Source: Candidatus Dadabacteria bacterium (GTDB lineage Bacteria; Desulfobacterota_D; UBA1144; Nemesobacterales; CSP1-2). From it: a stretch of DNA of 26,284 bases. Both the position numbers and the translations under genes were made by a program. Each line of letters opens with the position of its first letter. The first letter of the stretch is position 1. This document shows positions 1 through 26,284 of this stretch, one piece after another. The stretch spans positions 2,300 through 28,583 of the forward strand of contig PSLL01000033.1 of assembly GCA_040289575.1 (NCBI GenBank), read 5' to 3'. A model generated the notes under the pieces. The model was given only the letters and a program-made list of their open reading frames with translations, ran no database searches and was not told where the DNA came from.

Positions 1-752
1 CGAAAGAGGTCATTATCGGGATTCCTCAAGAGCTTCTTTGCGCCTTCTGGGCTCTTTTCATAATCGTATCCTCTTACAATAACAACGGGAACACCCTCCG
101 TCTTTCCCATAACGAGTCCTGCCGCCGCTGAAATCTCATCTGCTATAGCAATGACTGTTGCGTGAAGGTCGTAACCCTTTGAATCCTCTTTCCCCCTGTA
201 ATCCTTGAGGGGATTTATCCCATAGCATCCAATTGCAATCTGGACAAGTCCCTCCCTCCAAGGTCTTCCCACCGTATCCGTTATTATAACCGACACATCA
301 AGGCCGAGTTCATTTCTGAATCCCTCTGCAAGCCCCCTTGCAGATTGGTCGGGATTATCGGGAAGAAGGGTCACCTCTTCTCCCCCGCTTACATTCGACA
401 TATCCACACCGGCATTGGCACAAACTATCCCCTTTGTATTCTCCACTATAAGTCTACCCCTATCCATTTTCACTATTCTTTGGGATTCTCTAAGTATTAT
501 TTCCACAAATCGAGGGTCTTTGTCAAGCAGTTTTGATACCGCTATGGAGAAATGAGAAGGGGAAACATCATTAACCCTTACAATCCGTCCCTCCGACTTT
601 GAAACTACCTTCTGGGCAAAAACAATAATGTCTTTATCTTGAATTGATATATCTTGATTAAATGCGGCATCGATCACCATCTTTACCAAGTTATCTCCGG
701 GCTTAATCTCAGGAATTCCTGAAATGGGTATGATAGATATAACATCTGGCAT
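1..752 (-). CDS. cofE: Coenzyme F420-0:L-glutamate ligase; stop codon lies just outside the window
   Basis: Absent from the ORF track because it runs off the edge. Manual translation from ATG at 752 gives MPDVISIIPISGIPEIKPGDNL...QKVVSKSEGR...VCANAGVDMSN...DTVGRPWREG...AIADEISAAAGLVMGK...DLFR, which are CofE motifs. Adjacent to cofD. Confidence 0.93.
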   Translation of the reverse strand, partial: MPDVISIIPISGIPEIKPGDNLVKMVIDAAFNQDISIQDKDIIVFAQKVVSKSEGRIVRVNDVSPSHFSIAVSKLLDKDPRFVEIILRESQRIVKMDRGRLIVENTKGIVCANAGVDMSNVSGGEEVTLLPDNPDQSARGLAEGFRNELGLDVSVIITDTVGRPWREGLVQIAIGCYGINPLKDYRGKEDSKGYDLHATVIAIADEISAAAGLVMGKTEGVPVVIVRGYDYEKSPEGAKKLLRNPDNDLF

Positions 753-884
753 TTTTATGTTCTAAAGACGACTAGTCTTATCTAAACATCACTATTATAC
801 CCTATCCTTCTCCTCGGAAACCCCAGGGTTTAAAAAGTAAGAGCTTCCTAGCAAAATCAAAGGTCTGTCTCTCACAATTAGATC

Positions 885-1817
885 CTAATTATCAAAAAGC
901 TCCAAAACCCTCTGTGCGAGCCTACGGGCTTTTTCATCATTTGACATTACCGTATCGGCAACTAGGGGCTTTATTCCGATTGACCTTATTCGATCTGTCT
1001 CAAGGGCATCCTTTTCATCAATCACAATCTTATCTAAAAAATCCTTATAAAGCCTAGCTACTGCGGCCGATGACACCTCCAAGCCTAATCCGCGCATTAG
1101 CCTGTCTGCGGGGCCCTTTAATGGCACACCGCCTACAAGTGGGCTTATTGCAACGACCTTAGTTTTTGCTCTCTGAAGCGTCTCTCTAATCCCCTGAACC
1201 GCAAGTATTGGACCAATGCTTATAATAGGATTACTTGGGCAAATTATTATCCCCCTAGCTTCCTCTACTGCCTGAACAACTCCAGGGGCGGGTTTTGCCT
1301 TTTCTATCCCTTTTATGGATATTTCTTTTACCTTGGGGTTCATTCTCCTCTTAATCAGATACTCCTGAAAGTGCATTTCTCCCTCATCGGCTATTATCCA
1401 TGTCTCTACATCATCATCGGTCATAGGAAGAATTTTTATATTATTGATTCGGAAGGCTTTGGCTATCCTGGAGGCGATCTCAGAGGGAGGGAGTCCGATA
1501 CTTCTTAAATGAGTCCGGTATATGTGGGTCGCAAAATCTCGGTCTCCAATATTGAACCAGGTTTCGATGCCAAATCTCTCAAGCGACTTGAGACAGTGGA
1601 ATGAATCTCCTCTAATCCCCCAGCCCTTTTCCCTATCCACAACCCCTGAGAGCCAGTATATAATCGTATCAACATCCGGGGATATTCTTAGTCCAGATAT
1701 TTGTATATCATCTCCGGTATTAACTATCACAGTAAGTGATTCATTTCGGAGAATTTGGGAGAGGCCCTTTAGAAACTTAGCGGCTCCAACCCCTCCGCCA
1801 AGGGCTGTAATCATCAC
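885..1817 (-). CDS. cofD: 2-phospho-L-lactate transferase (F420 biosynthesis)
   Basis: GGGVGAAKFL, VNTGDD, SPDVDT, WFNIGDRD, HFQEY, PSNPIISIGPIL and KGPAD motifs. Start is GTG 1817 or ATG 1814. Confidence 0.95.
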   Translation of the reverse strand: MMITALGGGVGAAKFLKGLSQILRNESLTVIVNTGDDIQISGLRISPDVDTIIYWLSGVVDREKGWGIRGDSFHCLKSLERFGIETWFNIGDRDFATHIYRTHLRSIGLPPSEIASRIAKAFRINNIKILPMTDDDVETWIIADEGEMHFQEYLIKRRMNPKVKEISIKGIEKAKPAPGVVQAVEEARGIIICPSNPIISIGPILAVQGIRETLQRAKTKVVAISPLVGGVPLKGPADRLMRGLGLEVSSAAVARLYKDFLDKIVIDEKDALETDRIRSIGIKPLVADTVMSNDEKARRLAQRVLELFDN

Positions 1818-2024
1818 ACTAACCTTCTTGAGATTTGATCGGCGTAAGACAGAGATTTAATTTGGGCTTATTCCATCCTAATGCCAGATTCGAGGTTTAG
1901 AATATGTAAGACGGTACTAACTGTCAAGCTTTGATTTAACTCATGTTATGCATCCATACACTTAAGTGGTGTCATTCCTAATTAAAACCCTTGGGAATGC
2001 ATAATATGAAACTTAGACTTAAAA

Positions 2025-2080
2025 ACAGACAAGAATGTCTGTTCCATCTTAATCATGGTAGGTTAGACATTCCTGTCTGA
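2025..2080. repeat. Inverted pair of short palindromic REP-like units
   Basis: ACAGACA-AGAA-TGTCTGT (2025-2042) and GGTAGGTTAGACATTCCTGTCTGA (2057-2080). The second is an imperfect reverse complement of the first and carries a GTAG foot. Confidence 0.6.
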
Positions 2081-2099
2081 CAATCCTCGCGTTAGGCAA

Positions 2100-2366
2100 T
2101 TATGGCTTTCCGTTATCGGGCCGACAGCGGTTACCCACTGGATAGTCCGGGTGATAGTGATGGGGCTTTGGGAGTGAAATACATTTGAGACATGCCCCAC
2201 GCTCGCCGCTTTTTGCAGTACCCGGCAGTTTCTCACAGTCAGCGGCTGTGCGAGATTCATGCCCATTGCTGTGAGCAAATGCAACAGGCGCTATGCCCAG
2301 AAGCAACGGTAAGACCATTACAATCCCAAACCCGCGAAACAGAAACGATTTCTTCTGACTCTTCAT
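2100..2366 (-). CDS. Small secreted Cys/His-rich hypothetical protein (88 aa)
   Basis: GGAGG Shine-Dalgarno (SD) 6 nt before ATG; basic N-terminus, hydrophobic core and AFA|H signal-peptidase site; mature part has 4 Cys (including CxxC) and HHYH. Confidence 0.75.
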   Translation of the reverse strand: MKSQKKSFLFRGFGIVMVLPLLLGIAPVAFAHSNGHESRTAADCEKLPGTAKSGERGACLKCISLPKPHHYHPDYPVGNRCRPDNGKP

Positions 2367-2516
2367 GGTATTCCTCCGTTTTTTGGATTTTTGTGTTTAA
2401 ACTCTATTACTTAAGAAAGGTTGCTATTGTCGAGAAAATTTCTCTATTTCACATTAATTCGGAATAAACTTTCTGAAAATGTTAACTCTAGATTGAGAAA
2501 GCGGGTACCGTCAAAC

Positions 2517-2708
2517 CTAAATCTTTAGAATATCGTTCTTTATAAACTTTTTATACCAGACATCAAATGTGCCTTTGTCCGCAAAATGGATTTCAAAGGG
2601 AGCGGCAATATCCCCTATTTCTCTATCTGCAACTATTAACATTTGAGAAACCTCTTTTCCGAGAAACTCAGTAGGAAAGTACCTTGAAGTGATATAAGCA
2701 GATTCTAT
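2517..2708 (-). pseudogene. Relic of a HEPN/minimal-nucleotidyltransferase (MNT) toxin-antitoxin pair
   Basis: Stop-to-stop frame reads IESAYITSRYFPTEFLGKEVSQML-IVADREIGDIAAPFEIHFADKGTFDVWYKKFIKNDILKI*. AYITSRY resembles a HEPN C-terminus and APFEIH...WYKKFI resembles an MNT C-terminus. No start codon for the HEPN part. Confidence 0.55.
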
Positions 2709-2808
2709 TTAGAAAATAGTAGGAGCGCACACACGCACATGTAGAGTCATCATACATGGGTAATTCCAGAACAATTTAGATTAGAATCAACTAAGAATCA
2801 ATCTCATT

Positions 2809-2849
2809 AAAAGCTACCTTGCCCGCCTTTTATGGAAATGGTAGCTTTT
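2809..2849 (+). promoter_or_regulatory. Probable sigma70 promoter for aroA bracketed by a 10-bp inverted repeat
   Basis: TTGCCC(2819-2824)-17 bp-TAGCTT(2842-2847) with TG extension; AAAAGCTACC (2809-2818) / GGTAGCTTTT (2840-2849); ATG lies 8 nt after the -10 with no SD. Confidence 0.45.
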
Positions 2850-2855
2850 TAGCCT

Positions 2856-4148
2856 ATGTCTAAGGAAGTTATTAAAGGCGGCTTTCCTTTAAGAGGAGAA
2901 TTTACTCCTCCCGGCGACAAATCCATCTCACATAGAGCAATTATTATCGGGTCTCTTGCGAAAGGCACGACTCATATCAAGGGTTTTCTCTTAAGCGACG
3001 ATACGCTGTCGAGTGCAAATGCCATGGGGATGCTCGGCATTCCGATTGAGATTCAAGATGGTAATGTCGAGATAAAAGGAAAAGGGCTTTTTGGGCTGAG
3101 TGAACCGGGGGATTTCATTGATGCGGGAAACTCGGGGACTACGGCAAGGCTGCTTATTGGACTCCTGAGCGCGCAGAGATTCTTCTCCGCAATAACCGGG
3201 GATAAATACTTGAGAGTGAGACCCATGGATAGGGTTGTAAAGCCCCTGACGATGATGGGAGGGAAAATCTGGGGAAGAGACGAAGGCAAAAGGCTTCCCA
3301 TTGCCATTCAGGGCGCAAAATTATCCGCCATCAAGTATCAGTCGCCAGTATCAAGCGCACAGGTAAAATCCGCCATCCTTCTTGCCGGACTCTATGCAGA
3401 GGGAGAAACAGAGGTTATAGAGCCTGTCCCTACAAGAGACCACACAGAGAGAATGCTTTCATATCTAGGTGTGGATGTTATAAAAAACGGGACGGGCGTT
3501 AGAATTAAAAACGCAGGGGAGTTTAAAGGCGTAGAGGTCTCGGTCCCGGCCGATATTTCTTCGGCGGCGTTTTTTATTGTTGCCGCCCTCATTAACCCCG
3601 GCTCTGAAATTCTAATTAAGAACGTGGGAATAAACCCCTACAGAACAGGCATTATAGAGATTCTTAGAGAAATGGGAGGCGATATTGAAATACTCAATAA
3701 AAGAGAATCGGTGGGCGAGCCTGTGGGGGATATATTAGTCAGATCAAGCGTATTGAGGTCAGTCCAAATAAAGGGGGATATGATTCCAAAGGCAATTGAC
3801 GAGATTCCCGTAATCTCCGTCGCGGCGTGCTTTGCAGAAGGAGAAACGGTGATAAAAGATGCGAAAGAGCTCAGGGTAAAAGAGACCGACCGGATTCGGG
3901 CAATGACGACAGAGTTAAGAAAACTCGGTGCCCAAATTGAAGAACTCGATGACGGAATGACAATCATCGGTAAAGAGAACCTAAAGGGCGCGATGTGCTC
4001 AACCTGGGGGGATCATAGGATCGCAATGGCCATCGCCGTTGCGGGGAGCCGAGCCGAGGGTGTTACAGAGATTGAAGGTACTGAATGTGTATCTGTATCC
4101 TTTCATGGATTTTTTGATGTGATGAAAAAGCTCAAGAGCGAAAAATAA
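2856..4148 (+). CDS. aroA: 3-phosphoshikimate 1-carboxyvinyltransferase (EPSP synthase)
   Basis: PGDKSISHRA, GNSGTT, RPM, SAQVKSA, RDHTERML, ELRVKETDRI and DHRIAM motifs. Confidence 0.98.
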   Translation: MSKEVIKGGFPLRGEFTPPGDKSISHRAIIIGSLAKGTTHIKGFLLSDDTLSSANAMGMLGIPIEIQDGNVEIKGKGLFGLSEPGDFIDAGNSGTTARLLIGLLSAQRFFSAITGDKYLRVRPMDRVVKPLTMMGGKIWGRDEGKRLPIAIQGAKLSAIKYQSPVSSAQVKSAILLAGLYAEGETEVIEPVPTRDHTERMLSYLGVDVIKNGTGVRIKNAGEFKGVEVSVPADISSAAFFIVAALINPGSEILIKNVGINPYRTGIIEILREMGGDIEILNKRESVGEPVGDILVRSSVLRSVQIKGDMIPKAIDEIPVISVAACFAEGETVIKDAKELRVKETDRIRAMTTELRKLGAQIEELDDGMTIIGKENLKGAMCSTWGDHRIAMAIAVAGSRAEGVTEIEGTECVSVSFHGFFDVMKKLKSEK

Positions 4149-4153
4149 TTATC

Positions 4154-4292
4154 AGCCACGAATGAATACGAATTTAGATGAATAGAAGAATACAGAAAAC
4201 AGGGTACAGGATACATGGACTTGAGGTTTTTCCCTGTATTCTGTGTTCTGTATACTGTATCCTTCCTTTTTCATTCGTGTCAATCTGCGGCT
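4154..4292. repeat. Nested intergenic element: outer imperfect inverted repeat enclosing opposed heptamer arrays (copy 1)
   Basis: Outer arms AGCCACGAATGAATACGAAT (4154-4173) / ATTCGTGTCAATCTGCGGCT (4273-4292). Inner AATACAG AAAACAG GGTACAG GATACAT (from 4189) faces CTGTATT CTGTGTT CTGTATA CTGTATC (from 4234). Confidence 0.8.
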
Positions 4293-4303
4293 AAATAGGT
4301 ACG

Positions 4304-4981
4304 ATGAAAAAAGGCATTATTATAACAATTGATGGCCCCTCGGGGGCAGGAAAGGGAACGGTTGCCCAGGCCGTTGCAAAAAGGCTTGGGTTTTTATACA
4401 TGGATACAGGGGCTATGTATAGAGCCGTCGCGCTTTTAGTGCACAGAAATCTGACTAATCTAAATGACGAAAAAGAGCTTACGGAACTGATTCTCGGGGT
4501 CCATATCTCTTTTAAAACCAACTCCAATTACAACTTAAGGGTATTTCTCGGTGAGGAGGATGTAACAGAAAAGATTAGAACACCGGAAATATCCCGCCTT
4601 TCCTCAGACATTGCTACAAAAAAGATCGTCAGGGATTTTCTCAAGGCGATGCAGAGGAGAATTGGGCGTGAGGGAAAAATAGTGGCAGAAGGAAGGGATA
4701 TGGGAACATACGTATTTCCCAATGCGGATTTTAAATTCTACATTGATGCGTCTCCTGATGAGCGGGCAAAAAGGAGGTGGCTTCAATTAAAAGAGAGCGG
4801 AATCAAAGCGGATATAGAGGACATAAAGAAAGAGATTGAAATGAGGGATAGGCAGGATATGGAGAGGCGTGAATCGCCCTTGCATCCCGCCTCAGATGCA
4901 GTCATAATAGATACTACAAACCTTAAAGCGGATGAAGTGGTAGAAAAGATAATTAAGACCATTGAGGAGGCAAAAATATAA
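4304..4981 (+). CDS. cmk: Cytidylate kinase
   Basis: IDGPSGAGKGT, DTGAMYRA, EGRDMGT and RDRQD..R..SPL motifs; follows aroA. Confidence 0.97.
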   Translation: MKKGIIITIDGPSGAGKGTVAQAVAKRLGFLYMDTGAMYRAVALLVHRNLTNLNDEKELTELILGVHISFKTNSNYNLRVFLGEEDVTEKIRTPEISRLSSDIATKKIVRDFLKAMQRRIGREGKIVAEGRDMGTYVFPNADFKFYIDASPDERAKRRWLQLKESGIKADIEDIKKEIEMRDRQDMERRESPLHPASDAVIIDTTNLKADEVVEKIIKTIEEAKI

Positions 4982-5842
4982 ATGAAAAAAATCATACTGG
5001 CTGAGAGCGCTGGTGTTTGTTTTGGCGTAGAGAGGGCACTCAAAAAGTCATACGAGGTTACGGATAAATCGGATGGCGAGGTCTATTCATTAGGACCTAT
5101 AATACATAATCCACAGGTCGTAAAGCACCTGGAAGAGAAAGGCGTAAAGGTTATCGGGAGATTAGAAGACGCCCACGGCGGTACGGTTATGATCCGTGCT
5201 CATGGCGTACCAGTAGGAACCCTAGGCACTCTAAAAGAGCGCGGGCTCAGTGTTGTTGATCTTACGTGTCCTATTGTGAAGAAGCTTCAGCATTCCGTAA
5301 AAAAGCTGGCCGAAGAGGGGTATTTTATAGTGATAGTCGGAGACAAAAAACATCCTGAAATTATAGGTGCAATGAGCTATGCAGACCCGGAAAGCGTAAC
5401 GGTTGTAGAGAGTAAATCAGAACTTGAAGAATGGGTATTTACAAAGAAAAAGGTGGGCATTGTCGCTCAGACTACGATTGCATTTGACAGGTTCCGTGAG
5501 GTAGTAGATACGTTTCTTGAAATGAGCGTAGAGGAAATAAAGGTTTTCAATACTATCTGTGATGATATTTTTAACAAACAGCGAGAGGCTGTAGAGATTG
5601 CAAAATCCGTAGACGTAATGATTGTAATAGGCGGAAAGAACAGCTCAAACACAACGAAGATTGCAAAACTCTGTCATGAGGTAAATCCGAACACATACCA
5701 GATAGAAACCGTAGAAGAGGTTCGGTCCTTAGGATTTGATCTAAATGAAAAAACTATTGGCGTTACCGCCGGGGCATCAACCCCTTCGTGGATTATAGAG
5801 GAGATACTCCAAGGTCTAAGAGAAGGCAAAGAAAGGAGATAA
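4982..5842 (+). CDS. ispH: 4-hydroxy-3-methylbut-2-enyl diphosphate reductase
   Basis: GVCFGVERA, IIHNP, RAHG, DLTCP, HPE, QTT, NTIC, SSNT and TAGASTP motifs; three Fe-S Cys present. Confidence 0.96.
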   Translation: MKKIILAESAGVCFGVERALKKSYEVTDKSDGEVYSLGPIIHNPQVVKHLEEKGVKVIGRLEDAHGGTVMIRAHGVPVGTLGTLKERGLSVVDLTCPIVKKLQHSVKKLAEEGYFIVIVGDKKHPEIIGAMSYADPESVTVVESKSELEEWVFTKKKVGIVAQTTIAFDRFREVVDTFLEMSVEEIKVFNTICDDIFNKQREAVEIAKSVDVMIVIGGKNSSNTTKIAKLCHEVNPNTYQIETVEEVRSLGFDLNEKTIGVTAGASTPSWIIEEILQGLREGKERR

Positions 5843-5976
5843 AAGGGCTTTTAGAGAGGGTATATTATTAGATATATTATCACCGTAATCATGATACGGG
5901 AATGATTCGCGAGCTGTCCTCACAATTGCCTGTCTCGTTCAATAAATCAAATACAACTTATTATCTTGAAAAAGAG

Positions 5977-7668
5977 ATGCACACTATGACGGAAGAAGAA
6001 AAAAACTTTTCAGAGCTCCTTGAAGAAACCATGCGTGTTCCCGACAGGGGACAGATTTTTAAAGGTAAAGTTGTGCGTGTCGATGAGGAGGACGTATTTA
6101 TCGACTTCGGTTTTAAGTCCGAAGGAATTGTCCCTATCAGAGAATTCTATGTGAAGACCGGCGAGTCTAAGGTAAATGTAGGGGACGAGGTTGAGGTGGT
6201 ACTGGAGAAATGGACGGGTAAGGAAGGGATTCCTACACTCTCTAAAAAGAGAGCCGATCTCATTAAAGAGTTCGAAAGACTGGAGCGAATCTACGAAAGC
6301 GGAAAGTTAGTCATCGCAAAACCCATAGAAAAGGTAAAAGGTGGCCTCATTGCCGATGTGGGTGAAAAGATTGAAATAAGAGCCTTTCTCCCAGCCTCAC
6401 AGATTGATATAAGACCACATACTAAACTAGACCAGTTCATAGGAAAAACACTTGAAGTAAAGATTATAAAACTGTCAAATGAGGGAATTGTTCTATCAAG
6501 GAGAAATTATCTAGAAGAACAGAGGGAGATTCTTCGTGCCAGTGTTCTTTCCACACTGAAGGAGGGAAAGACCGTATCGGGTAGGATTGTAAAGATTATT
6601 AACCAAGGCGCTTCTGTAGATTTGGGCGGAGTCGAGGGGTTCATTCCCATAAGTGAGCTGTCGTGGGGAAGGATAAAACAGCCGGGGGACGTTGTTTCAG
6701 TAAATGAAGAAGTGAGAGTCAAGGTCTTAAAGATTGAAGAGAACGGGAAAATCTCTCTTAGTCTCAAACAGACCCGACCCGACCCATGGACTTCTGTTGA
6801 GAAAAGATACAAGCCGGGTGCCAAGGTAAGAGGTAAGGTAGTCTCAGCTACGGATTTCGGCGTGTTTGTAGAAATCGAGCCGGGCGTTGAGGGATTGGTT
6901 CACATATCTGAGATAACTTGGACAAAGCGGTTCAGACATCCAAAGGAGATAGTAAATGTGGGTAGTCGTGTAGAAGCTGTGGTGCTCGAGGTTGATGTTG
7001 ATAAAAGGCGGATGGCTCTTAGTCTAAGGCGCATCGAACGCAGTCCCTGGGAAATATTCAAGGAAAAGAACGCCCCCGGAACAAGGGTAAAGGGAAGGAT
7101 CAAGAACATCACGGATAGGGGTATATTCGTAGAGGTAGAAGGGGATTTGGTGGGGCTAATCCGCCCCAGCGATGTCTCTTGGAAGAATAACGTAAATCTG
7201 AAGGAAGGATTCAGAACTGGCGATGAAATTGAGGTCGTTGTACTTAGCGTAGATGAAAAGAACCAGAGAATCGGACTCGGCATCAAGCAACTTACAAAAG
7301 ACCCATGGGAGGATATCCTTGAAAGATACAAACCGCATGAGACCATTCTCAGTGGGAAAGTCAAGGATATTAAAGATAGGGGGATCGTTCTAGAGCTTGA
7401 GGGTGGAATTGAAGGGTTTATAAGGGCATCAGAATTTAGCCATGAAAAGATAATGGACTTATCCAAGTTCGTTAAAATCGGTGATGAGGTCACTGCTCAG
7501 GTGATCGGTTTTGAGAGGGAAAAACGCCGGGTCAATTTAAGCAAAAAGCAGTATGATGAGTGGACTGAGAAACAAAGGGTTTCAAATTTCCTTTCCTCTC
7601 AGGGGGAAGGATCGATAAAACTTGGGGATGTCTTAGGTGATAAATTAAAATCTCTAATAAAGGAATGA
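5977..7668 (+). CDS. rpsA: 30S ribosomal protein S1
   Basis: Six S1 repeats (GFKSEG, AFLPASQID, GFIPISELSW, EGLVHISEITW, ...LGIKQL..DPW). Start is more likely ATG 5977 or 5986 than 5902. Confidence 0.96.
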   Translation: MHTMTEEEKNFSELLEETMRVPDRGQIFKGKVVRVDEEDVFIDFGFKSEGIVPIREFYVKTGESKVNVGDEVEVVLEKWTGKEGIPTLSKKRADLIKEFERLERIYESGKLVIAKPIEKVKGGLIADVGEKIEIRAFLPASQIDIRPHTKLDQFIGKTLEVKIIKLSNEGIVLSRRNYLEEQREILRASVLSTLKEGKTVSGRIVKIINQGASVDLGGVEGFIPISELSWGRIKQPGDVVSVNEEVRVKVLKIEENGKISLSLKQTRPDPWTSVEKRYKPGAKVRGKVVSATDFGVFVEIEPGVEGLVHISEITWTKRFRHPKEIVNVGSRVEAVVLEVDVDKRRMALSLRRIERSPWEIFKEKNAPGTRVKGRIKNITDRGIFVEVEGDLVGLIRPSDVSWKNNVNLKEGFRTGDEIEVVVLSVDEKNQRIGLGIKQLTKDPWEDILERYKPHETILSGKVKDIKDRGIVLELEGGIEGFIRASEFSHEKIMDLSKFVKIGDEVTAQVIGFEREKRRVNLSKKQYDEWTEKQRVSNFLSSQGEGSIKLGDVLGDKLKSLIKE

Positions 7669-8561
7669 TTAAATTGCGAACCTTCCTGTTTGCAGTGACC
7701 GTTGTGATACTTATAGTTTTTGCCTTTATAGCCGGCTTAGGGCTTGGTCTTGTAATCTCCGGCGAGGATAGCTTTACTGGCGGCGAAAGGGTTGCCGTGC
7801 TCGAAGTCGATGGCATAATCCTCGATTCCCAGCCGTACCTTGAAAGCCTTTCTAAAATCAAAAAAGACGACAGGATTAAAGCAGTTGTTTTAAGGATTGA
7901 CTCTCCGGGTGGGGCGGTTGGTCCGTCTCAGGAAATCTATAGTGAGATTAAAAAGATAAGAGAAAAGAAGCCCATAATTGCCTCAATGGGATCAGTAGGT
8001 GCTTCGGGGGGATATTATATCGCATGCGCCGCAGAGAAGATAATTGCAAACCCCGGAACGATTACGGGGAGCATAGGTGTGGTTGCCGAGTTTACAAACT
8101 ATGAGCAACTCCTTAAATGGGCTAAGGTAGACGTTCAGGTAATAAAGAGCGGGGAATTTAAGGACGTAGGCTCGCCGTTTAGGGAAATGACCGATGCCGA
8201 GCGGAAATACATTCAAAATCTAATTGATAACGTCCACTCTCAGTTCGAACATGCCGTCTCAGAAGGAAGAGGGATTGATCTAAAAGACGTGGATAAAATC
8301 GCCGACGGGAGGGTATTTACTGGAGAGCAGGCAAAGAGCCTCAAGCTTGTTGATGAATTAGGCTCAATTAGTGATGCAATTCGTCTTGCAGGAGCTATGG
8401 GCGGAATAAAGGGTGAGCCCAATGTCGTTTATTATCCAAAGAAAAAGGTGAATATACTTGATTTCCTTCTTTCGAAATTTGAATCTCACGGACTCATAGA
8501 CGGGATTCCGATAAAAGAGCGTTTTGGACTTTTCTACCTTACCAATTTAGCCACTAATTAA
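7665..8561 (+). CDS. sppA: Signal peptide peptidase SppA, 36K type (S49)
   Basis: N-terminal transmembrane helix; RIDSPGG, ASGGYYIA, TITGSIGV, KSGEFKD and ADGRVFTG motifs; ATGA overlap with rpsA. Confidence 0.95.
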   Translation: MIKLRTFLFAVTVVILIVFAFIAGLGLGLVISGEDSFTGGERVAVLEVDGIILDSQPYLESLSKIKKDDRIKAVVLRIDSPGGAVGPSQEIYSEIKKIREKKPIIASMGSVGASGGYYIACAAEKIIANPGTITGSIGVVAEFTNYEQLLKWAKVDVQVIKSGEFKDVGSPFREMTDAERKYIQNLIDNVHSQFEHAVSEGRGIDLKDVDKIADGRVFTGEQAKSLKLVDELGSISDAIRLAGAMGGIKGEPNVVYYPKKKVNILDFLLSKFESHGLIDGIPIKERFGLFYLTNLATN

Positions 8562-8671
8562 AGGAGCAAGAATGAGAATAAATCGGGATGCATGATACAG
8601 AATACAAGTAAATCATGCATCGTGCATCATGAATCCTGCATCTTGTATATTCGTGTTCATTCGTGGCTAAA
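8546..8671. repeat. Nested intergenic element: outer inverted repeat enclosing opposed heptamer arrays (copy 2)
   Basis: TTTAGCCACTAAT (8546-8558) / ATTCGTGGCTAAA (8659-8671). Inner GATGCAT GATACAG AATACAA faces CATGCAT CGTGCAT CATGAAT CCTGCAT CTTGTAT. The right arm matches the reverse complement of the copy-1 left arm at 19 of 20 nt. Confidence 0.8.
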
Positions 8672-8683
8672 ATTTTTATCATC

Positions 8684-9166
8684 ATGAAAACGATCTGGGC
8701 TCCTTGGCGAATCGAGTATCTAAAGGAGGAAAAAGAGGCGGGGTGCATATTCTGTAAGAAACCTAAAGAAAACAAGGATAGAGAAAACCTCATAATCTAT
8801 AGAGGCGAAACCGGATTTATCATTATGAACCGCTATCCTTATTCGAATGGCCATCTCATGGCAGTGCCATACAGGCACATAAAGGAACTCGAAGAACTCG
8901 ATGACCGAGAGAGATTAGAACTTATGAATCTTGTGATTAAATGCCTGGGGATTCTAGAGGCGCTTAAGCCCGATGGATCCAATATCGGAATGAATCTTGG
9001 TTGGGCCGCCGGGGCCGGAATTGATGACCATATCCATTTCCATATCGTTCCAAGATGGAGCGGGGATACAAACTTTATGCCGGTTATTGGAGATATAAAG
9101 GTTATGCCCGAATATCTGGGCGAAACCTATTTGAAGCTTATCGAACAGTTGAAATCGAAAGCGTAG
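8684..9166 (+). CDS. HIT-family hydrolase (Ap4A hydrolase/phosphorylase-like)
   Basis: IWAPWR, CIFC, NRYPYSNGH, GAGI and histidine triad HIHFHIVPRW. ATG 8684 is preferred over GTG 8663, which lies inside the repeat. Confidence 0.93.
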   Translation: MKTIWAPWRIEYLKEEKEAGCIFCKKPKENKDRENLIIYRGETGFIIMNRYPYSNGHLMAVPYRHIKELEELDDRERLELMNLVIKCLGILEALKPDGSNIGMNLGWAAGAGIDDHIHFHIVPRWSGDTNFMPVIGDIKVMPEYLGETYLKLIEQLKSKA

Positions 9167-9329
9167 TTCTTTCTCAAACATGAGGGTGCAAGTATCAGAA
9201 ATAGCAATTCAGAAAAGCAATTGACATAAAGAGATGCGGATGAAACAATAAAAGAGCAAAGCTTTAGCTTTATACATAATTCGTCTACATTCGTGACCAA
9301 TTAATTGAGGGCTTAAAAGGAGATGAGAG

Positions 9330-9671
9330 ATGAGATTCATAAAGATAGTTATATTGGCTATCTTCTTTATTCTGGTCCTTACGATTGTGTTTCAGAATCA
9401 AGAGGTCTTTACACACAAGTTTAATATAGGACTTGACGTTAAATTTTATCAAATAGGGCCTTATACAACATCCAACATAGTGCTTATTGCAACTGCATTT
9501 TTTGTCGGCGTAATCTTTGCGATTATCTGGGGTGCCTTTTATTCCGTGTCCATGAGAAATCGGATCAAAGAAAAGGAAAACAGAATAAAAGAGCTCGAAT
9601 TGCAAAGAAAAGAGATTCAAATCCCTAAATTCGACGAATCAGCACCCGTACAAGAAGCGGCGAAGAAGTGA
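9330..9671 (+). CDS. LapA/DUF1049-family small membrane protein
   Basis: TM-FQNQE-loop-TM-basic coiled-coil architecture; AGGAG SD; position after HIT. Confidence 0.75.
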   Translation: MRFIKIVILAIFFILVLTIVFQNQEVFTHKFNIGLDVKFYQIGPYTTSNIVLIATAFFVGVIFAIIWGAFYSVSMRNRIKEKENRIKELELQRKEIQIPKFDESAPVQEAAKK

Positions 9672-9801
9672 TATATTGACCGGACTCATATAATAATTTT
9701 AAGGATTGCCTGCACCCTAAGATACTATCAATCAATAGAATCGAAAAAACTTTTCAAGCATCTAAGTATTATAGTTAGAAGGGTGATTAATTAGGGAAAT
9801 A

Positions 9802-9860
9802 GGTAATTTTTCATTATTTAAAAATTACCCCTTGACATTTAAAGTAAAATACTTTATTTT
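9802..9860 (+). promoter_or_regulatory. Putative sigma70 promoter with upstream palindrome
   Basis: GGTAATTTTT-N8-AAAAATTACC (9802-9829), then TTGACA (9832-9837)-17 bp-TATTTT (9855-9860). Confidence 0.5.
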
Positions 9861-9865
9861 TATAT

Positions 9866-9963
9866 TAGAAATTAATAAATAAACTTAATTTTAATGTCAT
9901 CCTCCATCCTCCTTTAAGAAGGTGGGGAACCCTAAAATTAGGGTTCCCCACTTAATTTTTTTT
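9866..9963 (+). ncRNA. Candidate ~100-nt small RNA with tandem CCUCC motifs
   Basis: Lies between the predicted promoter and an intrinsic terminator, has no convincing plus-strand ORF, and contains CATCCTCCATCCTCCT (9898-9913). Confidence 0.4.
9922..9963 (+). terminator. Rho-independent terminator
   Basis: Perfect 14-bp inverted repeat GTGGGGAACCCTAA / TTAGGGTTCCCCAC followed by TTAATTTTTTTT. Confidence 0.85.
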
Positions 9964-9990
9964 AGACCTATATATTTCTTGTGTGGGTAT

Positions 9991-10028
9991 TGTGTAAATG
10001 TACACACTCAATAGTGTATTATTACACA
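9991..10028. promoter_or_regulatory. Tandem palindromic activator sites (WGTGT-N6-ACACA)
   Basis: TGTGTAAATGTACACA (9991-10006) and AGTGTATTATTACACA (10013-10028), 22 bp apart and ~70-110 bp upstream of a -24/-12 element. Confidence 0.55.
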
Positions 10029-10098
10029 TTTAGAGATATTTCTATACTTCTTAGATTATAACCTTCCGTAAATATTAGAGACTAAAAAACATGAAACC

Positions 10099-10115
10099 CT
10101 GGTATAAACATTGCT
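10099..10115 (+). promoter_or_regulatory. Sigma54 (-24/-12) promoter
   Basis: CTGGTATAAACATTGCT has GG-N10-GC spacing and matches the TGGCAC-N5-TTGCW consensus. Confidence 0.65.
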
Positions 10116-10267
10116 TATATAAATATGGGTTTACTAGGGGGGAAACGAAAGAGCAGATGAATTCTTAAAATCTACTCCCCTTTATTAAGCCTCGAAAAAC
10201 CCAAGGCTTCTCGTAAAGAACCTCAAATAGGCCCAGCAGCACCAAATAAAAACCCAGGAGGCCCACT

Positions 10268-10996
10268 ATGCTAAGGAGAATTTACACCACCTTTACCTTT
10301 TCTCTATTTGGGTTTTTTAAAGCGTCCTTTTTTATTTCCCTACTCTACCTTTTCATCTTTTTGGTTATGAAATCCGAGCATGTATTGTACGTAGAGAGTA
10401 TCAAAACACTGAGCGTCCTAAGTAGTCCCGTAATAAGAGCACAGAATCGAGAACTCATTTACCCAGATACTAAAGAGGTCAAAATCAGCCTCGAGGACTT
10501 GATAAAAGAAACCGATATCCTTAAATACGTACTCAAGTTCTCCAGCCAATTATCCTACTCTGATGCCCTTAGACTCTCTAAGCTCATAAAAGAAGAATGC
10601 GAAAACTATGGACTCGATCCCTTTCTTATACTAGCTGTAATTAAGGTTGAAAGCGAATTCTCCCCTAAAGCCATATCTCCTACAGGTGCGATAGGGCTTA
10701 TGCAGATTACACCTGAGACTGCAGAATTTATAGCGGGAGAATTGGGGGTCTCTATTGATGGAGCCAAATCCCTTTACAATCCATTAATCAATGTTAGGTT
10801 TGGAATCTACTATATATCTTTTCTAATCAATCGCTTTAAAACAGTTGAATGGGCGCTTGCCGCCTACAATGCCGGACCAAACAGTTTCTCAAATACTCAG
10901 GAGAATTTTGGAAAACGGCTTCCGGTCTATGTAAAGAAAGTGATTAGTTTGAAAAATTGGCTTGAAGCGAGAAGAATAGCAGCAGAAGAGAGTTAA
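10268..10996 (+). CDS. Membrane-anchored lytic transglycosylase (SLT domain)
   Basis: N-terminal TM; LILAVIKVESEF (catalytic Glu), GAIGLMQI and ALAAYNAG motifs; AGGAGG SD. Confidence 0.93.
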   Translation: MLRRIYTTFTFSLFGFFKASFFISLLYLFIFLVMKSEHVLYVESIKTLSVLSSPVIRAQNRELIYPDTKEVKISLEDLIKETDILKYVLKFSSQLSYSDALRLSKLIKEECENYGLDPFLILAVIKVESEFSPKAISPTGAIGLMQITPETAEFIAGELGVSIDGAKSLYNPLINVRFGIYYISFLINRFKTVEWALAAYNAGPNSFSNTQENFGKRLPVYVKKVISLKNWLEARRIAAEES

Positions 10997-11019
10997 CAGA
11001 AGAAACTAAAATTATGGAA

Positions 11020-12834
11020 TTATTCATGTCCCCTGGAGCGAGACAATTGCGCACGCTTCCGGTCAAGTGCCATCTTGAAGACGCGAAGCGTGTTTAATTC
11101 GATAATATTCTTTCCCCGTGTCATATTTTGACCATGCCTTCTGACCAACAATGTAACATCTTCTATTCGTTTAATCTTAATGTTTAATTCTTTAGCACGG
11201 TTAAACCAGTCGTGGTCTTCACCAAATATGAGTGTATTATCGAAAAGCCCTACTTTTGTAAAAACCGATTTTCGATAAACACCCGCTCCTATGTAATATC
11301 GGAAGGATTCCTTTGGATTTCCGATGTATTCGTATTTGTTATTTTGGGGATTCATTTTCATCAGTTGCGCGTAACCATGGATCACTTCAATTTCGGGATC
11401 ACATAATAACTCACCAATTAGAAAATTTAAATTATTATCAGGCCAAAGATCGTCAACGTCCAAAAAAGCAATAAACTCGCCCGAAGCATCTTTGATTCCA
11501 CGATTTCGTGCAGAGGCCGGCCCTCCGTTTTCTTGTTTAAAATAACGAATATCACATGGAAGTTGCAGAATTATCTCTTCCGTTTTGTCTGTTGAGCCAT
11601 CATCCACAATGATCAGTTCAAGAGCGGGATAATTTTGAGAAAGGACGTTTTCCACAGCTTCATTGATGAAACGCTCTCCGTTAAGAACAGGAATTATAAC
11701 ACTGACTAGTGGCTTTTTACTGGAGTCAACAGTATTATCATGACCATGAAAATCAGTGTGATGGGTCAACCGATAATTTGGTGACCCTTTTAGAAAATCC
11801 AAAATTGCCAATGGAATCTTTTTCAAATCTCCCCCCAGTTCAAGAGTATAACCAGGTAAAGTTGAAGACAACCGACAGATAAAATCGTGTGTGTGACGGC
11901 CGACATATGGCAGTTGAGACATTGTGGTGAACGAAGTGACACGCTGAATTTTCCAGCTCGGCTCAGGCATAAGCCTACTCCCATCCAGATTAACAACCTG
12001 GGGTATCAAAATAGCTTTTAATGGCATCGCCGGAGCGATTTGTTTTCCGAATTGTGGATAGAGAAACATGACTGCTTTTTCCCGATCCAACCTTTGGGGA
12101 TTTTTTATCAATTTGGAGAATTCAGGAAAATTTACCATATGATCCACATTTAATTTTGCGGTGCAGTATAAGCTGTATACAAGTGGCTCCGGTTCCAGAC
12201 GAACAATAAGGTAGTCATCTGCAAGATAATACAGGCCTGCCTGTAGGCAGGATAAAGCGGTAGTGGATTTACCAATGCCACCCTTCCCGGTAATCAGCAC
12301 CGCCCCTTCTTCCGTTCCAATTGCTGCTGCGTGGAGAAGTTGGCATCCATTCTTCTCCATCCACCAGTGGAATAGTGTACGCAGAGGGGAAGCATGTACC
12401 CAATACGGTAATGTCTCGGCTTTCTGAACCCAGTAAATACCGGTTTTTGTTAAATGATCCATAAGATTAACCGAACACTCAATCCAGTGAAATGCGGTCT
12501 TAATGTGACTACTGTTAAACCCCCATATATCTCCCCTGTCCGTAAAACTCTCCCTATTACAAGGAGGAGGAACCATATCTACAGACGTAGAATCACTATC
12601 CCAAATGCAAAGCGTGAGGTCGGGAAGATTAACCTCTGGTATGCGGAGATGTTCCAGAGCCGGAGTGAGATGCGAAACCAGATTTTCTCCTGCGAATATC
12701 AGGCGAACGGTTGTTCCACCTATTTTATAGAAATGATGGAACTCCCCTGCGGATTCCTTTGCCTTCAGAAATCTTTTGTAACACCTTTCAAAAAAGTCTA
12801 TCTGTTCGGACTCAGTTTTTTGTATTCTGTCCAT
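11020..12834 (-). CDS. HprK-related P-loop kinase fused to a C-terminal GT2 glycosyltransferase
   Basis: LLHAAAI...LITGKGGIGKSTT...YLADDY (HPr-kinase-like); from about residue 375 [27 protein letters not shown] and GEDHDW (GT-A fold GT2). Confidence 0.88.
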   Translation of the reverse strand: MDRIQKTESEQIDFFERCYKRFLKAKESAGEFHHFYKIGGTTVRLIFAGENLVSHLTPALEHLRIPEVNLPDLTLCIWDSDSTSVDMVPPPCNRESFTDRGDIWGFNSSHIKTAFHWIECSVNLMDHLTKTGIYWVQKAETLPYWVHASPLRTLFHWWMEKNGCQLLHAAAIGTEEGAVLITGKGGIGKSTTALSCLQAGLYYLADDYLIVRLEPEPLVYSLYCTAKLNVDHMVNFPEFSKLIKNPQRLDREKAVMFLYPQFGKQIAPAMPLKAILIPQVVNLDGSRLMPEPSWKIQRVTSFTTMSQLPYVGRHTHDFICRLSSTLPGYTLELGGDLKKIPLAILDFLKGSPNYRLTHHTDFHGHDNTVDSSKKPLVSVIIPVLNGERFINEAVENVLSQNYPALELIIVDDGSTDKTEEIILQLPCDIRYFKQENGGPASARNRGIKDASGEFIAFLDVDDLWPDNNLNFLIGELLCDPEIEVIHGYAQLMKMNPQNNKYEYIGNPKESFRYYIGAGVYRKSVFTKVGLFDNTLIFGEDHDWFNRAKELNIKIKRIEDVTLLVRRHGQNMTRGKNIIELNTLRVFKMALDRKRAQLSRSRGHE

Positions 12835-12981
12835 TGATCATGAAACCCATTCATATCAATCAACACAAACAAACTCGAAAAAAATTTAATTGATCCGGTT
12901 TAAAAGCATTGATCAGTTAAAACTACCACCTAAGAATAGGGTTTTTTACCTCCATCTATAATTCGCAAGGCATATGCGCTT

Positions 12982-14690
12982 CTATGCCACAACTGTGACA
13001 GGTAAATAGGGCGTTAGAACCCCATTTTCTAATTGGTAGACTTCATCAGCATGGGAGACTATAGACATATCATGGCTAATTATCAAAACCGCCGGGCAAT
13101 CGTCCAAGTCGGTGAGGTTATTCATTAACTGTCTTACTGCGGCTCTATCGAGATGGTTTGTTGGTTCATCAAGGATGAGCAGCTTGGGACAGCGAAGGAG
13201 GGCACGGGCGATTGCTATGCGCTGACACTCACCGCCCGATAGCAGAACTCCGTCTTCTCCTACTTGTGTATCGTATCCTTCGGGCAGTTGTTGGATAAAT
13301 TCATCGGCTAGAGCAAGCCTGGAAGCACGAATTATTTGCTGCCTTTCAAGAATCGGTGCTCCATACCCAATATTTTCAAGAATCGTTCCAGAAAACAGCG
13401 TGGGATTCTGCATTACAACTCCAATAGAACGTCGCAAGTGCGCAATGTCCAACTCCTCGTATGGTACTTTATCAGCGTAAAGATGGCCATCACATGGACG
13501 ATAAAAACCCAAAATAAGCTTAATGATGGTGCTCTTGCCTGCACCATTTGGTCCGATGATTGCCAAGGTAGAATCTGGATTAACGACGAGATTGAGATTC
13601 CGGAGTATAGATTGATCATCATAACTAAATGAAACGGACTCAAGAGAAAGAGAGCCTTTAAACTGTATCTTTTTTTTGCCACGATACGGCTCAGTCTCTT
13701 CAGTTTGCACCAAATTATACAAAGTAACCACAGATTCATTTCCAGCAACAATATCGGTAATTGAAGAAGTTATATTGTTCAATTGACTATAGAGGAAACC
13801 AGCCGCCACATAAAAAGATAGTAATTCCCCAATGGTCATAGAACTCCTCGCTATGGTGCCCCCCCAACTATAATAATAAGGATCCCAGAGATTCCAGTCA
13901 GAATTTGTTGAATCTGACCATTAATGGCATATATATAAGCCATCCTTTTGGTAGTGTTCTGAAGCCTTTCTATATTTTTAGTCTGACGTTCAATCTCTGC
14001 CCGTTCAGTCGACTGAATTTTGGTCAATTCCATGTGACGTAACACAAAAAGTATTCCTTTACTGAACACCTCGAAAGCTCGCTGAAAGACACGTACCCTT
14101 TCCTTGACCATAACACCGATATACCTATTTGTTAGAAAAACCACCGGAAAGATTGAACCCATCACCAAAAAGAGGGTCCAATTAAAATAAAACAAAACGA
14201 AGCACAGCCCCAAACTGGTAAAAAGCGATGGTAGGAGCTTCGATACAAGGGCATCACTCACGTTACTGAGCCTTTCAGTATCCTGAACGATCCTTGCGTG
14301 CAGTGTTTTCTGATCGACTCCGGTATGAAAAGCCCGGGAGAAATCGTAGAGCTTTCTTAAAATATCCACACGCAAATTAAAGATGGCTGTTTGGATGATA
14401 TTGATATTTACCGCACGCAACCCCAGGGAAATTCCGGAGTTTGCAAGTCGAAATGCGAAAATGCCTAGCCCAATGATTATAAGGAGATTAACATCCTTTT
14501 GAGGTATCACCTTATCAAATGCAAAACGAACAAGGAAAAGGGTGGGTAGAATTAGCAATGATTGGGCGGCCGAGCCAACGGCGTTTAATAGGAGAAGCCT
14601 GTACTGGCCTTGGTAAAACTTAATGAAATAGCGCCACGCGGGCAAATAAAAAAAAGACTTGTGTGATTCCTGACCGTTAGATTTATTCAT
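12982..14690 (-). pseudogene. ABC exporter (TMD+NBD) split by a frameshift at a G7 tract
   Basis: TMD ORF 14690-13851 and NBD ORF 13839-12982 (GPNGAGKST, LSGGECQR, LILDEPT) are in different frames. One extra G in the tract at 13859-13865 gives IIIVGGGTIARSSMTIGELLSF, a continuous exporter. Could be a sequencing error. Confidence 0.85.
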
Positions 14691-14693
14691 AAC

Positions 14694-15854
14694 TCAGCTT
14701 TTAGTTCCATCAGTAATCATCTTCGATAACAGCTTTTTATTCGTCCTTCTAATACCAGCTGATAAAATCAAAAATAAAAGTTGACGTAAGTTCCTCGCGT
14801 TAAATCGATATTGAAAAAATTTTGGAAATTCAACTACTGATGGTAATAATCCCGTACCATTAGTTAAACGTAGATACTCTATAAGGTAGAGAGGAAATCC
14901 ACCCAGAAGTGCATTTTCTTGGCTATTCATAATATAACGGTATTCAAAACGTTCAACCGGCGATACCGGAATATCGTTGACCTCAGCCATAACCGAACTT
15001 GGTATACGCGCTTGAAATTTATCCTTCAAATAATTCAACGCTCTTTTTAGTCTCAATCCCACCCGGTGCGTTTTTGCCTGTTCGATTAATCGCCTCCAAT
15101 CAATCTCTAAATCCGAGTAATTTATAACCGTCATAGCATCGGCAATCCAACGGATGGATGGTTCCGGATTCCATCTAACTCCATGAATAATGATATGTAA
15201 AAGTGTATCAACTGGGTTTAGGGCAGAAGTAGAAACGCCGCATACCGCCGTAGGTACGGAACCTTCCCAAAAATCCCTGTCAGAATCCTCCCGGCAGGAC
15301 TCGAATAAAAGATGCCAATGGAGATCGAATTCCTTCCCGGATTGGTTTTTGAACTCTGTGGAATGCCGATAACGTAGATCTTTCTCTATTGACTTGGTCG
15401 TTGACATCCAACCTGCTTTCCTAAGCAAATCAATGGCTGATGAAGCCTGCGAGGTAGGAACGAGGATGTCAATATCTGCCATAGGGCGAACACCATAGTT
15501 CTTGTAATAGAGTAATGTCAATGCGGTACCTTTAAGTACCATGGTTTTTATGCCGGCATTGTGAAGGTAACGCAGAATTTCGCTCATATCATAAAATAAT
15601 TTCTGATTCTCATACCATACTAATCGGTAGACTCCTTTTAGTCTGTTCATTAAAGGATCTCTCACTCCATGATGTTGTAAGTTCTTATACAGTAGCGGTA
15701 GCAACCGAAACGATCCTCTATCCATATGACCCTCAAAATCAGTAATACTTTTCCACTTCTCCCAGGCTTCAATTGCATCACTACCTTCTAAAAGTGCCGC
15801 CTGAAGAAGCAACTCTTGGTCTCTTGTCGCAAAAAAACCCTCACGCCATTCCAT
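14694..15854 (-). CDS. Nucleotidyltransferase, NTP_transf_5-like (family found in lasso/PqqD-associated clusters)
   Basis: VLKGTAL...YGVRPMADIDILV, FDLHW, LLHIIIHG and RWIAD motifs. Confidence 0.88.
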   Translation of the reverse strand: MEWREGFFATRDQELLLQAALLEGSDAIEAWEKWKSITDFEGHMDRGSFRLLPLLYKNLQHHGVRDPLMNRLKGVYRLVWYENQKLFYDMSEILRYLHNAGIKTMVLKGTALTLLYYKNYGVRPMADIDILVPTSQASSAIDLLRKAGWMSTTKSIEKDLRYRHSTEFKNQSGKEFDLHWHLLFESCREDSDRDFWEGSVPTAVCGVSTSALNPVDTLLHIIIHGVRWNPEPSIRWIADAMTVINYSDLEIDWRRLIEQAKTHRVGLRLKRALNYLKDKFQARIPSSVMAEVNDIPVSPVERFEYRYIMNSQENALLGGFPLYLIEYLRLTNGTGLLPSVVEFPKFFQYRFNARNLRQLLFLILSAGIRRTNKKLLSKMITDGTKS

Positions 15855-15897
15855 TTGCAGTTCTCCAAAACTTTTAGTGATTTTTCAACTCAGATCC

Positions 15898-16598
15898 CTA
15901 TTCATATTGGTTCCTCACTCTACGGCGGCGATCAAGAGAGGCTTTCAAGATGCGTATGTAGTCCGTTTGAGATTTACGCTCACGGATAACGGTATTCGTG
16001 TTATGTAATCGTCTTTTCAAGACGACCTCAGGCATCATAAGACTTTTCAAATCCCGTTCCACTGCTTTTAAATACCAGTCAATAAATTCTCCCACTTGCC
16101 ACCTGGTTTCAAATGGACCCACACGAAGAAAAGCGTTTCGTCTAATGAGCATTGCGCCAGTAACATATCCCAGCATCAATTCATCAGGGCAGTTTATTTT
16201 TTTTGCTATACCCTCATCCAGCTCCAGACTAATAAACTGCCTCACGTGTCCGAATACTATGTCCAAATCGGGATAATTTTCAAGAATAGCCATCTGACGC
16301 GCTAGTTTATCTTCCACCCACAGATCGTCCGCATCGAGAAAAGCAAGGAATTTTCCTTGAGATAAATCTATCCCCCGATTTCGAGCGGCACCAATACCAC
16401 CATGGGACCGGAAACAATATCGCACAGAATCAACCCCCCCCTGGCTATATCTGCACTCCCATCCGTTGAACCATCGTCTACCACAACCACCTCGATTGGG
16501 CGATAAGTTTGGGCCAATACGCTTTCAATGGCCTCAGCCAGATACTTCTCACAGTTGTATACAGGTATAATCACACTCACCAGAAATTTATTTGTCAT
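15898..16598 (-). pseudogene. GT2 glycosyltransferase split by a frameshift at a G8 tract
   Basis: N-part (VSVIIPVYN...VDDGSTD) and C-part (GAARNRG, FLDADD, GEFIDW) are in different frames. The junction is the C8 run at 16434-16441; G9 or G6 restores the frame. Confidence 0.85.
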
Positions 16599-16852
16599 TA
16601 TCTTTATTTTTGATACTGTTTACCTTCGTTTTCTGATTGCGTTTACGGTCAGCGGAAAGGGAATAGGAATATTCATCCGCCTCAAGAAATGCAATGACCT
16701 CCCCTTGAGCAGCTGTGATACCAACATTACTGGCCACCGCGACGCCTTGATTAGATTGGTAAATATAATGAACCTCTTTAAAAGATCGGGCTATATTACC
16801 GCTGTTATCTGTAGAGCCGTCATCATGCTTTAATTGTAGATTGTAGCCTCAT
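16588..16852 (-). pseudogene. Internally deleted GT2 remnant
   Basis: Frame 16827->16588 reads HDDGSTDNSGNIARSFKEVHYIYQSNQGVAVASNVGITAAQGEVIAFLEADE-YSYSLSADRKRNQK...*. No in-frame start; the upstream ATG 16852 (MRLQSTIKA*) is out of frame. Confidence 0.8.
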
Positions 16853-16885
16853 ATCTATCAACGGCCTCTCTTTTTTGCAAAATCG

Positions 16886-17578
16886 TTACCTTTCGGTATT
16901 ACTTTCTATCTGCCGTTTGATTGACTGTCGCATTGCTCGCAGGAGTTGACGATCATTGTCTTTTGCATTTAACGACGCATTAGAAGCGTGAACCCGCTTA
17001 TGTACCAATACTTCAGGTATAATCGCCATCGGTATTTTTTTATCTTTGGCTCTGGCAAACCAATCAACATCCTCGGCTGTCAAATATGAAGTATCGAAAT
17101 TTCCAATCAAATCAAATAATGATTTGCGTGCGACCAAAGTCTCCATTATGTAGCCTACACATTCTCTTTCCAATAGTTCTTTCCTGAATCCCAGTGGTAT
17201 AGACTGTCCGGGTTCCAAAAAATGCCTAACCTTAGTAACTGTATACTGAATCAGCGGATTGCGAACCATATAACCTACTTGGGTACTCAATTTATGTGGC
17301 TCCCATATATCATCATGAGAAATAAAGGCAATAAACTCACCCCTTGAAGATTCTACACCAAGATTATAAGCGTCCGCAATTCCTCGATTAACTTGTCTGA
17401 CAAACCGTACAATTGGAAATGATTTGGCAATCCGTTCGGTACCGTCAACCGAATTACCATCGACTACAATGATCTCCAAGGGTCGCTTATCAGACGCTAA
17501 GACGCTATTTATCGCTGAAGCAATGAAACGCTCCCCATTTTTAACAGCGAGAATAACAGATATTGTTGGCTCATTCAT
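16886..17578 (-). CDS. GT2 glycosyltransferase
   Basis: ISVILAVKNG, VDGNSVD, AYNLG, FISHDD and AEDVDW motifs; likely start ATG 17578. Confidence 0.9.
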   Translation of the reverse strand: MNEPTISVILAVKNGERFIASAINSVLASDKRPLEIIVVDGNSVDGTERIAKSFPIVRFVRQVNRGIADAYNLGVESSRGEFIAFISHDDIWEPHKLSTQVGYMVRNPLIQYTVTKVRHFLEPGQSIPLGFRKELLERECVGYIMETLVARKSLFDLIGNFDTSYLTAEDVDWFARAKDKKIPMAIIPEVLVHKRVHASNASLNAKDNDRQLLRAMRQSIKRQIESNTER

Positions 17579-17607
17579 GGGCAGCCCATTTCTCTTTATC
17601 AGAGGGT

Positions 17608-18375
17608 CTATCGTGGGGTTTTTGTAAATTCCACACCCGCTCTCCACAATTCATCAAATTCAAACCAGTTAGAAAGCTTTCTTATATTTTCTTGTTTGCG
17701 CCTGCGATCCAAAGATTTCTTAAGAGCCTTAAACATGTATTTCTTGCCTAGATTTTCATTGTGGCTCATATTCTGTGCGTGCACACGGTAATAAAGCGTA
17801 ATCTCCTTCAAAATCGTGATCGAAACATCTAATTCTCTAGCGCGCAAAAACCAATCATGATCTTCCCAATGTAGAAGCGATTCATCAAACATTCCAACCC
17901 TATCGAATACAGATTTTTTAAACAAGCCGCTTCCTAGATGAACATTGGCTAATATATTTTCCGGCCCCCGGAATTTGATATTAATATCCGGAGCGCCCGG
18001 CATCTTTATATACTGAATACGGCCCATAACAACATCCAATGCCGGGTCTTCAATCAAGCGATTTAGTTGAATATTCAACTTGTTATCTGGCCAAAGATCG
18101 TCGGCATCCAAGAAACCTATGATTTCCCCACGCGCCATTTTAAGACCGGTATTTCGGGCTGAGGCCGGGCCGCTATTGCTTTGATAAATATAGCGTATGT
18201 CTTCGCCCATGCTCGCAGCTACTTTAGCCGTATCATCCGTTGATCCATCATCAACGATAATGACTTCCAAGGGGTTATATCTCTGATAGAGGATGCTTTC
18301 TACTGCCTCGCATAGAAACCTCGCCCCATTGTAAACGGGCACAATAACGCTAATAAAGAGTCTTGTAAATGTCAT
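17608..18375 (-). CDS. GT2 glycosyltransferase
   Basis: ISVIVPVYNG, VDDGSTD, ASARNTG, FLDADD and EDHDW motifs; likely start ATG 18375, since the longer ORF overlaps the upstream gene. Confidence 0.92.
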   Translation of the reverse strand: MTFTRLFISVIVPVYNGARFLCEAVESILYQRYNPLEVIIVDDGSTDDTAKVAASMGEDIRYIYQSNSGPASARNTGLKMARGEIIGFLDADDLWPDNKLNIQLNRLIEDPALDVVMGRIQYIKMPGAPDINIKFRGPENILANVHLGSGLFKKSVFDRVGMFDESLLHWEDHDWFLRARELDVSITILKEITLYYRVHAQNMSHNENLGKKYMFKALKKSLDRRRKQENIRKLSNWFEFDELWRAGVEFTKTPR

Positions 18376-18409
18376 TGTAGATAGATTGAACGCGCTTTTT
18401 TGAATATAC

Positions 18410-18865
18410 CTATTCCTCTTCCGGCAGCTTCGGCGTGGGCCAGCCCGTTTCATCAACCTCATGTATAGGATCTAATAAAAGTAAATCCTGCATATCGGTA
18501 TATTTATTCAAAACCGGGGCTTCAAATATAGGCTTTTTCTCGCTCAGCCCGGTTTCAATAAGACCATTGATTCCTTCTGAGCTTCTCCCTTTATCATCAA
18601 CAACAAGGCCCTCTTCCTGTAGCTCCGATATAAATCTATTTATATCATTTTCTATATCAACGTGAGCACCTACATATTGATGTTTAATTATCGCAATAAT
18701 ATCGCCTATAGTGGCACCAATTTCGATAAATCGCCAGACATCGGCCCCAACTCCAATTAAACTGTAATAATTACCATTATCCAGGTTAATTATGACGGTT
18801 TCACCGTCAATAGTCTCATGAGAAATCTTAGGGCTATTGATTCTAAAACGATCATTCGGACTCAT
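18410..18865 (-). CDS. PqqD/RRE-domain protein with C-terminal leader/core-like extension
   Basis: Residues ~7-89 (ETIDGETVIINLDNGNYYSL..VGADVW...FISELQEEGLV) fit the PqqD beta3-alpha3 pattern, followed by a linker and FEAPVLNKYTDMQDLLLLDPIHEVDETGWPTPKLPEEE. AAGGAG SD. Confidence 0.88.
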   Translation of the reverse strand: MSPNDRFRINSPKISHETIDGETVIINLDNGNYYSLIGVGADVWRFIEIGATIGDIIAIIKHQYVGAHVDIENDINRFISELQEEGLVVDDKGRSSEGINGLIETGLSEKKPIFEAPVLNKYTDMQDLLLLDPIHEVDETGWPTPKLPEEE

Positions 18866-19400
18866 CTTTAACTCCTTTCTTGGATGTTTTTATATACACC
18901 AACCGACAACAGAAACAGCCTCATTATAGAACACAAAGTCTCTCCTTCCAAAAAAATCTTGAATGCGACTAACATCAAAACTCATTGCACTATTATCGTG
19001 ACACTATCTAACAAGTCAACCCTAAAGAGGCACCGATTCAACTGTCGGATCAGACTTTAAGTGACATACTTCGAGGTTTAAATTACTGGGGCAAGTATGC
19101 ACCCTATAAGATTTCTCATGTGGCTCCGCCACCTTGCCCACATTTTACGGATCGTAATATATTGATTCAATTGGACTTTAGACCAGTATTCTTGATAATA
19201 AATGTCCAATTTAAACAGTTATATAAGACTTTGGGCTGTAATTAAAAATCAAAATCTAGATAAAGAAAATAAAACTATTCAACCTTGGATTGATAAATTA
19301 GAGTTAGAACAGAGGGGTTGATTGTTGGGTTTATCTAGTTCGATGAAGCGACCACAACCATTATGACATCTAAAGAGATAAGATAATTGGATAATATATT

Positions 19401-20411
19401 ATGGATATGAGTAATAGCGGCGATCTCATTCATCAATATGGCCTCATTTTCATTTTTGGAAATGTTCTGGTTGAACAACTGGGGCTGCCGATTCCTTCAA
19501 TTCCTGTACTTCTTTTGGCCGGTGCCGCCTCTGCAAGAGGTGAAATCCCTTTGATTGGGGCTTTTACTTTGGGAGTTATTGCCAATCTCATTGCCGATTC
19601 TCTCTGGTACGAAATCGGCAGAAAAAAAGGGAGTAAAGTTCTTTCCATAGCCTGCAGAATTTCCTTAAATCCCGACTCCTGTGTGCGGCAGACAGAATCG
19701 TTCTTGGAACGGTGGGGATTTCCTTCCCTGATTATAGCCAAATTCATTCCCGGTTTCTCGATGATAGCACCGCCGACGGTGGGCTCGATGAAAAAACCGC
19801 GTTATTTCTTCTGGTTTTTTGATAGCCTAGGTAGCGGACTTTGGATAGGTATTGCCCTTATTAGTGGATTTATCTTTTCAGATACAATTGAAAGGGTTAC
19901 AAGGGGATCATTCCGCTTTGGTCAGCTGGCAGCAGCAATTGTTGTTGTAGTTCTGGTTTTATTTATTATTGTCAAGTATTTTCAACGCCAGCGCTTTTAT
20001 CAATCTCTCAATATGCCCCGCATCTCGGTAGATGAATTAAAGAAATTAATTAGTGAGGGGCACGAGCCTCTTATACTAGATGTCCGATCTGAGGTGGCTA
20101 AATCAATCGACCTCGCTGGCATTCCAGGCGCCCGACCTGTTTCACTAGAAAATTTGTCCAACCTCACTGATCTTCCGCATGACCGGGAGATCATCACCTA
20201 CTGCAATTGCCCCAATGAGGCTTCGGCCGCCCTCGCGGCGCGCACACTCATAAATCAGGGATTTCGAAAAGTCCGCCCCCTTAAGGGTGGTCTTGATGCT
20301 TGGCGAGAAGCCAGATACCCAATTGAGGATCTGGAAACCGGTTCTATCGCTCCGAGAGAATCACCTATTGTAATCCTATCAACCAGAGAAAGTAAAGAAA
20401 AAGAGGAATAA
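19401..20411 (+). CDS. DedA/VTT membrane protein fused to a rhodanese domain
   Basis: EQLGLPIPS, CRISLNPDSCV and AKFIPG (DedA); ILDVRS, YCNCPNEASAA and LKGGLDAW (rhodanese). Confidence 0.92.
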   Translation: MDMSNSGDLIHQYGLIFIFGNVLVEQLGLPIPSIPVLLLAGAASARGEIPLIGAFTLGVIANLIADSLWYEIGRKKGSKVLSIACRISLNPDSCVRQTESFLERWGFPSLIIAKFIPGFSMIAPPTVGSMKKPRYFFWFFDSLGSGLWIGIALISGFIFSDTIERVTRGSFRFGQLAAAIVVVVLVLFIIVKYFQRQRFYQSLNMPRISVDELKKLISEGHEPLILDVRSEVAKSIDLAGIPGARPVSLENLSNLTDLPHDREIITYCNCPNEASAALAARTLINQGFRKVRPLKGGLDAWREARYPIEDLETGSIAPRESPIVILSTRESKEKEE

Positions 20412-20472
20412 TATGAGGAGTTTTAAAATTATATTAATTCGCTCTTTATATCCAAAGGCAAAGGGGGGCATA

Positions 20473-20500
20473 TTGACAGAAAACCCAAATAGAATAAAAT
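20473..20500 (+). promoter_or_regulatory. Sigma70 promoter (duplicated, copy 1)
   Basis: TTGACA-16 bp-TAAAAT. Confidence 0.65.
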
Positions 20501-20523
20501 GCTCATCATATGGAGGTGAAAGA

Positions 20524-20646
20524 ATGGAGAGGATTTTAAGTATCCTTCTAGTTATGTTATTTGCTGTTTCCCCTGCTGGTTTTGCTTCGGTTGCAAAGAG
20601 GGAAGCTCCGGCACCAACACCCGCACCAACAGCAAAGCCCCGCTAA
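20524..20646 (+). CDS. Small signal-peptide-bearing Pro/Ala-rich peptide (40 aa), paralog of 20781-20951
   Basis: GGAGGTG SD; MERILSILLVMLFAVSPAGFASVAKREAPAPTPAPTAKPR. Confidence 0.6.
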   Translation: MERILSILLVMLFAVSPAGFASVAKREAPAPTPAPTAKPR

Positions 20647-20717
20647 ATGAAAACTTTATAAACTACATTAGCGTTAAGATGGCAATTCACCAGATAAATC
20701 AGCAAAAAGGGAGCATA

Positions 20718-20745
20718 TTGACAAAAAATCCAAATAGAATAAAAT
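20718..20745 (+). promoter_or_regulatory. Sigma70 promoter (duplicated, copy 2)
   Basis: TTGACA-16 bp-TAAAAT in near-identical context to copy 1 (GCATATTGACA...CAAATAGAATAAAAT). Confidence 0.65.
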
Positions 20746-20780
20746 CCTTAACACACAAATAAATCTTGAAGGAGGTAAAA

Positions 20781-20951
20781 ATGAAGAGAGTGCTAAGTAT
20801 CCTTCTAGCCGCGTTGTTTGCTGTTTCTCTTGTCGGTTTTGCTTCGGCTGCGGATATGTCAACTCCAGCCCCGGTAAAGAAAAAGCATCATATGAGACAC
20901 AAGAAAAAAGCACCGGCAGCTGTTGTCACACCAGCACCTGAAACCAAGTGA
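20781..20951 (+). CDS. Small secreted Lys/His/Pro/Ala-rich protein (56 aa), compositionally Asr-like
   Basis: AAGGAGGT SD; signal peptide ending ASA|A; mature part ADMSTPAPVKKKHHMRHKKKAPAAVVTPAPETK. Confidence 0.8.
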   Translation: MKRVLSILLAALFAVSLVGFASAADMSTPAPVKKKHHMRHKKKAPAAVVTPAPETK

Positions 20952-20960
20952 ACCGATTAA

Positions 20961-20993
20961 ACTGGAGGCGGGGAAAAGAACTCTGCCTCCAGT
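20961..20993 (+). terminator. GC-rich hairpin after the small secreted gene
   Basis: ACTGGAGGCGGGG / CTCTGCCTCCAGT stem with G-U pairs; no clear U tract. Confidence 0.5.
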
Positions 20994-21193
20994 CATACAA
21001 GCAGGTTCATCAATACGTTACAGCAAAAAATCCCCCAAAGATTCCGTGAATAAGTATAATCTATGCCTTCATTCATCAAGCTCCGCTTGCACAGTTAAAA
21101 GGCGTTAGGTAGAATCATCCTACCAAACTAGAAGATAACTCGAGTATCTATAGTGGGTATTCCCCAAATTGAAACCTATTGAAGTTGCTACTC

Positions 21194-21267
21194 GTCCCCG
21201 TAGCTCAGTAGGATAGAGCACAGGATTCCTAATCCTGGGGTCGTGGGTTCAAGTCCCGCCGGGGACG
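21194..21267 (+). tRNA. tRNA-Arg(CCT)
   Basis: Acceptor GTCCCCG/CGGGGAC; anticodon arm CAGGA-TTCCTAA-TCCTG; T-loop GTTCAAG; CCA not encoded. Upstream TTGCAC-17-TAGAAT (21087-21115). Confidence 0.96.
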
Positions 21268-21486
21268 CAATCATCAAGATGGACAAGTACATATATGCCC
21301 TGATTTATCTAGTGTAATTGTCTTATCCAAAATATAATCTGTGATATAGAGAACACCTTAATCAAATCTAAAGATGGATTCTCTTAGAGATGCAATAGAA
21401 AAGTTAGCTAACTTTGAATTAACTACTGATCAATTGACCAGCAAAAAATATAGCAACGATAATATCTCGTAAGTCATTGAAAAGAT

Positions 21487-21563
<77 letters not shown>

Positions 21564-21751
21564 ATATACAAAAATCTACATCACTTTTCCTAGATTGTGA
21601 ATAGTCATTTATAGAAGATACATAGACTAAGACATTCACGACTATTATGGAGTTTTAAGATAATATAGTTATATTACCTTCTCTAAAGGGATGCGTAAAC
21701 AGGTTTGAAATCCAACCTTTATCACAAATTATAAAAAGGAGGAACCGAGAA

Positions 21752-22333
21752 ATGTGGTTTATTTTGAAGATTACAAAGGACAGCGATGAAGTAAGCGTTG
21801 TGCAGGGGTTCAATAAATTTGACGATTGCTGGAACGAATATAGTAATTACCTCAGATCACCGTATAGCGTTCAAAACGGGTTTTTAAGAATTTGTTCCGC
21901 AAGTAGTGAAACCGAAGCAATAGAGGACATCAAAGCCAAAAGGCATGAGGACAAAGAGATCGCTATTAAAGAAAAGGGCTCCCCTGAGAGGGTGATTAAA
22001 GAATGGGCTAAGGTCTATGGGGTTGATATGAATAAGGCCGCCGAATTTACTACCGAAAAATTCCGCGAGGGAAAACCAAAAGACCTGTGGGCATCTGAAA
22101 TGTCCGAGAAGCTAAAAGAGATTGGTTATAAAACCATACAGGGGAAGGTGGCAAAACACACCCTTGGGGGGTCGGAATATGCTTTTGTAGATTTTAGAAA
22201 AACTATTTCAACTAAAGATGGCTCGTTCCATAAAATGGAGTCCTATAAACTCAAGAACATCAATGGAAGATGGCTGATTGATGAAGTGGAAATAAGAGAT
22301 GCAGAGGCAGACTTAGGAGGAGCAGAAGAATAA
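21752..22333 (+). CDS. Hypothetical protein; C-terminal half resembles NTF2-like/DUF4878 domains
   Basis: AAGGAGG SD; SPERVIKEW...KAAEFTT...YKLKNINGRWLIDEV pattern. Confidence 0.7.
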   Translation: MWFILKITKDSDEVSVVQGFNKFDDCWNEYSNYLRSPYSVQNGFLRICSASSETEAIEDIKAKRHEDKEIAIKEKGSPERVIKEWAKVYGVDMNKAAEFTTEKFREGKPKDLWASEMSEKLKEIGYKTIQGKVAKHTLGGSEYAFVDFRKTISTKDGSFHKMESYKLKNINGRWLIDEVEIRDAEADLGGAEE

Positions 22334-22336
22334 TAC

Positions 22337-22427
22337 TGGCGGAGAGGGTGGGATTCGAACCCACGAGGGGATTTAGTCCCCTACTCGCTTAGCAGGCGAG
22401 TGCCTTCGGCCACTCGGCCACCTCTCC
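22337..22427 (-). tRNA. tRNA-Ser(GCT)
   Basis: Reverse complement GGAGAGGTGGCCGAGTGGCCGAAGGCACTCGC-CTGCTAA-GCGAG, long variable arm, GGTTCGAATCCCACCCTCTCCGCCA. Confidence 0.97.
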
Positions 22428-22747
22428 TTAGTATAAACTCGGCCCTTGCTACCGCAATTAGGGTCTCATAAAGCAAGATAACTCGGCCATATAAGCGACC
22501 TATGGAAGCTTCTGATCGACTGGGTTTCGTTAATCACGCAGATTAAAAATAACTAAATGCTCTATGCGTGTCAAACTAATTTTTCCATGCTGCCGTTGTT
22601 GTATAATGAACAAGTATTTAACAAAATCCTAAGATCCACGGGTAGTTAGAATTTAAAAATTCAATTCTTCTCTGTGCCTATTTACATCGTAAAATCTACC
22701 TTTTTAATCACCCTGTTACCAGATTATTAACCTCTACAAAAAACCAC

Positions 22748-22794
22748 TTGACAAGTGAGAGAGAATCTCCTATAATTGTGACTGACTAGTCAGT
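22748..22794 (+). promoter_or_regulatory. Consensus sigma70 promoter with palindromic operator at +1
   Basis: TTGACA(22748-22753)-17 bp-TATAAT(22771-22776); perfect palindrome ACTGACTAGTCAGT (22781-22794). Confidence 0.85.
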
Positions 22795-22820
22795 TCAGTA
22801 ACTACACTCACATAGTAGAA

Positions 22821-23477
22821 ATGAGAGCAAAAGAGATACTCAGTAAAAAGATCCCTGGGGTCGCCAATCGTTCAAAAGCCGCCAGGCGCAAAAAGAAGAT
22901 CATCCAGGTAGCCGCTCAGCTGTTTTCCGAAAAGAGTTATCACGATGTTACGATAGATGAGGTTGCCGCAAAGGCGGGTATCGCTAAGGGTACTATATAT
23001 CTCTACTTTGAATCCAAAGAGAAACTATATCTTGAGATTTTAGAGAACTGTTTTGAATCCATAGAGTCGCTTATTGAGAAGGAAGTGGCAAAGATCGATC
23101 CGGCTTCCGAGAAGCTGAGGAAGATTTTAAGACTTATATTCGGATTTTACCGCCAAAACTTAGATGTTCTTCGAATCCTGAGCAGAGACGAGACCCACCT
23201 CATTCGCGAGCATTACCAGTTTACGGAGCACTGGAGAGAAAGAAGGGTAAAGCTCTATGAAAAGATTCTCGAAAAGGGTGTAAAAGAAGGCTTCTTCCGC
23301 CCGATAAATACGAGACTTGTAGCACTAATAGTGTTTGGTCTTGTAAGGTCTGTAATGTTTTTCTATAAGACTGATAAGAGCCCAGAGGAAATGGCAGAAG
23401 AGGTACTTTTCGTAATTGAAAGGGGGATTCTAGAGCCCGCGCAAAAGGAGTTTTATAGGGATAAAAACGGAGAATAA
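22821..23477 (+). CDS. TetR/AcrR-family transcriptional regulator
   Basis: IIQVAAQLFSEKSYHDVTIDEVAAKAGIAKGTIYLYFESKEKL helix-turn-helix. Confidence 0.95.
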   Translation: MRAKEILSKKIPGVANRSKAARRKKKIIQVAAQLFSEKSYHDVTIDEVAAKAGIAKGTIYLYFESKEKLYLEILENCFESIESLIEKEVAKIDPASEKLRKILRLIFGFYRQNLDVLRILSRDETHLIREHYQFTEHWRERRVKLYEKILEKGVKEGFFRPINTRLVALIVFGLVRSVMFFYKTDKSPEEMAEEVLFVIERGILEPAQKEFYRDKNGE

Positions 23478-23537
23478 AAGTGAAATTAACATATGTGGCA
23501 AAAGCCAAAACATCTGTAAAGGAAGGAGGTATTATAC

Positions 23538-24719
23538 ATGGCGATAACATACCCATTTAGTAAAAGGATAAACCATTTTGTTCCGCCCAAGCAATGGGCC
23601 AGTATGAGGATCGCAAAGGAGCTTGAAAAGACCACAGGCAAAAAGGTGATCCATTTTGAAAAAGGGGATTACCAGGGACCGGATTTTGATACCCCTGAGC
23701 ATGTGCTTGAGGCCACTGTAAAAGCACTCAAGGATGGATATGTAAGATACGATCCGGGGCCGGGTCTCCCTGAACTCAGAGAGGCTATAGCCCATGAGAT
23801 GACCAAAAGAGGAAGACCTACAACCCCAGACGAGGTAATTGTTACGGCTGGAGCAAAGCAGTCACTTAATATGGCGCTTTTGACTTTTCTTGAAGACGGA
23901 GACGAAGTAATCTTTCCCAACCCCGGCTACCCTCCAGATGAGGTTTGGGCAAAGTATGCAGGAGCGCATATAAAGCATACTCCGCTTACGAAACCCGATT
24001 GGCAATTTGATATTGAAAGGCTTGAAAGGATGATCACACCAAAGACAAAGCTCCTGATAATTAACACCCCTCAAAGACCCAACGGCCACCTTGTAGAGAA
24101 CCCAGAGGAGATCGCCGAACTCTGTCTAAAGCACAAGAACCTTATGGTTATATCCGATGAGATTTTCTCTCATATAGTTTATGACGGGAAAAAACATAAA
24201 ACCATCTCCGCTATCCCCGGCATGGCTGAGAGAACAATAGTAATTGATACATTCTCGAAGACCTATGCAATGACCGGATGGAGAATCGGCTGGTCTGTTG
24301 CTCCAAAGCCGGTTATAGAGAAGCTCTCAATATTTCTTCAAGATACCATTACGAATGTCGCTGCTTTCATTCAGAAAGCCGCTTATGCCGCAATGGTCGG
24401 TCCTCAAGAGTGGGTAGTAAAGAAAACCCAGCTCCTTCAAAAGAAGCGGGATAAAATGGTGGCGGGTCTGAATTCAATTCCCGGCATAAAGTGCGATATA
24501 CCATCGGGGGCGTTCTATGCATTTCCGGATATTACGGGAACCGGACTGACATCACAAGAATTTACGAATAGATTGATGGAGAATGCCTGTGTTGCAGTTG
24601 TAGCAGGAACCGCCTTTGGAAGCCAAGGAGAGGGCTACGTGAGGGTAACCTATGCCGTTTCGGACAGCGACATAGACGAAGGAATAAAGAGAATAAAAGA
24701 AACAGACCTTCGAGCATAG
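23538..24719 (+). CDS. PLP-dependent class I/II aminotransferase (AspC-like)
   Basis: GLPELREAIA, VTAGAK, SDEIF, FSKTYAMTGWRIG (PLP Lys) and GAFY motifs; GGAGG SD. Confidence 0.93.
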   Translation: MAITYPFSKRINHFVPPKQWASMRIAKELEKTTGKKVIHFEKGDYQGPDFDTPEHVLEATVKALKDGYVRYDPGPGLPELREAIAHEMTKRGRPTTPDEVIVTAGAKQSLNMALLTFLEDGDEVIFPNPGYPPDEVWAKYAGAHIKHTPLTKPDWQFDIERLERMITPKTKLLIINTPQRPNGHLVENPEEIAELCLKHKNLMVISDEIFSHIVYDGKKHKTISAIPGMAERTIVIDTFSKTYAMTGWRIGWSVAPKPVIEKLSIFLQDTITNVAAFIQKAAYAAMVGPQEWVVKKTQLLQKKRDKMVAGLNSIPGIKCDIPSGAFYAFPDITGTGLTSQEFTNRLMENACVAVVAGTAFGSQGEGYVRVTYAVSDSDIDEGIKRIKETDLRA

Positions 24720-24726
24720 CAGCCAA

Positions 24727-24760
24727 TTGTAGGGGCGCACAGTCCCATATGCCCCTACAA
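24727..24760. repeat. GTAGGGGC...GCCCCTAC palindrome between convergent genes (REP-like or bidirectional terminator)
   Basis: TTGTAGGGGC (24727-24736) / GCCCCTACAA (24751-24760). Confidence 0.65.
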
Positions 24761-24766
24761 TCCTAA

Positions 24767-26077
24767 TCATAATAACCTTCCAGGATTCACAATCCCCTTA
24801 GGGTCAAACTTTTCTTTTAGGATTTGCATTATATTCACACCGCCCGGTAGATAACCCCAGACATTGATTTTCTCCTTAATTTCAATAGGGGCCGACTCCA
24901 CTACAAAGTATCCCCCCAAACCCGCAGTGTAAGAATTCGATTGGTCTATAAACCCAATTAATTTATCCATATCTCCGGTTCGTAAGAAGCCGTAAATAAT
25001 CCCGCTTCCCGCGTGAGAGACCAAATTGATTTTAGACCCTAAACTCGCCGAGTATTCATCAAAATTCTTAAAGGCGTCGAGTGTAGTCGATATTGGAACA
25101 CTCGCTTTAAACCTGAATTTCGATTGGGATAAATGAGAAAAGTCCGACAACACCATCCAAAATCTCTTTTGTTCACTAGACCCTAAAATCCTTACGTTTG
25201 GACCGCTCATTTTCTGAATCTCTCTGACCTCTCTCTCGACAGACTCCCGAAAGCCTTCTAATCTGACAACCAGACAGAACGAATTTTCTCTAAACGCAAT
25301 GCCGAGATTACCCGACAGAACCTCAATCACAGACGGATTCAACACATTCAGAGAGGAGGGAAAAACCACAGAGTCAAGTATAGACGAAGCAATTTCAAAT
25401 GCCTGGGCGGATTCATTGAAAAATACCAGAACTGTCTTCTCCAATTCAGGCAGGGGATAGAGCTTAAATGTAGCCTCTGTTACCACCCCCAATGTCCCAA
25501 AAGAGCCGATAAAGAGCTTGCACATATCGTAGCCCGCCACGTTTTTTACAACCTTCCCTCCGGCTTTGATCTTCTCCCCTGTTGGAAGAACGGCCTTCAT
25601 TCCAATTACCAAATCCCTAACCGACCCGTATCTCAATCTTCTCGGCCCATTTGAATTTGAGCTAATGATCCCCCCTACAGAGCACATGGAACTAAACATA
25701 GGATCGATCGGAATGAACTGTCTCTTGTCTTCGAGTACCTTCTGCAAATCGGAGAGCTTTACTCCCGATTCAACCGTAACCGTGAGGTTCGCATGGTCGT
25801 AGTCAACAATACGTCTGAGCCGGGACATAGAGAGTATAATGTCTACACTTTTAGGAATGTTTCCAATCCCAATTTTTGTGCCCTGAGACCGAGGACAAAC
25901 AGAATACCCTTCCTCATTGGCAAACCATAAGATCTCGGAGATTTCATCCGGGCCGGAAGGATGCACAACTAAACTTGGAACCTTCCCATCAACCGCAAAA
26001 TCTGGAAATCCCTCTTGTGAATAGAGGAGGTTTTCCGAGCCGACAATTTGTTCTATTTTCTTGATTGAACCAACCAT
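24767..26077 (-). CDS. FAD-binding oxidoreductase, glycolate oxidase GlcE-like subunit
   Basis: SVGGIISSNSNGPRRLRYGSVRD, GGKVVKNVAGYDMCKLFIGSFGTLG, HAGSG and FDPKGIVNPGR motifs. Confidence 0.88.
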   Translation of the reverse strand: MVGSIKKIEQIVGSENLLYSQEGFPDFAVDGKVPSLVVHPSGPDEISEILWFANEEGYSVCPRSQGTKIGIGNIPKSVDIILSMSRLRRIVDYDHANLTVTVESGVKLSDLQKVLEDKRQFIPIDPMFSSMCSVGGIISSNSNGPRRLRYGSVRDLVIGMKAVLPTGEKIKAGGKVVKNVAGYDMCKLFIGSFGTLGVVTEATFKLYPLPELEKTVLVFFNESAQAFEIASSILDSVVFPSSLNVLNPSVIEVLSGNLGIAFRENSFCLVVRLEGFRESVEREVREIQKMSGPNVRILGSSEQKRFWMVLSDFSHLSQSKFRFKASVPISTTLDAFKNFDEYSASLGSKINLVSHAGSGIIYGFLRTGDMDKLIGFIDQSNSYTAGLGGYFVVESAPIEIKEKINVWGYLPGGVNIMQILKEKFDPKGIVNPGRLL

Positions 26078-26284
26078 CTTAATTAGTTAGAGTTCTGTGA
26101 ACTCCCATCTGTAGTAAAATTGGCAGCAGGATTTTCAAACTCTGCCAGTGTATCTGCGGTTTTCCTAAGGGAATTGTCAGAGGGAGAAATGTCATAGTTA
26201 CCTCAATACCATCATGCCCTAGAATCTTAATAACTGCTGAGATTATGCAGGGGTCGTAAGTAATCTAAGTGGTTCCCTAACTAC

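Follow-up and report, generated by a model that had tools for sequence, protein, structure and literature searches.

A conserved gene cassette combining a tailed lasso-type RRE protein, an HprK-like kinase and several glycosyltransferases in a Candidatus Dadabacteria genome

The closest known system to the locus described here is the linear polyphosphorylated peptide (LPP) pathway of Bacillota (Popov et al., Nat Commun 2026, PMC13381572), encoded by the cluster lppA-K-B-S-D-N. According to that report, LppK phosphorylates LppA at Ser3 and does not phosphorylate the S3T and S3Y variants, and deletion of LppN had no visible effect. Among phosphorylated lasso peptides, precursor phosphorylation by the HprK-like kinase BsfK is described as greatly enhanced by the RRE, and Thr is accepted by this enzyme while Tyr is not (PMC10368454). 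In pseudomycoidin biosynthesis, PsmN is needed for an addition of 162 Da on phosphoserine, by a chemistry that the authors call unresolved (PMC6993621). Discrete RREs of the lasso and LPP systems are reported to bind the motif [Y/W]xxPx[L/V/I/F/A] (PMC13381572; PMC10368454). The cassette analysed here is a widespread but unstudied gene set which probably builds a phosphate-linked sugar chain on the tail of its RRE protein.

Gene content, distribution and condition of the operon

In the window, i.e., the whole stretch of 26,284 nucleotides that was analysed, the ORF list and Pfam delimit a single co-oriented operon at 18865-11020 on the minus strand. Its first gene encodes a PqqD/RRE protein with a 60-aa tail; two GT2s, the fragment of a GT2 and another GT2 with a frameshift come next, and a PF14907 nucleotidyltransferase, an MsbA-like ABC exporter and, last, a kinase-GT2 fusion complete it. 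In detail:

18923..19019, minus strand: promoter-like sites preceding the PqqD gene, matched by consensus only
18410..18865, minus strand: PqqD/RRE protein P0001, 151 aa, first gene of the operon (Pfam PqqD, E 4.5e-13, residues 22-88)
18428..18535, minus strand: conserved tail of this protein, residues 111-146 (alignment of 117 sequences and AlphaFold2 pLDDT)
17608..18375, minus strand: GT2_a, ~256 aa (Glycos_transf_2, E 1.1e-35)
16886..17647, minus strand: ORF of GT2_b (Glycos_transf_2, E 4.3e-25)
16672..16824, minus strand: GT2 fragment, ~52 aa (tblastn with GT2_c homologues, 42-48% identity over residues 38-111)
15898..16598, minus strand: GT2_c, broken by a frameshift (ORFs 16598-16368 and 16425-15898, Glycos_transf_2 E 5.7e-19 and 6.7e-11)
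14694..15854, minus strand: PF14907 (NTP_transf_5) nucleotidyltransferase, 386 aa (Pfam E 1.2e-43)
12982..14690, minus strand: MsbA/TAP-like ABC exporter (TMD and NBD), split by a frameshift (ABC_membrane E 1.3e-19, 14690-13851; ABC_tran E 7.4e-33, 13839-12982)
11740..12834, minus strand: kinase-like domain, residues 1-365 of the 604-aa kinase-GT2 fusion (12834-11020), a predicted PEPCK/HprK-fold P-loop phosphotransferase (profile, AlphaFold2, Foldseek)
11020..11739, minus strand: GT2 domain of the fusion, residues 366-604 (Glycos_transf_2 E 8.2e-30, residues 378-478)

All eight gene products that an earlier sequence-only reading had listed were found by ORFs and Pfam on the minus strand where it had placed them, and the gene content that it gave to the cassette is borne out by Pfam. 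Two sigma-70-like matches of 10/12 positions each (19019-18992 and 18951-18923) precede the PqqD gene, but they are weak promoter candidates since this region contains 31 sites as compared with 23.8 +/- 5.2 in shuffles.

The tailed RRE family comprises 2678 database matches, and relatives occur in 282 species genomes of about nine phyla, the hosts including Nitrospirota, Thermodesulfobacteriota, Chloroflexota, Cyanobacteriota, Ignavibacteria and others. Co-occurrence was counted in those 36 of 80 loci that offer full context, i.e., at least 8 kb on either side. Of these loci, 34 contain the kinase beside the tailed RRE and 32 a GT2; the nucleotidyltransferase and the ABC exporter, both scored at >100 bits, occur in 25 and 12, respectively. 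Because the related loci show this gene set again around their tailed PqqD genes, the arrangement is not a matter of chance. No gene for Asn_synthase, Transglut_core3, radical SAM or YcaO is detected by Pfam in the operon. Asn_synthase matches none of 77 long ORFs of the related loci, signal peptidase or Transglut_core3 matches none of 117 co-oriented mid-size ORFs in relatives, and TIGR02228 (SpI-like leader peptidase) has no match in this genome, which is 95% complete. Also, no conserved small ORF that might encode a separate precursor lies in or beside the 80 loci. Short proteins with the tail motif number just 18, and most of them look like cut genes, since 12 begin with L or V and 8 retain the last RRE helix. 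The lack of a cyclase and a peptidase, pointed out by the sequence-only reading for this operon, holds for the relatives as well, in which the set of kinase, nucleotidyltransferase, GT2 and ABC exporter recurs with no cyclase; the linked lasso cyclase and precursor, which it had named as evidence against itself, were not found in the related loci that were scanned. Within flanks of 10 kb, computation finds the set kept across phyla with neither a cyclase nor a peptidase nor a separate precursor.

The individual GT2s differ in how widely they are retained. GT2_a, for which the listed ORF begins at 18462 and the ATG at 18375 matches a 256-aa homologue in locus L014, shows the motifs VDDGSTD and DADD, and its type is present in 22 of the 36 loci. 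In GT2_b (18/36), whose ORF opens with GTG at 17647 and whose likely start is Met24 at about 17578, HDD replaces DxD. The GT2_c type is the one most often retained in relatives (24/36), and here its two ORFs represent the N- and C-terminal halves of Glycos_transf_2 in Pfam; they belong to one gene with a frameshift in a G8 run at 16434-16441, tblastn passing from frame -3 to -2 near 16440. The GT2 domain fused to the kinase displays VDDGSTD and DVDD, the fusion occurring in 13/36 full-context loci and a separate gene in the remaining ones. Computed from sequence, metal-binding motifs are kept in the nucleotidyltransferase and in three of the GT2s.

This copy of the cassette is partly eroded, and the pathway is probably impaired in this genome because GT2_c is broken; its frame is not restored in the public contigs X1 and X2, both of which lack one more base at 16197. 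Three public assemblies (X1, X2, and X3) have 228 additional bases between 16651 and 16652. The ABC exporter, a single protein of 560-580 aa in relatives, is likewise one gene here, with a frameshift in a G7 run at 13859-13865, where contigs of two public runs, each from a different study, have one extra base and thereby a 570-codon open frame. Elsewhere in the genome, contig C76 carries a separate PqqD together with a transglutaminase-like and an ABC fragment. One might therefore see in the locus a decayed, functionless remnant of a lasso cluster that has lost its cyclase, B2 peptidase and precursor, as the two frameshifts, the GT2 fragment and the genes on C76 would suggest. However, the cyclase-less set persists, with a tail that hardly varies, in about nine phyla, which demands purifying selection on the set in its present form. 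Two independent public assemblies have an open ABC frame, and the kinase, the nucleotidyltransferase, and three GT2 genes are intact here. Conservation largely refutes decay, and we regard it as highly improbable.

The RRE protein and its tail

When compared with PDB sequences, the RRE family profile matches TbiB1 (E 7.4e-17), PbaB1 (9x90_B, 5.1e-14) and LppB (9x8z_B, 1.3e-8), and the AlphaFold2 model of the protein (pLDDT 80.8) finds TbiB1 and 6jx3 B1 proteins as top Foldseek matches (TM 0.88 by target length). Judged by profile and predicted fold, the RRE is of the lasso-B1 type. It is followed by a variable linker, an F-x-x-P-x-L that resembles the leader motif of lasso peptides and LPPs, and some 25 near-invariant residues, the sequence being F114-x-x-P117-x-L119, then Y122-[TS]123-D-M-Q-D-L-L-L-L-D-P-I-H-E-V-D-E-x-G-W-P. 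Among 117 sequences, F114 is kept in 116, P117 in 113, L119 in 114, Y122 in 115 and T/S123 in 112, while L128, L129, L131, D132, P133, G141, W142, and P143 are kept in all of them. Residues 111-120 reach a mean pLDDT of 92, whereas the flanking stretches are of low confidence (52-59 for the linker at 91-110, and about 56 for the end at 131-151); the F-x-x-P-x-L is thus placed confidently by AlphaFold2 on the lasso-B1-type RRE. An RRE-peptide fusion, as the sequence-only reading had proposed, fits well with this leader-like motif (pLDDT ~92), with the near-invariance over 117 sequences, and with the fact that no separate conserved precursor was found.

No Ser or Thr is invariant in the 117 tails, the best candidate for an acceptor being position 123 with T in 80, S in 32, N in 3 and A in 2. 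An invariant half of the tail without an invariant hydroxyl residue would suit a built-in pseudo-leader or docking peptide that is not itself a substrate. Such a tail might fill the RRE groove in an autoinhibitory manner or recruit the kinase and the GT2s through D-L-L-L-L-D-P-I-H-E-V-D...G-W-P, and the enzymes would then modify another target, either a peptide or protein encoded elsewhere or one another's products. RiPP cores are usually variable and this tail is not; it is partly modelled, at middling confidence, as short helical turns like those of a short linear binding motif, and the TPR-glycosyltransferase fusions of several relatives (L030, L045, L046, and L057) could bind another protein. 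In contrast, the 80 loci offer no conserved small ORF as a target and stand-alone motif peptides are nearly absent, a separate leader would have to compete against a ligand tethered in cis, and there are scaffolds or cofactor precursors that derive from peptides and are conserved, with PqqA and MftA as examples. We consider a mere docking function rather unlikely, though deserving of attention.

Kinase, nucleotidyltransferase and a possible pathway

Hpr_kinase_C reaches only 24.9 bits on the fusion protein, below the Pfam cut-off of 33.3 bits, but this weak call is backed by the PDB sequences, in which the five best matches of the kinase profile are all HprK/P (E 1.4e-5 to 1.4e-3), and by the predicted structure (pLDDT 94), for which Foldseek lists ATP-dependent PEP carboxykinases first (TMq 0.53-0.57) and HprK/P next. 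H168, G183, G186, G188, K189, S190, D206, and D207 are invariant in 38 kinase sequences, and their spacing equals that of H148/G163/K169/S170/D186/D187 in BsfK (PMC10368454). Computation thus indicates that the kinase-like domain retains the full catalytic set of HprK and BsfK. The nucleotidyltransferase, encoded by a single-copy gene, has no match among the NCBIfam models and, by sequence, none in the PDB; K108, R123, and D129, the latter within the motif D127-I-D129, are kept in at least 95% of 43 sequences. Nucleotidylation, which the sequence-only reading had thought possible, is without precedent, the sole experimental result for this enzyme family being the PsmN-dependent hexose on phosphoserine in the pseudomycoidin report (PMC6993621).

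A kinase followed by a nucleotidyltransferase is also the classical route to NDP-sugars. Both enzymes might act on a sugar or another small molecule, the GT2s building an oligosaccharide, the MsbA/PglK-like pump flipping or exporting it, and the RRE serving as regulator or assembly factor. The match of the whole kinase-like domain to PEP carboxykinase would agree with this, and so would the partial similarity of the ABC protein to MsbA, PglK, HepA, and glucan exporters in NCBIfam (all under cut-offs) and the accessory genes of relatives, which comprise GT4s (21 loci), NAD-dependent epimerases (12 loci), sulfotransferases, short-chain dehydrogenases and, in locus L018, a PEP mutase. The pseudomycoidin authors left open that PsmN makes the substrate of a host glycosyltransferase (PMC6993621), and LPP and paeninodin clusters are reported to be often housed in capsule loci (PMC13381572). 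However, the accessory genes scanned in relatives include a single Wzx-type protein (L077) and no family of the priming phosphoglycosyl transferase, Wzy or Wza type, and such a pathway would leave unexplained the lasso-B1-type RRE, which carries a leader motif of its own and is the partner linked most tightly to the kinase (34/36). Also, the homologous kinases characterised so far in these reports, PsmK, BsfK, and LppK, act on peptides (PMC6993621; PMC10368454; PMC13381572). A glycan or glycolipid pathway seems improbable to us.

We favour, at roughly balanced confidence, a self-contained peptide phospho-glycosylation pathway related to lasso tailoring and to LPPs, in which the RRE's own tail would be the substrate or scaffold. 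The RRE would hold its tail in cis and offer the exposed near-invariant part (from Y122 to the G-W-P) to the kinase, which would phosphorylate it most likely at T/S123. The PF14907 enzyme might then, like PsmN, enable a first hexose to be attached to the phosphate; the GT2 paralogues, including the one fused to the kinase, would lengthen a short conserved oligosaccharide, and the MsbA-like pump would export what results, whole or as a released part. Several points speak against such a pathway, among them the lack of an invariant Ser or Thr in the tail, the failure of LppK on the S3T variant, and the silent LppN deletion. Counted from the motif Tyr, the acceptor Ser3 of LppA and BsfA comes 18-19 residues later (PMC13381572), which in the tail corresponds to D132/P133. 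A folded 151-aa protein would be an odd cargo for an MsbA-like half-transporter, with no releasing peptidase present, and neither the pump (12/36) nor the nucleotidyltransferase (25/36) occurs in every locus. The many epimerases, sulfotransferases, and other glycosyltransferases of relatives would be just as compatible with a glycan pathway, and the modelled kinase-like domain as a whole resembles PEP carboxykinase, a small-molecule enzyme.

Comparison with known systems

Paeninodin and the PsmK/PsmN (PMC6993621) and BsfK/BsfB1/BsfN (PMC10368454) sets share with the cassette a B1-type RRE, an HprK-like kinase, a nucleotidyltransferase and an ABC pump, and their kinases are described with the same H/P-loop/DD catalytic set and spacing. 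The likeness to paeninodin and pseudomycoidin claimed by the sequence-only reading stands in so far as kinase and nucleotidyltransferase resemble that tailoring pair. In contrast to those sets, the cassette lacks cyclase C, the B2 peptidase and a separate precursor, and no lasso is therefore to be expected, and it has three to five GT2 paralogues, with the kinase fused to a GT2 in this lineage. TbiB1 (5V1V/5V1U) and TfuB1 (6JX3), the best sequence and fold matches of RRE residues 1-90 (E 7.4e-17; TM 0.86-0.90 by target length), bind a YxxPxL leader but are tailless proteins of 84-99 aa whose ligand is a separate peptide. The HprK-related kinase A/B and PqqD cassettes of NCBIfam (TIGR04352, TIGR04355, TIGR04248, and TIGR04302) show the same pairing of a PqqD-family protein with an HprK-related P-loop protein; membership in them was rejected, as scores are far under the cut-offs (HprK_rel_B 33.5/200; HprK_rel_A 34.2/200 in a relative; ScmD 24.4/100; GeoRSP PqqD model 17.9/100).

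With the LPPs, as described by Popov et al. [quoted passage not shown] The SpI-like leader peptidase of the LPPs is absent from the cassette, and so is LppA, the leader-like motif being fused to the RRE, beginning with Phe, and followed by a different near-invariant sequence. LPPs are called Bacillota-restricted in that report, whereas the tailed RRE family spans about nine phyla. The overall interpretation of the sequence-only reading is therefore supported in part: its gene content, absences, tailoring likeness and fusion idea stand, but nucleotidylation lacks a precedent, and its statement that this is not a characterised RiPP class is outdated, as LPPs were described in 2026 (PMC13381572), although the cassette lacks two of their defining features. 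GT2s, for which the LPP co-occurrence table gives a Glycos_transf_2 count of 19 (PMC13381572), belong to the core of the cassette, which compared with the LPP system dispenses with the peptidase and the separate precursor and adds a GT2 core.

Organization and integrity of the operon

The sequence-only reading had proposed a co-oriented gene run at 18865-11020, and ORF calls together with Pfam matches bear it out: the genes are tightly packed and all point in one direction on the minus strand.

Genes of the operon and one flanking gene (window coordinates)
18865-18410, minus strand: PqqD/RRE protein of 151 amino acids (Pfam PqqD, E 4.5e-13)
18375-17608, minus strand: glycosyltransferase GT2_a (Glycos_transf_2, E 1.1e-35)
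17647-16886, minus strand: glycosyltransferase GT2_b (Glycos_transf_2, E 4.3e-25)
16598-16368 and 16425-15898, minus strand: glycosyltransferase GT2_c in two pieces (N and C halves of Glycos_transf_2)
15854-14694, minus strand: nucleotidyltransferase (NTP_transf_5, E 1.2e-43)
14690-13851 and 13839-12982, minus strand: ABC exporter in two pieces (ABC_membrane, ABC_tran)
12834-11020, minus strand: fusion protein of 604 amino acids with a C-terminal GT2 (E 8.2e-30) and a weak N-terminal Hpr_kinase_C match (24.9 bits against a cut-off of 33.3)
10268-10996: lytic transglycosylase, flanking the operon

The flanks consist of housekeeping genes; upstream these are aroA, cmk, ispH, rpsA, sppA and genes for a HIT protein and LapA. 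A gene coding for a DedA/VTT membrane domain fused to a rhodanese domain (19401-20411, plus strand) diverges from the operon, has the same position in the related locus L014 of the same genus, and scores 77.6 bits with the rhodanese-related (seleno)protein model NF041203, under the cut-off of 115. It was rejected as a component of the system because the adjacency recurs just in L014 and matches elsewhere are weak. At the start of the window (3-1817, minus strand), the coenzyme F420 synthesis genes for CofE (F420-0:gamma-glutamyl ligase) and CofD are encoded.

In tblastn with intact homologues, the two pieces of GT2_c prove to be one gene, as do those of the ABC exporter; both genes have one frameshift, located at a G homopolymer (8 G at 16434-16441 in GT2_c and 7 G at 13859-13865 in the exporter), and an extra GT2 fragment of 52 residues is found at 16672-16824. 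Such G-run frameshifts could result from slipped-strand phase variation or from plain assembly error. Contigs from four public soil-metagenome runs of two studies were compared over 12900-16700, and such contigs reveal the presence, not the absence, of variants. The deep contigs X1 (depth 26) and X2 (depth 17) contain one additional base in the exporter homopolymer (8 G), and in a scripted translation this base opens a frame of 570 codons, the length found in relatives, so that the exporter break either stems from misassembly or marks a strain or phase variant. GT2_c, which by best-hit typing is the GT2 type commonest in relatives (24 of 36 loci), stays broken in X1 and X2, and one further base missing at 16197 breaks it more. 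Adjoining the GT2 fragment, between 16651 and 16652, the window lacks 228 bases that are present in three public assemblies, a difference explained by a deletion in this genome bin or by the collapse of a paralogue repeat. This operon copy is thus partly eroded.

The tailed PqqD protein and its gene neighbourhood

A database search with the PqqD-tail protein retrieved 2678 proteins at E <= 0.001, and the best 120 of them are 144-223 amino acids long and, the query itself excepted, 49-77% identical to the query; their alignments cover 77-100% of its length, with a single one below 91%. An alignment of 117 of these 120 sequences distinguishes three parts, the PqqD domain (residues 1-90), a variable linker (91-110) and a strikingly conserved C-terminal tail. 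In the tail, L128, L129, L131, D132, P133, G141, W142 and P143 occur in all 117 sequences, F114, H135 and D138 in 116, Y122 in 115, L119 and D124 in 114, P117 and M125 in 113, and T/S123 and Q126 in 112; at position 123, 80 sequences have T, 32 S, 3 N and 2 A. The Protein Atlas offers only 'PqqD family' names.

Compared with PDB sequences, the family profile matches TbiB1 (7.4e-17), the paeninodin-type PbaB1 (9x90_B, 5.1e-14), LppB (9x8z_B, 1.3e-8), which is the RRE of the linear polyphosphorylated peptides (LPPs), and TfuB1 (3.4e-6), and an AlphaFold2 model of the protein (pLDDT 80.8) superimposes on TbiB1 and on 6JX3 with a TM of 0.86-0.90 (target length). By profile and fold, the PqqD domain is an RRE of the lasso B1 type, for which leader binding is predicted. 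Discrete lasso and LPP RREs bind the leader motif [Y/W]xxPx[L/V/I/F/A] (PMC13381572), described elsewhere as YxxPxL at positions -17 to -12 (PMC10368454), and the F-x-x-P-x-L of the tail fits this motif. Model confidence is 52-59 in the linker, reaches a mean pLDDT of 92 for residues 111-120, which include F-E-A-P-V-L, and past residue 120 drops to about 70 and then to about 56. From these values and the secondary structure (DSSP), we infer that the leader-like stretch may occupy the leader groove of the RRE.

With one genome scanned per species, 282 species proved to have a relative of the tailed protein. Going by record titles, the best 80 loci span Nitrospirota, Thermodesulfobacteriota/'Deltaproteobacteria', Chloroflexota, Cyanobacteriota and Ignavibacteria, and also include Acidobacteriota, Binatia, Verrucomicrobia and Gammaproteobacteria, among others. 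Coleofasciculus sp. H7-2, Chamaesiphon polymorphus CCALA 037, Limnofasciculus baicalensis and Argonema antarcticum are cultured organisms among the carriers. Gene content was tallied on 36 of these 80 loci, excluding the 44 with less than 8 kb on either side. A kinase-like gene is present in 34 of the 36, at least one GT2 (usually 2-5) in 32, the nucleotidyltransferase (> 100 bits) in 25 and the ABC exporter (> 100 bits) in 12; kinase and GT2 are fused in 13 loci and encoded by two separate genes in the others. Among 40 relatives of the source genome, one same-genus genome alone has a full-length tailed copy, so the distribution of the tailed protein is patchy; the remaining PqqD matches end before or within the linker, except for one in the same-genus genome G002 (profile positions 10-126). 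This gene (G002:C348:6883-7239, locus L096), whose open frame of 166 amino acids matches as far as the beginning of the tail motif, could be a tailed copy that has diverged or been truncated. In two Smithella loci (L026:1690-3209 and L034:4378-6003), an additional gene pair lies upstream of the cassette, one gene being distantly PF14907-like and the other coding for a tail-less PqqD of 89 amino acids.

That the neighbourhood is conserved without a cyclase, as the sequence-only reading had proposed to check, is confirmed by these counts and by the failure to detect Asn_synthase (PF00733, the lasso cyclase) at E <= 1e-8 in any of 77 ORFs of 470-760 amino acids, drawn from the 146 ORFs of 420 amino acids or more that were unmatched in the relatives. 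In the source genome, none of 10 Asn_synthase matches is located on the contig of the window, Transglut_core3 (PF13471, the lasso leader peptidase B2) is matched on contigs C76 and C47 only, and TIGR02228, the archaeal-type signal peptidase model with which an SpI-like (SipW-type) counterpart of the LPP peptidase LppS was sought, has no match genome-wide at 95.35% completeness. Among 117 co-oriented ORFs of 110-330 amino acids in the relatives, drawn from 221 on both strands, neither a signal peptidase nor Transglut_core3 was detected at E <= 1e-6. Contig C76 (4542 bases) codes for a tail-less PqqD (393-692, E 2.9e-17), a transglutaminase-like B2-type protein (1974-2468, E 1.5e-11) and an ABC ATPase (2488-3495), with no cyclase on the contig, and appears to be part of a lasso-type cluster. 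As a source of the missing cyclase or precursor it was discarded, having its own tail-less PqqD and B2-like gene on only 4.5 kb and no demonstrable link to the contig of the window. The notion that the operon is a dead remnant of a lasso cluster conflicts with the conservation of the set in different phyla and is highly improbable. The tail hardly varies between phyla, which suggests a conserved role in the cell and not an antibiotic.

Kinase, nucleotidyltransferase and possible fates of the tail

A profile of 35 kinase-like sequences has HprK/P proteins as all of its top five matches among PDB sequences (E 1.4e-5 to 1.4e-3). For the model of the kinase-like domain (residues 1-365 of the fusion, pLDDT 94), the best fold matches, which extend over both domains, are ATP-dependent PEP carboxykinases (TMq 0.53-0.57), and HprK/P catalytic domains appear from rank 36. 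PEP carboxykinases and HprK/P belong to one P-loop fold class. H168, G183, G186, G188, K189, S190, D206 and D207 are invariant in 38 kinase-like sequences and spaced exactly as H148, G163, K169, S170, D186 and D187 of the lasso kinase BsfK, which matter according to mutagenesis (PMC10368454). Judged from sequence and model, the domain displays the His, the GxxGxGKS P-loop, the DD metal site and the PEPCK/HprK fold of the HPr kinase/phosphorylase superfamily, with a Pfam score below cut-off. A predicted complex of this domain with the PqqD-tail protein scored 0.20 and 0.18 against a mark of 0.32. The nucleotidyltransferase is a member of PF14907 NTP_transf_5 (149.9 bits against a cut-off of 31.2), and its D-x-D is D127-I-D129, the second Asp of which is conserved in at least 95% of 43 sequences; no relative exists among PDB sequences at E <= 1. 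No NCBIfam model reaches its cut-off for the RRE, the kinase or the nucleotidyltransferase, in the window or in the relatives. PsmN, the nucleotidyltransferase of pseudomycoidin biosynthesis, would be a putative PF14907 member according to the sequence-only reading; the wording of the source paper is just 'uncharacterized nucleotidyltransferases'.

In pseudomycoidin biosynthesis, the kinase PsmK transfers one to three phosphates onto the C-terminal Ser, and the addition of one or two hexoses to the phosphate needs PsmN (PMC6993621). BsfK phosphorylates Ser3 of its precursor in a reaction strongly boosted by the RRE BsfB1 (PMC10368454), and in a cyclase-less cluster LppK polyphosphorylates Ser3 of the precursor LppA (PMC13381572). 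By analogy, the PqqD-tail protein might itself be the substrate of phospho-glycosylation and subsequent export, a reading to which we give an even chance. The RRE would hold its own tail, the kinase would phosphorylate it, with T/S123 as the best candidate residue, the PF14907 enzyme would enable transfer of a first sugar onto the phosphate, the GT2 paralogues would extend the sugar chain and the MsbA-like pump would export the product.

Several observations speak against the tail as substrate. It has no invariant hydroxyl residue, and D132/P133 occupy the position that by spacing corresponds to Ser3 of LppA and BsfA. LppK rejects Thr and Tyr, and the NTP transferase LppN is without activity in the heterologous host (PMC13381572). 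A product-releasing peptidase is missing, and the pump is absent from many loci. The tail could instead be a docking peptide or pseudo-leader while the enzymes modify another substrate, which we regard as rather unlikely. No conserved small ORF emerged across the 80 loci, where the clusters formed from 4136 small ORFs are conserved genes of close relatives read off-frame, and the region upstream of the PqqD gene (18866-19400) contains unconserved ORFs of 21-58 amino acids only. A search of a large protein database for stand-alone peptides with the tail motif returned only 18 short proteins, and these look like mostly cut genes, since 12 start with Leu or Val and 8 retain the RRE end.

Accessory genes of the relatives are sugar-related, with GT4 in 21 loci and NAD-dependent epimerases in 12, and further ones code for sulfotransferases, short-chain dehydrogenases, methyltransferases and TPR-GT fusions. 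That sugars are what the kinase and the nucleotidyltransferase act on, as part of a glycan pathway, is improbable in our estimation. In the window there is no priming phosphoglycosyl transferase, flippase/polymerase or Wzm/Wzt, and a scan of accessory families in the relatives found no priming transferase, one Polysacc_synt/Wzx-type protein (L077) and one Wzt_C protein (L071). Radical SAM/SPASM proteins occur in 7 related loci. A PEP mutase gene (E 2.4e-31) beside an AMP-binding enzyme inside a Thermodesulfovibrionales cassette (L018:12282-13202) hints at phosphonate decoration in that lineage.

Extending the reading of the tail as substrate, the PqqD-tail protein might be a dedicated carrier, on whose tethered, self-presented tail a conserved phosphate-linked oligosaccharide would be built without a lipid carrier. 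Such RRE-guided, protein-primed glycan synthesis is offered as a tentative proposal; release or export of the invariant tail with its glycan would then yield a conserved glycoconjugate common to many phyla, which might serve as a signal, a cofactor or a surface primer. If the tail is the substrate, the known range of the phosphorylated-peptide chemistry of LPPs, paeninodin and pseudomycoidin would widen from Bacillota to nine phyla or more, the chemistry of the unexplained PF14907 enzyme could be worked out in a natural setting among glycosyltransferases, and an example of cis-presentation by an RRE would be at hand. A pathway whose substrate is fused to the recognition protein would be invisible to RiPP genome mining, because mining seeks a separate precursor gene.

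Relation to known systems

Literature searches found no publication on this cassette. The LPP study could not have found it, because the signal peptidase was the seed of its data set (PMC13381572), and three of its spreadsheets contain no cyanobacterial or Nitrospira entries. Loci for Wzx/Wzy- or ABC-dependent polysaccharides differ from the cassette by a priming phosphoglycosyl transferase plus flippase/polymerase or Wzm/Wzt, none of which lies in the window. With lasso clusters the cassette shares the B1-type RRE (matches to TbiB1, PbaB1 and TfuB1) and a leader of the YxxPxL type, present in the cassette as a leader-like FxxPxL in cis with predicted binding, whereas the Asn-synthetase-like macrolactam cyclase C and the transglutaminase-like B2 of lasso clusters are absent from it.

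[quoted passage not shown] The cassette works like LPP/paeninodin tailoring but is not an LPP member, because the LPP-defining SpI-like (SipW-type) peptidase LppS and a separate LppA precursor are absent from it. While LppA consists of the N-terminal motif YxxPxVLxHQxIxFETxxS and a variable C-terminus, the motif of the cassette forms part of the RRE protein, with the sequence FxxPxLNKY[TS]DMQD... and an invariant rather than variable stretch after it. In contrast to LPP clusters, the cassette has GT2s among its core genes, and whereas LPPs are called Bacillota-restricted in PMC13381572, the cassette occurs in other phyla.

Follow-up and report, generated by a model that had tools for sequence, protein, structure and literature searches.

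An RRE-domain protein with a leader-like motif on its own conserved tail heads a kinase and glycosyltransferase operon that appears to be spread across bacterial phyla

RRE-guided pathways are defined by a separately encoded leader, and a permanent fusion of RRE and leader would constitute a new architecture. The nearest published system to the locus described here is that of the LPP clusters of Bacillota, LppA/K/B/S/D/N (Popov et al., Nat Commun 2026, PMC13381572). The RRE-leader motif has been published as [Y/W]xxPx[L/V/I/F/A]. According to Popov et al., TbiB1, PbaB1, LppB and TfuB1 accommodate a [Y/W]xxPx[L/V] leader in a hydrophobic cleft with two pockets, formed in PbaB1 by Y39, L41, I44, I48, L65, Y69, F83, L87 and L92. 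The same paper reports that the PbaA leader pairs with the PbaB1 sheet at the three residues past the motif Leu, that LppB is insoluble without its leader, and that LppK puts several phosphates on core Ser3, just past a YxxPxVL...FET leader, and did not act when its target Ser was replaced by Thr or Tyr (PMC13381572). For pseudomycoidin, Zyubko et al. (Chem Sci 2019, PMC6993621) state that PsmK phosphorylates the C-terminal Ser and that the NTP transferase PsmN is required for placement of a hexose on the phosphate.

Here we examine a protein that falls within RRE-guided peptide and protein modification, encoded in a stretch of 26,284 nucleotides assigned to Candidatus Dadabacteria (the window, meaning the whole stretch that was analysed). 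The presence in this protein of an RRE with a leader-like motif on its own conserved tail is confirmed. The 151-aa product probably serves the kinase and the sugar-adding enzymes of the neighbouring genes as their substrate or scaffold.

Architecture and conservation of the RRE-tail protein

The RRE-tail gene is the first gene of a minus-strand operon, an ORF at 18410-18865 whose 151-aa product has the domain order lasso-B1-type PqqD/RRE, variable linker and tail FEAPVLNKYTDMQDLLLLDPIHEVDETGWPTPKLPEEE. Contigs from two soil-metagenome runs (X3 and X4), neither of them flagged as a possible source, match the gene over its length without a single differing letter or gap. Of the 5 sequencing runs listed with this DNA, none was an RNA data set. 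The RRE, a PqqD winged helix at residues 1-90 (18596..18865, minus strand, as for all operon features below), was recognized by Pfam PqqD PF05402 (residues 22-88, E 4.5e-13, 49.8 bits, above the gathering score of 23.4), by profile search, by Foldseek and in an AlphaFold2 (AF2) model. A low-complexity stretch separates it from the tail, and the variable linker lies at residues 91-113 (18527..18595), with a mean top-residue frequency of 0.29 and an AF2 pLDDT of 52-59. Conservation and AF2 then mark a leader-like, putatively RRE-binding motif FEAPVL with the strand NKY (residues 114-122, 18500..18526), followed by a near-invariant distal block TDMQDLLLLDPIHEVDETGWP (residues 123-143, 18437..18499) and a variable C-terminal tip, TPKLPEEE (residues 144-151), which with the stop occupies 18410..18436. 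The placement of the fused tail in the first-pass annotation is exact, with the codon of F114 beginning at 18526 and the stop codon at 18410-18412. Upstream of the gene, the frames of small minus-strand ORFs at 18868-19209 are broken by indels relative to one related locus (L001), and we therefore do not read these ORFs as conserved coding sequence.

The RRE is closest to lasso B1 proteins. A profile of 80 family members matched the solved structures of TbiB1 (5v1u, 9.6e-17), PbaB1 (9x90, 9.5e-14), LppB (9x8z, 9.3e-9) and TfuB1 (6jx3, 2.1e-6), and the best Foldseek match of the AF2 model was leader-bound TbiB1 (5v1v, TMt 0.88). Scores against the lasso B1 NCBIfam models NF033536 and NF033530 both fell below their cut-offs (50.4 bits against 80 and 27 against 70). 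In order, the PbaB1 cleft residues correspond to Y34, L36, V39, V43, I60, Y64, F78, L82 and L87 of the window protein; we accept this mapping because the PbaB1 alignment is ungapped and the chain numbering, offset by 18 from that of the paper, is consistent with every residue named there. Among 220 relatives, Tyr occurs at position 34 in 196 (Phe in 20), L36 in 166, Ile at position 43 in 177, Y64 in 196, F78 in 145 (Leu in 65), L82 in 203 and L87 in 207. By alignment, PbaB1-type leader-cleft residues are thus retained, and, with these positions conserved, the domain looks able to bind an FxxPxL-type motif. The first-pass annotation drew on the RREs of lasso systems, and the kinship with B1 proteins that use [Y/W]xxPxL leaders, with the cleft residues kept, supports this. 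Its reading of FEAPVL as a leader motif stands in part: the xxPxL portion fits, but Phe is absent from the published [Y/W] first position.

Conservation is concentrated in the tail. In an alignment of 220 distinct relatives of 135-175 aa, drawn from 269 fetched proteins, the mean top-residue frequency is 0.57 in the RRE (residues 10-89), 0.29 in the linker (90-113), 0.85 in the tail (114-143) and 0.35 in the tip (144-151), matching the earlier expectation of a variable linker followed by a highly conserved FxxPxL...DLLLLDPIH...GWP tail. The motif residues F114, P117 and L119 are present in 214, 216 and 206 relatives, respectively, with Tyr (4), Trp (1) and Leu (1) as the alternatives at position 114. 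Beyond the motif, position 122 is Tyr in 205 relatives, Phe in 12 and His in 3, D124 and M125 occur in 216 and 215, D132, P133, W142 and P143 occur in all 220, and H135 and G141 each occur in 219. Although the sequence of the linker is free, its length is constrained: L87 and F114 are separated by 23-30 residues in 210 of 217 relatives, most often by 29 (118 relatives) and by 26 in the window, which fits a tether of set length.

Hydroxyl-bearing positions are less uniform. Position 123 is Thr in 155 relatives and Ser in 49, so that Ser or Thr is found in 204 of 220 and is missing in 16; the positions of T140 and T144 carry Ser or Thr in 122 and 104, respectively. The tip has a median length of 9 residues (range 3-27) and holds Ser or Thr in 170 relatives, with Ser or Thr as the final residue in just 19. 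The possible acceptors listed in the first-pass annotation fared accordingly: T123 is the most frequent, T140 and T144 are each Ser or Thr in roughly half of the relatives, Y122 is replaced by Phe in 12, and the family can do without any one of them. Also listed were H135 and the Asp residues, which are invariant or nearly so, yet these are not known acceptors of HprK-type kinases.

The family is large. A word-indexed search found matches at E<=1e-3 for 2,678 of 2,698 candidates of 83-265 aa, with a query coverage of 77-100% among the best 120 relatives listed. The 47-residue tail alone, in an exhaustive HMMER scan, recovered 2,044 cluster representatives at E<=1e-3. Judged from these sequence comparisons, the tail match is far beyond chance, and the statement in the first-pass annotation that such tails occur in other PqqD-family proteins was borne out.

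Fusion, neighbouring genes and distribution

At 80 genome loci, the match to the window protein runs from residues 1-7 to at least residue 142 of 151. At 80 metagenome loci, RRE and tail share one open frame in 73, the gene runs off the contig end in 6, and an in-frame stop lies inside the RRE in 1. Longer fusions are represented by a single protein among 862 candidates, P0271, an RRE-tail-kinase chain on one 2.7-kb contig. From the locus counts and this single case, RRE and tail are as a rule fused, and almost every chain ends with the tail. P0271 has Gly at the position of T123 and may be a real fusion or the product of a lost stop codon; in its AF2 model, computed with a kinase-only alignment, the kinase has pLDDT >90 and the RRE-tail part just 27-63.

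Candidate stand-alone tails, which would point to a natural split, were inspected. P0154, P0215, P0209, P0130, P0169, P0171 and P0176 are fragments that carry the end of RRE helix 3, and P0267 is a piece of the 157-aa protein P0269. P0245 sits in locus L084 behind an in-frame stop within the RRE, where relatives have Ser. P0268 (378 aa), a cluster mate of P0127, is an unrelated protein. Short tail matches outside the fragment set are P0122 (65 aa, on a 27-kb contig), P0137 (67 aa, on a 126-kb contig), P0127, P0257, P0230 and P0181.

All ORFs of 18-110 aa within 2.5 kb of the gene, from 80 loci and the window, were clustered in search of a separate precursor. No conserved separate small ORF was found within that distance at a blastp threshold of E 1e-3; the small-ORF clusters that did recur are all alternative frames of known genes. 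Because blastp has little power with peptides this short, a degenerate or more distant precursor may still exist. The absence of a nearby precursor ORF, already remarked in the first-pass annotation, thus extends to 2.5 kb around the gene in the 80 loci and the window. The same genome holds a contrast to the fused protein on contig C76, where the usual split arrangement is found: behind a tail-less PqqD gene lie a 70-aa ORF that contains WQEPDL and the gene for a transglutaminase-like B2 protein.

Downstream of the RRE-tail gene, the operon encodes glycosyltransferases, a nucleotidyltransferase, an exporter and a putative kinase. The first GT2 glycosyltransferase is listed as an ORF at 17608..18462 (likely start ATG 18375; PF00535 E 1.1e-35), the second lies at 16886..17647 (PF00535 E 4.3e-25), and the third, at 15898..16598, is present in the assembly as two overlapping frames, both matching PF00535; its frame changes near a G8 run, where read-derived contigs differ. 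A PF14907 (NTP_transf_5) nucleotidyltransferase follows at 14694..15854 (Pfam E 1.2e-43), then an MsbA-like ABC exporter at 12982..14690 (Pfam ABC_membrane and ABC_tran) in split frames. The split is a homopolymer frameshift at a G7 run (13859-13865), where contigs of runs X1 and X2 have one extra base that joins the exporter frames; in relatives the exporter is a single ORF of 571 or 603 aa.

The last enzyme of the operon, at 11020..12834, joins an HprK-like P-loop kinase domain to a fourth GT2 (Hpr_kinase_C at residues 168-212, E 1.7e-5, below the gathering score; PF00535 at residues 378-478). Bit scores of the HprK-like domain fall short of the curated cut-offs (PF07475, 24.9 against 33.3; TIGR00679, 21.9 against 240; TIGR04355 HprK_rel_B, 33.5 against 200), and because they do so by such a distance, HprK-like activity is assumed here from the P-loop GKGGIGKST alone. 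The modelled homologous kinase domain of P0271 has PEP carboxykinases as its best match; HprK/P shares the PEP carboxykinase fold. Pfam scans of 22 large ORFs or pieces in the window, a set that excludes the end-truncated ORF 3-752, contained neither a lasso cyclase nor a B2 protease. Housekeeping genes account for the rest of the large ORFs scanned; among them, outside the operon, lies an S49 peptidase at 7665-8561. Rfam at gathering thresholds reported three tRNAs only in the window.

The neighbourhood recurs in related loci. In a tblastn survey of 80 genome loci, in which many loci are short contigs and GT2 paralogues cross-match, HprK-like genes were found in 69, GT2 genes in 61-65 (the first GT2 in 65, the second in 64), PF14907 in 59 and an ABC ATPase in 30. 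Minority neighbours are GT4 (10), SDR (10), epimerase (6), radical SAM/SPASM (4) and sulfotransferase (4). No recurring peptidase was found among the 14 most recurrent gene clusters of related loci (representatives of clusters 4-13 were scanned), and no SpI-like leader peptidase was found in the operon ORFs or in those 14 clusters. Relatives were confirmed in Genome Taxonomy Database species representatives for 515 of 599 pattern matches, with carriers in Nitrospirota, Desulfobacterota, Chloroflexota, Cyanobacteria, Acidobacteriota, Ignavibacteria, Verrucomicrobiota and others. Cultured cyanobacterial carriers are Planktothrix sp. PCC 11201, Oscillatoria sp. PCC 10802, Microseira wollei NIES-4236 and Anabaena sp. 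UHCC 0451. By these gene matches, the operon is spread across phyla as an RRE-tail gene, a predicted kinase, GT2s, PF14907 and sometimes an ABC exporter.

Docking models and the reading of the tail

The AF2 model of the window protein, computed with an 80-sequence alignment, has a mean pLDDT of 80 and a pTM of 0.72. Confidence is high in the RRE (pLDDT 82-96), drops in the linker (52-59), rises to 91 at residues 111-120 and falls again to 69 at 121-130 and to about 54 in the remainder. DSSP assigns a helix to residues 125-131 and a strand to 120-122, the three residues directly after the motif Leu119, which correspond to those through which PbaA pairs with the PbaB1 sheet. The distal block at 123-143, with pLDDT 54-69, has no confident docking on the RRE in the monomer. 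From pLDDT and secondary structure we infer that FEAPVL packs in the RRE cleft.

When the RRE (residues 1-95) and the tail (108-151) were supplied as separate chains, complex prediction gave scores of 0.59, 0.59 and 0.60, against 0.01 for the best of 3 controls, in a range (<=0.60) that is often wrong and that holds just 18 of 157 solved complexes together with both mismatched pairs that passed. The mark that these scores reach is attained by 116 of 157 solved complexes and by 2 of 215 mismatched pairs. The partner pLDDT did not fall below 55, and 91% or more of the contacts were common to the runs, but the test used a custom alignment and similar complexes have been solved, so a pass may reflect memory. 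Taken together, these runs weakly support binding of RRE and tail in trans. Seen against the first-pass suggestion that AlphaFold could place FEAPVL as an added strand on the RRE, the confident segment 111-120 and the strand at 120-122 agree with it, and the packing in the cleft is suggested by the model at one remove, with a tentative signal from the complex of separate chains.

We favour, with a confidence somewhat better than even, a 'self-leadered' RRE in which FxxPxL is bound in cis and the operon enzymes act on the tethered tail. The N-terminal RRE would bind its own FxxPxL, located about 26 residues downstream (about 29 in most relatives), and this would fix the position of the near-invariant block YTDMQDLLLLDPIHEVDETGWP and the short variable tip. 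The invariant block would address the operon enzymes; the HprK-like kinase would then phosphorylate a hydroxyl of the tail, with T/S123 as the commonest candidate, and PF14907 and the three or four GT2s would attach sugars, probably to the phosphate as happens in pseudomycoidin, and lengthen the chain. The MsbA-like ABC exporter, when the operon has one, would export the product, which, given that no conserved leader peptidase was found, may be the whole modified protein. The models predict docking in cis, the tail is a putative modified acceptor, and by analogy its modification would proceed with phosphate and then sugars.

That no hydroxyl position in the tail is universal among the 220 relatives counts against a simple substrate reading, and the invariant residues D132, P133, H135, G141, W142 and P143 look more like a binding epitope than like a variable RiPP core. 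By simple spacing (18 residues after the aromatic), the position matching the LPP phospho-Ser is the invariant D132. Further points against our favoured reading are the restriction of LppK to Ser, the low model confidence of the distal block, the Phe at the first motif position and kinase scores far under the HprK cut-offs. The protein may instead act as an adaptor with a pseudo-leader, in which FxxPxL blocks the cleft as a cap or auto-inhibitor, to be displaced by an unlinked precursor or another protein, and DLLLLDPIH..GWP recruits the enzymes; in its favour, the invariant residues are atypical as acceptors, and a universal Ser/Thr position is lacking. Set against such an adaptor are the failure of any conserved small ORF to appear within 2.5 kb at the 80 loci and in the window (with the insensitivity of blastp at E 1e-3 to short peptides, and although a client may be encoded elsewhere), the near-universal fusion of RRE and tail, and a conserved gene content that comprises no more than the RRE-tail protein, kinase, GT2s and PF14907, joined in some loci by an ABC exporter. 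We regard the adaptor as unlikely, though the variable hydroxyls, the restriction of LppK to Ser, the epitope-like residues and the spacing to D132 leave it about a quarter of the probability.

Binding between molecules, with the FxxPxL of one in the cleft of another, would yield head-to-tail dimers or chains that scaffold the enzymes. The separate-chain score of 0.59 against a best control of 0.01 leans faintly this way, since RRE and tail still score when separated and binding therefore needs no covalent link. However, a cis tether accounts better for the tight linker length (210 of 217 relatives at 23-30 residues), and the monomer model already places residues 111-120 at pLDDT 91, so we consider chain formation improbable. 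We give less credence still to a tail that has no connection with the RRE and marks the protein from its C-terminus for export or degradation, with a coincidental FxxPxL match: some operons do include an MsbA-like exporter (ABC ATPase at 30 of 80 loci), but most of the 80 loci have no exporter match, F114, P117 and L119 are conserved alongside an intact B1-type cleft, and AF2 is confident at 111-120.

If the tail is held in cis and modified as we favour, the protein could further act as a lipid-independent glycan primer, in which the self-held tail receives a phosphate from the kinase, PF14907 and the GT2s build a phosphodiester-linked oligosaccharide on it, and the product is exported or displayed. 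We advance this extension tentatively, as a doubtful but appreciable possibility; it would amount to a cross-phylum, protein-primed phosphoglycan pathway with neither a separate precursor nor a leader peptidase. With at least 515 species representatives and 2,678 protein clusters in the fused family, a self-leadered RRE, if true, would explain the apparent lack of precursors in 'orphan' PqqD/HprK/glycosyltransferase operons and would give genome miners a rule for finding substrates. It would further imply that a small protein undergoes phospho-glycosylation of a kind so far unstudied, in organisms that include cultured cyanobacteria, whose presence among the carriers makes the idea directly testable. 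It could also provide a tractable substrate for PF14907 nucleotidyltransferases, whose role was left unsettled in both the LPP and the pseudomycoidin systems.

Comparison with known systems

A full-text literature search, to which subscription papers and the supplements of PMC13381572 were external, turned up neither a natural RRE-leader fusion nor an account of such an operon. Among catalogued systems, the NCBIfam 'HPr-rel-A system' is represented by models that include TIGR04352 and TIGR04353, and it resembles the present locus in pairing a PqqD-family protein with an HprK-related kinase. It differs in two respects: the 5 families listed for the window PqqD at E<=0.01 include no PqqD model of the HPr-rel-A system, and the window kinase scores 33.5 bits against the TIGR04355 cut-off of 200.

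The paeninodin and pseudomycoidin pathways resemble the window in pairing an HprK-family kinase with an uncharacterised NTP transferase. Unlike the window, in whose scanned ORFs neither cyclase nor B2 was found, they make lasso peptides with a cyclase, B1 and B2 proteins and a separate precursor, and in pseudomycoidin the modified residue is a C-terminal Ser, whereas the last residue is Ser or Thr in 19 of 220 relatives here. The structures of TbiB1 (5v1v/5v1u), TfuB1 (6jx3) and PbaB1 (9x90) show the same fold and cleft residues, with a motif followed by a sheet-extending strand. In those lasso B1 complexes the leader is a separate chain, destined for the B2 protease and the cyclase, whereas in the present family the motif hangs from the C-terminus of the RRE on a linker of about 26-29 residues.

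The likeness to LPP clusters, whose leader motif is [Y/W]xxPx[V/L], lies in that motif beyond its first residue and in a setting among polysaccharide and glycosyltransferase genes. [quoted passage not shown] In LPP clusters the precursor (35-200 aa) has a gene of its own and a leader peptidase of the SpI type (LppS) is encoded as well, whereas here the motif is fused to the RRE and no conserved peptidase accompanies it. LPP clusters are also mainly from Bacillota, in contrast to the many phyla of the RRE-tail family, in which Phe comes first in the motif and three or four GT2 genes form part of the core. The distal consensus differs as well, reading YxxPxVLxHQxIxFETxxS in LPP precursors and FxxPxLxKY(T/S)DMQDLLLLDPIHxVDxxGWP in the RRE-tail family.

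Reading-frame breaks and assembly quality in the operon

In the stretch 13851-13865 of the window, the reading frame of the operon's MsbA-like ABC exporter (12982-14690) breaks at seven consecutive G (13859-13865, minus strand). Contigs assembled from two sequencing runs, X1 and X2, carry one additional base at this run, which merges both exporter frames into one gene, and the exporters of relatives are single open reading frames (ORFs) of 571 and 603 aa. The split is probably a homopolymer error in the window and not the mark of a pseudogene.

The window also disagrees with read-derived contigs across 16197-16652, in the region of the third GT2 gene. The base at 16197 is missing from the contigs of X1, X2 and the soil metagenome X3, bases at 16409 and 16434 are substituted in those of X1 and X2, and 228 additional letters lie between 16651 and 16652 in X1, X2 and X3, with loose ends at this point in a further soil metagenome, X4. 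The frame of the third GT2 shifts near a run of eight G (16434-16441). The window assembly is unreliable across 16197-16652. A 49-aa ORF (16588-16737, minus strand) sits beside the 228-letter difference, with the second GT2 gene on one side and the third on the other. Its sequence (…GEVIAFLEADE…) resembles the central part of a further GT2, and a remnant and a collapsed paralogue are both possible readings of it.

Unusual members of the RRE-tail family

The sole long fusion found was the protein P0271 (522 aa), a single reading frame that runs from the RRE through the tail into an HprK-like domain. At the residue corresponding to the candidate acceptor T123 of the window protein, P0271 has G. 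It is known from one contig of 2,725 bases, and represents either a real fusion or the loss of a stop codon. A second protein, P0245 (46 aa), was considered as a ‘stand-alone tail’ and rejected, because it is the product of an in-frame stop inside the RRE of a family member (L084:1438-1995); the close relatives at loci L085 and L086 have Ser at that position.

DNA flanking the operon

Upstream of the operon, the non-coding DNA includes a block (about 19120-19261) that closely resembles the corresponding stretch of the closest related locus (L001), whereas the sequence on either side is divergent and carries indels. The block had no match in Rfam; it may act as a regulatory site or encode a small RNA. 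Three tRNA genes (Rfam RF00005; 21194-21267, plus strand; 21490-21563 and 22340-22427, minus strand) are found downstream of the operon region, and among them lies an ORF (21752-22333) without a match in a Pfam scan.

A second PqqD cluster in the same genome

The genome that holds the window also contains a second, canonical cluster on another contig, C76 (L083:393-4347). No cyclase was seen on this contig, which spans only 4,542 bases. The cluster includes a tail-less PqqD of 99 aa (393-692), overlapped by a 70-aa ORF (685-897) whose WQEPDL fits a leader-like WxxPxL pattern; a pair of ORFs that match nothing in Pfam come next, followed by a transglutaminase-like B2 protein (1974-2468) and an ABC-2 transporter.
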